DNA of 64,000 bases from an uncultured Acidobacteriota bacterium. Its GTDB lineage: Bacteria; Acidobacteriota; Terriglobia; UBA7540. This document shows, piece by piece, positions 1 through 64,000 of this stretch. Numbering within the stretch: the first letter of the stretch is position 1; each line of letters starts with the position of its first letter. The translations under genes and the position numbers were made by a program. Where the stretch lies: contig CAWDSK010000003.1 in assembly GCA_963804995.1 (NCBI GenBank), positions 928,001 to 992,000 of the forward strand. The letters run 5' to 3'. The notes under the pieces are model-generated. The model had not been told where the DNA came from. It saw only the letters and a program-made list of their open reading frames with translations, and made no database searches.

Positions 1-678
1 GCTCCGACCGCCGGTTGCACGATCAACGTTACATTCACGCCCACGGCGACTGGGAATCGAACGGGCACGCTGACCCTGACGGATAACGCGCCGGGCAGTC
101 CGCAATCGATTCAGCTTTCCGGCACAGGGATGGACTTTGCGATGTCAAGTTCCGCGATGAGCACTACCGTGGCGGCGGGGCAAACGGCAAATTACAGTAT
201 CACGGTGACGCCCGAGGGCGGGCTGAACCAAACGGTGAGTCTGACGTGTAGCGGCGCACCCACGCTCGCAACCTGCACGCTCACACCCGCTTCGGTCGCG
301 CTCAATGGATCGGGCTCCGCGCCGGTGGCGGTGGCCGTCTCAACCATGGCGGGGACGATGGCGCCACCCCTGGGAAAAGTTCCGCCACCGACGTTCCCGG
401 GATTCAGGGGAATGCTCTGGCTGTACGCTCTATTGCTACTGGCGGGCCTGGCGGCATTGGCCGGGGCCAAGAAGCCTCGAGCCGCCTACGGGCTTGCTTT
501 GTGCCTGGCAATGGTAATGCTCTGGAGCGCCTGCGAATTAGTGCAGGCGCCCCCAGCCACCCATACCCCCGGTACGCCCGCAGGTACTTTCCAGCTAGTG
601 GTAAACGCGACGGTGACCTCCGCCGCCTCGTCGACGAAAATCACGCACGCGCTCAACCTCTCCCTGACCGTGCAGTAG
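1..678 (+). CDS. Partial (5'-truncated) surface protein with Ig-like/choice-of-anchor-D-type domains and C-terminal membrane hairpin
   Basis: Frame open from base 1 (APTAGCTINVTFTPTATGNRTGTLTLTDNAPGSPQSIQLSGTG...) into the 130..678 ORF; same C-terminal layout as the 5761 and 9526 proteins. Confidence 0.85.
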   Translation, partial: APTAGCTINVTFTPTATGNRTGTLTLTDNAPGSPQSIQLSGTGMDFAMSSSAMSTTVAAGQTANYSITVTPEGGLNQTVSLTCSGAPTLATCTLTPASVALNGSGSAPVAVAVSTMAGTMAPPLGKVPPPTFPGFRGMLWLYALLLLAGLAALAGAKKPRAAYGLALCLAMVMLWSACELVQAPPATHTPGTPAGTFQLVVNATVTSAASSTKITHALNLSLTVQ

Positions 679-735
679 GGAGCTGGAACACTCGGCGTGC
701 TGATACAGGGTGTAGGTGTGCGAAGGGTACACCGC

Positions 736-1422
736 TCAAACGGCAAACTTGTAGCCTTGGCCGTGGACGGTCACGATGAACTTGGGTTGTTTAGGGTCGA
801 TTTCGAGCTTCTGGCGTAGCCAGGCAACGTGGACATCCACGGTGCGGGTGGAAGGAGCTGAGCTATAGCCCCAGACTTCCCGCAAAAGTTCATCGCGACT
901 GAGGGTTCTGCCCCGATGCTCGATGAGGTAGCGCAGGAGTTCAAATTCCTTGAAGGAAAGCTCGGCACGTTTGCCATCGCGCAGAACTTCCGTGCGCTGC
1001 AGGTCCACGCGAATAGGTCCCACGTCGTAGAACTCCACCCCGCCGCCCATTACCTCAGCGCCGCGCCGGAGCAAGGCTTCGACGCGCGCCAGCAATTCCA
1101 CCATTTCAAAGGGCTTGGTAAGGTAATCGTCGGCTCCGATTTTGAGCCCTTTAACCTTGTCACCCATCTGGGTCCGGGCGGTGAGCATCAGAATGGGCGT
1201 CACAATGCCGCGCCGCCGCAGCTCGCGGCACACCTCAAAACCCTCCATGCCGGGCAGCATCAAATCGAGGATGAGGAGATCGAAGCGACTGCGCGTGGCT
1301 AGCTCCAGGGCCTCAGCGCCATCGCCCGAGGCTTCGACCGCATAGCCTTCCTTGCGCAGGCGGTCGCTCAAGGTGACAACCAACCCGGGTTCGTCTTCCA
1401 CTAACAGGATGCGCGCACTCAT
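736..1422 (-). CDS. OmpR/PhoB-family DNA-binding response regulator
   Basis: Receiver motifs ILLVEDE, DLMLP, GADDYLTKPF; winged-helix TRTVDVHVAWLRQK, TVHGQGYKF. Confidence 0.95.
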   Translation of the reverse strand: MSARILLVEDEPGLVVTLSDRLRKEGYAVEASGDGAEALELATRSRFDLLILDLMLPGMEGFEVCRELRRRGIVTPILMLTARTQMGDKVKGLKIGADDYLTKPFEMVELLARVEALLRRGAEVMGGGVEFYDVGPIRVDLQRTEVLRDGKRAELSFKEFELLRYLIEHRGRTLSRDELLREVWGYSSAPSTRTVDVHVAWLRQKLEIDPKQPKFIVTVHGQGYKFAV

Positions 1423-1480
1423 ATCAGCTTAGGAATCTCCTCTTAGGGGTTGCGCAGGTCCGTTGGGATCGGCTAAGTGA

Positions 1481-1555
1481 CCCCCTCACCCGGCCCGCCC
1501 CGGCTGATGAAAACGCCGGTTGCGGTCCACCCTCTGTCGCCGCGGCGACCGAGGG
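1481..1555. repeat. REP-like palindromic repeat (CCCCTCACCC...CCACCCTCT...GAGGG family)
   Basis: Near-identical to 45497..45564, to the reverse complement of ~13570..13639 and to MITE cargo. Confidence 0.8.
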
Positions 1556-1639
1556 TTATAAATTCAAACTACCGTCCCCTGAAATTGCATATGCGAACAG
1601 TATTGCCACTTACACATAGCACCCCAGAAAGGCAAAATC

Positions 1640-3476
1640 TCACTCGGCGACGGGAAGGTGCAAGGTAAAAGCACTTCCCTCCCCGAGGCTGCTGGCCACG
1701 GTCAGTTTTCCTCCCATCGCCTCCACCGCTTCCTTGGCGAGACTCAGGCCCAGCCCCGCTCCATGTTTCTGCGAGGCGCGCGCGGCGCTTCCACGATAGA
1801 AGGGTTCAAAGATGTGCGGCAGTTCCTTCGGCTCAATCCCCTGCCCCCGGTCTTGCACGGTAATCAGAACCTCGCCGGCCTCAGGTCCCGAGCCCGGGTG
1901 GGCGCGAATGGCCATCCACTGGCCACCCGCACCATACTTCAAGGCATTGGTCATGAGATTTTGCAGGCAGCGGCCCAGGGCTTTGGGATCAGCCATGACC
2001 AGGGAAGATTTGGCGCAATCTCCTTCTCGACGGTGAAGCCGTTAGCCGTAGTCAAGTGGGCCAGGTCCGCGACGGCGGAATCAATGGTCTCCTCGACGGG
2101 GACGGGTTGCCGCTGGTAGTGCCCGCCCTCCCCGCGCGTGGCGGCAAAGAGCAGAACCTGCTCGATCATGGCGGCCAGGCGCTTGCCCTCGGTGCGAATG
2201 AGTGTGCCGTACTGTTTAACTTGCGGCCCGGAATCCACCACGCCGTCCGCAAGGTTTTCCGCCGCGGAACAAATCACACTCACCGGGGTGCGCAACTCGT
2301 GCGACACGCTGGCCACAAAATCCATCTGGAGCCTGGCAAGCCTCTGAACGCGCTGGCTCCAGACGAGGATTAATACCATGCTGACGGCCAGAACCAGCAA
2401 GGCTCCCAACCCCGTCAGCAGGTTGCGCCTCCAAGTGATGGCCACAGCCTGGCGCAAAGAGCCACTGCGGTGCCGGACCACCAGTTGCCAGTTGGCGGCC
2501 GCGGCGTCTGCAAAGATGGGAACGGGGAAGAAACCGCGCAGGGGCCCACCCAACTCACGCGAGGAGCCACCCGGCTCGCGAGGGGAGCGATTGAAATCTC
2601 CCCGAGGTGTCCGGAAGCGTCCGCGCCGTTCAGTAGGATTCCCTCGCCGGAGACCCTCCGGCCCCGGCTCAAAATCGGGACGGCGACGTGGGCCAAATAG
2701 AAATAGCGTCGCGTCCGCCGAAGCCACAAGATCCGCCGAAGGGTGGGGCTCCGACGCGTAAAGGAAATTAGGCGGGGCCGCGGCGTCTGCGATCGCTACT
2801 TGGTAAAAGAGACCCTCGGTTCCACCAAAGTAACGCTGCGCGAGTTCCGGAATGTAAACCTTCAGGAAGTAATCCCGGTTCAATTCTATGATCGCGAAAC
2901 CAGCCGAGGCGCAATCCGGCGGGCAACTGGCCTGGGGCGAAGCCGTTGTGAGGAGGGGATGGACCATGGCGAGCGACTGGCCCCGCAGTCGCCATCCAAA
3001 ATCAAAGCCCCGCCATGAGGGGACGCCTGCCAGGTCCGACATGTCACAGAGATCCCCGAGCCGAGATGGACATGCTTCCGCTTGAAAGCTGTAGGTCTGG
3101 GGATTGAACTCAGGAACGTATAACTTCCATTCTTTGGCTTTTCCCAGAGATAGAATTTCCCCACCAAGTCCCGGTGCTCGGAGGATCGTCCCCAGTCACC
3201 ACAATGCTGGGTATAGAGCGTCTCAAGATTATCCCCCGAGCCGAATCCTAGGTTCGAAAAGCCTCCACAGACCCCGGCCAGTTCAGCTCTCAAGCTCTCA
3301 CGAAACTCATTCATGCCTGTCTGGAGCGTGGCCTGCTGCCGCTGCCAGTCAGCGTTGCTGAGCTGATGGGTCCACCGGTACTGCAGAACCGCGAGCACGA
3401 CGAGCAGCGTGCCGAGGGCCACGATGAGGCCCAGGGATGCCAGCGACTGTTTGAGTTTGAACCCCATAACTTTCAT
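1640..3476 (-). CDS. Membrane sensor histidine kinase, split by two single-base frameshifts (~2003, ~3111)
   Basis: N-terminal TM helix (2886..3476 ORF); second TM and HisKA SVSHELRTP (1951..3042); HATPase NLMTNALKY, DRGQGI, GAGLGL (1640..1996). Adding one base at each junction gives ...FLEFNPQTY... and ...PNLPLVMADP... Confidence 0.88.
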
Positions 3477-3932
3477 AGACGTATCGGTCGCTCAACGCGC
3501 TACATGGGTTTCCGGCCTGACGTCGCACCGCAGGGTCGAAGGAAGAGGACCCGACCCTGAAGTTCACTCCTGCCATTTTACACCCGGCGGCCTGTCCCCA
3601 GGTTATCCGCCGGGAGGCCAGCGGGTACGAAAGACGGGCAGGGCGGGGATTGCCCACAGGCGTACAGGGCTTTCTCCGACACGGCGAAAAGTTCGGCGGG
3701 CTTACTTCTCATGGCAGGTCCTTAGGATATTGGCAGAGAGAATATACTGGCTACCGCCTCTGGTGACGGGCGTTTCAGGCTGGGGTCGATGCCAGTCGAA
3801 CCCGCGCTCCTAGCGGATGCGAGGGGCATGGAGAGGAGGGCTGACCTACCCCGAATTCTTCTGGTTTACCGGTTGGTTAAGCGGTGCGACCTCCCACAAT
3901 CATCCTCCGGTTAGAATCTTCCTTGGCGCGGG

Positions 3933-3962
3933 TTCACAAACTCTTGTTGTATTTGGTATAAT
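3933..3962 (+). promoter_or_regulatory. Candidate sigma-70 promoter (TTCACA-18-TATAAT, extended TG)
   Basis: TGGTATAAT at 3954-3962 in an AT-rich patch upstream of the co-oriented 4470-13407 genes. Confidence 0.4.
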
Positions 3963-4469
3963 CCTTGCGGTATTGTTCTGTGCGCGGGACTTGGTAAGAG
4001 ATTCACTGCAATCCAAAATCCAGGCTTTCTGGTCAGAGTGACGCAGAGTAGCGCCGCAGGGAAGCGTTAAGATTTTTGAAAAAAATTCACATGCCGCTTC
4101 AAACCCCAACGGGAGCGATACGCATCTGACCTTGCGGTGGTCACTGACCGGACCATCTTACACTGGGGAATTTGAATGAGCCGGCCGCTACTCGCAGCCC
4201 CGGCAGAAGGGGTGGCGCGCAGTTCCGGGTTTCCCTACTGCGCACACCGCGCAAGCCTTATGACCGGAGAACAAGAAGTGTGGTCCGGTGTCAACAAGTT
4301 TGGTTTTCGGCTTTAGAAGGATGCAACGGATCGTCATTCAAGCCACCCGACCAGGATTAGAAGTTGGCGAGGTGAAGGGCGCGCCCGGTTCTGTGATCAG
4401 GAAGCCCGCCTGCCTAGGGTCGGTGACTCCTCTTCAACAAGAAACTCGTTTGGGAAAGGGATACACGAA

Positions 4470-5648
4470 GTGAAGCCAATTTATACGCTCCTCCTCGTCA
4501 CGCTGTTGATGGCACATCCTGGAGCCGCCCAATCAACGCCCGATCAAAAACCCGCCGCGCCGGATACTACGGCCGCACCGGCTGCGCCCCCCGCGCCAGA
4601 TAAGACTGCCGCGCCTGACAAAACCGCCGCGCCGGAAGAAACCGAGAAGACGGGAAAACTCCACAAGCTGAATGTATTCCATAAGCGGAAGAAGACCCCC
4701 AAGGCGGAAAAATCCGCCAAAGCGGAGAAACCTGCCAAGGCGGAGAAACCCGCCAAGGCCGAAAAAGCCAAGGCTGAAAACCCCGATTCCCCCGGACCCA
4801 CTGCCTTTGTGCAGGTCGAAGGTAGCCACTTTAATATGGGCACGGTCCTCACCTACGACTTCAACTTCGGATACAGGTTCAATGAGCATGTCTCCGCCGA
4901 TTTCGGCATTCCGATCTATTCCACTCGCACTCCGTTCTCCGTCATCACCACCAAAGATTGGCGGGATACGACGATCCTTGGGGCGCCGTACATTGACGTA
5001 CGGTACGACACCAAGCGCGGCGACACGAACATCACCTCCATCCTGACGGGATCGGCCGGATTCAATATGGTCAAGACTTATTCCAACGGCCGGATGACAG
5101 TGGACTGGTTTAACCACTTTGATCGCAACTACCAGATCATGAACTACGACGCCAAGTTCACACCCTTTCTGAATTTCGGCTTCGGCACCGGCACGGTAGA
5201 CCGGCAGGTGATGCCCCGGCCGTACGAAGTCGCCCGCCCCTATGAAACCCTGGGCTACATCGGCAATGGTGAAGTCGGCGGGGATTTCACGGTCTGGAAA
5301 CATTACAAGTTGGGAGGGTCCGCCTACGGCCTTACCCCGGTGGGACCGCAGAAGATCTATAGCCGGCTGGTGTCGCCGGATTCGCTTTTGGGGGGCGATG
5401 GGCACCACAACCGTTTTTGGGATGAATTCTTTGAAACAGGCGGCGAGTATGTCAACACCTATGGCGGGGGGCCCTCGCGAATTGCCCGTGACAATGGCTA
5501 CGCCGCATGGCTTGAGGTCACCCGGTACAAAAATCTTAGCATTGAGGTCGCCTATACGAGGAGCGTGCATTACGATTATGGCGCCGCTTTTATCATGGTG
5601 CGCTTTAACTTGACGAACATTTTGCGGAATTTGACGACCGGCGAGTAG
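4470..5648 (+). CDS. Exported hypothetical protein, probable outer-membrane beta-barrel with low-complexity N-terminus
   Basis: Signal peptide; PDKTAAP and KAEKPA repeats; alternating aromatic/Gly strands (YDFNFGYRFN, LNFGFGTG, LSIEVAY, FIMVRFNL). Confidence 0.65.
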   Translation: MKPIYTLLLVTLLMAHPGAAQSTPDQKPAAPDTTAAPAAPPAPDKTAAPDKTAAPEETEKTGKLHKLNVFHKRKKTPKAEKSAKAEKPAKAEKPAKAEKAKAENPDSPGPTAFVQVEGSHFNMGTVLTYDFNFGYRFNEHVSADFGIPIYSTRTPFSVITTKDWRDTTILGAPYIDVRYDTKRGDTNITSILTGSAGFNMVKTYSNGRMTVDWFNHFDRNYQIMNYDAKFTPFLNFGFGTGTVDRQVMPRPYEVARPYETLGYIGNGEVGGDFTVWKHYKLGGSAYGLTPVGPQKIYSRLVSPDSLLGGDGHHNRFWDEFFETGGEYVNTYGGGPSRIARDNGYAAWLEVTRYKNLSIEVAYTRSVHYDYGAAFIMVRFNLTNILRNLTTGE

Positions 5649-5760
5649 CGGACACGTCGCCTCAAGACACATAGAAGCAAGAGCATGATTCCGTGGGTCG
5701 CCCGTCGCAAGACTGCTATCCAACCAACCGAGCGACCCCGAAGTAACGACAAGAGGACCT

Positions 5761-8700
5761 TTGAAAACTGAGAGTCGGTTCAGATTATTCCTCCTTCCTT
5801 TCGTGGTTGGAATTTGCCTGGTGCATTCCAGCCCGGGGTGGGCTGGCGACCCCGCCTCCCCCGACAAGATTCTTGCGCCTTCCCCCCTCCGGTCAGCTAG
5901 CTTGCCGCTCGGTTTCGAGGCCAACCAGGGGCAGGTGGATGAACAGGTCAAATACTTAGCCCGGGGACAGGGTTACACACTGTTCCTGACCCCTCGCGCC
6001 GCAGTACTCGGCCTACGCAGCGAGGGCGCCGGAAAGCCCACCGAATGGCTGCGCCTTGCCCTGGAAGGCACTGCCGCCGCACCCGCTATCACCGGGGAAA
6101 ACCCACTCCCTGGCCAGAGCCATTATTTCGTAGGCAACGATCCGGCCCGGTGGCGGACCAATATCCCCACTTTTGCCCGGGTCCGCTACGAGCAAGTATA
6201 TCCAGGGATAGATTTGATCTATTACGGCCGGCAAGGACGCCTGGAAAACGATTTTGAAGTGGCCGCCGGAACCAATCCCAAAAGGATTTCCTGGCGGCTG
6301 GAAGGGGCGAAACAGGTCCGCGTTGACTCGACTGGGGACCTCGTCCTGACCGTGGGCGGAAATGAGGTGCGCCTGCAACAGCCGCGGGCGTATCAACTGG
6401 ACGGAGAGCAAGAGCGGGAAATCCCCATCCGTTACCGGGTTCATGGTCAGAGAGTCAGCTTCGCGCTGGGCAAGTATAATCGGCATCAGAAACTGGTCAT
6501 TGACCCTGTCCTTACTTACTCAACTCTCCTCGGCGGCAGTGGTGGCGACATCGCGTACGGCATGGCCGTCGACTCATTGGGCAACACCTATGTTACGGGC
6601 GTCACGGGCTCCATCAACTTCCCCACCACGGCCACCGCTTTTCAGGCGACGTACGGGGGTGACGGCGACGTTTTTGTGACCAAGTTCAATCCCACTGCCA
6701 CCGGGGTCCTCTTCTCGACTTACCTGGGCGGCGCGGGAGCTGACTCGCCCAGCGGCCTCCTGCTCAACTCATCTGGAAATATCTATATCGTTGGTTCCAC
6801 TTCATCGTTGAACTTCCCCACCACGGCCACCGCTCCCCAGCCAGCTTATGGCGGCGGTGGAAGTGATGCCTTCCTGGTGGCCCTCAAACCTTCTGGCTCA
6901 TCGCTGCTTTACTCCACCTATCTGGGAGGAACCGCGGCGGATTACGGCATGGCACTGGCGCTCGATGCCACCGGGAATGCTTACATCACTGGGTATACGC
7001 TCTCCACCGACTTTCCCACCTTTAATCCTATCCAGCTTGGCAATGATGGCTCCTATGATGCCTTCGTGGCGGAGGTCGACCCCACCGGAACGAAATTGCT
7101 CTATTCCACCTACCTGGGAGGTTCGAGCGCCGATTATGGCACCGGTATCGCGGTCGACGCCTCCGGGAATATTTATGTCGGCGGGTACACATTCTCAACG
7201 AACTTCCCCACCCAAAGCGCTTTTCAAAGTACGCTGGCCGGTGGCTCCGACATCTTCATCACTGAGCTGAATCCGGCCTCCTCGACATTAGTGTTTTCCA
7301 CGTATTTGGGGGGAAGCTCGAATGAAACACTCTCCGCCCTCGTTCTAGATTCACACGGAAGCATCTACCTGACGGGCGACACGCAATCCAACAATTTCCC
7401 TGTGACCGCCAATGCTTACCAGGCCACGAATCACGGTGGGCCAGGAGACGCTTTTATCACCAAGCTCACACCCGGCGCCTCAACTCTGGTTTTCTCGACG
7501 TATTTCGGGGGCAGTGGGGTGGACCACGCGGCTGCGTTTGCGATCGACTCAGCGGGGGATGTTTACCTGACAGGATTCACGCAGTCGACTGACTTTCCTC
7601 TGGTCGATGCATTCCAAAAGATTCTGGGCATCGCCGGCGCAGGCTCCTGCGGGTCAACTTCCCTGATGAATTCGCCCCCCCCGGTGGTTTGTGCTGACGC
7701 CTTTGTCACCAAGTTCAACCCCTCGGGGGTCCCTATCTATTCCAGCTATTTGGGCGGAGAAAATACGGACGCCGGCCAGGCGATTGTGGTTGACTCCTTG
7801 GGCTCGGCCTATGTGGCGGGCGGTACGGAGTCACCCAACTTCCCAGTCACTCCTGGTGCCTACCAGTGGTCCTACTTGGGCGGCGACACGTTTAACAACG
7901 TTTTCGTGGTTAAGATCGGTCCTCAGGACGCCCCCTCCTTGGCGTTAAGCCCTCAGCAGATCAACTTTGGGAATCAGGCGCTCAACACCCCCAGTAATCC
8001 AACTACCGTTACGTTAACGAATGAGGGCAGTGCGGCGTTGGCGATCCAGGGTATCACTGCGGGCCAAGGGTTCTCCCAAACCAACACCTGTGGCACTTCG
8101 CTAGCGGCGGGGGGAAGTACGTGTAGTCTCCAAGTTACCTTCACGCCTACCCAAGCCGGTCCGCAAACCGGTGAAGTCACTATTACTGACAACGCGGCGG
8201 GCAGCCCCCACTTCATTACAGTCTCGGGGAGCGGAATCCTCTCGGCCGGGTCATTGAGCGTGTCGCCGACCACGCTGGCATTCCCGGCACAAGCCGTCAC
8301 CACCACCAGCTCTCCGCAAACGGTACTGATTGTTAATAATGGAACGTTGGCCGTCACCATTACCAACATCGCTGCAGCAGGATTCTTCGAACAAACAAAC
8401 ACCTGTGGGACTCTCCCCCTGGTCCTGAACGTGGGCTCTTCCTGCACGGTCTCCATAACCTTTACACCCACCGGGAGCGGAAACTTTACGGGCAGTCTGA
8501 CCATCACATCCAACGCTGCGAATAGTTCGTCAGTGTCGCTTTCCGGGACCGGCATTCCCATCTTCAATCTTTCTGCCAATACGCGGTCAAGCGTCCTTGT
8601 CATCGGCACCACCTCCACAACGTTCACCGTTTCTGCCTCGGCCCCGAGTTCATTCATCGGAAGCATCTCACTCGCCTGCAGTGCGTCGGGTTCCACATCA

Positions 8701-9420
8701 ACCACCTGCAGTTTCAGTCCGGCCGCGATCACGGGTGGGCAGTCCAGCACGGTCACGGTGAAAGGCCTCTCGGCAAGCACGGCGAGTCCCTTGAATGTCA
8801 CGATCACGGGGACCTATATAAATCAATCCGCCTCCGTTGCCCTCACCATCTTTCTTGCGGATTTCGCACTCTCCGCCACACCCTCGGGGGCTACGGTCAC
8901 GGCCGGTAATAACGCCACTTACACAATTACCGTCACGCCCTCGAATGGGTTTAGTCAGGTCGTGCTCCTGAGTTGTGGCAACCTGCCACAAGATGCTGTC
9001 TGCTATTTTGCGCCGCCTGGTTTAACTCTGAACGGTTCAACCTTTGCCACGAGCGTCCTAACCATAACCACCGTAACGCAGTCGGGAGTGGTGCGCCAAC
9101 CCCCGCGCGGTGGTATTCCACCCGGATTCCGTTGGTGGGCGTTGATGCTGGCGACATTAGTTCTGGTAATCGGGTGGGCGGCAGGCGCCGGCAGGTTGGC
9201 ACGGGGTCTTCGGCCGCGGCTTCGGGTGGTGGTTTTGTTAACTGCAATCATCCTGGTGGCCTTGGGAGTGGCGTGTCAAAATTATTACAACCCGATCAAC
9301 ATCACTCCCGTGGTGAATGGCACCCCTTCAGGGAACTTCACCATCCCGATCATCGGAACTCTGGGAAGTGACAATAGCGTTAGGCGGGCTACAACGGTCA
9401 ACCTCTCAGTTGCACCGTAA
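5761..9420 (+). CDS. SBBP beta-propeller-repeat surface protein with Ig-like domains
   Basis: Signal peptide; FEANQGQ N-terminal domain; repeated YSTYLGG...D.G..IAVD..GN.YVTG.T.S.NFP units; Ig repeats (VTFTPT, TITDNAAGSP); C-terminal TM hairpin. Confidence 0.9.
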   Translation: MKTESRFRLFLLPFVVGICLVHSSPGWAGDPASPDKILAPSPLRSASLPLGFEANQGQVDEQVKYLARGQGYTLFLTPRAAVLGLRSEGAGKPTEWLRLALEGTAAAPAITGENPLPGQSHYFVGNDPARWRTNIPTFARVRYEQVYPGIDLIYYGRQGRLENDFEVAAGTNPKRISWRLEGAKQVRVDSTGDLVLTVGGNEVRLQQPRAYQLDGEQEREIPIRYRVHGQRVSFALGKYNRHQKLVIDPVLTYSTLLGGSGGDIAYGMAVDSLGNTYVTGVTGSINFPTTATAFQATYGGDGDVFVTKFNPTATGVLFSTYLGGAGADSPSGLLLNSSGNIYIVGSTSSLNFPTTATAPQPAYGGGGSDAFLVALKPSGSSLLYSTYLGGTAADYGMALALDATGNAYITGYTLSTDFPTFNPIQLGNDGSYDAFVAEVDPTGTKLLYSTYLGGSSADYGTGIAVDASGNIYVGGYTFSTNFPTQSAFQSTLAGGSDIFITELNPASSTLVFSTYLGGSSNETLSALVLDSHGSIYLTGDTQSNNFPVTANAYQATNHGGPGDAFITKLTPGASTLVFSTYFGGSGVDHAAAFAIDSAGDVYLTGFTQSTDFPLVDAFQKILGIAGAGSCGSTSLMNSPPPVVCADAFVTKFNPSGVPIYSSYLGGENTDAGQAIVVDSLGSAYVAGGTESPNFPVTPGAYQWSYLGGDTFNNVFVVKIGPQDAPSLALSPQQINFGNQALNTPSNPTTVTLTNEGSAALAIQGITAGQGFSQTNTCGTSLAAGGSTCSLQVTFTPTQAGPQTGEVTITDNAAGSPHFITVSGSGILSAGSLSVSPTTLAFPAQAVTTTSSPQTVLIVNNGTLAVTITNIAAAGFFEQTNTCGTLPLVLNVGSSCTVSITFTPTGSGNFTGSLTITSNAANSSSVSLSGTGIPIFNLSANTRSSVLVIGTTSTTFTVSASAPSSFIGSISLACSASGSTSTTCSFSPAAITGGQSSTVTVKGLSASTASPLNVTITGTYINQSASVALTIFLADFALSATPSGATVTAGNNATYTITVTPSNGFSQVVLLSCGNLPQDAVCYFAPPGLTLNGSTFATSVLTITTVTQSGVVRQPPRGGIPPGFRWWALMLATLVLVIGWAAGAGRLARGLRPRLRVVVLLTAIILVALGVACQNYYNPINITPVVNGTPSGNFTIPIIGTLGSDNSVRRATTVNLSVAP

Positions 9421-9525
9421 GCAGCCGCCCCTTATTACATACGCTCATCGCGCTGATCAACGCCAGGCGAGTGCGAAAAAAAGAGAAAGACTATCCAAGA
9501 TTGATGAATTCCGAGGAGGCCCGTC

Positions 9526-12500
9526 GTGAGTGGAAGTAGCCGTTTTGCCATCTGTTCCCTGGGCGCAGACCAGAGTACGAGTAAAAGACGCGCACGCATC
9601 TCCCGTTGGTTGCTGTTGATGGCAATTTTGCTGGGCGCGGCATTTGTTCAGAAAGATCGAGGCGCTTTCACTCCCCCCACCCAACCTCGTTCTAACGCCC
9701 AATGGGCGCGCCTGTACGCTGCGCTTCCGTTGAGCTTTGAGGCGAACCGGGGGCAGACGGACCCCAGCGTGAAGTTCCTCTCGCGGGGACGCCGCTCCAC
9801 GTTGTTCCTTACCGGGCAGGAAGCTGTGCTGACACTGCGGAATCAGCCGGCAGCAGCCCAAAGTCAGAAGTCACGTGTCAGTCCTCGGCCCCCAGCCACT
9901 CCTGACTCTGTTCTCCGTTTGCGCTTGCTCGGTGCAAACGCCGACGCCGCCGTGGAAGGAAGCGACGAATTACCCGGCAAAGCCAACTACTTCCTCGGCA
10001 ATGATCCCAGCAAGTGGCGCAGGAATGTTCCAACCTACGCCAAGGTCAGGTACCGGAACCTTTATCCCGGGGTCGATCTGGTTTATTACGGCAACCAAGG
10101 CGGGGAACTCGAGTATGACTTTGTGGTAGCCCCCGGCGCTGACCCAAACAGCATCGCACTGGAAGTCGGGGCGCACGGCCACTCCCCCCTCCGGATCGCC
10201 GAGAATGGCGATCTCCAGGTTCGCCTGGAGGGTGGCGAGGTTAGCCTGCACCGGCCGACCATTTACCAGCCGTCCTCCGGTAATCTTCAAATGATTGCGA
10301 AGGACGGACCACGGACACCGGTTGAGGGGCATTACATCCTCACTGCCGCAAACCAAGTTCGCTTTGCCCTAAGCGCCTATGACCACACCAAGCCGCTGGT
10401 CATTGACCCCGTTTTGGCTTACGCCACCTACGTGGGTGGCAGTGGAGGTGACATCGGGTACGCTATCGCCGTCGATTCCTCCTTCGACGCCTACGTGGCG
10501 GGCTTTACGGCCTCTTCGAATTTCCCGACCAGCAGCGGCGCGAATAAAAAGGCGTACGGAGGTAATGGCGATGCCTTCGTCCTGAAAATGAATTCCTCCG
10601 GGACTGCCTTGCTCTATTCCACCTATATCGGTGGCAGCGGTGCAGACAGCGCCACAGCCATTGCGGTCAGCGCCGGCAATGCCTTTATCACCGGCAGCAC
10701 CAACTCCACAGACTTCCCGATCGCCCCCAATACGTCGATCGCGAAGGCCTTCCAGACCACTTACGGAGGCGGCGCGACCAATGCCTTCGTCGTCCAACTC
10801 GATACCACTGGATCAAGCCTCGTCTACTCCTCCTATCTGGGCGGTAACGGTGCAGACGCAGGCCAGGGGATCGCGGTGGATTCCGCCGGCAATGCCTACA
10901 TCACCGGCTCGACGCAATCTTCAAACTTTCCCGTTCTCAATTTCTTCCAACAGTACAGCGGCGGCTCCACGGATGCTTTTGTTACCAAGGTGAATTTCAC
11001 CGGCGAGGCGATTCTTAATTCCACCTATTTGGGAGGTTCCCAAGCGGATGTCGCCCAAGCTATCCAGGTGGACACTTCCAGCCCACCCAATATTTACCTT
11101 GCTGGCTACACCTATTCGCCGAACTTCCCTACGGCCCCTGCCACTCCCCTCCAGGGAACGATCGGGGGCGGAGCGGATGCTTTCGTAGCCGAGCTCAAAG
11201 GTGATTTCTCAGCCCTTATTTTTTCGACTTTCTTGGGTGGCTCAAGCTATGACCAGGCTAATGGCATCGCCTTGGACAGTTCCGGCAACGTCTACGTTGC
11301 GGGCTATACGTCTTCGACTAATTTCCCCACTGTCCTCGGGTCATTCCAGACCGCGCTCGAAGGCTCCCAAAACGCTTTCATTTGCAAATTGAATCCCGCG
11401 GGGTCCTCCCTGCTCTACTCGACGTATCTTGGCGGTAGCGGGACCGATCAAGCGAACGCCATCGCCGTGATACCCAGCGGAGCCTCCGCTGGAGTTGCGT
11501 TCGTTACGGGCTACACGTTATCCAGTAACTTCCCCACACACAATCCAATTCAAAGCGTCCTGGGACTCAGTAATAACACCTTTTGCCAGGGGCTTCCCTG
11601 CGCCGACGCTTTCGTCACCCAGCTCAATGCCGCCGGAAATGCCTTGACCTACTCCACCTACCTGGGTGGCAATGGACCCGACTTCGGCCAATCCATCGCG
11701 GTAGATAGTACCGGCGACCCCTACATCACGGGCAGCACATCTTCCACTAATTTCCCGGCCGTTTCCCCGATCGTTCCGGGAACCAATACCGTTTCGGGAC
11801 CCCCTTATGTGCCCCCCTATAAGTCCACGCTGACCGGTGCGTCGGGCAACGCGTTTGTGGCCAAAATTGACGTCGCCAATACCCCCACGATCTCCATCAC
11901 TCCTGCCAGTTTGACCTTCGGCAACGAAACTTTAAGCGTCACCAGCGCCTTGCAGCAGATAACCATCGTCAACCCGAGTACCACGAACCTGGCGATTACC
12001 TCGATTCAAATTGCACCGATCGGCACGTACAACACCATCTTTACGGAGACGGACAACTGCGTGGGGACCATCCCCGCGGGCGGCGGCTACTGCACGATGA
12101 ACGTGGCCTTTACGCCCGCCTACGCCGGTGCGGTGACCGATCAAATTACCATTACTGACAATGCGGGCGGAACGGCTGGCACCCAGCAAACCATTCCCCT
12201 GAGCGGATCAGGGGTGACGGCCGCAACGGCAGTCACGGTCGCACCCACCAGCCTTTCCTTCTCCAACCAGAATGTGGGGACCGTCAGCCCACCCCAAAGC
12301 GTTACCATTACCAACACAGGTACGGCCACGTTGAACATCACCCAGATTTCAACCAGTAGCCCTGAATTCACGCAGACCAACACCTGCAGCGCCCTGCTCG
12401 ACACCCTGGCCGTCGGGCAAAGTTGCAGCGTCAGCGTGACTTTCTCGCCCATCGCCAGCGGCACACGCAGCGGAACTTTGACTATTGCGGATACCGCCGT

Positions 12501-13407
12501 AGGCAGCCCCCAAACCATCGCTCTTTCCGGAATAGCGCTCGCCGCTTTCTCGCTGACTACCCCCAGCTCATCCATCACGGTGAACCCTGTACTGATTGGC
12601 GCCACCCAGACAACCTTCCTCATCGAGGCGATAGGGTCCACGAGTTTCAACGGCTCCATCACCCTGGCCTGCTCCTCTGGCACCACGTGCGCCTTCAGCA
12701 ATAACCCCATCTTTATTGGCAAAACCAGTACGATGACCGTCAGCAACCTCACGACTTCGATGCCCAACCCCTACAACTTTTCAGTTACCGGGACCAGCGG
12801 TTCACAAAACACCTCGTTTCCAGTAAGTCTTTTGTTTCAAGATTTCACGCTTTCGGCCACCCCGGCGCTCGTCACGATTCAGGCAGGAGCGACTGCGGGT
12901 TACACGATCATCGCCAACCCCCTCAACTTGTTCAACAAGCAAATAACACTAACTTGTAGTACCGGACAGCCGCCCGCTTCCACCTGCGTCTTTTCGAATG
13001 TCTCCCCCACTCTGAACGGCACCAGCGCCACGAACATTTCCCTTTCTCTCCAAACTGTGAAATATGTTGCTCCAACCCATGCCCCGCCTGGCTACCCCTT
13101 CGGCAAACTTCCACCGATGATATTGGGGGTCCTGGGGCTCTTGGCGCTTGCCTCTCTGGCGTTGGGAGTCCGGCGACGCGCCCACGGCGGCCGGCTTGGA
13201 ATGACCTGGCTGGGTGTACGACTGGCCATAATCAGCCTCATTATGGTGCTTGATTTAGCGCTGGGAAGCTGTCGTCCGAACACCCTGCTGCAGTCCGGCA
13301 CAACCACGGGCGGCTACACGATTACCATCAGCGGCACGTTGGTTGCGAATACCGCGGTGGTGCGGACAACGAGGCTGAATCTGGAAGTGACTTCTTCCAT
13401 ACCTTAA
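9526..13407 (+). CDS. SBBP beta-propeller-repeat surface protein with Ig-like domains (paralog of 5761..9420)
   Basis: Same domain order: FEANRGQ, YSTYLGG repeats, Ig repeats, TM hairpin. Confidence 0.9.
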   Translation: MSGSSRFAICSLGADQSTSKRRARISRWLLLMAILLGAAFVQKDRGAFTPPTQPRSNAQWARLYAALPLSFEANRGQTDPSVKFLSRGRRSTLFLTGQEAVLTLRNQPAAAQSQKSRVSPRPPATPDSVLRLRLLGANADAAVEGSDELPGKANYFLGNDPSKWRRNVPTYAKVRYRNLYPGVDLVYYGNQGGELEYDFVVAPGADPNSIALEVGAHGHSPLRIAENGDLQVRLEGGEVSLHRPTIYQPSSGNLQMIAKDGPRTPVEGHYILTAANQVRFALSAYDHTKPLVIDPVLAYATYVGGSGGDIGYAIAVDSSFDAYVAGFTASSNFPTSSGANKKAYGGNGDAFVLKMNSSGTALLYSTYIGGSGADSATAIAVSAGNAFITGSTNSTDFPIAPNTSIAKAFQTTYGGGATNAFVVQLDTTGSSLVYSSYLGGNGADAGQGIAVDSAGNAYITGSTQSSNFPVLNFFQQYSGGSTDAFVTKVNFTGEAILNSTYLGGSQADVAQAIQVDTSSPPNIYLAGYTYSPNFPTAPATPLQGTIGGGADAFVAELKGDFSALIFSTFLGGSSYDQANGIALDSSGNVYVAGYTSSTNFPTVLGSFQTALEGSQNAFICKLNPAGSSLLYSTYLGGSGTDQANAIAVIPSGASAGVAFVTGYTLSSNFPTHNPIQSVLGLSNNTFCQGLPCADAFVTQLNAAGNALTYSTYLGGNGPDFGQSIAVDSTGDPYITGSTSSTNFPAVSPIVPGTNTVSGPPYVPPYKSTLTGASGNAFVAKIDVANTPTISITPASLTFGNETLSVTSALQQITIVNPSTTNLAITSIQIAPIGTYNTIFTETDNCVGTIPAGGGYCTMNVAFTPAYAGAVTDQITITDNAGGTAGTQQTIPLSGSGVTAATAVTVAPTSLSFSNQNVGTVSPPQSVTITNTGTATLNITQISTSSPEFTQTNTCSALLDTLAVGQSCSVSVTFSPIASGTRSGTLTIADTAVGSPQTIALSGIALAAFSLTTPSSSITVNPVLIGATQTTFLIEAIGSTSFNGSITLACSSGTTCAFSNNPIFIGKTSTMTVSNLTTSMPNPYNFSVTGTSGSQNTSFPVSLLFQDFTLSATPALVTIQAGATAGYTIIANPLNLFNKQITLTCSTGQPPASTCVFSNVSPTLNGTSATNISLSLQTVKYVAPTHAPPGYPFGKLPPMILGVLGLLALASLALGVRRRAHGGRLGMTWLGVRLAIISLIMVLDLALGSCRPNTLLQSGTTTGGYTITISGTLVANTAVVRTTRLNLEVTSSIP

Positions 13408-13467
13408 ACCCTAGAAGCTTTGCTCGGCGCTGCGCCCCGGACTACTCGTCCGGGGCGCGCTGCCACC

Positions 13468-13650
13468 GTCGGGAAAAGACCCCTCACCCGACCTCGTCCC
13501 TCGGCCACCCTCTCCCCAAGGGAGAGGGAAAGGCTTTCACCGCGCGGTAGCGCCGCCAGAGAAACCCCCGCCCTCTCCCCGGGGAGAGGGTGGACCGCCG
13601 CCGGCGTTTTCATCAGCCGGGGCGGGACGGGTGAGGGGTCTTTTCCCGGC
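13468..13650. repeat. Inverted doublet of CCCCTCACCC-family REP-like units
   Basis: Arms GTCGGGAAAAGACCCCTCACCCG (13468-13490) and CGGGTGAGGGGTCTTTTCCCGGC (13628-13650); internal CCCTCTCCC..GGGAGAGGG hairpins. Confidence 0.8.
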
Positions 13651-13883
13651 CAACGAACCGTTACTCCAGAAGATGTCAAACTCTTACTGCCTCCCCGGCA
13701 GAGCCGGGGGACCTCCCGACGAATCAGGCAGTGCCCTCCTCTAACCACCCTGATCAACGCTTGATTGTTTTCCCGACCCCGTGGGTAAGTGTTATTGGCA
13801 TCCCGCGAATGTGATAATATTCGTTCTCGCCGTAAGTATTCTGAGGCAGCATCCTGGAGTGAAGACCTGGGTCACTTTGGAAG

Positions 13884-14096
13884 CTAGCGTGGTGTCCCGT
13901 GTTAGAGTTGACAATGGGTAGAACCCCCTCACCCGTCTGGCCTCGGCTGATGAGAACGCCTCGGCCAGCCACCCTCTCCCCCAAAGGGGCGAGGGCAAGA
14001 GAATTAACTCTCCCCTCGGTCGCCGCGGCGACAGAGGGGCTGGGGGGTGAGGGGGTCGGACAGCCTTGTCAAATATTAACCGGGACACCACACTAG
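13884..14096. mobile_element. MITE with IS630-like ends, copy 1
   Basis: CTAG at both ends; ~30-bp imperfect terminal inverted repeats (CTAGCGTGGTGTCCCG...CGGGACACCACACTAG); second copy at 35462..35672. Confidence 0.8.
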
Positions 14097-14214
14097 CAAT
14101 ATTGATGTAATACGGTAATCTCCGCACGGGGTACCATCACGGATGGGATGCGTGATGTTACCTTTTCGTGGCCGCTTCAAGTTACACCCACTTCACATCC
14201 CCGAGAGGATGACT

Positions 14215-15564
14215 ATGAGAAAACAAACGACACGACGGCAATTCCTGGAGGCTGCGGTGGCGGGCACCGTGGCGTTCAGCGGATCAACCGCGGCAAAATC
14301 ATCTCCGACGGTGCAGTCAAAGCCCACCGATAAGCTCGCGGCGCTGGGGGGTGAACCCGTTCGCCGCAAACCTTTCCCTTCCTGGCCTGTGGTCCAGCAA
14401 AACGACGAGACGCAATGGAAGCAAGTCCTGGACTCAAAGAAGTGGTGCCGGCTGGAGGGCAGCTACGCGAAGAAGTTCGAGGAAACCTGGGCCAAGATGC
14501 TGGGAGCCCGCTACTGCCTGGCCACCATGAATGGCACGAACGCCCTATGGACTTCGCTCAACGCCCTGGGGATCGGGCCTGGTGACGAAGTCATTGTGCC
14601 GCCCTACACGTTCGTGGCGACCGTGGACGTCGTTCTCAACCAGTTTGCGCTTCCGATCTTTGTCGATACCGATCCCGAAACCTTTCAGATCGATGCCCGC
14701 AAGATTGAAGCGGCCATTACTCCCCGCACGAAATGTTTGCTCCCCGTACACCTGGGAGGGGCCCCGGCAGACATGGATAAGATTTTATCGATCGCCCGCG
14801 ACCACAAGATACCCGTCGTGGAGGATGCCTGCCAGTCACACTTGGCCGAATGGCGGCAGCAGAAAGTCAGCACCCTCGGCGACTTGGGTTGTTTCAGCTT
14901 TCAAGCGTCGAAAAATCTGAATTCCGGGGAGGGCGGCGCAATCCTCTCGAACAACGCGGATCTCATCGAGGTCTGTGACAGTTTTCATAACGCCGGCCGG
15001 GGCACGGAACGCAAGGCATTCGGCTACGTTCGCAAGGCCACCAACGCTCGCATGACCGAATTCCAGGCGGCCCTCCTGCTCACGCAACTCGCGCGTCTGG
15101 AGGAGCAGTCTCGCCTCCGGACACAAAACGCGGTGCACCTCACCAAGCTGCTCGCGGAAATTCCTGGCATTACTCCTGCCCGGACCTACGAGGGATGCAC
15201 GCGGAACGCTTACCACCTCTATATGCTGCGCTATAACCCGGCCCACTTTTCCGGATTGCCAAGGTCGGGCTTCCTGAAAGCTCTGGAGGCCGAGGGCATT
15301 CCTGGCTCGGGTGGATACACGCCGCTGAACAAGGAACCCTTTCTCAAGAACACGCTGCACTCACGGTCCTTCCAAGCCACCTATTCACCGGCGGACATCG
15401 CGGCATACGAAGAGCGCAACCACTGTCCCGCGAACGATCAACTCTGTGAAGAAGCTGTCTGGTTTGAGCAGACCCAGCTTTTGGGCTCGAAAGAGGATAT
15501 GGAGCAGATTGCTGAGGCCATTCGGAAGATTCAGAAACACGCTTCCGCCTTACTCAGTTCGTAG
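14215..15564 (+). CDS. DegT/DnrJ/EryC1/StrS PLP-dependent aminotransferase with Tat signal
   Basis: [44 protein letters not shown]; start placed after SD GAGAGG. Confidence 0.9.
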
Positions 15565-15732
15565 TGCCTTAACAAGAAGGGCCGCAAAGCGGCCGTTCAA
15601 ATCAACCTGAAGAGATACGGCGCGTTGTTACAGGATTCTTGTGAGGGGCTGATTTCGGAATCCCGCGGCAGCGCGCTCTCCAGGTTTCGCCTTGTCGGAC
15701 AACTGGACCTATGTTTTTGACCCTCATCCCCC

Positions 15733-15759
15733 TTGACAAATCTAGATTCGTTGTATAAT
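15733..15759 (+). promoter_or_regulatory. TTGACA-15-TATAAT promoter-like site with palindromic spacer
   Basis: Both consensus hexamers exact; spacer contains AATCTAGATT; 15-bp spacing is suboptimal. Confidence 0.4.
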
Positions 15760-15830
15760 AGTCAGATGGTAAACGGAGCTTCTCCATCCCATGGGCTCGA
15801 CGAATTTCAGATGGCGAACGGGTTTGTGAA

Positions 15831-16094
15831 GATGTTATACAAAACAAAGCATGTTAATCGCCGAGGGCCGAGAATTCCTGCTCCCTGCCAAAAAGCTATG
15901 TATTTTAAAAACAAAGACTTATATAATTCTCGCAGGGGCCGGGATGGTGAAATAATTTCAATCAGGATAGTCTAGCGATGTGTATGAAAACAAAGGAAAA
16001 TAAAAGCGACAATTTGGCAAGTCTGACGATGTTGATGAAAATAAGGAAGTTATGGTTGTTTTGTGACGATGTTTATGATAATAAAGGGAGTTAG
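15831..16094 (+). repeat. Five degenerate copies of an AT-rich motif GATGT-N4-GAAAA(C/T)AAAG-N2-4-TTA
   Basis: Copies start near 15831, 15897, 15977, 16028 and 16068. Confidence 0.7.
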
Positions 16095-16107
16095 CTTAAT
16101 TTTTAGG

Positions 16108-16218
16108 TCATATTTCAAGCATCAACTCCTCGCCCGGCTTCATCATGAAGGGCGTTACACTCATGCCATCGGGGTAGTCATCTTCCAGGACTTCGATGCT
16201 CGGCGTGCCGGACCAGAC
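16108..16218 (-). pseudogene. Possible C-terminal remnant of a SelA-like/DgaE-like PLP enzyme
   Basis: Translates VWSGTPSIEVLEDDYPDGMSVTPFMMKPGEELMLEI*; in-frame stop just upstream, no start; family match from memory only. Confidence 0.35.
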
Positions 16219-16393
16219 GTGTCAAGGGAATGGAACCTTTCTCCCACCCCTCAGAGCCTCCTGCACCTCTTCCCCGCCAGATCTCTTTTATGAACTGCCA
16301 AGATTGTGATAGCTTCTATCCCGCCCCAGCGCGAGGACTACACGCTTTCAGCCCTGCGACGGGGCACCCAAACATTTCCTTAGGAGGCCCTCC

Positions 16394-16891
16394 ATGCGTA
16401 ACAAGAAATCTACTCGTCGTTCCTTTCTCGAAGGCTCGCTCGCCGGCACGGTCACGATCGGGACCGCCGCTCTGGCCCTGCCCGCCACGGCTGCAGGCAA
16501 ATCAGGGGTCCAGAAGAAGATCATCACTCGGCCCGGTGAGCCCTTAACGCCAGCCTCTATGTTCAGCCCTGCGACCCAACTGGGCAACTTGCTGTTCCTT
16601 TCCGGTTCCGGTGCACACGATCCCAGCACCCACAAGGTGGTTCCCGGCCCGATCGGAAATCAAGTGAAACAATGCCTGGAAAACTTGAAGACGGTCTTGG
16701 AAGCCGCGGGCTCCTCGATGGACAAGGTACTGAAGTGTACAGTGTTCCTCACGGACATCACCAATTTCCAAGCCATGAACGAGGTCTACCACTCCTATTT
16801 TCCTGCGAACCCGCCCTGCCGGACAACCATCGCGGCAAAAGATTTGCCCGGTGAGTCTCCGGTTGAAATCGAGTGTATCGCTTACGTCTAA
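16394..16891 (+). CDS. RidA/YjgF/UK114-family protein with Tat signal
   Basis: STRRSFL; LFLSG, QVKQCLENL, MNEVYHSYF..PPCRTT, VEIECIA; SD AGGAGG. Confidence 0.92.
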   Translation: MRNKKSTRRSFLEGSLAGTVTIGTAALALPATAAGKSGVQKKIITRPGEPLTPASMFSPATQLGNLLFLSGSGAHDPSTHKVVPGPIGNQVKQCLENLKTVLEAAGSSMDKVLKCTVFLTDITNFQAMNEVYHSYFPANPPCRTTIAAKDLPGESPVEIECIAYV

Positions 16892-16962
16892 CCGAGGGAG
16901 TTGGCCATGAAAAGTGGAAGGGGCTTGCCCGCTATCTGAAAGCCTGACGCACCGAGCCGCGT

Positions 16963-18279
16963 ATGCCCTCGCTCGCCAGAAAACTTCGCGCCGTTGATTA
17001 CTTCACTCTCGCCTTCGGCACCATCGTCGGAGTGGGGTGGCTGGTCGTTATGGACGACTGGCTCGAGCGCGGCGGGCCACTGGGAGCGATGCTGGCCTTC
17101 GCGGTTGGTAGCCTGGCGCTCGCACCCATCGGATACGCATACGGCCAGCTTGTGATGGCCATTCCGGACGCCGCAAGCGAAGTCGCCTACACACAGAAAG
17201 TCTTTCCGCCTTGGGTCAGCTTTGCCACGGGTTGGATGATGACCCTGGTCTATCTGATCGTCTGCCCATGGGAAGCCGTCGCCATCGGCAAAATCGCCGC
17301 CTACCTTTTTCCCGGCCTGAATTCGTTCGCTGTATACCACGTCGCTGGCCAGCCGGTCTTTTTACCACGCCTCATCCTAGGCTTGGCGCTCGTTGCCCTC
17401 GTCACCTGGCTCAACTATCAGGGCATTCGTCTGAGCGCGAATTTTCAGAACTGGATGACGTTTACTTTGTTAAGTCTGTTCGTTCTCTTCGGCGCTTTTT
17501 GCATTCAGCGTGGCTCTGCGCACAACTTCTTTCCACTTTTCAGTCACGGCCGCATTGTTTCAATACTGCTCATGTTGCAGGTCGTGCCTTACTTCATGAC
17601 CGGATTTGAGGCCGTTCCCAAATGTGCCGAGGAAGCCAGCCCGGAGTTTCGTGCCCGGGGATTTTTTCGCGCCATCCTCCTCTCCCTCGCGACGGGTGCG
17701 CTGTTCTACGTCGCGGTCATCGCCATGGTCACGTTCGTCGCACCCTGGCAGTCTCTCATCCATGCAACTTTCGCCACTGCCGTGGCGTTTGAGCGCGCTT
17801 TCCACTCACGCGTCATCATCAACCTGCTCTTCGCCGCCGCCTTGGCTTCCCTTCTAAAGGCCTGTAACGGGAACTTTCTTGCTGCCAGCCGCCTGCTTTT
17901 CGGCTTGGGACGCGAGGGGTTTGTGAACCCCCGCCTGGGGCAGGTTCATCCTATCAAACGCACACCCTCGAATGCCGTGTTCTGCGCGGGAGCCTTCGGC
18001 GTGGTGGGAGCGCTTCTGGGCGAATCGATCCTTGTTCCTATCACCGAGGTCGGGTCACTGGCGTGCGCAGTCGGATGGCTCGCGACATGCGCCTCCTATC
18101 TGTGTCTGGAGAAAAGGTGGACAAGGCGGTCAATCGCTCTTGTAGGCCTGACCGTTTGCGCCGCCCTGATCCTGATGAAATTCCTTCCCTCGATCCCCGG
18201 GCACTTCACGACCTACGAATACTTGGCCTTGGCCGCATGGATAACGATCGGGCTCGCGGCCAAACGTCGTGGGCGCTAA
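16963..18279 (+). CDS. APC-family amino acid permease
   Basis: About 12 hydrophobic segments; GTIVGVG, GFEAVPKCAEEA, SRLLFGLGREG. Confidence 0.9.
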   Translation: MPSLARKLRAVDYFTLAFGTIVGVGWLVVMDDWLERGGPLGAMLAFAVGSLALAPIGYAYGQLVMAIPDAASEVAYTQKVFPPWVSFATGWMMTLVYLIVCPWEAVAIGKIAAYLFPGLNSFAVYHVAGQPVFLPRLILGLALVALVTWLNYQGIRLSANFQNWMTFTLLSLFVLFGAFCIQRGSAHNFFPLFSHGRIVSILLMLQVVPYFMTGFEAVPKCAEEASPEFRARGFFRAILLSLATGALFYVAVIAMVTFVAPWQSLIHATFATAVAFERAFHSRVIINLLFAAALASLLKACNGNFLAASRLLFGLGREGFVNPRLGQVHPIKRTPSNAVFCAGAFGVVGALLGESILVPITEVGSLACAVGWLATCASYLCLEKRWTRRSIALVGLTVCAALILMKFLPSIPGHFTTYEYLALAAWITIGLAAKRRGR

Positions 18280-18305
18280 CTTAAGGGATTCGAGGTCAGC
18301 TAGTT

Positions 18306-20583
18306 TTATTGGTAGTGATGGGCGGCGACAAGCGCTTGGCCTAAACTGATGCCGCCGTCGCCGCAGGGGACTTCGGAGTGGGTGAATACCTGGAAGCCAC
18401 TTGCCTCCAGGTGCTTGCTTGTGTGCTCCAGCAGAAAACTGTTTTGGAAGGACCCGCCACTCAGGCAAACCTGATTGATCCCGTTGCGCCCATGAATCAT
18501 CTTCGCCGTACGTACCAAGGCGTCCACAAGACCCAGGTGAAATCGCCGGCTGATGACACCGCGGGACACTCCCTCCCGAAGATCCCGCACCAGAGCCACG
18601 AACATTGGGTGCGTATCGATTATCCAACCGTCCCTCTCCCCGCGAATCGAGAAGATGTAGCTGGAGTCTTCATCTCCCTCTTCCAAGGCGGCTTCGAGCT
18701 CGATGGCCGCCTGCGCTTCGTAGTTGACCTGCTCGCGAATCCCCGTCAAAGCCGCAACCGCATCAAACAGCCTGCCAGTGCTCGAGGGTCAGAGGGGAAT
18801 TGATTCCGCGCTCCATCAGCCGCAGCAGAGTCTCGGAACGGCGGCGGTCGAGGTCGCGTGTGAAGGGAATATCGAGTTCCCAGAGATCCCGGCCAAAATG
18901 GTGGAACAAGTAGGCGAGTGCCATCCGCCGAGGCTCCAGGATGGCGGCAGAGCCCCCCGGCATCGGGATGTAATCAAGGTGCGCGAGTCGGTCAAAACCA
19001 TGATAATCCGCAACTAGAACTTCCCCGCCCCAGATGTTTCCATCCAGTCCGTAGCCCGTACCGTCCAACGCGAAACCGATGACCGATTCCTCCAGGTGAT
19101 TCTCCGCCATGCAGCTTGCAATGTGCGCATGGTGGTGCTGAACCCCCACGCGCTCGATGCTCTGCTGTGCCAATGCCCAGCGCGTCGAAAAATAGTCGGG
19201 ATGGAGATCATAAGCAAGTAACCCGGGCTCAACCTCCAGGATGCTCTGGAGGCCCGCGACCGTCGATTCGAAAAACTTGTAGCTTTCCAAGTTCTCCAGA
19301 TCACCGATGTGCTGGCTCAGAAAAGCCTCGCGGCCGCGGGTCAGGCAGATGGTATTCTTCAGTTCCCCACCCAATGCCAGCACCGGCCGCAGTTCATCCT
19401 TCAAGAATACCGGTGCGGGAACATAGCCGCGAGAGCGGCGGATCTGCCGTGGCCTCTGCCCTTCAACGCGCAGCACCGAATCGTCGCAGCGCAGAAGAAT
19501 TTCACGATTGTGGACGAGGAAGTAATCGGCGATGCCACGCAATCGCTCAACGGCTTCCGCGTTATCGATGGCGATAGGTTCTTCCGAGATATTTCCGCTC
19601 GTCATCACCAGCGCGTCGAAGCGCTTCTCAGCAAACAGCAGGTGGTGCAGGGGTGTGTAAGGCAGGAAGACTCCCAGGTCGCGGTTGAACGGCGCGACGG
19701 AAGCGGCCAGGCGTTGTGGCTGCTTCTTCGGCAAAAGCACAATGGGGTGCGCAGGAGTCTTGAGAAGTCTTCGCGAGACATCATCCAAACGGCAGAACTC
19801 CTCGAGGCACGCGAGGGTCGGCGCCATGATCGCAAAGGGCTTTTCCACCCGCCGCTTTCTTCCCCGCAAGCGTGCGACGGCGGCCTCGTTCAGGGCATCC
19901 ACAGCAAGGTGAAATCCGCCCAGGCCTTTAACCGCTACGATTTCACCCGCAGCCAGGAGTTCGACCGCTTTCGCGACGGGATCGGAGCCATAGAGTTGCC
20001 GCCCTTCGCCATCCCATAGTTCCACGTGCGGGCCACAGTTCCAACAAGCGTTGGGTTGGGCATGAAAGCGGCGGTTTAAGGGATCTTCGTATTCGCGTTG
20101 GCAGTCCGGACACATGGGAAAGACTGCCATCGAGGTGTTGGCACGGTCGTAAGGGATGTCGCGCACGATCGTGTAACGTGGGCCGCAATTGGTACAATTG
20201 ATGAAGGGGTAGCGGAATCGCCGGTCGGCCGGATTCAAGAGCTCACGCTGGCAGTCGTCACAAATCGCCACGTCGGGAGAGATCAAGACTCGGCGCTCTT
20301 CACCGGCGCGACTCGGCAGAATGAGAAATGCCTGGTCGTGGTTGGAGGGACGATCGGTAACCGAAAGATTGGTAATGCGCGCGAGCCGAGGAACTTCCTT
20401 CGGCAGTCTCGAAAGAAAAGCTTCGATAGCCTCAGCAGTACCTTCCACTTCGATGGAAACCCCGGCTTCCGTGTTGGTAATAAAACCTGCGAGATTATTT
20501 TCGCATGCAAGCCGGTAGATGTAAGGGCGAAAACCCACGCCCTGGACGATACCCGCAATTTCGATGGCTTTGCGCACGCTCAT
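18306..20583 (-). CDS. hypF: Carbamoyltransferase HypF (single-base frameshift at ~18787)
   Basis: GIVQGVGFRP, two CxxC zinc fingers, RRFHAQP, KGLGGFHL, QHHHAH; removing one C restores PLTSSTGRLFD; C-terminal LSGGSFQN, PCGDGGISLGQ. Confidence 0.93.
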
Positions 20584-21269
20584 CAGCCACCCAGGGTTGG
20601 CAGCTTGGCAGACTCGGCAATCTCCCCGCGCTTCTGGAGCCATTGGATCCACTGGTCCAGGCCTTGGCCCGATGTGCAGGAAACCTCCAGAATTTCCATA
20701 TCCGGATGGATGCTTCGGGCATTCTTTCGCGCCTGTGCCATGTCAAAGGAAACGTAGGGGAGCAGATCGATTTTATTGAGGACGAGAAGTTCGGACTTCA
20801 GGAAAATGGAGGGGTACTTCAGCGGTTTGTCTTCGCCTTCCGTAACACTCAGGAGCACAATTTTCGCCGCCTCCCCGAGATCGTAGCTGGAGGGGCAAAC
20901 CAGGTTCCCAACATTCTCGATGATGACCAGATCGAGTTCCTCCAGCTTCCATTCTGCAAGCGCGCGTTCCACCATGCGGGCGTCCAGGTGGCACGCGCCC
21001 CCAGTCGTGATCTGCTTAGCGGGAAAACCGAAGCGCGCCAAGCGGCGGGCATCGTTGTCAGTCTGAATATCTCCCGTCAGCACCACGACGCGTGCATCCT
21101 TGGGAAGCCGGTCGAGGGTGCGCTCGAGAAGAGAGGTCTTCCCTGACCCGGGTGAGCTGATCAAGTTTACGCACAGAATCCCGCACTCGTGGAAGAGGTC
21201 GCGGAGGCGCGCCGCCACTCGATCATTCTCACTCAGGACTTTCTTTTCGAGCGGAATCCGATCCATCAT
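20583..21269 (-). CDS. hypB: Hydrogenase nickel incorporation GTPase HypB
   Basis: SSPGSGKT, CHLDA, ENVGNLVCP, EGEDKPLKYP, NKID. Confidence 0.97.
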   Translation of the reverse strand: MMDRIPLEKKVLSENDRVAARLRDLFHECGILCVNLISSPGSGKTSLLERTLDRLPKDARVVVLTGDIQTDNDARRLARFGFPAKQITTGGACHLDARMVERALAEWKLEELDLVIIENVGNLVCPSSYDLGEAAKIVLLSVTEGEDKPLKYPSIFLKSELLVLNKIDLLPYVSFDMAQARKNARSIHPDMEILEVSCTSGQGLDQWIQWLQKRGEIAESAKLPTLGG

Positions 21270-21609
21270 CCCTCCACTTCCATAAAAGCAAGATCCAGTT
21301 CATCGCCGCCTGCCAGGAGCGTCTCTGGCTTCGCACACCGTGGGCACGCCAGGCCATCATCTTTCACATCAAAAGTCAGATCGCACGCGGGACATCGCTG
21401 GCGGCGTGGAACCGATTCAATCTCAGCGCCAGAGGATCTAAATCAGTTCCCTGCACTAAGGCGCCGAAACCAAAGCTGAGTGCCTCAGGCTCCACTCCCG
21501 ACAAGGCCCCGATGCGCACGCCTACCTTACTCACGTGGACGCCGGGGCGCTTTTCCGCCTCTTTGCGCACGGCATCGAGAATCGCACTGGCAATGCTCAG
21601 TTCATGCAT
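21266..21609 (-). CDS. hypA: Nickel metallochaperone HypA (single-base frameshift at ~21424)
   Basis: MHELSIA; shifted frame gives EIESVPRRQRCPACD...CPRCAKP...GGDELDLAFMEVEG*. Confidence 0.92.
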
Positions 21610-21623
21610 AGCTTAAAGGACGG

Positions 21624-21738
21624 TGACAAGTGACGAGTGAAAAGCCGGCACGGGCCGGAACTCGCAAATCGCGGCCCGTTTCGAATTTCGAGCTTCGATT
21701 TTCGTCTTTCGGCTGCTCATTCCTTGTCACTCGTCTCT
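21624..21738. repeat. Nested heptamer inverted repeats in the hypE-hypA spacer
   Basis: GTGACAA GTGACGA GTGAAAA versus CTTGTCACTCGTC; inner AACTCGCAAATCGC versus TTTCGAA TTTCGAG CTTCGAT TTTCG. Confidence 0.55.
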
Positions 21739-21741
21739 GCT

Positions 21742-22803
21742 CTAACAAATCCTTGGTAGCTGGTCACCGGAGAGCATATCCACGATGCGGCTGGTGCCCA
21801 GCAGAGTCCGCAGGGTAACCAGGCCGGGATGAGCCTCCGTCACTCGCCCGATGATCTGCGCCTGCTTCCCCAGAGGATGCGCACGCATGGCCTTGAGGAT
21901 GCGCTCCGCATACCCCGCGTCCACGATGGCCACGAGCTTGCCTTCGTTTGCCACGTAGAGTGGGTCGAGCCCCAGCAGTTCACACGCGCCTCTGACCGCT
22001 TCCTGAATGGGGATGACGGATTCTTCGAGTGCCATGCCCACTCGCGACTGGGCGGCAATTTCATTCAGCGCGCTGGAAAGGCCACCGCGCGTCGGGTCGC
22101 GCATGCAGCGGATGGCCGGACTCGCCTCCAGCATTGCGGTTACGAGCGTGTGCAGCGGGGCACAATCGCTGATGATCGGGCTCTCAAATTCCAAGCCCTC
22201 ACGTTGGGAAAGTATTGTGATGCCGTGCTCGCCGATCGATCCGCTCAAGATAATGCAATCGCCGGGACGCGCCTGGTCGGCCGAAAGATTGATACCGGGA
22301 GGCACGCGGCCAATCCCTGAAGTGTTGATGAACAGGCCGTCGCCCTTGCCTCTTTCCACAACCTTGGTGTCGCCGGTAACGACCTCAACTCCCGCCTCCT
22401 GTGCGGCGCGGCTGAGGGACGCAACTACCCGCTGGAGCGTCTCGAGTGGTAGTCCCTCTTCAAGAATAAACGCCGCACTGAGGAACATCGGCTCAGCGCC
22501 ACCCACCGCCAGGTCGTTGATCGTCCCATTCACAGCCAACGAACCGATGTCTCCTCCCGGGAAGAAAAGGGGCTTGACCACAAACGAATCGGTCGTAAAA
22601 GCCAACCGGATTCCGTTGACGCCGACCAAGGCTTGATCGTTCAGGCTGTTTAGGGCAGGGTTCCCGAAAGCGGGCAAAAAAACTGTTTGGAGCAACTCAG
22701 CACTCAGCCGCCCGCCGCTACCGTGCCCGAGCAGCACCTTGTCCCACACGGGTAGAGGTACTGGGCACGCGAATCCTTCCAGTGGATGTTTGTCGTCACT
22801 CAT
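21742..22803 (-). CDS. hypE: Hydrogenase maturation protein HypE
   Basis: [40 protein letters not shown], terminal PRIC. Confidence 0.97.
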
Positions 22804-23912
22804 CTGGCATCTCGCAATGGAGCGGCAGTGTGCCGACGATATTGGTAATACGCTGCGCAAGCACCTTCCGTCGAAACCATGGGGGCACCCAGCGGATTCG
22901 CCGGAGTACAGCGTTCGCCAAAAGCCGGGCAATCCAGAGGTTTCTTCAACCCTTGCAACACCAGCGCACTGATGCACTCCGCGGGCTCATCTACGTTGTG
23001 CTCCGCGATATCAAAAACCTTTTCGGCATCAAAGGCAGCGAACTCCGCACGCAGCTTCAAACCGCTGCGCGGAATCATCCCGATGCCTCTCCACTTCCGG
23101 TCCGAGACCTCGAAGACCTTTCCCAATATATCCTGCGCCGGACGATTCCCTTCCCGAACAACGGAGCGGGCATATTGGTTTTCGACTTCGGCGCGGCCTT
23201 CCTCGAGTTGCGCAACCAGCATGGAAATGGCTTCCAGCAAATCCACAGGCTCAAATCCACCCACCACGATGGGAACGTGAAAAGTCCGCGCCAAGTTCAC
23301 GTACTCCTCATAGCCCATCACCGTGCAGACGTGGCCGGGAGCAATGAGCCCTTGCACGCGATGCTGGGGAGACTCGAGCAGCATCTGGATGGCCGGGGGT
23401 ACGAGGACCTGGGATGCCAGCAGGGAGAAATTCTTCAACCCTTCGCGCGCCGCTTGCCAGACCGCCATGGCGTTGGCAGGGGCAGTCGTCTCAAAGCCGA
23501 TTCCCAGGAAGACAACCTGGCGCTGGGGATTCAAGCGCGCAATCTTCAAGGCTTCCATCGGCGAATAAGCAACGCGCACGTCGCCACCGTTGGCTTTGAC
23601 TTGAAAGAGATCCAAGTGCGAGCCTGGGACACGCAGCATATCCCCGTAGGAAACCATAATTACATTCGGCAAGGAGGCAATCGCGATGGCCTTGTCGATG
23701 ACTTCGAGAGGGGTCACGCAAACCGGGCAGCCGGGGCCGTGCACGAGCTCGATTTGAGCAGGAAGAAGTTCGTCGATGCCATACCGCATCAGGGTGTGAG
23801 TCTGCCCGCCGCAGATTTCCATCAGCACCCACGGCCTAGTAACGCGCCGGGCAATCTCCACCAGGAGCGCCTTCGCGATGCTCGCGTCACGGTATTCGTC
23901 GAGGTACTTCAT
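22800..23912 (-). CDS. hypD: Hydrogenase maturation protein HypD
   Basis: [39 protein letters not shown]. Confidence 0.97.
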
Positions 23913-23921
23913 CGCAGTAGC

Positions 23922-24197
23922 TCACTCCTGATGCGGGTCGCTCACGGCAGGCGCGTCCAAGCCTTCCTCTGCCAGCGCGCCCATTTCCTTGAGTAACTGA
24001 AGGGTGCGTTCAGCTTCCTCCGCGTCGAGCCGGCTGAGGGCGAAACCCACGTGGACAATAACATAATCGCCCACCTCGGCTTCGGGGACAAAGTCCAATT
24101 GGACCTCGCGCGTGACGCCGCCAAAGTCCACGCGACCCATCAGCGCCCCATCACGATCTTCTTTCTGAAGAACCTTCCCTGGAATCGCCAGACACAT
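23922..24197 (-). CDS. hypC: Hydrogenase chaperone HypC
   Basis: MCLAIPG, VGDYVIVHVGFA. Confidence 0.97.
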   Translation of the reverse strand: MCLAIPGKVLQKEDRDGALMGRVDFGGVTREVQLDFVPEAEVGDYVIVHVGFALSRLDAEEAERTLQLLKEMGALAEEGLDAPAVSDPHQE

Positions 24198-24258
24198 AGG
24201 GTGCTCATCTTAAGGTAGAGGAGTTTAAGTTTGGAAAAGCTTGGGGGGAGCCAAATTC

Positions 24259-24828
24259 CTAGATGACTTCGAGCCGCTGTGCTCCACAACGTGCCGAGAC
24301 ATTCGCAATAGCACGTTGCAAGTCCCGCGCGGCATTCCGGTCGTGTGGAGCGCCTGCGGGCTCGCCGCAATGCGTCAATTCATCGACCATGTCAGCCACA
24401 ATCTCTACGGCCGATTTCACCGCAGGATTCATCTCGCCACCCAGGGTTATACAGTCCGCCGCCTCCACTGCCAGAATGATGACCTCCTCTGGGACAGGAA
24501 GGAGCAATTTCTTAGCCAACTGGAGAGTTTCAAAAAGTCCGACGTAGTGGGGTGAGGGGCAAAAATGGGACTTAATGTCAGAACTTTGTGATACGAAAAG
24601 GGTTCCAGGAGGGGCGTTCCCGGTCTGGATGCTATCCACAACTACCAAGAGTTGGACATCGGACAAATAGTCGATGAGATGGAAGCCCGCGTCCGTGGTG
24701 AAAACCACTTCCATCTGAGGGAATCGACGCCGGAGGCCTTCCGCAGCGACCAAACCGAAGGCGTCGTCGGCGAGCAACTCGTTACCCAGACAGAGGATGC
24801 GAATGGACGGATTCATCGAAGTCATCAA
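24259..24828 (-). CDS. Hydrogenase maturation endopeptidase (probably for MvhA)
   Basis: ILCLGNELLADDAFG, VVVDSI, SPH; directly follows mvhA. Confidence 0.88.
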   Translation of the reverse strand: MMTSMNPSIRILCLGNELLADDAFGLVAAEGLRRRFPQMEVVFTTDAGFHLIDYLSDVQLLVVVDSIQTGNAPPGTLFVSQSSDIKSHFCPSPHYVGLFETLQLAKKLLLPVPEEVIILAVEAADCITLGGEMNPAVKSAVEIVADMVDELTHCGEPAGAPHDRNAARDLQRAIANVSARCGAQRLEVI

Positions 24829-24849
24829 CTTGGGCCAACCTGCGGCGGC

Positions 24850-26361
24850 CTAATCGCGGCAGATTTTGCCATCCCAATCCCGGCGGAGGGTCGCCTGCAC
24901 ATTGCCTGCCCGGTCGTGGACGCGCACGAGCAGGGGCATGCTTCCGGGCAACGAATGCGTCGCGCAACCGTGGCACGGGTCATAGGCGCGGAAAGCCATC
25001 TCCACCATATTCAGGATGCCGTCCGAGACGTTTCCATTGGAAATCAACCCCTTGGCCGCCTTTTCCACGCTCATGGCCATACGCGCCGCATTGTTTTGGG
25101 TGGCCACAATCATGTTGGCCTTTTGGATGATTCCTTTCTCATCCGTCTGATAATGGTGGATCAAAGTTCCGCGGGGGGCCTCCACGACTCCGATTCCCTC
25201 TCGGGGCGTTTCAGTCGGCAAGGTCCGGATCTCGGAATCAATAATCTCAGGATCGTCAGCCAGTTCTTTCAGGCGCTCGGCCGCATAAAGGAGTTCGATC
25301 ACGCGTGCCCAATGGTTGGCCAGAGTGTGATGAACAGGCTTGCCGCCCAGGGCTGCCATATACTGCTGGTACGCTTCCTGTGAAATCGGTGTCGCCATGC
25401 CATCCGCGGCATTCAATCGAGCCAAGGGCGCCACGCAGTACACACTGCTCTCGGGTCCCTCACTGAACCCTTTCCAGCCCAACGGCTTGAGATAAGCGAA
25501 CTTCACATAGCTCCAAGGCTCCACGTGCTCGGCCACGTAGTCCAGGTACTTATCCGCCGCGAACTTATTCCACTCCTTCCCATCCGGAGTGACCACACGG
25601 AGCGCGCCATCGTAGAAATTCACACGATTGGCCGAGTCGACCGTCCCCATGTAGTAGGTGCGATGGGTAAATGCGTCGGAGCGGATCAGGTCAACATACT
25701 CACTGTTCTGGAGCACGAGCTTGTTGAAGGTCTCGAGCGTAAAGCTGGCGAAGTCGACGGCCTCCTGAGCAGTCTGCTTGATCTTCGCCTGTTCTGCGAC
25801 GCTGATACGTTTCGCCACTCCCCCGGGCAATCCCAGCACCGGGTGGACGGGCTTGCCGCCGATGGCCGTCATCATTTCGCGCAGCTTGCGTCGCATTCCT
25901 ATTACCTGCTTGCCGACTTCCACCCCCACTTTGGCGATCACGCCCAGGACGTTCCGCTCCGCGGCCGGGGCCTTGGGTCCCACAATGAAATCGGGGCCCC
26001 CCAGGAAGTAAATGTGCAGAGCATGGTCTTCGGTAACGAATGCGGAATAAAACAGCTCACGAATCTTTTTGGCAGCCGGCGGCGGCACGACCCGGTAGAG
26101 CGCATCCAGGGCTTTGGTGGACGCCATATGATGGGCAGTGGGACACACCCCGCAAATCCGCGAAGTAATCTGCGGCATCTCCTCCGCGGGGCGACCCTGC
26201 ACAAACTTCTCAAACCCGCGCAACTCCGGGACCTGGAAAAAGGCCCGCTCCACACTCCCTTGATCATCGAGAAAGATCTCGATCTTTCCATGGCCTTCGA
26301 GGCGCGTGATGGGATCAATCGTGATTTGCCGTTCCACCTTCTTGGTTTCGCCGTCAGGCAT
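24850..26361 (-). CDS. mvhA: Group 3c [NiFe]-hydrogenase large subunit
   Basis: ITRLEGHG, SRICGVCPTAH, EAPRGTLIH, YDPCHGCATH plus cleavable tail; hdr/mvhD context. Confidence 0.92.
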   Translation of the reverse strand: MPDGETKKVERQITIDPITRLEGHGKIEIFLDDQGSVERAFFQVPELRGFEKFVQGRPAEEMPQITSRICGVCPTAHHMASTKALDALYRVVPPPAAKKIRELFYSAFVTEDHALHIYFLGGPDFIVGPKAPAAERNVLGVIAKVGVEVGKQVIGMRRKLREMMTAIGGKPVHPVLGLPGGVAKRISVAEQAKIKQTAQEAVDFASFTLETFNKLVLQNSEYVDLIRSDAFTHRTYYMGTVDSANRVNFYDGALRVVTPDGKEWNKFAADKYLDYVAEHVEPWSYVKFAYLKPLGWKGFSEGPESSVYCVAPLARLNAADGMATPISQEAYQQYMAALGGKPVHHTLANHWARVIELLYAAERLKELADDPEIIDSEIRTLPTETPREGIGVVEAPRGTLIHHYQTDEKGIIQKANMIVATQNNAARMAMSVEKAAKGLISNGNVSDGILNMVEMAFRAYDPCHGCATHSLPGSMPLLVRVHDRAGNVQATLRRDWDGKICRD

Positions 26362-26409
26362 TGCGATTCACCTCTGCTTCTTTCTAGAGCGTCGTCCGAA
26401 AGTGTTTCC

Positions 26410-27426
26410 CTAAGACTTCGTCCCCGCTACCGGCGCGAGTATCTTCCGCCTCAGCAGCGAGGTCGGCAGGCTATAGCGATAGAACGTTCCGACCGGGTCC
26501 GGCACCGTCTGCACAATCTTCTCGATTTCCGCTTCGTCATTGCTGTCGATGATGGAGGAGATGGCGGACAGAGCCTTCGCCCCGTAATCACGGACCCGAC
26601 TGGTGGGTCCGAAGCACCCCGTGCAGGGCATATTGCCTTGTGGGCAGAGAGCTTCGCAGCCGCTGCGCGTCGCCGGCCCCAGGCACACCACGCCTTGCGC
26701 CAGCATGCACTTCTCCTCATCGATCATCAAATCCTGCGGCCGATTGAACTCTTTCAAGATAAGTTTCTCAGGACGCGTGTCCTTGCGCGGGCATTCCTCA
26801 CAAAGCGCGCGGTCAGGAGCCAGCACCGTCCCTTTAGGCGGCAACTCCCCACTGAGCAGCACATGGACAGCATCCCACAGGATCTTGGGCGTAGGGGGGC
26901 ACCCCGGCAGGTAGTAATCGACATCAACGACCTGGTCCAAGGAACGGACGGTTTCGAAGAGTCCCGGCAAGGTCACCGAGAATCCATTCTCCTTATGAAG
27001 GGTCTGGGGAAATACCTTCCCGGGATTCACCGTCGAGGGTGATTCGCAATAAGCTGCGGCAAGGATGCTTTCCCGCGAGGAGAGATTGGCCAATCCTGGA
27101 ATCCCGCCGAGCTGCGCACACGAGCCCAGAGCCACCAGCACCTTGGCCTTCTTGCGGAGAAGATGCGCCATCTCTTCCTGCTCGGTGGTGCGGACGGCGC
27201 CATTAACGAAGGCAGCCAGAATCGAGCCATCCGGCATGGCTTCCACGTCGTGACGTTTGAAGTCCAGGGCCACGGGCCAAAAGACGATGTCCACCGCGGC
27301 GACCACGTCGAGGACGCTCTCGTCCAAATCCAGCACCGTCTCCTCGCATCCCCCACACGAGGCGCACCAATAGAAGGCGACCTTGGGTTTTTCATTCTGG
27401 GGGACTGATGCAGGTTCCGTCATCAC
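26410..27426 (-). CDS. mvhG: Group 3c [NiFe]-hydrogenase small subunit
   Basis: CASCGGC, GSCA..GG, PGCPP, CEEC, CLGP...C...CP....PCTGCFGP. Confidence 0.92.
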   Translation of the reverse strand: MMTEPASVPQNEKPKVAFYWCASCGGCEETVLDLDESVLDVVAAVDIVFWPVALDFKRHDVEAMPDGSILAAFVNGAVRTTEQEEMAHLLRKKAKVLVALGSCAQLGGIPGLANLSSRESILAAAYCESPSTVNPGKVFPQTLHKENGFSVTLPGLFETVRSLDQVVDVDYYLPGCPPTPKILWDAVHVLLSGELPPKGTVLAPDRALCEECPRKDTRPEKLILKEFNRPQDLMIDEEKCMLAQGVVCLGPATRSGCEALCPQGNMPCTGCFGPTSRVRDYGAKALSAISSIIDSNDEAEIEKIVQTVPDPVGTFYRYSLPTSLLRRKILAPVAGTKS

Positions 27427-27902
27427 GCCGCCACCTCCTCGGGAAAGTGCTCGGCCTTGACCTCCAACCGCAAGGGGCCCAGGGCGCGGACTTTCTCCAC
27501 CATGTCATTCACCACCACTTTCAGCCGTTCGGCTTCGGAAGCGGAAATCCACTCCAGGCGAAAACGCTCTTCTTCAATTCCCATTTCATTCAAAACGCGC
27601 CGCAGCATGTGTACGCGCCGCAGGGTTTTGTAATTGCCTTCCTGATAATGGCAGTCACCCGGGTGGCAGCCGCCGATCAAGACGCCATCCGCGCCCTTAG
27701 CGAAAGCATCGAGCACAAATTGCGGATCCAAGCGGCCGGAGCACATGGTGCGGATGACCAGGATGTTGGGCGCGTACTTAAGGCGCGAGGTCCCTGCCAG
27801 GTCGGCCGCCAGGTAAGTGCACCAATTACAAAAAAAAGCCACGATTTTCGGTTCAAAGGTGTTCTGAATCGCCACAAGCGATTCTGGTTTCTTCTCAGGC
27901 AT
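27423..27902 (-). CDS. mvhD: [2Fe-2S] subunit MvhD
   Basis: FFCNWCTY.AADLAG, MCSGR, GADGV..GGCHPGDCHY. Confidence 0.95.
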   Translation of the reverse strand: MPEKKPESLVAIQNTFEPKIVAFFCNWCTYLAADLAGTSRLKYAPNILVIRTMCSGRLDPQFVLDAFAKGADGVLIGGCHPGDCHYQEGNYKTLRRVHMLRRVLNEMGIEEERFRLEWISASEAERLKVVVNDMVEKVRALGPLRLEVKAEHFPEEVAA

Positions 27903-29898
27903 TGGCCAACACCCCCTGGATTTCTGCGAAAATCTCTTCGTCTTCAAAGAGGTTCTGCTTAATGGAACCCGACGGGCAAGCCGCTACACATGTCCCGCAG
28001 CCCTTGCAGATCACTTCGTTGATTTGCGCGACCTTCTTGTCGGCGAGGAAAGTGATGGCCGAGTACGGGCAAAGAGGAAGGCAGGTTTTGCAGCCCGAAC
28101 ACTCCTCCTCCGTGATGTACGCGGTATTGGGCTCCATCTCAACGTATCCGGTATCGATCAGGACCATCGCCTCAGCGGCGGCGGAGCCGGCTTGGCCCAC
28201 CGCGTCCGGAATGTCTTTGGGAGCCTGGCAGGCGCCGGCGATAAAAATGCCGTCCGTAAAGGTGTTTACCGGAGCGAGCTTGGGATGGCGCTCCAGGAAC
28301 CAGCCCTCCGAGGAACAACTGATGTTAAAGAGACGGCGCACGTCTTTGGCGTCTGCCTGGGGAACCAGTCCGACCGAGAGCACCACCATATCCACCGGCA
28401 CGCGGCGCACGAAAGCACTGAGCGTGTCTTCGGCGCGCATCACCAATTTCCCTTCCTCCTCAGGAGTCATGGCCCAATCCGTGACCTCTGCCACGCGCCC
28501 GCGGATCATGTGGACGCCTTCTTCCAGGAGCTTGTGATAGAACTCCTCGTAGGCTTTACCCGGCGCCCGCATATCGATGTAAAAGTTGTAGACTTCCGCC
28601 CCCGTGCGTTCCTTGAGCAAGTGAGCCAGCTTCAGGCTATACATACAGCAGACGCGGGAGCACCACTTGTTGGTGTTTTCGTCGCGTGAACCCACGCAGT
28701 GGATGATTCCAATACTCTCCGGCTTGCGCCCGTCGCGCAGGATCACTTCCCCGCCCGTGGGCCCGGAGGCGTTGATCAGCCGTTCCACCTCTGGGGCCGT
28801 GTATACGTTGGGGTAGACGCCATAGCGGTAATCCGGCACCTTGCGGGCATCAAAGGTTTGGTACCCCGTGGCCAGGATGATGGCCCCCACCTTGATGTTC
28901 TCGAGCTTGGGCTGCTGCTTCAGGTCCACCGCGTGGCGGTCGCCACAGGCTTCAATGCAGGTCTTCTTGCAGCGGCCAGTCTTGAAGTCGATACAGCTCT
29001 CTGGATCGATGACCGGAATCTGCGGCACGGCCTGCGGGAAGGAGATGTAAATGGGCTTCCGCTTTCCCAGCCCGAGGTTGAACTCATCGGAGACTTTCGC
29101 CTGCTTGTAGATGCAGCCCTCGATGCACTCCAGGCACCCAACGCACAGATCCTCGTTGATATAGCGGGGGTGGCGGGTGATGGATACCTCGAAATTCCCC
29201 ACATATCCTTGCACCTGCGTCACCTCGGAAAGCGTCCAGAGAGTGATATTGGGATGTTTTTTGACGGCCGTCATTTTTGGCGTAAGGATGCAAGCGGCAC
29301 AGTCAAGCGTGGGAAATGTCTTGTCAAACTTCGCCATGTTCCCGCCGATGGTCGGTTCGCGTTCGACCAGGTAAACTTTCTTGCCGGCATTGGCCAGGGT
29401 CAAAGCTGCGTGGATTCCCGCGATGCCTCCACCCACAATCAGCACGGCGGGGTGAATGGGCACGCGCTTTTTTACCAGCGGCTTATGCAGCGCCACTCGC
29501 CGGATGGCCGCACGCACCAGAGCTATCGCTTTGGCAGTGGCGCGCTCTCGATCTTTGTGCACCCAGGAATCGTGCTCACGGATATTGACCATCTGGAAGC
29601 AGAAGGGATTCAGGCCCCCCTTCGCCACCGCCCCTCGGAAGGTTTCCTCGTGCAGCAGGGGCGAACACGAGGCCACCACCACGCGGTTCAGTTTGTGCTC
29701 AGCGATGTCCTGGAGGATCAGCTCCTGGCCGGGGTCTGAGCACATGTACTTGTACTCACGCGCCACCACTACCCCCGGCAATGCAGCGGCGTACTCCGCC
29801 ACCGCCTTGACATCCACCGTAGCCGCGATATTCGATCCGCAATGGCAGACGTAAACTCCTATGCGCAAATGACCATTCCCGGATTCCATCTGTATCAC
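27895..29898 (-). CDS. hdrA: Heterodisulfide reductase flavoprotein subunit A
   Basis: GVYVCHCG.NIA, CSP.LHE, GGGIAG, KTFPTLDCAACI, HCVGSRD...CSRVCCMY, C-terminal ferredoxin motifs; start may be 29889. Confidence 0.96.
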   Translation of the reverse strand: MIQMESGNGHLRIGVYVCHCGSNIAATVDVKAVAEYAAALPGVVVAREYKYMCSDPGQELILQDIAEHKLNRVVVASCSPLLHEETFRGAVAKGGLNPFCFQMVNIREHDSWVHKDRERATAKAIALVRAAIRRVALHKPLVKKRVPIHPAVLIVGGGIAGIHAALTLANAGKKVYLVEREPTIGGNMAKFDKTFPTLDCAACILTPKMTAVKKHPNITLWTLSEVTQVQGYVGNFEVSITRHPRYINEDLCVGCLECIEGCIYKQAKVSDEFNLGLGKRKPIYISFPQAVPQIPVIDPESCIDFKTGRCKKTCIEACGDRHAVDLKQQPKLENIKVGAIILATGYQTFDARKVPDYRYGVYPNVYTAPEVERLINASGPTGGEVILRDGRKPESIGIIHCVGSRDENTNKWCSRVCCMYSLKLAHLLKERTGAEVYNFYIDMRAPGKAYEEFYHKLLEEGVHMIRGRVAEVTDWAMTPEEEGKLVMRAEDTLSAFVRRVPVDMVVLSVGLVPQADAKDVRRLFNISCSSEGWFLERHPKLAPVNTFTDGIFIAGACQAPKDIPDAVGQAGSAAAEAMVLIDTGYVEMEPNTAYITEEECSGCKTCLPLCPYSAITFLADKKVAQINEVICKGCGTCVAACPSGSIKQNLFEDEEIFAEIQGVLANA

Positions 29899-29948
29899 CT
29901 CAACGTGGATCCTGAGTTTCTAAGCCTAGCCATACTTCATCCCTTAAA

Positions 29949-30827
29949 TCAGGCCGCCACCGGCTCGAACTTTGCCAACAGCTTCTTGGCAGGCACGATA
30001 TTGCGCTGCAGCCCGAGTTCTTTAGCTGAAAAGCCGAGTGCCAGTCCGAGGAGTTGCGTGAAATACACAACCGGCATGGAAATATCGCCATACTTCTTGC
30101 CGGCTTCCTCCTGGAACGCATCCAGGTTGAACTGGCAGAGGGGGCAGATTGTGGAAACCACTTGTGCCCCGCGCCGTGCCGCTTCTTTGAGCAGAATATG
30201 AATGAGAGAAAGGCCAACCTCCGGCAGGGTACCTTTCTGGCTTCCCCCACAACAGCGGGTCTTCAGGGGGTAGTCCGCGACCTCGGCGCCTGCGGCTTCC
30301 AACAGCTTGTCCATGGAAACCGGGTAGTACATCAGATCGAAGGTGGCGTAAGGGCGAACAATCTGGCAGCCGTAATAGGGAGCCACTTTCAGACCCGTGA
30401 GCGGCGTTTTGATGCGCGCTTTGATATAGTCCAATCCGACATCATGAATCAGCACATCGAGAGGATGCCGAACCTTGACGGTCCCCTTGTAACTCAGCCC
30501 GGCGGCCTTGAAGCCGTGCTCCAGAACCTTCGCGACCTTCGGATACTCCACAATGTACCGTTGCGCTTTGTTGAGAACCAGGTAACAAGCGCTACAGGGC
30601 GCCAGCAAATCCATGTTGCTTTGCTCTGCGATTGCCAGGTTGCGCCCCGCCAAGGCAAAGGCGTTCGTTTCATCCATGGACATATAAGCCGTCGCGCCGC
30701 AACAATTCCAGTCTTCCAGTTCCACGAGTTCAACATCCAGCGCCTTGAAGACGGCCAGCAACGATTCTTCGTAGGCCTTTCCTGTCCCTCGCAGCGAGCA
30801 GCCCGGGTAATAGAGGTATTGCTTCAT
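29949..30827 (-). CDS. hdrB: Heterodisulfide reductase subunit B
   Basis: Two CCG domains: YYPGC...WNCCG...CSAC and YYGC...CCGG...CPLC. Confidence 0.95.
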   Translation of the reverse strand: MKQYLYYPGCSLRGTGKAYEESLLAVFKALDVELVELEDWNCCGATAYMSMDETNAFALAGRNLAIAEQSNMDLLAPCSACYLVLNKAQRYIVEYPKVAKVLEHGFKAAGLSYKGTVKVRHPLDVLIHDVGLDYIKARIKTPLTGLKVAPYYGCQIVRPYATFDLMYYPVSMDKLLEAAGAEVADYPLKTRCCGGSQKGTLPEVGLSLIHILLKEAARRGAQVVSTICPLCQFNLDAFQEEAGKKYGDISMPVVYFTQLLGLALGFSAKELGLQRNIVPAKKLLAKFEPVAA

Positions 30828-31414
30828 GCCGCCACCTCCTTCTTCTCCGCCTCAACGGTATCCAGCAATTTCTGAAGTTGTTTGCGGTTGTGGATGGATT
30901 CGGGGATGATCCCCATCCGTCCGGTAAGGAAGAGCTTGGTCCCCAGCTTGGACATGCCCAGCAATCTCAGGATCGCCGTCTTCAGAAACACCCTGAAAAC
31001 AAGCCACGTTTCCGTGATGCGACCTTTACTTCGAATCATGGCTCCAAACTCACTGGCCAAGACAGGAATGGGAAATCGTTTGGGATAAACCCCGTCCTCG
31101 ATGGCGCGCCGCTTCAGCGCATACATGATGTCGGTCACTCGGATCTTTCGCGGGCACTCAACCGTGCAGGAGTAACAACTCGTGCAGAGCCAGATGGTGA
31201 AACTCTCCAGCACGTCGCGTTTGAAGCCCTCCCGCGCCATGTGGATTAATCGCCGCGGGGTAAAGTCCATGTACGGAGAAAGCGGACAGCTCGCGCTGCA
31301 AGTTCCGCATTGGATGCAATTGCGGATACGCTCTCCTCCCATGACCCCGGTGACCCATTGCGCGAACTCGCGGTCCCGTTCGACCTCGTACTTGATTAAA
31401 CTCTTCACCGCCAT
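30824..31414 (-). CDS. hdrC: Heterodisulfide reductase subunit C
   Basis: CIQCGTCSASCP, IWLCTSCYSCTVECPR. Confidence 0.93.
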   Translation of the reverse strand: MAVKSLIKYEVERDREFAQWVTGVMGGERIRNCIQCGTCSASCPLSPYMDFTPRRLIHMAREGFKRDVLESFTIWLCTSCYSCTVECPRKIRVTDIMYALKRRAIEDGVYPKRFPIPVLASEFGAMIRSKGRITETWLVFRVFLKTAILRLLGMSKLGTKLFLTGRMGIIPESIHNRKQLQKLLDTVEAEKKEVAA

Positions 31415-31580
31415 GAGGATTTCCTCCCCCGGTTTATGGCAAAAGACTGACTGGATGCTTCGAAGATTGGTTGTGAGCTAAGTAATGAGTGCTGGCTAGC
31501 GAGGCGCACGGAATAGACGTGTGTCTGAAGTCGACGCAAACGCTTACCCCCCGTCAAGGTAGGCAATAGATAAATAATCC

Positions 31581-31597
31581 TGCAAGGTACGGGCCAA
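31581..31597 (-). promoter_or_regulatory. Sigma-54 (-24/-12) promoter for hdrCBA-mvhDGA-hyp
   Basis: Minus strand TTGGCCCGTACCTTGCA = GG-N10-GC. Confidence 0.7.
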
Positions 31598-31955
31598 CGG
31601 TGAGCAGTTGACAAGGGCTTAGAATCCCTTAATTCCTGCACAAAGCTATGCAGACCGTGTGTAAGAATTGTCAGCGCCTTGTATGATCGGGCAGGGACAA
31701 ATCTGCGGTGGGATGTTGAATTACTCTACTTACATGCGCAACGGGCCCCCATCCTGTCCGAGTTTCTGAAAGAGGCCGGGAAATGCGGTGCTAACCCTTC
31801 TCGGACATTTCAGCTTGAATTTGTCATCTTGGCGAGCAAACTTTGCCGACTGGGCAGGTTTAGCCACCACGCTTTTGCGTTAAATCACGCCAAATGCCGG
31901 GTTTAAAGACAATTTGCCTTCGAATAGGAACGCAGTTTGGACTAACGACCGGCTT

Positions 31956-32615
31956 CTATTTACCACAGCGTTTCTGGTTGCGGGTTGTGGCCCTAACGGC
32001 AGACTCGGTGCGGCCGGCCCCCACCAAGTGTCGAACCTGATCTACGACTTTGGGAAGCGCCGCCGTGACCACGCGTGAAAGCCCCTCTCCGAAGGCGAAG
32101 GTCTCAGCCGAAACCGTGATCGCCACGCCGCGGGGCCGTGCTCCATATAGATTCTGGGCGTTGGCCAGCAGACCGGAGGGTGTCGAGCTATGCGTGAACC
32201 CTGACGGACTCGGGGCTTGAGGTTGAACAATTCGCCGGTGGATACGCCCGGGCGTTCCCTGACAATCTGCGTCAATGAATACCGCGAGGTCGCACCGGCT
32301 GAGTTGTTCTGAGAGCTCTGGGGTAAGCTGGTGGCAGGTAACCACATCAATCCCCCGCCCCCGCAGCGTTACTGAGAGAGCCTGGGCCGCATGCCAGCCG
32401 AATCCGTCATCGCCCCGCAGGGGGTTCCCGTAGCCGATGATGAGCACCCGAAGTCCGTGGTGCGAAGTCCGCAGGAGACGTTCAGAGTTCGAAATTCGAA
32501 ACTCGAAATTCGAAACTCGCAAATCGTTCGAGCTCTTGCCGATTTTCGATTTTCGATTTTCGACTTTCGCTTGCCGGATACCGGATTTCCGACCTCGGAC
32601 TCCGGACTTACTCAT
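31956..32615 (-). CDS. hoxW: Hydrogenase maturation endopeptidase HoxW with repeat-derived N-terminal extension
   Basis: VLIIGYGNPLRGDDGFG, HQLTPEL, VFIDA; ATG overlaps the hoxH stop; a later GTG start (~32447) is possible. Confidence 0.85.
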   Translation of the reverse strand: MSKSGVRGRKSGIRQAKVENRKSKIGKSSNDLRVSNFEFRISNSERLLRTSHHGLRVLIIGYGNPLRGDDGFGWHAAQALSVTLRGRGIDVVTCHQLTPELSEQLSRCDLAVFIDADCQGTPGRIHRRIVQPQAPSPSGFTHSSTPSGLLANAQNLYGARPRGVAITVSAETFAFGEGLSRVVTAALPKVVDQVRHLVGAGRTESAVRATTRNQKRCGK

Positions 32616-34033
32616 TGACTCCTCAATTCATCCACCACCGAGCCATCTGACTCCAGCAACTGGATGCGCAGAGGTATCTGGCCGGAGGCATGGGTTGAGC
32701 AGCTCAAGCAGGGATCATAGGCCCGCACCACGGCGGAAACGCGATTCAGCATTCCCTCCTTAAGGTGCTTGCCGTCGATGAAGTGACGAGCCACCTGCTC
32801 AATGCTGCGGTTGATAGCCAGGTTGTTGTGTCCTGTAGCGATAATCAGGTTTGCCCAGGTGATGGCGCCCTGCTCGTTCACCTTGTAGTGATGGATCAGG
32901 ATGCCGCGTGGCGCCTCAGCCATGCCCACACCTTCCAGGGAATTCACCCCCGCCCGAGCGCGCACCTGCGTGCCCAGAATGGCAGGATGATTCAGCAGAA
33001 TCTCCATGCGCTCCAACCCGTAGAGCGCTTCAATCAAGCGTGCGTAGTGGAAGTGGAAGGAACTTGGCACAATCTTTCCCAGGCGCTGGTGGAATTCTGA
33101 GAACTCCGCATCCGCTTCAGGCGTGCCACAGCTTTTCGCCACGTTCAGCCGCGCCAGGGGGCCGACCCGATAGACCCCGGCGGGATATCCCAGGGGCTTG
33201 TAGTAAGGCGCTTTCAGATAGGAGTTGGGCAGCGACGCCTCACCGATAAACTTGGCGTAGTCACGGGCCGGCACGTGGTCCGCAATAATTTTTCCATCCG
33301 GATCCTTGAAGCGGATATCACCGTCATAAAGCTGGAGCTTCCCGGCTGGGTCGACGAGGCCCGCGTACATGCTTGGCGCATTTCCAAAATGCTCGATTTC
33401 CTCTTTGAACTGGTCCAGCACGCCCTTAAAGAACTTCAGCGTGCGGCGGACAATGGCTTTGGCATCAGGCAAGCCAGCCAGGATCTTATCGCGCGTGGCT
33501 GAGGCAAGCGGCGCGTTGACTCCGCCCGGTACCGTCCAGGAGGGATGAATTCTTTCCTTGGCGAGGCCTTCAATCACTTGCTGCCCGTATTTCCGCAGGG
33601 CGATACCGTCGCGGGCAATGTCCGGGTACTTCTCGAGGATTCCCAAGACATTGCGGCTTGCGGGGTCGGAGTCCATTCCCAGCAGCAGATCGGGTGCGGA
33701 AAGATGGAAAAAGCTGAGCGCGTGCGATTGCACAAACTGGCCGCAATGCAGCACCTCGCGCAGCAGTGCGGCGGTTTCAGGGATGCGCACGCTCATGATG
33801 GCGTCGCAGGCTTTGGAGGAGGCCAGCAGGTGGCTGATGGGGCAGATCCCGCAAATCCGCGCCGTAATCGAGGGCATTTCATAATAGGGGCGGCCCTCCG
33901 TGAACTTTTCAAAGCCCCGCACCTGCGTCACATGGAACTGCGTCGAGGCGACATGCCCATCATCACCCAATTGGATGGTGATTTTGGCATGACCCTCAAT
34001 GCGCGTGACAGGATCGATCGTGATTCTCTTCAT
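32612..34033 (-). CDS. hoxH: Group 3d [NiFe]-hydrogenase large subunit
   Basis: [44 protein letters not shown] plus tail. Confidence 0.95.
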
Positions 34034-34049
34034 GGGTACCTCTCCTCAG

Positions 34050-34210
34050 GGCAGAAAGCAGAAGGCAGTAGGCAGAAAGCAGAAGGCAGTAAGCAGAAAG
34101 CAGAAGGCAGTAAGCAGAAGGCAGAAGGCAGTAAGCAGAAGGCAGAAGGCAGTAAGCAGAAGGCAGAAGGCAGTAAGCAGAAGGCAGAAAGCAGTAGGCA
34201 GTAAGCAGCA
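34050..34210. repeat. 23-unit heptamer tandem array (RGCAGWA) with 21-bp higher-order period
   Basis: 161 bp of GGCAGAA/AGCAGAA/GGCAGTA units ending next to the hoxH SD. Confidence 0.95.
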
Positions 34211-34357
34211 GGCCGAAAAAAGCAAGTCAAAAGGCAAAGCGCAAAACGCAAAAGGCAAAAGTAACATCCCAAGAACGACTTCATTGCAACCATAACTGCG
34301 GCTTTGCCTTTTGCGTTTAGCCTCTTGATTTGTTCTTCCCGTTGCCGGGAAACAAGA

Positions 34358-34750
34358 CTAATCATGGGCTTTTTCCTTTGCCCTTCCCTTAGTGGTAGCG
34401 ACCGATTTTGAAAGGATCGCCAGCAACTGATTCGATTCATCTAATAGGCCGCACATTCGTTCTGCCGGAAACTTTCCGGACTTAACCAGGAGACGGAGCC
34501 AATAGTTAGATTCCCGCAACTCCTTCAGGGCAATCTGTAGCTTGTGGACAAAATCATCTTTGGACTCTGCTCCCCTCGCCTCTTCGTAGTTCGCACCTGC
34601 TGACGTACCACTACGCAGTAGTTGGTCCGCCACACGCCGTCCGACAAGCGTATTCGGCAGAGACTCAACCAGTTTGATGGTTCTTGCGCCATATTCCAAT
34701 AGCCGCTCTCGTAGATCCCGCCTCTCTTGGATCATTGCCGTCTGTCCCAC
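34358..34750 (-). CDS. Four-helix-bundle protein (23S rRNA-IVP/bAvd-like family)
   Basis: [37 protein letters not shown]; start 34750 (GTG) or 34735 (ATG). Confidence 0.92.
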
Positions 34751-34799
34751 GGTTTTGCCTTTTGACTTTTGCGTTTTGCCTTTTGACTTGTTCTTGTCC

Positions 34800-35329
34800 T
34801 CACCCGAATTTCACCTTCGCACTCAAGTCAGGAATCCGCCCTTCAAGCAACTCCATCAACACGTAGGCGATGGCCGACGCAGGGGGCGGGCAACCTGGCA
34901 CAAACAGATCGACCTTGACCACCTCCTGCAACGGGATAGCACGTTTCAACAGTTGGGGCACGCCGTCAGTCGGTATGCGCGGCCGTTCATCAGCGCCCTG
35001 GATGTAGATTCGCTCCAGGAGTTTCCTGACCGGAATGGAATTGCGCATCCCCGGAACGTTACTGGTTATGGCGCAATCGCCCAACGCTACCAGTACCCGG
35101 GTGCATTCCCGGACATGCTTGATCTTCTCCAGGTCGTCCTGGTTTGAGACCGCTCCCTCCACGATGGTTACATCCACGTCTTCAGGAAACTCCTGGGCAT
35201 CGACCAGGGGCCATAGACCAAGTCAGCCTTTTGGGCCACGACGGCGATAGCTTCGTCAATATCCAGAATCGACATGTGGCAACCGGAGCAGCCATCCAGC
35301 CACAGCGTAGCCAGTTTCGCTTTCTTCAT
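34800..35329 (-). CDS. hoxY: Group 3d hydrogenase small subunit HoxY (single-base frameshift at ~35208)
   Basis: LATLWLDGCSGCHMS; one extra C restores YGPLVDAQEFPEDVDV; EGAV, GDCA..SNVP, PGCPP. Confidence 0.92.
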
Positions 35330-35461
35330 GCGTGCACTCCCCAGTCCAAATTTCACCGACCACTCGGCAAGAAGGTAGTAGGCAGAAGGCAGTAGGCAGA
35401 AAACGGCGCTATGCTGCAACTTGGGAACCTGGCGCAAACCTCTCGCGGTGTTCCAGCATAA

Positions 35462-35672
35462 CTAGTGTCGTGTCCCGAGTTAGAGTTGACAATGGGTAGA
35501 ACCCCCTCACCCGTCTGGCCTCGGCTGATGAGAACGCCTCGGCCAGCCACCCTCTCCCCCAAAGGGGCGAGGGCGAGAAAATTAACTCTCCCCTCGCCCC
35601 TTTGGGGGAGAGGGGTTGGGGGGTGAGGGGGTCGGCCAGCCTTGTCAAATATTAACCGGGACACCACACTAG
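35462..35672. mobile_element. MITE with IS630-like ends, copy 2 (between hoxU and hoxY)
   Basis: CTAGTGTCGTGTCCCG...CGGGACACCACACTAG; near-identical to 13884..14096. Confidence 0.8.
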
Positions 35673-35748
35673 GCAACATCATCCCAATCTCCTCATAGTG
35701 CCGTCTGCCTTCCGCCTTCCGCCTTCTGCCTTCAGCTTTCTGCCTTCT

Positions 35749-36459
35749 CTACGCGTGCACTCCCCGTTTAGTGGCCAGCCACTTGATGTTTTCATTGCGC
35801 TTGGCCATTTCTTCCACCGAACAACCCTTTTCCGCCAGCGCGCCCGTGGGGCAAACCTGCACGCACTTGCCGCAATTAGTGCAGGACTTCGATTCCCCCC
35901 AGGGCCGGTCGAGATCCGAGACCAGGCGCGAGTTAATGCCGCGGGCGCTGATTTCCCACACGTTTGCCCCTTCAACCTCTGCGCAGACACGCACGCAGCG
36001 GGTGCAAAGGATGCACCGGTTGTGATCCAAAACATACCGCTCGTGCGAAACATCCACGGACAAGCGTGGGTAATTGTAAGGGAAATTAACGTGCGTCACT
36101 CCCAGGCGCTGGGCCATGGCCTGCAGTTCGCAGTGATTGTTCGAGACGCAGACCGAGCAATAATGGTTGCGCTCGATCAGCAGGAACTCCAGGGCCATGC
36201 GCCGGTGGTGCAAAAGCTTTTCAGACTCAGTGGTCACCGACATGCCATTCTGAATGGGCGTCGTACAGGCCGGCAGCAGGCGTCCCACCCCGGCGACTTC
36301 CACCAGGCAGAGCCGGCAGGAACCAGAGGCAGTCAGCCCCTCCAGGAAGCAGAGGGTGGGGATGTACTTCTTGTTGGCGCGCGCCACGTCCAGAATGGTC
36401 TGGTTCTCGCTGGCCCGGCAAAGCTCACCGTCGATTCTCACTGAAATTTCTTGAGGCAT
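35749..36459 (-). CDS. hoxU: Diaphorase Fe-S subunit HoxU
   Basis: IPTLC...CRLCLV...ACTT, ERNHYCSVC.....CELQ, RCILCTRCVRVC, CTNCGKCVQVCPTGAL. Confidence 0.95.
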   Translation of the reverse strand: MPQEISVRIDGELCRASENQTILDVARANKKYIPTLCFLEGLTASGSCRLCLVEVAGVGRLLPACTTPIQNGMSVTTESEKLLHHRRMALEFLLIERNHYCSVCVSNNHCELQAMAQRLGVTHVNFPYNYPRLSVDVSHERYVLDHNRCILCTRCVRVCAEVEGANVWEISARGINSRLVSDLDRPWGESKSCTNCGKCVQVCPTGALAEKGCSVEEMAKRNENIKWLATKRGVHA

Positions 36460-36477
36460 CTCACTTCTCCTTTGCCA

Positions 36478-36556
36478 GAGTCGAAACTCGAAATTCGAAA
36501 CTCGAAATTCGATGCAGCGCGTGCGAGTTTCGAATTTCGAGTTTCGAGTTTCGCTC
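36478..36556. repeat. Heptamer hairpin (CGAAAYT arms) filling the hoxF-hoxU spacer
   Basis: Four CGAAACT/CGAAATT units facing four reverse-complement units. Confidence 0.9.
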
Positions 36557-39500
36557 CTACCGGCGTTCCGGCACGTGGCCGTTTTCGCGAATGTCGCAGC
36601 GCAGGCAGCGAGCCGCCTCTTCCAGAGCCTCCTCGGTCGTCAGAGGCAGCACTGCTTCCTGGAAATCCTTCACCCGAACCTTGGCAGGAAGCGGGTGCGG
36701 ATGATGCCGGCCGCACTCACTCGGCTGGGCAGGCGGCGTCTGGTCGTATTCGAAGTGCGGCATGAACTCCTGAACTCGCACTTCGTCCATTAACCGCTGG
36801 TCGATAAAGCGCGCCGCCTTCTTTCCGTAGCCCATAGCGTTTGAAACATTGGAAGCACCTGAAATCAGGTCGCCGCCGGCATAAAATTTTTCGCGGCTGG
36901 TCTCCAGCGTGTAGCGATCGAATTCAAGCGTCCCGTGCTCCGTGACGCTGAGGCCGGAGGCCTTGCAGAAATCGCGGTCCACCGCCTCGCCCACGGCGAG
37001 AACCACGGTGTCACACTTAAACCTCTGGATCTCTTCGGTGGGGATGGGCCGCCGGCGACCCGAGGAGTCGAACTCACCGAGGCGCGTCTTCACCACCTCA
37101 ATGGCTTTCACCGCGCCGTTTTCACCCACAATGCGGTGGGGGGTCGCGAGGAACACGAAGTGGGCGCCTTCCTGCTCAGCCGCTTCCACTTCTTCATTGA
37201 TAGCGGGCATATCTTTGCGCTCGCGACGGTAGATCACCGTGACGGTCGCGCCCTTGCGCAACGCCGTGCGCGCGGAATCGATGGCGGCGTTGCCGCCTCC
37301 GATGATGGCCACGCGTTGACCGAGCGCCACCGGTTCGCTCTTGGCGATGCCTTCCAAAAAGAGCAGCGCCGGCATAACACCCTTCAGTTCAGCTCCCGGC
37401 AGGTGAACCCCCGCCTCCTTCCAGGTACCGATGGAAAGGAAGACCGCGTCGAACTGCAAGCCGAGATCGTTGAGGGGAATGTCCGTCCCCACGCTCTTGT
37501 TGAACATAAAGTTGACGCCCACGCGGCGGATCAGTTCGATTTCCTTGGTAAGGACCGCTTTGGGCAAGCGATATTCGGGGAGCACATATCGCAACATGCC
37601 CCCGGCATCGGCGTGGGACTCAAAGATTGTGACCTCGTGGCCGAACAGGGCGAGGTAGAACGCCGCGGTAAGGCCTGCGGGACCCGCGCCCACCACCGCC
37701 ACCTTGCGGCCGGTGGACGCCATTCGCCGCGCCACAATGCGGCCCACCATTTCCTCGAAACGGTCCGAGAGCAGGATGGAATCCGCAATCAGCCGGTGCA
37801 CTTCGCGCATGTTCACCGCTGCATCCATGACGTGGCGGCGGCAGCGATTGTCGCAGGGATGCTGGCAAACGCGTCCCGTGGACGCCGGCAGCGGGTTATC
37901 CAGAATCACCGATTCAAAGGCTTCATCCAACCGCCCTTCCTTGTACAGCTCGAGGAAGCGCGGAATGTTCATGTGCAGCGGGCAACTGTTCTCACAGGGA
38001 GAAAGTGCGAGGTCCGGACACACGCCGGCGCGGCAGCGATGGGCGCGCAGGTGATCTTCAAATTCGTGCCGGAAGTGCCGCATCGTGGTGAGCACCGGAT
38101 TGGGCGCCGTTTGTCCCAGCCCGCAGAGTGAGGTGTCGCGAATCATGCGCCCCAGCTCGTCCAGGTGGGCCAAGTCCTCTTCCGTGCCCTTTCCCTGCGT
38201 GAAGTCATTCAGGATGCGCAGCCCTTTATCCAGCCCCACGCGGCAGGGCACGCATTTGCCGCACGACTCGGAGTGGGTGAACTCGATGAAGTAGCGGGCA
38301 ACGTCCACCATGCAGTTATCGTCGTCCATCACTACCATGCCGCCGGAGCCCATGATGGAGCCGAGCTTTGCCAGGGTTTCATAATCCACCGGAGTATCGA
38401 ACATCTCCTGCGGAATGCAGCCCCCCGATGGGCCACCCGTTTGCACGGCTTTGATGGCATGACCGCTGGCGGCGCCTTCACCCACGTCGTAAACAAATGT
38501 CTTGAGCGGCGTGCCCAACGGCATTTCCACCAGGCCCGTGTTTCTCACCTTGCCGACCAGGGAAAACACCTTGGTTCCGGGACTCTTGGCGCTGCCGGTT
38601 TCCGTGAACCAGGCCGGACCCTTGGCGACAATAGGAGCGATGTTGTACCAAGTCTCAACGTTGTTGATGTTGGTGGGATACCCCCACAGGCCTTTCTGCG
38701 CGGGAAAGGGCGGGCGTGGCCGGGGGCGGCCCGAAAGGCCTTCCAGTGAGCAGATGAGCGCCGTCTCTTCACCGCAGACGAAGGCGCCGGCGCCCTCCAC
38801 CAGCTCGATCTGGAAATTGAAACCGCGGCCGAGAATATCCTCACCCAGCAAACCGTATTCCTTTGCCTGTTCGACGGCGCGTTCCAGGCGGTGTACGGCC
38901 AGCGGGTATTCCGCCCGGATGTAAATGATGCCCAGGGTGGCGCCGGTCAGGAAGCCGCCAATCAGCATGCCTTCGAGCAGTGCGTGCGGGTCGCTTTCGA
39001 TTTCGTTCCGGTTCATGTAAGCGCCCGGGTCGCCCTCATCGGCATTGCAGATGATGTATTTCTTTTCCGCCACGGCTTTGCGGAGATAGTCCCACTTCTG
39101 CCCGGTGGAGAAGCCCGCCCCGCCCCGTCCGCGCAGCTTGGCTGCCTTGATCTGCTCAATGACCGCATCCGGCCGGTTATCGATCAGCACATTGTAGAGT
39201 GCCAGGTAACCGCCCGCGGCCATGAACTCTTCCACATCGTCAGGGTTTATCAGCCCGCAATTACGCATCACAATCTTCTTCTGGCCTTTGAAGAAGGGGA
39301 TGCTCTGCCAGGAAGGAATATTGGCGTAACCGTTGCCATACTTGATTTGCGCGGTGATGTGGTCCCACTCCTCGATTTTGCAGAGGGCCAGGTCCGCCGG
39401 AATATTCCCCATCATCACATCGTCGAGAATGTCGTCAACGTGGTTGGACTGCACCTGTTTCAGGATGACCAGGGGCCGGCCCGGAATCCAGATATTGACC

Positions 39501-39724
39501 AGGGGTTCCTGGGCGCAGAAGCCGAAGCAGCCGACGCGAGCCAATTGAATATCCAGCCCGCGCTTATCGATGGAATCCGCGAAGGCATGGAAGACGCCCT
39601 CCGACCCGTTGCCTGTGCCGCAGGTCCCCATGCCCACGGCGATGCGCGGCCGCAAGGGAAGAAGCTTGGCCATCCCCAGGCCACGAATTCTGCTGAACGT
39701 GCTCAAATCCCGGATGCGCGTCAT
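36557..39724 (-). CDS. hoxF: HoxF/NuoF-like flavoprotein fused to a GltD/NfnB-like FAD/NAD(P) oxidoreductase
   Basis: Thioredoxin-like [2Fe-2S] (GMGTCG, GCFGFC); LRGRGGAGF, NADEGDPG, FVCGEET, SCGKCVPCR, SLCGLG; then PCENSCP, GRVCQHPC, GAGPAG, GGGNAAIDSAR, YRRERKDMPA, EAARCLRC; ATG overlaps the hoxE stop. Confidence 0.88.
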   Translation of the reverse strand: MTRIRDLSTFSRIRGLGMAKLLPLRPRIAVGMGTCGTGNGSEGVFHAFADSIDKRGLDIQLARVGCFGFCAQEPLVNIWIPGRPLVILKQVQSNHVDDILDDVMMGNIPADLALCKIEEWDHITAQIKYGNGYANIPSWQSIPFFKGQKKIVMRNCGLINPDDVEEFMAAGGYLALYNVLIDNRPDAVIEQIKAAKLRGRGGAGFSTGQKWDYLRKAVAEKKYIICNADEGDPGAYMNRNEIESDPHALLEGMLIGGFLTGATLGIIYIRAEYPLAVHRLERAVEQAKEYGLLGEDILGRGFNFQIELVEGAGAFVCGEETALICSLEGLSGRPRPRPPFPAQKGLWGYPTNINNVETWYNIAPIVAKGPAWFTETGSAKSPGTKVFSLVGKVRNTGLVEMPLGTPLKTFVYDVGEGAASGHAIKAVQTGGPSGGCIPQEMFDTPVDYETLAKLGSIMGSGGMVVMDDDNCMVDVARYFIEFTHSESCGKCVPCRVGLDKGLRILNDFTQGKGTEEDLAHLDELGRMIRDTSLCGLGQTAPNPVLTTMRHFRHEFEDHLRAHRCRAGVCPDLALSPCENSCPLHMNIPRFLELYKEGRLDEAFESVILDNPLPASTGRVCQHPCDNRCRRHVMDAAVNMREVHRLIADSILLSDRFEEMVGRIVARRMASTGRKVAVVGAGPAGLTAAFYLALFGHEVTIFESHADAGGMLRYVLPEYRLPKAVLTKEIELIRRVGVNFMFNKSVGTDIPLNDLGLQFDAVFLSIGTWKEAGVHLPGAELKGVMPALLFLEGIAKSEPVALGQRVAIIGGGNAAIDSARTALRKGATVTVIYRRERKDMPAINEEVEAAEQEGAHFVFLATPHRIVGENGAVKAIEVVKTRLGEFDSSGRRRPIPTEEIQRFKCDTVVLAVGEAVDRDFCKASGLSVTEHGTLEFDRYTLETSREKFYAGGDLISGASNVSNAMGYGKKAARFIDQRLMDEVRVQEFMPHFEYDQTPPAQPSECGRHHPHPLPAKVRVKDFQEAVLPLTTEEALEEAARCLRCDIRENGHVPERR

Positions 39725-40257
39725 TTCTTGGCTGTCTCCCTTCCCAGGTGATCGAGCTCCCGCTGCAGGGTTTGCTCGTTCATGTGGCCGTACACCGCGT
39801 GATTCACTTCGACGACCGGGGCCAGAGCGCACTGACCAAAGCAAGCCACCGTGCGGATGGTGAAGCGGCCATCCGGAGTGTTCATGGAAATCTTATCCAC
39901 CGGCTCCTCATCCGAGTCGTGGAAGCCCAACTTGAACATCAGACTTTCCAGCAGATCGCGCGAGCCCCGTGTGTGGCAAGCCGTGCCACGGCAAATGCAC
40001 ACCGTGTTCTGACCCTGCGGCTCGAGATTGAAGAGAGCGTAGAAAGTGACCACGCTGTAGATGCGGGCGAGCGGCGTGTCCGTCTTGGCAGCAATGTATT
40101 CGAGCGTCTCGCGCGCCAGGAATTTGCGCGGATGGTGCTCCTGCGCTCTTTCCAGCACACTGAGTAATGATCCGGGGTGGCCACGCTGCCCGGCAATCAA
40201 CTGGTCAAGAAACTCCTGATCCGCCTCGGTCAGCGGTTGTGAAATTAGTGCCTTCAT
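39721..40257 (-). CDS. hoxE: Diaphorase [2Fe-2S] subunit HoxE/NuoE-like
   Basis: VVTFY..F, CRGTACH.RG, VACFGQCALAP; SD AAGGAG at 40265-40270. Confidence 0.9.
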   Translation of the reverse strand: MKALISQPLTEADQEFLDQLIAGQRGHPGSLLSVLERAQEHHPRKFLARETLEYIAAKTDTPLARIYSVVTFYALFNLEPQGQNTVCICRGTACHTRGSRDLLESLMFKLGFHDSDEEPVDKISMNTPDGRFTIRTVACFGQCALAPVVEVNHAVYGHMNEQTLQRELDHLGRETAKK

Positions 40258-40274
40258 GGGCCCACTCCTTTGTT

Positions 40275-40507
40275 CGGGATACGGGATACGGGATACGGGA
40301 CACGGGACACGGGATACGGGACACGGGATACGGGAACTAGATTTCGCCTGAATCCCACGCCAATATGTCGACCATCGAGCTTTGTACCTCGCGACTGCAA
40401 TCCCCACCCGAATACGTCTTGCCACGATGTGACTGCGCTCTCGCGGGGATTCGGGTGTCCAGGTTCGGCCGAACCCCGTATCCCGTGTCCCGATTCCCGT
40501 ATCCCGT
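40275..40507. repeat. Heptamer inverted-repeat pair (CGGGAYA) in the hoxE leader
   Basis: 8+ units at 40275-40335; 4+ complementary units at 40475-40507. Confidence 0.9.
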
Positions 40508-40679
40508 CTTCATCACCGCCGCAACTCAACGCGCAGCACACCGCCATCGCACACCGCGCAATCCGGGTAGCCGACACCCTCAAGTGCGCCGCTTGTCAGA
40601 TTCTTGGCCAGAGAGCAAACACAGCAGGATGGCCGGTCCAAACCTGAGTTGCACTCCCCATCTCTTTCGACCATATATG

Positions 40680-40696
40680 TGCAAGACTTGAGCCAA
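40680..40696 (-). promoter_or_regulatory. Sigma-54 (-24/-12) promoter for the hox operon
   Basis: Minus strand TTGGCTCAAGTCTTGCA = GG-N10-GC. Confidence 0.7.
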
Positions 40697-41225
40697 ATTG
40701 TTGTTTACAAGAACATCGGGACTATTAAGGAAACAAACGGCTTTGGTGGGGTAGTGGGACAAGATTACCGTGCGAACCGGGCCACATCGACATTTTGGCA
40801 TGCGGCACACCTGTCTGTGCGACCAATGCCCCAGTCACGAAGTCCCGCCTTGCGATATTTCAAGGTCCAAGCAGCCACGAAGCGCCACCGTTGCGGCCGG
40901 TCGAGTTCGGTCATTGTGTCGATGGGCTGTGAAGAATTCCCTGAACGAGCAAGAGCATCTCGCGCAGAGACGCAGAGGCTCAGAGCGGTGATGCCGCAAC
41001 CAAAAGAGAATCATAGCCCTCTCCGCAGGGGTCGCAGGTTCGCCGTGGCGGAAGAGGGTGGACCGCGGTCCCGATGTACTTAATCGGGAAGGGGGCCCCA
41101 TGTTTTGCAGGTTGTGGGGGTGAGGGGTCAGTTCGGAGCAAAATATTCCTGCCCAAGAAAACAAGAATTCACAGTATTGCCTTGCAGAGCCGCGTAGCGG
41201 CGACCGATACCGACAACCACGTGCC

Positions 41226-41620
41226 GCGAACGTAGCGCGGTCCCCCGCCTTTGGGGTCCGCGGCTCTTCGTTTGCCTAACCTGCAAATCTCCAAATACGG
41301 GCGGCGTCTTCGAAACAATACTTTCACTTGATTGGCATGGGAAGAACCGCAGACCTCAACGGCGGAGGTCTGCGCTACGACGTATGCGGCCTTGGCATGA
41401 TTAGCGAACGTAGCGCGGTCCCCCGCCTTTGGGGTCCGCGGCTCTTCGTTTGCCTAACCTGCAAATCTCCAAATACGGGCGGCGTCTTCGAAACAATACT
41501 TTCACTTGATTGGCATGGGAAGAACCGCAGACCTCAACGGCGGAGGTCTGCGCTACGACGTATGCGGCCTTGGCATGATTAGCAAACGTAGCGCGGTCCC
41601 CCGCCTTTGGGGTCCGCGGC
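41226..41620. repeat. 178-bp tandem repeat (~2.2 copies) of a CGTAG REP doublet
   Basis: CGTAGCGCGGTCCCCC at 41231, 41409 and 41587; related single unit at ~45025-45157. Confidence 0.92.
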
Positions 41621-41798
41621 TGAAGACTCTATAGGAATTTCTACATGCGAACCGGATTGGATTTAGTTGTCTATCAGAACGATTCCGTCTGCCAAGGCTG
41701 CCCGATCGAAGCTTCAAAGTCATTACTCGTATTTGAAGGCCCCCTCGGGCCCCCTGGCCCACCGGGTCTTTAGCTGAAGGCTGACAACCTCCGCGGCA

Positions 41799-41870
41799 GT
41801 AGCACAGGCACTCCTGCCTGTGCGCTATGCACAGGGTGCACTCGAACACAGGCAGGAGTGCCTGTGCTAC
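41799..41870. repeat. GTAG-type REP doublet (perfect 24-bp inverted repeat)
   Basis: GTAGCACAGGCACTCCTGCCTGTG / CACAGGCAGGAGTGCCTGTGCTAC; supplies the padR TAG stop. Confidence 0.88.
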
Positions 41871-42221
41871 CCCTCCTCCGGCCGCAAAACGCGGTTGATG
41901 GCCCGCACCAGTTCTTCCCAGCGGCTGGTCTGGTGGGCCAATTGCTTGCGGCCGGCGGGCGTCAGCCGGTAGTAGCGCGCCCGGCGATTGTTTTCCGAAG
42001 TGCCCCAGAACGAGGCGATCCATTCGCGGTCCTCCAGACGGTGCAGCGCAGGGTAAAGCGAGCCATGCTCAACTTGCAGGAACGTCTTCGGAGCGGTGTT
42101 CGATGGCGTAGGCGATGGTGTGCCCATGCGCGGGACCGAGCACCAGCGTTTGCAAAATCAGCAGGTCGAGCGTGCCCTGCAACAACTCGCCTTCCAGCGG
42201 AGGTGAACCCTTTTTTGGCAT
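41867..42221 (-). CDS. PadR-family regulator, acidobacterial type (single-base frameshift at ~42080)
   Basis: [16 protein letters not shown], then [31 protein letters not shown]. Confidence 0.9.
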
Positions 42222-42227
42222 GTCGCC

Positions 42228-42256
42228 GTTATACTCCCATAGATCATCTACTTCAA
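42228..42256 (-). promoter_or_regulatory. Sigma-70 promoter with palindromic operator; probably leaderless padR transcript
   Basis: TTGAAG-17-TATAAC-6-ATG; spacer palindrome TAGAT-N-ATCTA at 42240-42250. Confidence 0.55.
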
Positions 42257-42365
42257 GAGGGAAATGGCGCAAAATCTCGATTTCTTCAAGTCGGACACTA
42301 TGTCTCAATGATAAGGAAAATGACTTTAAAGAAGATTAGCCAGGGGAAACACGCGGTACTGCGCA

Positions 42366-42482
42366 GCGCTTTGGAGTGCGGTCGCAGCAGCTACCGCCTT
42401 CTGGCTTCGGTCCACCAGACGCTAAATGTGCAAGACGAGGGGAAAGCAAAGCGGTAGCTGCTGCGACCGCACTCCAAAGCGC
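42366..42482. repeat. REP-like doublet, GGAGTGCG family (perfect 32-bp inverted repeat)
   Basis: 42366-42397 is the exact reverse complement of 42451-42482. Confidence 0.9.
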
Positions 42483-42605
42483 CTTCGGCACACCAATCAG
42501 CAAGCGGCGGAGCCGCAACCAAATTGTGCCACGGCCGACCTGCCCCGATTATGGTTTTTGAATTTATAAGTTGTAAATTGTTCCGACGCCCCGCGCGTGG
42601 AAGTA

Positions 42606-42809
42606 ACCCCTCATCCGTCCTCCTACGTCGGCCACCTTCTCCCCTGGGAGAAGGCTGGGACTTACGGTGCCTAGCCCTCTCCGCAGGGGAGAGGGTGGAC
42701 CGCGGCCAGCGTTCTTACGAGCTGGCGCGGGACGGGTGAGGGGTCAGTTCCGAGCAAAATATTCCTGCCAAAAGAAAAACAAGACTTTACAGTATTGCAT
42801 TGCAGGGCC
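42606..42809. repeat. CCCCTCACCC-family doublet plus ~75-bp tail directly repeated at 41118..41191
   Basis: GGGTGAGGGGTCAGTTC.GAGCAAAATATTCCTGCC.AA..GAAAACAAGA.TT.ACAGTATTGC.TTGCAG.GCC in both places. Confidence 0.8.
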
Positions 42810-42890
42810 CGAAAAGAAAACAAGTCAGTTATTTGCCTAAAATCTCTGCGCCTCTGCGTCTCTGCGGTAGGATGATGGCCGGCGCGCGCC

Positions 42891-44624
42891 TTAAGCAGAA
42901 CCCAACAAGCCTTTGTAACGCCCACGGGCCTCATCGATTTCCGCTGTCAGGGCCTCCACCTCACCTTTGCCATAAGTCGAAATATACTTGGGATCGGCCA
43001 GCCGGCTGACGATGTAATCGAGTACGTTTATACGTTTCTCCACAAGCTGGGGCAGCTCCTTCTGATTTCGAAAGGTCTTACCCGCGACCATAATATATAC
43101 GGGAGTAGTATGGGCCAAGGCGCCATTGTGGGACGTAACGCGCGCGGCGATCCACTGGCCGACCTCCGCCTGGAGGGAGAAATCGAGTTTCAGTTCCGCC
43201 TGGTCTGAGCTATGGGATTCGAGGGTGCGAATCACCTGGCCGTGGGAAATAATCTCCAGGGTTTTGGGTGATCCGATAGTCGCCGGCGCCCAGGCTCGCG
43301 CTCGGACTCGCAGGCGGGCATTCGCAGCAACTTTCAGTTCGTCACCCGGCATGGCGCCGTTGACGGTAAGCGTCAGCATAGGACCGTTGGTAACGAAAGC
43401 GCGCCCGGCCTTCATCGCGGCAAACCAGGCGTCAGCGGAAAATTCGTGCCCGGTGTAAACATAAGTCCGCACCTCGCCAATGGTATTCCCCCACGGCACG
43501 TCCGAGCCGGCGGAGGCGGTAAGCTTGAAACCCAGATTCAGGAAGTCGTAGTAATCCTCCAAGCCCAGAAGGCGGAACTGCAGGATCTCCAGGAAATCGA
43601 CCTTGTTGCGGACCACGTTAATCGTGGCGTCCCAGGATGCATACGTCGCCTCGCGGGAAGCGCGGTAGAGGGTTTGCGCCCAGGCGATGTGGGCATAGCC
43701 TGCCAGTCCGCCCTGGGCGTGCACTTCGTCGAACACCGCACCGTACAGGTGGTAGCGATCCGGGTGGCGGACGGGCTCTTTGATATTGAGCGCGATGGCG
43801 TGCCCCTCTTCATGAATCTCCGTGCGCGGATCTTCCTGCCCCGAAGCCAGCACATAATCCTCCTGCTGATAGCGGGAATCCTTGCCGAAACCCACTTGCT
43901 CAAAAAAGGTATCGTGCTGGTCGCCCATGCGCAGGATGTTTGAAACGTGCACATCTTCCGCGCGCGCCCAGGTCATCAGGAATTCGTTGTGTGCTGGGGT
44001 CAGGCGCACCATGTGGATATGGTCATCACCGGAATACCAGCCCAGCTTGGGCATGTCGACCCAGCGCCGCAGCAGGATCTTTCGGGCCCGGGTTTCGTTG
44101 GCAGCGATTTCAAATTCCTCGAAGACCGGGGCAAATTCAATCCCCCGGGCGACGGCAAGCCGCCACTTTCCCACGGGAAGGGTGATGGAAAAAGGCTTCG
44201 AGACAAAGTAAGTGGCCGGCTCCTGCCAAAAGGGATAGGCGGATTTCCCGGCGTAGACATAGGAGCGCGGGTCGTTGCCGGGGTAATCGCCGTTCGTGAC
44301 CCTTACCGGTCCAACGTCGCCAGGCTTCCAGGCGTAAAGGCCTTCATAGAAATCCTGATTGGTCGTAAACGGAGGGACGGTTCGGCCGTCGGGCGGCGTG
44401 CGCCACTTGCGGTCGGCAAGAAACGTAATGCACACCATGGCGGGCGTGGTTTGCTTGGTCGCATCGTCAAGAATTTCTACTTGCAGCGTGCCTACCGCTG
44501 TCGGGACAGCGCTCAACTGCTTCTCACCCAGGAGCGTGCCAGACAGGGTAACGCTGGCGGCTTTTAGAAAATCGCGACGCGTGAAATCTTTGTTAGCGGG
44601 TTTCCGGTTGTTTCTGGCACGCAT
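42891..44624 (-). CDS. CehA/McbA-family (PHP-like) metallohydrolase with Tat signal
   Basis: FTRRDFLK; GWYSGDDHIH, GYAH, SAGSD, RTYV, GRAFVTNGP, AHTTPVY. Confidence 0.85.
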   Translation of the reverse strand: MRARNNRKPANKDFTRRDFLKAASVTLSGTLLGEKQLSAVPTAVGTLQVEILDDATKQTTPAMVCITFLADRKWRTPPDGRTVPPFTTNQDFYEGLYAWKPGDVGPVRVTNGDYPGNDPRSYVYAGKSAYPFWQEPATYFVSKPFSITLPVGKWRLAVARGIEFAPVFEEFEIAANETRARKILLRRWVDMPKLGWYSGDDHIHMVRLTPAHNEFLMTWARAEDVHVSNILRMGDQHDTFFEQVGFGKDSRYQQEDYVLASGQEDPRTEIHEEGHAIALNIKEPVRHPDRYHLYGAVFDEVHAQGGLAGYAHIAWAQTLYRASREATYASWDATINVVRNKVDFLEILQFRLLGLEDYYDFLNLGFKLTASAGSDVPWGNTIGEVRTYVYTGHEFSADAWFAAMKAGRAFVTNGPMLTLTVNGAMPGDELKVAANARLRVRARAWAPATIGSPKTLEIISHGQVIRTLESHSSDQAELKLDFSLQAEVGQWIAARVTSHNGALAHTTPVYIMVAGKTFRNQKELPQLVEKRINVLDYIVSRLADPKYISTYGKGEVEALTAEIDEARGRYKGLLGSA

Positions 44625-44650
44625 CTTTTGCTCCTTCGCCTTGGGATTTT

Positions 44651-44780
44651 CCAGCAGGCTGCTGAAAAACCCTCTTGGTGCGAGGTAGCGGCGGGTTTAC
44701 CCCGCCATACGGCGGCGGCCTTACGCCGCCGTATGGCGGGGTAAACCCGCCGCTACGTCGTTTTCCATCAGCCTTGCTGG
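44651..44780. mobile_element. MITE with IS5-like ends enclosing a GTAG REP doublet, copy 1
   Basis: CCAGCAGGCTGCTGAAAAA...TTTTCCATCAGCCTTGCTGG around GTAGCGGCGGGTTTACCCCGCCAT / ATGGCGGGGTAAACCCGCCGCTAC. Confidence 0.72.
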
Positions 44781-45024
44781 ACTGGCCCGGCCGCGCAGCC
44801 GGCGCGGCATTGAGCAAGTGTAACGCGGACCGGTTCGGCAGGTCGCGGTTTTTTGTTTCAAATCCGCAAATGTTCAACGGCGGCCCCAAGCGAACGTCAC
44901 GGGTAGCCACGGTCAGTGCCTTTCCTGACCGTGGGCTTTTCTCCTGCATTATCCGTAGGCGTTGGCATGGCCATCCGGGGAAGAGCCCACGGTCAGCAAA
45001 CCACTGACCGGCTACCCGCTGTTC

Positions 45025-45157
45025 CGTAGCGCGGTCCCCCGTTTTTGGGGTCCGCGGCCTTTATCTGAAAACTCTAAACCCGGGCAGCGGTTTCTTCACC
45101 TTTGTTCAAATGACACACAAAGAACCGCAGACCTCAACGGCGGAGGTCTGCGCTACG
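45025..45157. repeat. CGTAG REP doublet related to the 178-bp tandem unit
   Basis: Same ends (CGTAGCGCGGTCCCCCG and AAGAACCGCAGACCTCAACGGCGGAGGTCTGCGCTACG), different middle. Confidence 0.85.
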
Positions 45158-45496
45158 CCGCTGGTGTCCCTCACGGGCGCGTAGCCCTAATTTACCGGGC
45201 CCGAGGAGGCATCGGTACTTCGTGGCTCGAACTTCATAACATCACGGTGTCGCCGCTGCTGAAAGTCCGCCAATCTTAATGGTGGGCAACCTTTTGTGCG
45301 TGGGTTCTTCTGCGAGTTGCATCAATTGTATTTGGCCCGCGTAGTGAGGCGTAATGTGACCCCTGGTGCGCGCCCTGTGGAAAAGAAGCAGAAGAAGAAA
45401 GAGCGGGGTGTAGCGCAGCAGAGCCGCAACCAAACTAGGAGAGGCGCTGCCGGTTCCTTAGGTAGGTGCAGGTCCGCTCATCGGGTGGTGAAGCAA

Positions 45497-45564
45497 CCCC
45501 TCACCCGTCCCGCCCCGGCCGATGAAAACGCCGGCTGCGGTCCACCCTCTCCCCTCGGAGAGGG
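45497..45564. repeat. CCCCTCACCC-family REP-like unit
   Basis: Near-identical to 1481..1555. Confidence 0.8.
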
Positions 45565-45980
45565 CTATGATTTGGATTTCTATCTGCCGAGGTTGAGCAA
45601 GCAAATAACGCTGCGCAGTAAAGCCGCGCCTGCTTCGCGACTCTGAGGTGGGACTGAAGTAGGTTTGCGTGAGAGCCCGAGGCGGAGAATCTGCACGTCC
45701 AGCCGGGCGCGGGGTGAGAAGGTCGGGGTAGGCCAAGGGTGAGGAGATCGGGGTCGGAATCGCCTTCTCTCCTGCTCTAATTTTGCAGGTCTGCGACTTT
45801 GTGTCATCAAGGTGGGGCTGTCCCACATGTTACTCTCCGCGGGGCATAGCGAGCGAGGTCCCACTTAATTCCCCTACCTCAGGCGTTTTTCGCCCCCCGA
45901 TTTTGATCTCAAGTTTCGCCGCGCAAAACTGCTCCACCCCTCCCTGGTGAGAACTCAAATGTCACGGCGCGTCTGCTGAA

Positions 45981-47117
45981 TCAGGCTGCCCCCAAACGGC
46001 GGCAGACCTTGATCCACTCGCGCATGCAATAGCCCATGTAGTGGAAGTAACCGCGGGCGGCATCTGACCAAATCTGGCCGCTGAAACTCCCCACCACCTC
46101 TTCGATCGCGTGGCTCAAGGCGGTATAAGCCTCGCAGTAGGTTCTCCCTTCCAGCTTGTGCTCGCGCAACCACGGAAGGAGATCCTCCAGCACGCAGATG
46201 CAGGCGAACTCGTTCAAAGCATCCCGCAGGTAGTTATGAGAATTGCGCCGGTGGTCGGCCACAGGAGTCCCGACTCGAATGGCATGGCCCAGGCGCCGCA
46301 CGCAAGCTTGGCTGAAATATCCCGAGAAGATATCGCCGTAACGGTCGATGGGCAATCCCGCAAGCGGGTACCCCATGCGGATAAAGTAATAGCTGGGGAT
46401 GACGTCGCGGTGAAGCGCAGTATTCTGGGTGTTGATGGGTGACCAGGTCGCGTCCGCCAAGACTCGCGATTGACCGGAGAATTGCTTGGATCGCGCGGGG
46501 GCTACCAACCACGTGATGCCGTCCAGATCAGGCTCCGTGAGCCAAAGTCCGGCATTCATCCGAATCGTGGATTGAATTTTTCGTTCCTTTATCTCCGCTA
46601 CCTTATGGCGAGCCGAGTAAGGAAACCCTCGGGGATAGATCGGGCTCGCGGGTTCAATCCGCATCAGGTCGCACAGGTTGAACCAGCCGGAACCTGATTC
46701 AACGGCCTCCGCCTCAGCGGGGCCGCCACAAACCACGGAATGAGCCTGGAAGTAATCTTCCTCAGGCGCGCAGTAATTGTCGTCGTCAATAGAGATAAGG
46801 AAGTCGGCTCCTGCCTCCAGAGCCATCAGGTAACCGATGTTGCGTCGATTATCTGAATTATAAGGAATCAGGCCCTCCGGAAGACCGATGCGTCGCAAAT
46901 ACGCGTCCTGCTCATCCAGCGTGGGGCAGAGGATATCCATACCGCGCTTTTGGAGCGCAACGCAGCGCTCGTAAGCGGCGGCCGGAGTCTTCCGGTCAGG
47001 GATAACGATGACTTTGATCTGGCCCAGGCGGTCGTAAGCTTCAAAATTCGCGTAGTAGCCATCCAGCAGAGCAGGATCGTTAATCGTGGTCAGAACCAGC
47101 GTGGCGTTAGGTTTCAT
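45981..47117 (-). CDS. RGP (GT75)/STELLO-like nucleotide-sugar enzyme
   Basis: LVLTTIN, IPDRKTP, RRNIGYL, IDDDN, PRGFPY, GLW..EPD.D, NTQNT, RYGDIFSGY. Confidence 0.7.
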   Translation of the reverse strand: MKPNATLVLTTINDPALLDGYYANFEAYDRLGQIKVIVIPDRKTPAAAYERCVALQKRGMDILCPTLDEQDAYLRRIGLPEGLIPYNSDNRRNIGYLMALEAGADFLISIDDDNYCAPEEDYFQAHSVVCGGPAEAEAVESGSGWFNLCDLMRIEPASPIYPRGFPYSARHKVAEIKERKIQSTIRMNAGLWLTEPDLDGITWLVAPARSKQFSGQSRVLADATWSPINTQNTALHRDVIPSYYFIRMGYPLAGLPIDRYGDIFSGYFSQACVRRLGHAIRVGTPVADHRRNSHNYLRDALNEFACICVLEDLLPWLREHKLEGRTYCEAYTALSHAIEEVVGSFSGQIWSDAARGYFHYMGYCMREWIKVCRRLGAA

Positions 47118-47151
47118 AATCTTGGGGTGATGCCGGAAACAGCTTATCTTC

Positions 47152-47946
47152 CTAATTGAACTTCTTGAGCCCCGCCAACTCCAACAGAGAAAGCCCGACA
47201 AATTGAGGGCCGTAGACGAAGGCCCTGCGCCAAAGCCTGCGGGGTTCATGCAATACACGCCAGAACCATTCCAGGCCAGCATTGCTCACCCAGGTGGGAG
47301 GAGGATTCGATTTCCCGCAGATGAATCGAAAGGAAACGCCCACGGCAGCAATGACCGGCACTTTGAGCCTTCCCAGGTGGGCAAAAATCCACTTCTCCTG
47401 CTTGGGCAAACCCAATCCAACCCAAAGAACATCGGGATTTGCCTTGTTGATCATCTCCGTGATCTGCGCGTCTTCCTCCGTCGTAATTTCCCTAAAAGGT
47501 GGAGAATAAACTCCCGCTATTCTTAAAGAAGGAAATTGGCGCAGCAGGTTCTGCGACGTTAGGGAGAGGACCTCGTCGGTATCGCCGTAAAAGAAATTTG
47601 TGTAGCCCTGGGAATTGGCAATTCGGCAGAAGTCCAGCAGCAAGTTCGCGGCTCGAACGTGGGGGACAGGTTGAGAAACCCGCCGCGAGAGAAACCAGTT
47701 GGTAATCTTGCCATCAACCAGCGACAAGTCGGCTGATTTCAGCACCTCCATGAATTCCGCGTGTTTGTGAGCCTCCAGGATGCCATGCGAATTGGCATGA
47801 TAGATCCAGTGGCAACGGTCTCGTTGTTGAATCCACTCTTCCATGTGCTGTAAGACTTGGTGCAGGTCAGCAAGGTGGATGGGGACTCCCAAGAGTGAGC
47901 TTGATTCGATTCGACCCTTGGAGTCTTGAATACCAGACAGCGTCAT
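47152..47946 (-). CDS. WecB/TagA/CpsF-family glycosyltransferase
   Basis: ADL..VDG, SPPFR, LWVGLGLPKQEKW, GLEWFWR...EPRRLWRR. Confidence 0.93.
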   Translation of the reverse strand: MTLSGIQDSKGRIESSSLLGVPIHLADLHQVLQHMEEWIQQRDRCHWIYHANSHGILEAHKHAEFMEVLKSADLSLVDGKITNWFLSRRVSQPVPHVRAANLLLDFCRIANSQGYTNFFYGDTDEVLSLTSQNLLRQFPSLRIAGVYSPPFREITTEEDAQITEMINKANPDVLWVGLGLPKQEKWIFAHLGRLKVPVIAAVGVSFRFICGKSNPPPTWVSNAGLEWFWRVLHEPRRLWRRAFVYGPQFVGLSLLELAGLKKFN

Positions 47947-48659
47947 GGGTTGTCTCGGCAGGCATCGGAGTTACCGACATCTTTTTCCCGCGGCGACGGA
48001 GGAGACACTGGACCCGATGAAGCCTTAGGAGATGGTTCGTGATTGGGGTGAGATCGCCGACCCCCAGCCCAGCGCGGCACTTTCGTGGACCGGACCTCCC
48101 ACTTCCCGGTAAAGGTCACGAAGAACGAAACCAGGACCAGCTTGACATCGAGCCAGAAGCTCTGCCTCTTGATGTAGAGGAGATCGTAGCGAAGTTTCTG
48201 ACGACGCGGCAACTCACTGTGACCATAGATCTGAGCAATTCCTGTAAGCCCCGGTGTGACCGCGTGGCGCCGGTCGAATCCCGGGATTTCCAGACGAAAC
48301 TTCTTGACCAGTTCCGACCACTCCGGCCGTGGCCCCACAAAGCTCATATCGCCGCTGAAGATGCTCCAGAGCTGTGGGAGTTCGTCCATGGCGGTTGACC
48401 GCAGCATCCGGCCCACCCGCGTGATGCGCGGATCCTTTTCTGTGGCGGGGGTTACCCCCCACTTGGCGTCTGAGTCTGCCACCATCGAACGGAATTTGAT
48501 GCTCATGAACTCTTTACAATCTTTCCCCACCCTCGGCTGCCGGTAAAAGATGGGGCCCCCATCCTCCAGTTTGATAGCCACAGCGATCAAGCCCCAAAGG
48601 GGTGAAGAGGCAAGCAAGCCCAGCCCGGACAGCGAAATGTCGAAGAGTCGTTTCAGCAT
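47943..48659 (-). CDS. Polyprenyl-phosphate sugar phosphotransferase (initiating sugar transferase)
   Basis: KRLFDI, KFRSM, DPRITRVG..LR...DELPQL, GDMSFVGPRPE, PGLTG.AQ. Confidence 0.95.
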   Translation of the reverse strand: MLKRLFDISLSGLGLLASSPLWGLIAVAIKLEDGGPIFYRQPRVGKDCKEFMSIKFRSMVADSDAKWGVTPATEKDPRITRVGRMLRSTAMDELPQLWSIFSGDMSFVGPRPEWSELVKKFRLEIPGFDRRHAVTPGLTGIAQIYGHSELPRRQKLRYDLLYIKRQSFWLDVKLVLVSFFVTFTGKWEVRSTKVPRWAGGRRSHPNHEPSPKASSGPVSPPSPREKDVGNSDACRDNP

Positions 48660-48693
48660 TTAAACCGATTCCCACCCTCAGGGCGTCATCACT

Positions 48694-49851
48694 TCAACTA
48701 GTCCCTGTACTCACCGGCAGAGTCAGCAAGCCTTTCAAAGTAGTCAGAAGGGCACGGTGATGCCAGTCGAACTTCAACTTACCATTCAAACGAACCAGCA
48801 GATCAGTTGAGCGCGCCATCTCGAAAAAATTATCAATCTGCCCGTCGGTGAAGTGGCCGGCGAGTTTCCGCGCAAAATAGCCGACTACCAACTCATTACC
48901 AAATGTCGATCGCCAGTAGCGTTCGAAATCGCCTAGAGTCCGGGAGTCGAAGCTCTTCTTGCGGAAAGCCCGAGTCGCCACCGCGGCAGCCAGTTCCGCT
49001 GAAAGCAAGCCGTAATAGATTCCCCCACCGGTGGTGGTCTTAATATGTCCCGCTGCTTCACCCGCTGCCACCACGCGGTCGGTAACACAGCGCCCCACAG
49101 GGGCCTGAGCAATACCTTTGCGATCCACCTGCAAGCCTGAAATATCGGTGTGGGGGGCAATCCTCTTGACCAATTTCGCAAAATAGGGCTCAGGGTTCTC
49201 TTCCGTCATCAGCCCCACTCTTGATTTCCCATTACCGAGTGGGATTTCCCATCCGAAAGCTCCCGGAGCCACTCCCTGGCCCACGTAGACCCGGGTGGCC
49301 CCGCCATGACCGTTAGGAGGGAGGGTTAATTCCGTCTGCAATGCCCGAAGGAACTGCCGAGGGCGCGCCAGCCCTAAGGCGCGATTCAAGGAACCATTAA
49401 CACCGGTAGTGATGATGGCCAACTGGGCTTCGAATCTGTCAGGCCCGTGATCAGCAGACTGGAAATCGATTGCCACCGAATGCTTGCCTACTTCCAGAGA
49501 GTTCACCCAACAGCCCAGTCGCACGTCAACGCCTGCAGCGGCTGCCCGCTGTCCCAAGGCACGGTTGAACTCTCCCTTGTCGATCACCTGGGCAAGAGGA
49601 GCCTCTGTGCGATGCTCCAGGATTTTTCCTCCGGGGGAAATCGCTTGAATGCACCGGATGTCCGCCAAGATGGGTTGGGTGGGAAGGCCGAAGCGCGCAA
49701 AAGCCTCATCGCCCAGAACTCCTGAGCAGATGGCCCGATCGCCAATCCGGCTCTGAGCCTCCAACAAAACGACATCCAGCCCTGCCTGGGCCAGCAAAGA
49801 CGCAGCGTGGATACCCGCCGGTCCAGCTCCGACAATGGCGACATCCCTCAA
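48694..49851 (-). CDS. Geranylgeranyl-reductase-family FAD oxidoreductase
   Basis: DVAIVGAGPAG, CSG, FGWEIP, GEAAG.IK.TTGGGIYYG; TTG start after SD GGAGG. Confidence 0.85.
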   Translation of the reverse strand: MRDVAIVGAGPAGIHAASLLAQAGLDVVLLEAQSRIGDRAICSGVLGDEAFARFGLPTQPILADIRCIQAISPGGKILEHRTEAPLAQVIDKGEFNRALGQRAAAAGVDVRLGCWVNSLEVGKHSVAIDFQSADHGPDRFEAQLAIITTGVNGSLNRALGLARPRQFLRALQTELTLPPNGHGGATRVYVGQGVAPGAFGWEIPLGNGKSRVGLMTEENPEPYFAKLVKRIAPHTDISGLQVDRKGIAQAPVGRCVTDRVVAAGEAAGHIKTTTGGGIYYGLLSAELAAAVATRAFRKKSFDSRTLGDFERYWRSTFGNELVVGYFARKLAGHFTDGQIDNFFEMARSTDLLVRLNGKLKFDWHHRALLTTLKGLLTLPVSTGTS

Positions 49852-49914
49852 ACGACTACCTCCCTAATCAACCCTACTCCTTGGCACCTTCCCGCAAATT
49901 CGAACCCCTCGGGG

Positions 49915-50502
49915 CTATCTGGGACGGACCACCCAATCGTAGTTTATCCCCCGATCATCAAAGGGAATCCGACCCTCATCTTCAGGGTTATAGAACCGGT
50001 CAGTGGCATAAACCAGGATCCCCGCCTCGGTCCCGACAACCTTGTACCCATGGGCGACGCCCGGCGGGATACGGAGTTTCCAGGGGCGCAGGGAGCCCAC
50101 AAACACGGTATTCAATCTGCCACAGGTCGGAGAAGACTCCCGCAGATCGCAGAGGACAACTTGAAACATTCCACTCAGCGGGGCCCACAGATCCGTCTGC
50201 TCAAAGTGGTAATGGATTGCCTTAATGACCCCGGGATACGAGATCGTAAAGGAAACCTGAATCCGGCTCCCCCTGGCAGGATCGAAATCCCTGGCGATGC
50301 CGGGTTCTCCCAACCGAAAAAGCTCGGCGAAGCTGCCCCGGTCATCTGGGAATTGCGTAAGCGCTTCAACTTCAACGCCCTGAATCAGTTGGGGCGATCG
50401 AGGGTTGGTAATTATGTCGCCACAGCTCGGCTGGGAGTGGGTCCGAATGATGAGGCGAACGTCCCCGCGTTCGGCGAGCAACTTCGAAGCCTCCGGACTC
50501 AT
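49915..50502 (-). CDS. rmlC: dTDP-4-dehydrorhamnose 3,5-epimerase family protein
   Basis: DDRGSFAE, PGVIKAIHYH, IPPGVAHG, Y...YNP.DE. Confidence 0.85.
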   Translation of the reverse strand: MSPEASKLLAERGDVRLIIRTHSQPSCGDIITNPRSPQLIQGVEVEALTQFPDDRGSFAELFRLGEPGIARDFDPARGSRIQVSFTISYPGVIKAIHYHFEQTDLWAPLSGMFQVVLCDLRESSPTCGRLNTVFVGSLRPWKLRIPPGVAHGYKVVGTEAGILVYATDRFYNPEDEGRIPFDDRGINYDWVVRPR

Positions 50503-51407
50503 AGTCCTGTTACCTCCGACTTAGGTAAGATTTCAGCCGGATCCGGCTCCAGCCCTCTGAGCCCCTCCGAGCGTTCACCTTCCGCCAGGTATTGCGCCAA
50601 TCCCTCCGTCCAATGCGGAAGGGCACCGAACTGAAGCATGCGACGATTCTCCAGAACGGAATTGGCGGGACGCCGCGCCGGCCGCCCCAATTCCTGGGTC
50701 GTCGTGGGCACAACCCGGACCTGGCCGAGTCCCCCCGCTTTCACAATGGCCTGGGCAAATTCAAACCAACTGCAGTTCCCTGCACCGGTAACGTGATAAA
50801 TCCCATAGGATTCAACACGTAACAGTCGGGCAAGCAGGGCTGCCAAGTGACGGGTATAGGTGGGTGAGCCCCGCTGGTCGGAAACCACTCGAAGCTCATC
50901 ACGGACTTTCGCCGCCGCCAAAATTGTCGCCACAAAATTCTTGCCCTGGGGACCATATAGCCAACTGGTTCTGACAATGAAGTGCCGGGGCACCAGCGCC
51001 TGCACGTACTGTTCTCCCCTTAACTTCGTCCACCCGTAAATGCTGATCGGGTTGGGACAATCGTCCTCCCGATAGGGCCTTACCCCAAGCCCATCAAAGA
51101 CATAGTCCGTACTAACATACAGCAAACCCGCACCGATTCGCGCACAAGCACTTGCCACATGCCGCGCTCCGAGACTGTTGACCTCCTCGGCGCTCCGCGG
51201 ATTCGATTCACAACCATCCACATCGGTATAGGCAGCGAGATGACATACGAAGTCCGGTCGCAAATGTAGAAAAGTACCCTCGACGGCGTTCCCGTCCCGG
51301 ATGTCGAAGTCTGTAACATCAACTCCGATGACGCGGTGTTCCGTTTGCAGGCAGGGCAGCAGCACAGATCCGAGCATGCCCTTCGCGCCAGTGACTAGAA
51401 TTCGCAC
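50499..51407 (-). CDS. rmlD: dTDP-4-dehydrorhamnose reductase
   Basis: TGAKGMLG, AAYTDVD..E, STDYVFDG, YG.TK..GE, DQRGSPT. Confidence 0.95.
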   Translation of the reverse strand: MRILVTGAKGMLGSVLLPCLQTEHRVIGVDVTDFDIRDGNAVEGTFLHLRPDFVCHLAAYTDVDGCESNPRSAEEVNSLGARHVASACARIGAGLLYVSTDYVFDGLGVRPYREDDCPNPISIYGWTKLRGEQYVQALVPRHFIVRTSWLYGPQGKNFVATILAAAKVRDELRVVSDQRGSPTYTRHLAALLARLLRVESYGIYHVTGAGNCSWFEFAQAIVKAGGLGQVRVVPTTTQELGRPARRPANSVLENRRMLQFGALPHWTEGLAQYLAEGERSEGLRGLEPDPAEILPKSEVTGL

Positions 51408-52456
51408 TATTTCCTGCCGCCGGGGTTGAGAATTCCTGAAAGGGTTGAATCCCTCTGGTCATACTGCCTTCGATAGTAGGCACGGTACCCGCGAGCCGCC
51501 ACGCGTTTTACCCAGGCGCCAGCGGACAAATACCAATCAACGGTACGCTTGAGGCCGTCTTCAATCATCGTTTGCGGGGCCCAGCCCAATTCTTTCTGTG
51601 CCTTTTCAATATCCAGAGCATACCGGCGGTCATGGCCGGGCCGATCCTGAACATACGTCAACAAGGACTCGGGCTTGCCGAGGAGCGCAAGGATCCGTCT
51701 CGCGATTTCGACATTGGGCCACCCCATCCCTGCGCCCAGATTGTAGATTTCGCCTTCTCGCCCCTTGTGCAGTACGGCATCCAAGGCGGCGCAATGATCC
51801 ATGACATAAATCCAGTCTCTAACCTGCAACCCGTCCCCGTAGACTGGAATACTTCGCCCCTTCACAGCTTGCGTGATGAGGAGCGGAATGAACTTCTCCG
51901 GGTATTGATAAGGACCGTAGTTGTTCGTACACCTTGTGATAATAACTGGAAACCGATAAGTTCGGAAGTAGGCTCGCGCTAAAAGGTCCGCGCCTGCTTT
52001 GCTGGCCGAGTAAGGGCTGTTGGGGGCAAGCCGTGACTCCTCCGTGAACTTCTCACCAAGCGAAGCGCTTCCGTAAACCTCATCGGTGCTAACCAGGATA
52101 AAACGCTTGACGCCCGCGTGCCGGGCGGCATCCATCAAGCACTGAGTTCCCTGGACGTTGGTCTTTACAAAGGCCGAGCTGTCTATGATGCTGCGGTCCA
52201 CATGCGATTCAGCCGCGAAGTGAACCACGGCCTCAACATCCTTGGTTATCACCTCCTGGACCTTGCGGCGATCACAGATGTCACCTCGGACAAAGATGTG
52301 CCGCGCCTCCGCCTTCACATCTTCGAGAGTGTGCAGGTTTCCGGAATAGGTCAACTTGTCGAGGTTCAGGACAGAGTAATGGGGGTATTTCGCCAGAATG
52401 AAGCGGACAAAATTCGAGCCGATAAAACCTGCTCCGCCCGTGACCATCAGCTTCAT
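51407..52456 (-). CDS. rmlB: dTDP-glucose 4,6-dehydratase
   Basis: TGGAGFIG, AAESHVDRSI, STDEVYG, PYSASKA, DRPGHDRRY. Confidence 0.96.
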   Translation of the reverse strand: MKLMVTGGAGFIGSNFVRFILAKYPHYSVLNLDKLTYSGNLHTLEDVKAEARHIFVRGDICDRRKVQEVITKDVEAVVHFAAESHVDRSIIDSSAFVKTNVQGTQCLMDAARHAGVKRFILVSTDEVYGSASLGEKFTEESRLAPNSPYSASKAGADLLARAYFRTYRFPVIITRCTNNYGPYQYPEKFIPLLITQAVKGRSIPVYGDGLQVRDWIYVMDHCAALDAVLHKGREGEIYNLGAGMGWPNVEIARRILALLGKPESLLTYVQDRPGHDRRYALDIEKAQKELGWAPQTMIEDGLKRTVDWYLSAGAWVKRVAARGYRAYYRRQYDQRDSTLSGILNPGGRK

Positions 52457-52470
52457 TTCGAGCCTTTACC

Positions 52471-53205
52471 TTAGGTTAGAGGAAGTGAAGACTTGCTTTC
52501 CGCCACCAGATTGGTCGCCGAGCGCAGCGATTCGAAGGTCCCCGCGTCGGTCCACCAGCCTTCCAGAATGCTGTATGTCAGGGTGCCTTCCTTCAGGTAT
52601 GCATTGTTCACGTCGGTGATCTCCAACTCTCCTCGACTGGAAGGCTTGAGACTGTTGGCTTTCTCAAAGACGGTCGAGTCGTAGAAGTAAACCCCTGTCA
52701 CCGCAAACGGGCTGGCGGGGCGGGAAGGTTTTTCTTCAATGCGCACGATTCGGCCTTCCTCGAATACGGGCACTCCGAACCGCGCCGGATTTGCAACCTC
52801 TTTCAGGAGGATATGGGCCCCCTTGGGTTGCCGCTCAAAATCATCGGCCACCTGCTTGATACTTCCCTCGAGGAGATTATCGCCAAGAACCACGCAAACC
52901 TTTTCTCCCTCCGCGAAGTTCTCCGCGAGACGCAGGGCATCCGCGATACCACCCTCCCCCTCCTGATACGCGTAGTGCAGATGCTTCAGACCGAATTCCT
53001 TTCCATTACTCAGCAAGCGTAGAAAGTCCCCGGCATTCTGCCCGCCCGTGACGATGAGGATCTGCTGAATGCCCGCGTTCACCAGCGTCCAGAGGGGGTA
53101 GTAGATCATCGGGGCGTTGTAAACGGGCAGCAAATGCTTGTTCGTGACCTTGGTTAGCGGGTACAGCCGCGAACCTATTCCCCCCGCCAGGATGACACCT
53201 TTCAA
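52471..53205 (-). CDS. rmlA: Glucose-1-phosphate thymidylyltransferase (short RmlA/SpsI type)
   Basis: KGVILAGG.GSRLYP.T, KHLLPVY, LGDN, EEKP, RGELEITD, W.DAGT; TTG start after SD GAGGTG. Confidence 0.9.
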   Translation of the reverse strand: MKGVILAGGIGSRLYPLTKVTNKHLLPVYNAPMIYYPLWTLVNAGIQQILIVTGGQNAGDFLRLLSNGKEFGLKHLHYAYQEGEGGIADALRLAENFAEGEKVCVVLGDNLLEGSIKQVADDFERQPKGAHILLKEVANPARFGVPVFEEGRIVRIEEKPSRPASPFAVTGVYFYDSTVFEKANSLKPSSRGELEITDVNNAYLKEGTLTYSILEGWWTDAGTFESLRSATNLVAESKSSLPLT

Positions 53206-53337
53206 TTCGCACCTCGCTTGCCTCTGTAAATGCCGACCCTTCGTACGGGTCCCTGGGGCATGTTTCTTAAGCCCATTCGCCCTCCCTGCCTCGGAGCGCA
53301 GGGGCAGGCAAGGAGATTCCACCCGCGCCAGGGTTCT

Positions 53338-53465
53338 CTAGCAGGCTGTTGAAAAACCCTCACGGTGCGACGTAGCGGCGGGTTTACCCCGCCATATCGC
53401 CAGCGATTTCAACAGCGGATGGCGGGGTAAACCCGCCGCTACGTCGTTTTTCATCAGCCTGCTAG
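53338..53465. mobile_element. MITE with IS5-like ends enclosing a GTAG REP doublet, copy 2
   Basis: CTAGCAGGCTGTTGAAAAA...TTTTTCATCAGCCTGCTAG; same REP arms as 44651..44780, different loop. Confidence 0.78.
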
Positions 53466-53466
53466 G

Positions 53467-54867
53467 TTAAGTGAGAAAGCCTCCGCTGGGCATGGGGCTC
53501 GAAACACGCTCTATTTTTCTCACCTTCCGCTCAGAAGAACGTGGGTGAACAGCAATCGCCAAACACACAACGAACCAAGCAGCGTTGGCAGGAATCCGCA
53601 AATTGAAATCCACAAAACTATGGGCCATGAGTCCCAGGCAACCCACTGCGGCCCCCAACTGTATCCAGCCTGCTTCGTGGTGGAGGCGATCCTCCAAGTG
53701 CCGAAACGCCACTCGAAAGAATAGCACCAGCGCAACGGCGAGAAGCACAACCCCCGGCAACCCCGTTTCTGCCAGGGCCTCGGCAAAGTCATCATGGGCG
53801 TGAGTCCAGTGCTGGTCGGTCGCCTTAATCGCATACATTGGAAACGCCTGCTCAAAACAACCCACTCCCACACCGATCCACGGGTGGTGGGCGGCAATGC
53901 GAAGAGCGCTTTTCGCCACCCAGAACCGGTCCCCAAGGGTCACGTCGAGAGATTTGTCGGTGTTAAAAATTGACCAAGCTTGGGTGCTAACACTCCTCGA
54001 ACGGACCAACCAGGTGAAAAGAAGTGCAGCGACAATCACCACCCCGACCATGACCGGGAGGGCGCGACTCCAGGCAGCCTGAGGCCTTCGCCACACCAGG
54101 ATAATCCCGTAAACGAGCCCTTCAATCAGCAAAGCAGCCGTGGCGCCCCGGGAGCCACTGGCCCACACGGAAACCAGCGCAACAATCAGCACGCCCCACA
54201 GTATGAACCGCGAGAGTGATTGGTGAGACCGCGTCAGAATGTACCCGACCGAAATGGGGATAAGCATTTCCATCAAACCACCGTAATTGTTGTGGTTGAC
54301 GTAGGGGCCGAATGGCCAACCCGCCGTCTTGATGCTCCAATAAACCAAATGCTTATCTTCACCATAGAAGAATTGCGCCCACGCCAGCACACTTACGGCA
54401 AGAGCCAAAATCGTAACCAGAAGTCCGAATCGCCCCAAGGCCCTTCCGTTCTCTGACCTCGCATTAAGAAGCTGTCCGGCCAGGAAGAATAATACAAGGT
54501 TGGCTATAAGCTTCAGGATAGCTTCCCGTGTTGCTATGGGGTCGATTGTCAAGCCGAACAGAAACTGGACAAGCGCCACGAGGAGAAGCCCCAGAAACGG
54601 CCAGTACAGGGGAGACCAGACGATGGTGAGAGTGCCTCGGTGAACACAACCCACCGTCCAAAGAATCAGGGCCAAAAAAGCCAGGCTCGCCAAACTCGCC
54701 CAAGCCCAGGGATTCACCGCTCCTAAAGGCCACGGGGCGAGAAACATTGCGGTGAGCAGAACAAAGCGTGCGATTCTGTGGAGAATAGAGGGGGATGCGT
54801 CCGGCTCGATCTGCGGGGAGTGTCGTAAGAATGGAGCAGGGGATGTGGACAGAGTAGACATGGTCAC
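53467..54867 (-). CDS. O-antigen ligase/Wzy_C-family membrane protein
   Basis: Multi-TM; GPYVNHN, SGSRG, P.IGVG.G.F, HAHDD.AE.LAETG, HSFVDFNL.IPAN. Confidence 0.88.
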   Translation of the reverse strand: MTMSTLSTSPAPFLRHSPQIEPDASPSILHRIARFVLLTAMFLAPWPLGAVNPWAWASLASLAFLALILWTVGCVHRGTLTIVWSPLYWPFLGLLLVALVQFLFGLTIDPIATREAILKLIANLVLFFLAGQLLNARSENGRALGRFGLLVTILALAVSVLAWAQFFYGEDKHLVYWSIKTAGWPFGPYVNHNNYGGLMEMLIPISVGYILTRSHQSLSRFILWGVLIVALVSVWASGSRGATAALLIEGLVYGIILVWRRPQAAWSRALPVMVGVVIVAALLFTWLVRSRSVSTQAWSIFNTDKSLDVTLGDRFWVAKSALRIAAHHPWIGVGVGCFEQAFPMYAIKATDQHWTHAHDDFAEALAETGLPGVVLLAVALVLFFRVAFRHLEDRLHHEAGWIQLGAAVGCLGLMAHSFVDFNLRIPANAAWFVVCLAIAVHPRSSERKVRKIERVSSPMPSGGFLT

Positions 54868-56255
54868 CGGGACCTTTCCTGCGTCACAGTTCGCCCGGGG
54901 AGGTCCGCAGCTTGCAGCTTGACCTCATCCAGCCAGACCGTACCTGAAATGTCGCGCGGAGGCATCCGACCTGAAGGCCGCCAGAAGGATATACGCACGG
55001 CCTGAGTCTGGGGCAGCGTCGTAAACGCCAGATCGACGGGGTGCCACTTCGTCGTCCCCAGGGTCTGGTCACTCGTCGAAACCGGGCAATTCGGACAACC
55101 CATTTCGGTCACGCGCAAACGGGGGCCGCTGTCCGAGGTGAGATCCTCCGAACGTACATAGGCCGTTAGTTGATAACGGGTTTGGGGTTTGACCGGAACA
55201 ACTTGGCTCAATAAGTCAAAGTCCGCGTTCCGACCTACGAGGAATTCGATCCTCAAGCACTTTCCAATCCCGTAACCAGAAGGGTCAGCGAAATCAAAAA
55301 GCAAATCCGATTCGTCACTGTATCGCCAGTCAAATCCAGTGTTGAGAGGCTTTCGGTCGAAGCTTCCGTTGTAAACTAAAGAGCTGGAACCCGTGCTTTC
55401 TACTTTCGGAATGCCCCCCCGGCGCTCCAGATCGTTCCAGACCTTGGTCGCATCGGAGATTTGATCGTGGTCAACGAGGAAGTCCAGGAAGGGTTTTACG
55501 GAAGGTATTTCCGGCGGCCGGTTGGACTCAGCAATCATTTCTTCCCAAATCTTCATCGCGTTTTCATAATCTCCCGTAGCGCTCATGAAAACCAGGAAGT
55601 AGGACCTCAAGGCGGGGTCTTTCGCCTGACGGATAACCCCCTGGTATACCTGATGTGGATCCTCTGCGGCGCGGAGGCACAACCGCACCACCTGAGCCGC
55701 ATATTCGGGGGCCATATCCAGCAGGGTACGGAAATAGGGAAAACTCATCTGCACCCGATTGGTCAAAACATAGTGATTCCCAATGGTCCAATATAAACGA
55801 GGCATCACAGGGTTAAGGGCCCGGGCCCGCTCAAACGCCTCGTCAGAGCAGGAAGTATCTCCGGCGAAGTCACACGCCGTGCCCAGATCCGTCCAATATT
55901 CCCATATGCGAGGGTTCAGGGCGGCAGCCTGTCGAAGGTAATTCACAGCTTCAGATGGATTGAGCTCCGTGGGAACATAGGAATATATCACCCCGAGCCG
56001 ATGCACGAGGGCCGGGTTGCCCGGATCGTATTGGAGCGCCTTTTGGACTGCGGTGACAGATAAGGAGTCCAAGGTCTCGGTAGCCATCGCTACGCGCACC
56101 GTTTCATAAGTCAGGAAGATACTGAGGGCGGGGACGGCCAAGAGGACTAGGAGCGCCCGCCACCAAGGGCGCAGCGGCCATTCCAGCAGGTATTGGGGGC
56201 GGTGTCGTAAAGAAGGCCTTCCGCCAGGAAGGTCACGGTTAGGAGATTCACTCAT
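54864..56255 (-). CDS. Membrane-anchored TPR-like protein with C-terminal carbohydrate-binding-like domain
   Basis: N-terminal TM; A..LNP helical repeats; VYNGSFD...GFDW, Q.V.V.P.T.Y.L, GTVWLDEV. Confidence 0.7.
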   Translation of the reverse strand: MSESPNRDLPGGRPSLRHRPQYLLEWPLRPWWRALLVLLAVPALSIFLTYETVRVAMATETLDSLSVTAVQKALQYDPGNPALVHRLGVIYSYVPTELNPSEAVNYLRQAAALNPRIWEYWTDLGTACDFAGDTSCSDEAFERARALNPVMPRLYWTIGNHYVLTNRVQMSFPYFRTLLDMAPEYAAQVVRLCLRAAEDPHQVYQGVIRQAKDPALRSYFLVFMSATGDYENAMKIWEEMIAESNRPPEIPSVKPFLDFLVDHDQISDATKVWNDLERRGGIPKVESTGSSSLVYNGSFDRKPLNTGFDWRYSDESDLLFDFADPSGYGIGKCLRIEFLVGRNADFDLLSQVVPVKPQTRYQLTAYVRSEDLTSDSGPRLRVTEMGCPNCPVSTSDQTLGTTKWHPVDLAFTTLPQTQAVRISFWRPSGRMPPRDISGTVWLDEVKLQAADLPGRTVTQERSR

Positions 56256-56359
56256 TTCGAGAAAGGTCCTGGAACACGCGATTGGTAAACGCCTTGAGGT
56301 CCTCGCCAGGCTTAACTAAACTTGTTTTCCGCCTCACCCATCTTCCCGGCCACGAACCT

Positions 56360-58657
56360 TCAGGTTCTGCGGGATGAATCCTTGAGCCTCGAGCGGCCAC
56401 TTCCTGACGAATGGGAAGGACTCGAGACCGTGATTTCGTCATAATAGGACTGGGAGTAAGGGCCGTAATAGGATCCGTAATAGCCATCGAAGCGCATGTC
56501 GACCTTGTTGAGAACGATACCCAGAACCCTGGACCCGGCATTTTCGAGAATTCGATGAGCCCTGGCCAGGGCTCCCCGCGCCGTTACTCCGCTGGCAACC
56601 AGCAGAATAACTCCGTCCACCAAGGCCGAGAGAATCACCCCGTCCGTAACCAACAGGAGTGGCGGTGAGTCTATCACGATCTGGGTAAAGCGCTTCATCA
56701 GGTCCTTGAGAGTTGCCTCCATCATATGAGAAGAGATCAGTTCGGCTGGATCGGGAGGCCGCGGGCCTGCCGGCAGAATCCAGAGATTCGGAACGCGTTC
56801 ATACTGGAGCAGAACTTCGTCCAGGGTGTGCGCACCCGTCAGGAAGCTGCTCAATCCCTTTTCATTGGGAACACCCAGCGTCTTTGCAACCGAGGGTCGG
56901 CGCAAGTCAGCATCAACAATTAGAACGGGGCCTCCCCTCTGGGCAAAGGCAATTGCCAAGTTCAAGGCTGTGGAAGTCTTACCTTCACCCACCTGCGCAC
57001 TGGTCACGAGCAAGGTTTGAGGCGGCCGTGGGGCCGTGGAGAGCAGAACCGAAGTCCGCAGACTCCGGTACGATTCCGCCAGAGGCGAAGAGGGTCGCTT
57101 GAGCACAGCAAGTCCCACCCCGTTGGAGGAGGCAGGACCCTGCGGACGATTGCCAGGTAATTGTTGCTGCCGGAAACTCTCACGGTCCACAGGGATAACG
57201 GCCAGGGCCGGAGCATTGATGAGTCTTTCCGCTTCTTCTGGGGAGCGCACCGAACTGTCGAGCGCTTCCTGCATGAAAGCCAGCGTGACTCCTAGGATCA
57301 TGCCCACCAGGAGGCCCGCCATCAGATTGCGGGGTTTGTTCGGGCGGATGGGATTGGTGGGTGGGGTAGCTTGATCAATAACGTGAATGTTGGTGGCTTG
57401 CAAGCTCGCTGAAAGGGTGGCATCTTTTAGCCGTTGCAGGAGGTTCTCATAAAGTTGCTGATTGGTGTCGAAATCACGCTTCAGGATGTTGTGCTCAATC
57501 ATGCGTTGATTGAGCTGTGTGACCTCTTCCTTCTGTTTCGCCAGGGCCTTACCCAGAAGGTCTTTGCGACTGACGGACGCCAGGTAGTCATTATAGACCT
57601 TCTTCACCGCCTGCTTGCGCTCGTTCTCGATGAGCGACTGCATCTCGCTCAATTGTTGACGCAGTCGCACGACCTTGGGGAAATTCGGCCCGTATTGGCT
57701 GAGGGCATCCGCATAAGAAGCCTTTAGATCGTTGTACTTGTCCTCCAACTTCTGCAAAAGCTCATTCTGTACAATGATTCCGACCTGAGATTCATTGCTC
57801 TTGGCAAGCTCGTAGAGGGACTGCTTTTGAGCCAGGTCGTTCTCGGCGGCCGTAAAGTCTTTACTCAAATCCTGGAGTCTTTGATCAGTAATACTCTGCT
57901 TGTCCCCGGTGCTGATAATAAGATTCTGCCGCTCGTAGTCAACCAAGGCTTGCTGGGATTTCTCTACCTTGGCCCGCAACTCATCTAATTGCTGCTGCAT
58001 CCAGCCTGATGCCTGTTGCGTGAAGTCGTATTTTTCCCGGAAATTGAATTCCTTGTAATTCTCAACCAGTTTATTGGCAATGCGCGCCGCTTGTTCGGGA
58101 TCATTGCTCTCGTAGCTCACCTGGATGATGCGACTATCCTTCAGCGCCTCAACGTGCAACTCCACTTTGAAAGCTTCGACAAGGGAAGCTTTTCTGGCTG
58201 CCGCGTTTCGCGCCGCAGAGCGTTGTGGCGTGTTACCTGATGAAGTGGGATCCCCGCCTCCGCCAACTCCGAGTTGCTCGATCGTTTGCCAAGCCAGACT
58301 GTCACTTTTGAGAACCTGTATCTGGGTGGTGAGGAATGCAGAATCTTCACCACCACCGTTTTGTTGGTAAAGCTGGTTAACGCTTTGAACTTGGGGGTAT
58401 TCTGTCTCCACCTCGATGCTGGCCGTGGCCCGGTACACCGGCAACGTCCTGAAAGTGTAAAGTGCCGTCAGTGTGAATATGACAATCGTGGCAATGGCAA
58501 TCGTCCAGGCTCGCTTGACGACCACATGCAAGAAGGTGTTAAAGGTGAAGTGAGTTTCAGCTCCGAGTGCCTCCAGGTCCAAGGTGGTGGGCACAGAACT
58601 GGTGATACGCTGCGGAACGTTACGTTCAATCGGCGATAAAAACTCGTTGTCAGGCAC
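56360..58657 (-). CDS. wzc: Polysaccharide co-polymerase/tyrosine autokinase
   Basis: Two TMs with coiled coil; ESYRSLRT, GEGKT, VDADLRRP, IDSPP; C-terminal Tyr cluster. Confidence 0.93.
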   Translation of the reverse strand: MPDNEFLSPIERNVPQRITSSVPTTLDLEALGAETHFTFNTFLHVVVKRAWTIAIATIVIFTLTALYTFRTLPVYRATASIEVETEYPQVQSVNQLYQQNGGGEDSAFLTTQIQVLKSDSLAWQTIEQLGVGGGGDPTSSGNTPQRSAARNAAARKASLVEAFKVELHVEALKDSRIIQVSYESNDPEQAARIANKLVENYKEFNFREKYDFTQQASGWMQQQLDELRAKVEKSQQALVDYERQNLIISTGDKQSITDQRLQDLSKDFTAAENDLAQKQSLYELAKSNESQVGIIVQNELLQKLEDKYNDLKASYADALSQYGPNFPKVVRLRQQLSEMQSLIENERKQAVKKVYNDYLASVSRKDLLGKALAKQKEEVTQLNQRMIEHNILKRDFDTNQQLYENLLQRLKDATLSASLQATNIHVIDQATPPTNPIRPNKPRNLMAGLLVGMILGVTLAFMQEALDSSVRSPEEAERLINAPALAVIPVDRESFRQQQLPGNRPQGPASSNGVGLAVLKRPSSPLAESYRSLRTSVLLSTAPRPPQTLLVTSAQVGEGKTSTALNLAIAFAQRGGPVLIVDADLRRPSVAKTLGVPNEKGLSSFLTGAHTLDEVLLQYERVPNLWILPAGPRPPDPAELISSHMMEATLKDLMKRFTQIVIDSPPLLLVTDGVILSALVDGVILLVASGVTARGALARAHRILENAGSRVLGIVLNKVDMRFDGYYGSYYGPYSQSYYDEITVSSPSHSSGSGRSRLKDSSRRT

Positions 58658-58707
58658 CTGAAGTTTCTCCCACTGCTGGAATCCGCCCGCGCGGATTGTT
58701 CTCGAAC

Positions 58708-59805
58708 TTAGAAGCGATAGACGGCCAGACCGGTCCCAACAGTCACGGCTGAAGTGACCGCAGAGTGCATAGCCTTTGCTACGGTGCTTTCCGGAATGTA
58801 GAGGATGTCATCCGCCACAAGGGTCATGTCGGACTTCTCGCCCTTCACCATGGCGCGGAAATCCACGATAATTTCTTCCGGTTTTCCCTCCGGGGCTGAG
58901 GGATCCTTGCGCAGGAGCGTAATCTGTTTCATCTTAGCCACGCCCGTCAGTCCCCCGGCCCGCGCTACGGCTTTGAGCACTGTGTAGCGTTCTTGCGTGC
59001 CAGTTAACACATATCCACCTGGGCGCGCGACGGCGCCGAGGATGTAAATGAGCGAAGCTCGCAGCACGACAACCCGATCGCCTGGATAGAGAAGGATGTT
59101 GGTGGTGGGGTCATCACCCGTCTGCAGGAGCTTTCTAATGTCCAGTGTATAAGTTTGTTCCTTGAGGGATGAGTCCACTTTCCCCTCTTGATTGCTTTCC
59201 TTTGCGTCGACACGCGTGCCTTCCTCGCCGCGCGTTAGCACCGCTTTGTCTCCGGCATCCTCCGTCGGCCCTCCCGCTTGCATGACGAGGTCGAAGAGCT
59301 TCGTCGGGCCAAAGATGGGATACCCTTGAGGGCGTTTCACCGCCCCGGAAACGATCACCTGGTGCTGCCTTGTCTCTTTAAGCTCCACCGTCACGTGGGC
59401 ATTGTTAAGCATGCCGGCCTCACGGAATTTGGTGGCAATCAGGGCAGACAATTGTTCCAGGGACAAACCGGCCACAGCGATGGGTTGAGCAAGCAACGGC
59501 AAGGTTAGAAACCCGTTGGAACTCACTCGATACAACCGCGAGACTTCCGGCACATCCATGACATAAACGTCCAGGAGGTCTTCCGGACTTACGGTGTATT
59601 GCGCGGTTGAGTGACTCGGAACATCAACCGCTTTTTGAGGAGTAGTGGTCTGCTTCTCTGCTGAAACAGATTCCACAGGAGCACTTATCGGGGCGGTCTG
59701 GGACCAGGCTGAAATCGACCCAGCCAAAAGGCATACTCCAATTCCCCACCGCCACCCCCTTGCTGCCTTGCAGGACCCTGGCAACTCCTTAAATTTTCTG
59801 TACAT
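58708..59805 (-). CDS. Polysaccharide export protein (Wza/Poly_export plus SLBB domains)
   Basis: Y.V.P.D.L.V.V, G.LTLPL, V.GAV..P, AGG, L.PGD.V. Confidence 0.88.
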   Translation of the reverse strand: MYRKFKELPGSCKAARGWRWGIGVCLLAGSISAWSQTAPISAPVESVSAEKQTTTPQKAVDVPSHSTAQYTVSPEDLLDVYVMDVPEVSRLYRVSSNGFLTLPLLAQPIAVAGLSLEQLSALIATKFREAGMLNNAHVTVELKETRQHQVIVSGAVKRPQGYPIFGPTKLFDLVMQAGGPTEDAGDKAVLTRGEEGTRVDAKESNQEGKVDSSLKEQTYTLDIRKLLQTGDDPTTNILLYPGDRVVVLRASLIYILGAVARPGGYVLTGTQERYTVLKAVARAGGLTGVAKMKQITLLRKDPSAPEGKPEEIIVDFRAMVKGEKSDMTLVADDILYIPESTVAKAMHSAVTSAVTVGTGLAVYRF

Positions 59806-60168
59806 AAGCCCTACCTCTACCCGCTCCTCAACTTCGCATATCCTTCAGAACCTGCGGATTGAGCAAACCGCAAACTCGGCGCAGATTGAACGCCGCGCCA
59901 CAGCCAGGTGGCTGCTTAGTCCCGAATCCCTAAACCGACTCAAAAAGGAACTCCCTGTGAACCCGGCGAGAAAAAAGTCTGGCTTCTCTTTTCAGATTCT
60001 GTCGCAAACAACTGTTGTCCATAGCTTGTGTCAAGATAGATGACACCTTGTGTTTTCGCGGGCACGGGTTCACTCGAAGCGTGAAGACCCACCTCTGTGC
60101 CTTCCTGGCAAGGAACCAAGGTGGCAACAGAAATCCGGCAGGTTGCTCCATGTATTACGTCGCAATCT

Positions 60169-60197
60169 AGTATAGGTCGGCCCCCCGCCGTTGTCAA
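60169..60197 (-). promoter_or_regulatory. Sigma-70 promoter for the polysaccharide locus
   Basis: TTGACA-17-TATACT on the minus strand. Confidence 0.7.
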
Positions 60198-60312
60198 TAG
60201 TGCCCTGATGGCCTCAGCGTCGCTCGGGAGAAGCTGCGAAGTTCCCCACAGCACGGTTGCAGAAGTAGCTTGGGAGAGCATAGTCCACCGCACCTAAGCC
60301 CCTGAAAAGATT

Positions 60313-60387
60313 TGGCTCCTCAGCCAGGACTCGAACCTGGAACCCTTCGGTTAACAGCCGAATGCTCTACCATTGAGCTACTGAGGA
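60313..60387 (-). tRNA. tRNA-Asn (GTT)
   Basis: Full cloverleaf: acceptor TCCTCAG/CTGAGGA, anticodon loop CTGTTAA, TTCGA T-loop, encoded CCA. Confidence 0.97.
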
Positions 60388-60428
60388 GCAAGGCTACACA
60401 TCAAACATCGGCGGAACCAGCCTTTGAG

Positions 60429-60458
60429 TTTATAGCACAGGCACAAAAATCTCGTCAA
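60429..60458 (-). promoter_or_regulatory. Candidate sigma-70 promoter for the tRNA
   Basis: TTGACG-18-TATAAA with extended TG. Confidence 0.55.
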
Positions 60459-60508
60459 CTAACTGACGCTCAGGGCATCAGTGTCATTAAAATAGCCTGC
60501 CGCCTGCT

Positions 60509-60961
60509 CTACTTTTTTGCGGCCGACCCTTGCATCCGCTGGCGCATGGCTTCCAACGCCTCTGGAGCGCGCTTCGCCATCCACTGTTCGAATTTCTCCG
60601 CCAGCGTCTCCAGATTCCTCCACACCGTAGGGTCCTTGAATTGTTGCCTCAAGCTGGGCGCCAGGTTCCGGACCTTGTCCCAAACGATCCAGAACTCACG
60701 GGTATTTTCAAAAAAGAGTTCTTCCTTGATGAGCCCGTTGTTCACGAGCGACGCGGCCATATCCCAGTAACTGATGGTCATACGAAAGAAGGCGTTGTTT
60801 TCCGAGCCCGGCGGGCACTGCGCGATGAACTCCTCATAGGATTTGACGTATTGAAACTCCCGCGTGTACCAAGCCCGCGCCTGGCGCAGCTTGGCTTCCC
60901 GCCGCAAGTCATAAAGGCGCAGCAACAATTCCGCATCGTAATTGTCAGGATGCTCTTTCAC
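60509..60961 (-). CDS. Conserved-looking hypothetical protein (DUF4760-like)
   Basis: DAEL.L.LYDLRRE..LR.AR.W, SYWDMAAS; GTG start after SD GGAGG. Confidence 0.7.
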   Translation of the reverse strand: MKEHPDNYDAELLLRLYDLRREAKLRQARAWYTREFQYVKSYEEFIAQCPPGSENNAFFRMTISYWDMAASLVNNGLIKEELFFENTREFWIVWDKVRNLAPSLRQQFKDPTVWRNLETLAEKFEQWMAKRAPEALEAMRQRMQGSAAKK

Positions 60962-61107
60962 GCAACCCTCCCCGGCTCTTTCGGTAAACATATCAGGTGC
61001 GGACGAGTCAAAATCGCTTCCAATAGGCTCGCCTCCTCCCGCACCCGCATTTTATCACGGTTTCGGGAGGGCTCCCGTTCTCTGCTTTCCCACTACTTGT
61101 TTTCCTT

Positions 61108-62886
61108 CTATTTGGCATCTTCGGGTAGTTCCAATGCTCCTGGCATCAGCTTCAGCGGAGCCAGGCGCTGCTCTTCCAGTTCGGGATGGGGCAGCGGCTT
61201 ACGTGGCAGCATCTGGTCACGCATGGCCGTGTTATACACGAAGATCGCCTCTACGGTGGCGGCCTGCGCGAGGTCCATGGGCTGCAAGCGTTCGTAGGTA
61301 TCCATGTTCGAATGATGCGACCGCGACTCGTAGTCGAGAGGGTCCTGAATGAACTGGAAGCCGGGGATGCCGACAGCATCAAACGAGAGGTGATCGGTGC
61401 CGCCGGTGTTGCGCACGGTGAGGGTGGTGACGCCGAGATCTTTCAGCGGCTCCATCCATTGCGCAAAGATGGGGCCGACCGCGGCGTTCTCCTGCAGACA
61501 AATCCCCAGGATTTTGCCGCCGCCATTATCCACATTGAAGTAGCCGGAAACCTTCGGCTGCTCAGGTTTGAGTACGAGGGGACCGGCAAGCTTGCGCATC
61601 CCCGCGGGCAACTCCAGTTGATCGGGAGCGGTGGAGTGGGGCACGTATCCGAAATGTTCCTTCACGTAGCCGATGGAACCCAGAAGTCCCTGCTCTTCCC
61701 CGCTCCAGAGGCCAATGCGGATGGTGCGCCGCGGCTTGACTTCGAGCGCGCGCAAAATCCGCATGACTTCCAGGGCTACAACCGTCCCGGCGCCATTGTC
61801 GGTCGCGCCGGTCGCCGATGCCCACGAATCAATATGGCCGCCCACCATGACCACCTCATCCTTCAGCTTGGGATCAGTGCCGGGAATCTCCGCGAGGGTG
61901 TCAAAGCCATGCTCATGGTCGCCGGAATACTTAACCTCAACGTTCATTTCAATCTTCACTGGAACGTGGGCCTTAAGCAGACGATAAACCCGGCCGTAGT
62001 TTTCTATGGCCGTCATCACGATAGGAAGGGGGTTGGCGCGCTCGCGCTTATAAGGCACCCAACTCAAGCCCTCCCGGTAATCATCGAAGATCGTGCCGCC
62101 GGAGCCGCCGCTGTTAAGGCCATCGCGGCTGGGAACAATAACTGCCAGGGCCTGTTCGGCAGCCAGAAACTTCCCGATTTTCTCACGCAGGGTGAAGCGC
62201 TTAACCGCTTCCTGAATGCCTTCCGACCGCGGCCTGGCCTTTCCCAGGGGAAATTCCACAATTTTGGCCAAGTCCTTTTCGTCCAGGCGCGTAGACAGCG
62301 GCTTATCCACCGGATTCACCTCGCGCATTTCTCCGAGCAGAACGATTTTCCCGGCCAGCTTGCCTTTATACTTCTCGAAATCTTTCTCCTCCTTGATATC
62401 CACCCAAATGGCCTGGGCATTGACTACGCCGTTAGTGGAAGGCGACCAGGGCAAAGCTTGGGCGATGAAAACCGCCGTGTCCGGCTGGGTCATCCGCACC
62501 CAGGTGTTGAGCTGCTGCCAACCCATGCCGAACTCGCCCCAGTCTTCCAGATGGGCGTTGCTGCAACCCATCGCCGCCAATTGGTCGCGCGTCCACTCGT
62601 TGGCCCGGTAGATGTTGGGTGAGCCAGTAAGGCGCGGGCCAATGCCATCAATCAGAGCCGAGGCGAAATCCATCACATGCGAATGGGTCAGGCCTTCGTC
62701 GCGAATGCGCTCGTACACGGTGTAGTCGAGATTCTCTTTGGCAGGCTGCGGGAGTTCGTAGGAGGGCTTCTCAGGTTCGGGCGCGGCCGCCTTCTCCTTG
62801 TTCTTGTCGACGGCAAAAAGGCAAAGGGGCAGGAGGAAGAAGAGGAAGAAAGCAAGTCTAACCCCGAAAAGGTTGGGGAATCGCAT
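61108..62886 (-). CDS. Secreted M28-family peptidase (carboxypeptidase Q-like)
   Basis: Signal peptide; IGPRLTGS, GGHIDSW, GATDNG, WSGEEQGLLGS, GGTDH.SF, HHSNMD. Confidence 0.92.
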   Translation of the reverse strand: MRFPNLFGVRLAFFLFFLLPLCLFAVDKNKEKAAAPEPEKPSYELPQPAKENLDYTVYERIRDEGLTHSHVMDFASALIDGIGPRLTGSPNIYRANEWTRDQLAAMGCSNAHLEDWGEFGMGWQQLNTWVRMTQPDTAVFIAQALPWSPSTNGVVNAQAIWVDIKEEKDFEKYKGKLAGKIVLLGEMREVNPVDKPLSTRLDEKDLAKIVEFPLGKARPRSEGIQEAVKRFTLREKIGKFLAAEQALAVIVPSRDGLNSGGSGGTIFDDYREGLSWVPYKRERANPLPIVMTAIENYGRVYRLLKAHVPVKIEMNVEVKYSGDHEHGFDTLAEIPGTDPKLKDEVVMVGGHIDSWASATGATDNGAGTVVALEVMRILRALEVKPRRTIRIGLWSGEEQGLLGSIGYVKEHFGYVPHSTAPDQLELPAGMRKLAGPLVLKPEQPKVSGYFNVDNGGGKILGICLQENAAVGPIFAQWMEPLKDLGVTTLTVRNTGGTDHLSFDAVGIPGFQFIQDPLDYESRSHHSNMDTYERLQPMDLAQAATVEAIFVYNTAMRDQMLPRKPLPHPELEEQRLAPLKLMPGALELPEDAK

Positions 62887-63109
62887 GGATTGCTCTCCTT
62901 TGGAAAGCGTCCCAGAGCCGAGTAGAAAACATGGAGTAGACCGGATTCTCCAGTCTCAGCTTTTGAACGACCGTTACCATACGCCCGGCCGCCTCTGAAT
63001 GCAATCGTATGGTGGGGATTTCATTGTGAAGCGCCTCAGCGGGCAGGGAAACCAGCGTCGTGCGGGCCTGTTGGGTTGGCCCCTGGCTCTTTGCGTGCGC
63101 CGGGTGGGA

Positions 63110-63574
63110 TTACGCGGGAGGGTTTGAGCTGGCGTTGCCGGCTTCCAGCTTATTGATGACGCAGTGGAGCACCCCGACCGAGAACGAAACGTGGACCGTT
63201 TCCTCCCGGTCATCCACATCGATCGCCAGATTGTTGCTGCGCTTGACGATCGTGATGTGCTCATTCGGGCTTTTCACTTCCACGAGCGTGGCATCGGGGC
63301 AGCGCTCAAGTTCCTGGCTCACTGCCTTGAGCAGGGGCAGCCACTTACGCGTCTCAGCGTCTTTCACCTTGAACGACTGGGCGGGAACGAAACCCAGGGC
63401 CACTGGCACCAGGACCGCCGGAACGATGACGTTGACGTGGTCCCCTTGGGGGCCTTTTCCCACCACGGAGACCCTCACCGCGCCGGCAGTGTAAGTAACG
63501 ATGGCCGCGCTTCCTACCAGTGAGGCGACCGCGGCCATCATCACGGTTGATGCTTTGAGTGCTATGGGGTACAT
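63110..63574 (-). CDS. Hypothetical exported/membrane-anchored protein
   Basis: N-terminal hydrophobic segment; SD GAGG; resembles the neighbouring ORF. Confidence 0.6.
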   Translation of the reverse strand: MYPIALKASTVMMAAVASLVGSAAIVTYTAGAVRVSVVGKGPQGDHVNVIVPAVLVPVALGFVPAQSFKVKDAETRKWLPLLKAVSQELERCPDATLVEVKSPNEHITIVKRSNNLAIDVDDREETVHVSFSVGVLHCVINKLEAGNASSNPPA

Positions 63575-63586
63575 GTTCCAGCCTCA

Positions 63587-64000
63587 CTAGTCGGATGTAC
63601 TGCGCGTGTCGGTCCAGATGCGGACGGTCTCGGATTTGTCGTTCACATTCACCAGCTCCACGGCGCCCAGCCCCCGCAGGGCTCGGATGCCGGCCGCTAT
63701 GTCCAGCTCGTCCTTGTTGCCGCTGAGCATCGCCGCCACCACGCTGAGCGGAACTTTGACTTCCACTTTTTCGCCCAAGGTCCGCTTGTCGCCCTGCTTC
63801 TGCTGTACATGAATCAGCAGGTTCCCGTTGGACTTGGCCACACGGACATCTTCATGGGGGCTCGCGACCGTGACGAATTCATTGTCGGGGGTGGTGCGAA
63901 TGGCCTCAAAAAGCGTGCGAAGGTCGATTTCGTTGACCTTGAGCTTAACTTTGCCGCCTTTTAATCTGTCGGCGCAAATGGTGGGAATGACTTTTTCCGC
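63587..64000 (-). CDS. Hypothetical protein, 5'-truncated by the window edge
   Basis: Frame open from 64000 (AEKVIPTICADR...EFVTVASPHEDVRVAKS) into the 63587..63841 ORF. Confidence 0.7.
   Translation of the reverse strand, partial: AEKVIPTICADRLKGGKVKLKVNEIDLRTLFEAIRTTPDNEFVTVASPHEDVRVAKSNGNLLIHVQQKQGDKRTLGEKVEVKVPLSVVAAMLSGNKDELDIAAGIRALRGLGAVELVNVNDKSETVRIWTDTRSTSD

Follow-up and report, generated by a model that had tools for sequence, protein, structure and literature searches.

The question raised by this locus is what the shared end of three large proteins does for the proteins that carry it. They are encoded within the window, i.e. the whole stretch of 64,000 nucleotides analysed here from an uncultured member of the Acidobacteriota, and the first-pass annotation had proposed that their C-termini represent an unrecognised surface-anchoring system, in which a membrane hairpin with an internal lipobox is inserted into the last Ig-like domain. 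The three are indeed large exported acidobacterial proteins and share a tail whose two membrane helices and predicted lipid-attachment cysteine lie within the last Ig-like domain. The module is well conserved and its structure is as guessed at that time, whereas the mechanism by which it would work is still putative.

An open reading frame check confirmed that the three proteins, which will be referred to as W1, W2 and W3 and are all encoded on the forward (+) strand, end at positions 678, 9420 and 13407. W1 (1..678) is the 3′ end of a protein of ~1500 amino acids with a DUF7948/SBBP propeller and an ASH (choice-of-anchor D) Ig stalk, which starts upstream of the window. Position 130, from which the earlier annotation had counted it, is not its start, as the frame continues beyond the edge of the window and comprises 1573 codons in the genome from stop to stop; by eye, the full W1 sequence shows the same DUF7948, SBBP and ASH motifs as W2 and W3. 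W2 (5761..9420) is an exported protein of 1219 amino acids consisting of DUF7948, the SBBP propeller, two ASH Ig domains, an intact Ig domain (from 8563) and the split-Ig module, and W3 (9526..13407; 1293 amino acids) is its tandem paralogue with the same architecture. A hydrophobic N-terminal segment is visible in all three. The module is present in each of them with its parts in the order described before, namely the start of an Ig domain, a Pro-rich linker, a hydrophobic helix, a basic loop, a second helix with a [GAS]-C end and two beta-strands. In W1, the N-terminal part of the split Ig domain (133..345), comprising strands A-E with a Cys pair, is followed by the hairpin (412..531) of helix 1, basic loop (469-480) and helix 2, and by a tail of 48 residues (532..675) with the lipobox Cys (codon 532), a linker and the last two Ig strands. 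The corresponding parts of W2 are located at 8860..9078 (N-terminal part), 9133..9273 (hairpin, with the basic loop at 9193-9225) and 9274..9417 (tail of 48 residues with the lipobox Cys at codon 9274 and the last two Ig strands), and those of W3 at 12841..13056, 13117..13269 (with a long basic loop) and 13270..13404 (tail of 45 residues, Cys codon 13270, again with the last two strands). Identity of the module to that of W1 amounts to 33% for W2 and 24% for W3. W3 has an Asp in helix 2, seven residues ahead of the Cys, which is absent from the earlier annotation; an orthologue likewise has an Asp or Glu in this helix.

The claim that the anchoring system is unrecognised had to be given up. 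NCBIfam release 20.0 (June 2026) contains the model NF058595.1 (invert_tail), described as 'lipo-invert putative C-terminal anchoring domain-containing protein', and a match to a described family is what the annotation itself had named as speaking against its claim. W1 and W2 score 51.1 and 44.8 bits, both passing the curated cut-off of 37. W3 reaches 20.7 bits with the whole protein and 24.6 bits with the tail alone (profile positions 4-112); it is a divergent relative under the 37-bit cut-off, with the same anatomy and as a paralogue of W2. In all three proteins, the 113 positions of the model extend from the end of the fifth strand through the hairpin and the Cys and across the tail, and the matches end at the stop or at most five residues from it. 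The model leaves out the larger share of the split Ig domain's N-terminal part; our comparison refers to its name and one-line description, and its authors may already have proposed the split-Ig idea. No Pfam model for the module was found by profile search. A literature search yielded no paper under the NF058595 names and no study of how the tail works, and searches of the openly accessible literature for internal lipoboxes and for surface proteins of Acidobacteria brought up nothing on the module. The window proteins are new members of a catalogued putative anchor, and as a discovery three copies add little.

What can be added is how the module is built. To this end, 60 loci were taken from the best NF058595 matches, 58 of which gave the module by the seed profile; one with an extended tail and one that was badly trimmed were excluded, and the remaining 56 fetched modules together with those of the window formed a set of 59, each of which matches NF058595 at E≤0.01. 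This set is biased toward the Cys, since the profiles used for picking include it, and 69 orthologues of W2 as well as the best 150 library proteins served as less biased sets. Invariance of the Cys, proposed earlier as a check, was clearly observed: the residue is present in 59/59, 69/69 (W2 orthologues) and 27/27 modules, always after G, A or S, and represents the sole invariant column across the 59 aligned modules. In these 59, the uncharged run before the Cys comprises 12-21 residues, and the net charge upstream is +1 to +7. The basic loop of the modules contains on average 4.3 Lys/Arg and 0.1 Asp/Glu. Among the genome's six-frame ORFs, [GAS]C at the module spacing follows only 52 of 714 internal hydrophobic segments preceded by K/R (7.3%), and its occurrence in three of three window proteins is therefore not due to chance. 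The strict lipobox pattern is [LVI][ASTVI][GAS]C. It fits none of W1, W2 and W3; 20 of the 59 modules conform to it, as do 20 of 52 candidate N-terminal lipoproteins picked roughly from the source genome. Since no more than a minority conforms in either group, the non-canonical residues at -3 are no objection. When the last 250 residues of the library proteins were scanned without regard to the Cys, 29 proteins with a membrane segment were obtained, of which 24 showed lipobox and tail; the other five contain a single segment and no tail strands. The residue at +2 is Gly or Ser in 46 of the 59 modules and E, N or D in 67 of the 69 W2 orthologues. According to the +2 rule of E. coli, an acidic residue at this position is linked with retention in the inner membrane, and E/N/D at +2 in the W2 orthologues may point to the same.

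The core of the earlier proposal, in which the hairpin interrupts a loop of the last Ig domain and the tail provides the last two strands of this domain, was supported by a repeat profile, by AlphaFold2 and by Ig superposition. The profile of intact repeats (150 repeats, 98 positions) was collected with the split-module profiles and is hence partly circular; on W1-W3 it matches with positions 1-70 before the hairpin and with positions 68-98 in the tail. Over positions 2-95 it also matches the domain before the module in W2 and W3. The statement that an intact, contiguous Ig domain of the same type directly precedes the module thus holds for these two, whereas the module of W1 is preceded by an ASH/choice-of-anchor D Ig domain. 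AlphaFold2 modelling of the module with the 59-row alignment (pLDDT 88 overall) placed both parts in one Ig domain, with the helices at 94-134 and the two tail strands at pLDDT 97-98. Aligned with single Ig domains by VIA-align, residues 4-184 of the model gave a best Z of 12.9 (rmsd 2.0, 103 aligned); Foldseek with the module model returned no match at E≤0.001. With the N-terminal part and the tail modelled as separate chains, a score of 0.51 was obtained versus 0.00 for the best control (contacts agreeing to 95%, partner pLDDT at least 67). The mark used here was reached by 116/157 solved and 2/215 mismatched pairs, and scores ≤0.60, obtained for 18/157 solved pairs and both mismatches, are more often wrong unless the pairing is likely beforehand. 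Two-chain modelling lends weak support to the predicted pairing of N-terminal part and tail, and likeness to solved Ig folds may drive the pass.

The same split became visible in the best 150 library proteins, ranked mostly by tandem intact repeats, which were scanned for Ig N-terminal parts and tails. They contain 1262 N-terminal parts, 1017 of which are then followed by a tail match; 984 of these 1017 pairs are contiguous and 33 are separated by a gap of at least 60 residues. A hydrophobic insert was present in 27 of the 33 long gaps, always in the last Ig domain and always with the basic-hydrophobic-[GAS]C order; the remaining six correspond to missed beta-domains. The N-terminal part carries a Cys pair in 26 of the 27 split domains. 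Intact repeats in these proteins have it in 58 of 105 cases, the overall figure being 174 of 984; the counts include kin and are not independent. The pair fits an exported half-domain in need of bracing. In a paralogue of the source genome (C3:1106272-1110363) and two library proteins, an extra whole domain lies between the Cys and the final strands, which are kept, and in the paralogue these strands appear, judged by sequence, to return to the Ig domain across the inserted one. The in silico results show that a cassette of 60-95 residues (linker, helix 1, basic loop, helix 2 and lipobox) separates the fifth strand of the final Ig domain from its last two strands.

Up to the Cys, the module resembles a type II (Lgt/LspA) lipoprotein signal, with a basic region, 12-21 uncharged residues, G/A/S at -1, the Cys and a Gly/Ser-rich linker. 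Unlike a type II signal peptide, however, it is located more than 1000 residues from the N-terminus and behind another membrane helix, with the Cys 45-48 residues from the C-terminus, and unlike a classical lipoprotein, the predicted lipoprotein would consist of just two strands of a domain. We propose, at slightly less than an even chance, that the housekeeping enzymes Lgt and LspA make the tail a lipopeptide which holds the body through completion of the last Ig domain, and that a second cut frees the hairpin. The body would be exported through Sec by its N-terminal signal until helix 1 halts transfer; the basic loop would stay in the cytoplasm and helix 2 would re-export the tail. Both Ig parts would then be outside and fold together, the N-terminal part being braced by its Cys pair. 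Loop, helix 2 and [GAS]-C would be read by Lgt/LspA as a normal type II signal, as known chemistry suggests, whereupon the Cys would receive diacylglycerol and the chain would be cut before it, resulting in a lipopeptide of 35-56 residues. This cut by SPase II alone leaves the body on the hairpin; tethering by the lipopeptide therefore needs a second cut, a point missed in the first-pass annotation. It would take place at or before helix 1 through a general intramembrane or periplasmic protease, which sheds the hairpin, and is the weakest step. The body would finally be held solely by beta-strand complementation to its own lipidated tail, with its N-terminus pointing away from the membrane, i.e. 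the inverse of a normal lipoprotein, and the complex could then be moved to the outer membrane or the surface. Loss of the hairpin appears the best explanation, because two helices already provide an anchor and nevertheless both lipobox and split fold have been kept. Lipidation and both cuts are what we infer; in the literature searched, no case was found of Lgt/LspA using a signal that is preceded by another membrane helix.

A second cut raises the question of the enzyme. The genome contains Lgt, one LspA gene in the usual ileS-lspA context, two LolA-like genes and three secretins, as well as five CPBP and five rhomboid genes; a search with PF00795 singled out no Lnt gene. A weak second Lgt-like gene adjoins a phosphatidylserine-decarboxylase-like gene and an IS fragment. 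An LspA paralogue as dedicated enzyme was ruled out, LspA being single-copy in 26/26 genomes with and without the module, and a rhomboid was rejected as well, with 2-6 copies in genomes of both kinds; the divergent rhomboids of family f3 map, without a tree, to a type also present in genomes lacking the module. Three of the five CPBP genes were profiled over the 26 genomes, and none of them tracks the module. Clustering of the neighbours at 40 module loci (2390 ORFs, 50 of them with module) resulted in five clusters occurring in 4 genomes and one in 3, with no protease as recurrent neighbour.

These results bear on a less likely but serious alternative, in which the protein is lipidated and not released: Lgt would modify the Cys, cleavage by LspA would be optional, and the hairpin would keep the body at the inner membrane facing the periplasm, with lipid and split fold clamping the last Ig domain to the membrane. 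Retention on the hairpin requires no extra enzyme, and none was found in the LspA, rhomboid and CPBP counts or in the 40 neighbourhoods. It is also in line with the acidic +2 residues of the W2 group, with a helix 1 that is about as hydrophobic as helix 2 (median 2.1 vs 2.3), and with the finding that no conserved cleavage motif precedes helix 1 in the modules compared. On the other hand, with the hairpin retained as an anchor, neither the strict lipobox nor the split fold would be needed. Cleavable helices often contain Pro, and a Pro was observed in helix 1 of 52/89 modules. Furthermore, the passengers, with up to 4000 residues and propeller, FG-GAP and protease domains, look like surface proteins. 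They are mutually unrelated, and most of the 50 module ORFs at the 40 loci have a hydrophobic N-terminal segment by eye.

It is unlikely that the Cys is the target of a dedicated sortase-like enzyme rather than of Lgt/LspA, in the manner of MYXO-CTERM and its myxosortase. Like MYXO-CTERM and related signals, the module is C-terminal, portable, multi-copy and endowed with an invariant Cys, and a lipid anchor following loss of the membrane helix is proposed for the MYXO-CTERM type, too (10.1101/2023.06.07.544157; PMC11980579). Multi-copy, lineage-restricted C-terminal signals on unrelated passengers are typical of dedicated sorting systems (Haft 2023), a pattern that the module shares with its 1-25 copies per genome, and five CPBP and five rhomboid genes are at the genome's disposal. 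The order in MYXO-CTERM, however, is a Cys motif, one membrane helix and a terminal Arg-rich cluster, whereas the module has the order helix, basic loop, helix, Cys and folded tail. The MYXO-CTERM Cys lies before the single helix and remains on the body (10.1101/2023.06.07.544157; PMC11980579), and there is no defined lipobox (PMC11980579). The module therefore does not belong to the MYXO-CTERM family: its Cys follows the hairpin and would end up on a separate peptide, and its topology, basic, hydrophobic and [GAS]C, is that of a type II signal and thus the reverse. In addition, neither three of the five CPBP genes nor the rhomboid family follow the module, and no neighbour enzyme emerged at the 40 loci. 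A term search of the Haft sorting-signal preprint gave no mention of Acidobacteria, lipobox or invert.

We regard it as quite improbable that the module is a plain two-helix membrane anchor in which nothing is processed and the Cys either was left behind by an ancient fusion to a small lipoprotein or serves a disulfide. The canonical lipobox in just 20/59 modules and the Asp in helix 2 of W3 would be compatible with such an anchor, yet the Cys and G/A/S at -1 are retained at a mean column identity of 23%, the 29 proteins with a C-terminal membrane segment include no Cys-less hairpin with a tail, and there is no third conserved Cys as pairing partner. Very improbable, finally, is an internal translation start, by which the tail would be made as a separate small lipoprotein and bind in trans to the large protein. 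A complete type II signal is formed by loop, helix 2 and Cys alone, and the two parts were, weakly, modelled together as separate chains, but the 59-sequence consensus shows no Met conserved within the basic loop or ahead of it, and helix 1 is conserved in frame.

A candidate partner is encoded directly upstream of W2-W3, where 4470..5648 (+) codes for a predicted 12-stranded outer-membrane beta-barrel with a FapF/COG4313-like fold. The model (pLDDT 70) is closest to FapF (Z 18.3, rmsd 3.7, 208 aligned), followed by the COG4313 channel (Z 17.3) and KdgM (Z 17.0), and no sequence relative was found in the PDB. Among 20 loci, the barrel lies directly upstream of a W2-type SBBP gene in the 11 closest, its own included; one is cut by the contig end, and eight distant ones have no barrel neighbour. 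The W2-W3 tandem recurs across the genus and, together with the barrel, also in another genus. The barrel occurs in 14/21, 5/21 and 8/22 genomes of three module-rich families and also in families mostly without the module. A role as universal translocon was ruled out, as its distribution across the class does not follow the module; the barrel is therefore a partner of the W2-W3 operon and not the translocon of the system.

The source genome has six full modules. In a sample of the phylum, 24 of 201 genomes matched, including all 17 listed genomes of the same class; six matching genomes from other classes gave one weak match each. In a sample of the class (151 genomes), the module was detected in 21/21, 21/21, 22/22 and 1/1 genomes of four families, usually in several copies (1-25), and in 6/85 genomes of nine other families with single matches; further genomes of one of these nine have it in two of three cases. 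The module is thus present in 64/64 of the genomes sampled from three Terriglobia families and seldom occurs outside them. The source labels consulted read Terriglobia, Acidobacteriota, the range covered being that within the phylum.

Completion of an incomplete Ig fold by added beta-strands is well known from chaperone-usher and type V pili, and type V pilins are lipoprotein precursors. As in donor-strand complementation, the incomplete Ig fold of the module would be completed by beta-strands, but unlike in these pili, the strands would come from the protein's own tail, in the same chain, and complementation would be confined to the last domain. The recurrent neighbours at the 40 module loci included no chaperone, usher or polymerising subunit. 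Taken further, and with somewhat less confidence than the lipopeptide proposal, the Terriglobia may possess a sortase-free C-terminal surface display in which housekeeping Lgt/LspA process the internal lipobox and a second, general protease sheds the hairpin. Two-strand Ig complementation with a disulfide brace would tether proteins of 100-400 kDa non-covalently to their own 45-residue lipopeptide, the +2 residue would choose between inner and outer membrane, and the tail could carry extra domains.

The analysis makes the mechanism directly testable with regard to the cut site, the mass of the tail, the position of the split, the disulfide marking the split and the need for a second cut. If Lgt/LspA act on an internal signal behind a membrane helix, lipoprotein predictors miss a whole class, which would comprise ~1-25 large proteins in each genome of the acidobacterial families most common in soil, and the cassette would represent a portable C-terminal lipid anchor for any protein. 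If true, the surface display outlined above would provide the first demonstrated case of a lipoprotein route that anchors a protein at its far end.

Upstream of the genes encoding W2 and W3, two of the large exported proteins carrying the C-terminal module, an unannotated gene on the + strand (4470-5648) encodes a predicted outer-membrane beta-barrel with an N-terminal linker rich in Lys, Ala and Pro and, according to the structure model, a FapF/COG4313-like fold. This gene and W2-W3 share orientation in the 11 closest loci. In four distant loci with barrel homologues (L074, L076, L077 and L079), the next gene encodes a small low-complexity secreted protein, not W2-W3.

Reading the window's ORFs further identified, on the - strand, an OmpR-type response regulator (736-1422) and a sensor kinase split over three overlapping ORFs (1640-1996, 1951-3042 and 2886-3476), which points to frameshifts or assembly errors. 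Judged by the window translations, the G+C-rich intergenic stretch at 13420-14127 resembles repeated palindromic (REP-like) elements.

Divergent rhomboid-like genes were found in one family of genomes (f3; L129:2193-3182, L130:1997-2836, L131:2138-2971 and L132:2120-2953). A scripted check detected the motif used to flag active rhomboids in none of them, and an adjoining peptidase gene is conserved in three of the four loci. A weakly matching Lgt-like gene (L083:167-2409) adjoins an integrase fragment and lies in tandem with a phosphatidylserine-decarboxylase-like gene.

Within 13222-13272, helix 2 of W3 contains an acidic residue seven residues before the lipobox Cys, as does helix 2 of the W3 orthologue in another genome, G204 (L125:11748-15512). 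Two further module genes of the window's genome, G000 (C6:1001408-1005283 and C3:376429-380625), are each split across several frames, one of them adjoined by IS elements; in the same-genus genome G255, counterparts resembling them are single ORFs. In another G000 member (L003; C3:1106272-1110363), a full ASH Ig domain is inserted after the lipobox Cys, before the last two strands, and similar inserts occur in the library proteins P0079 and P0130. As predicted from sequence, the L003 lipopeptide would comprise approximately 150 residues.
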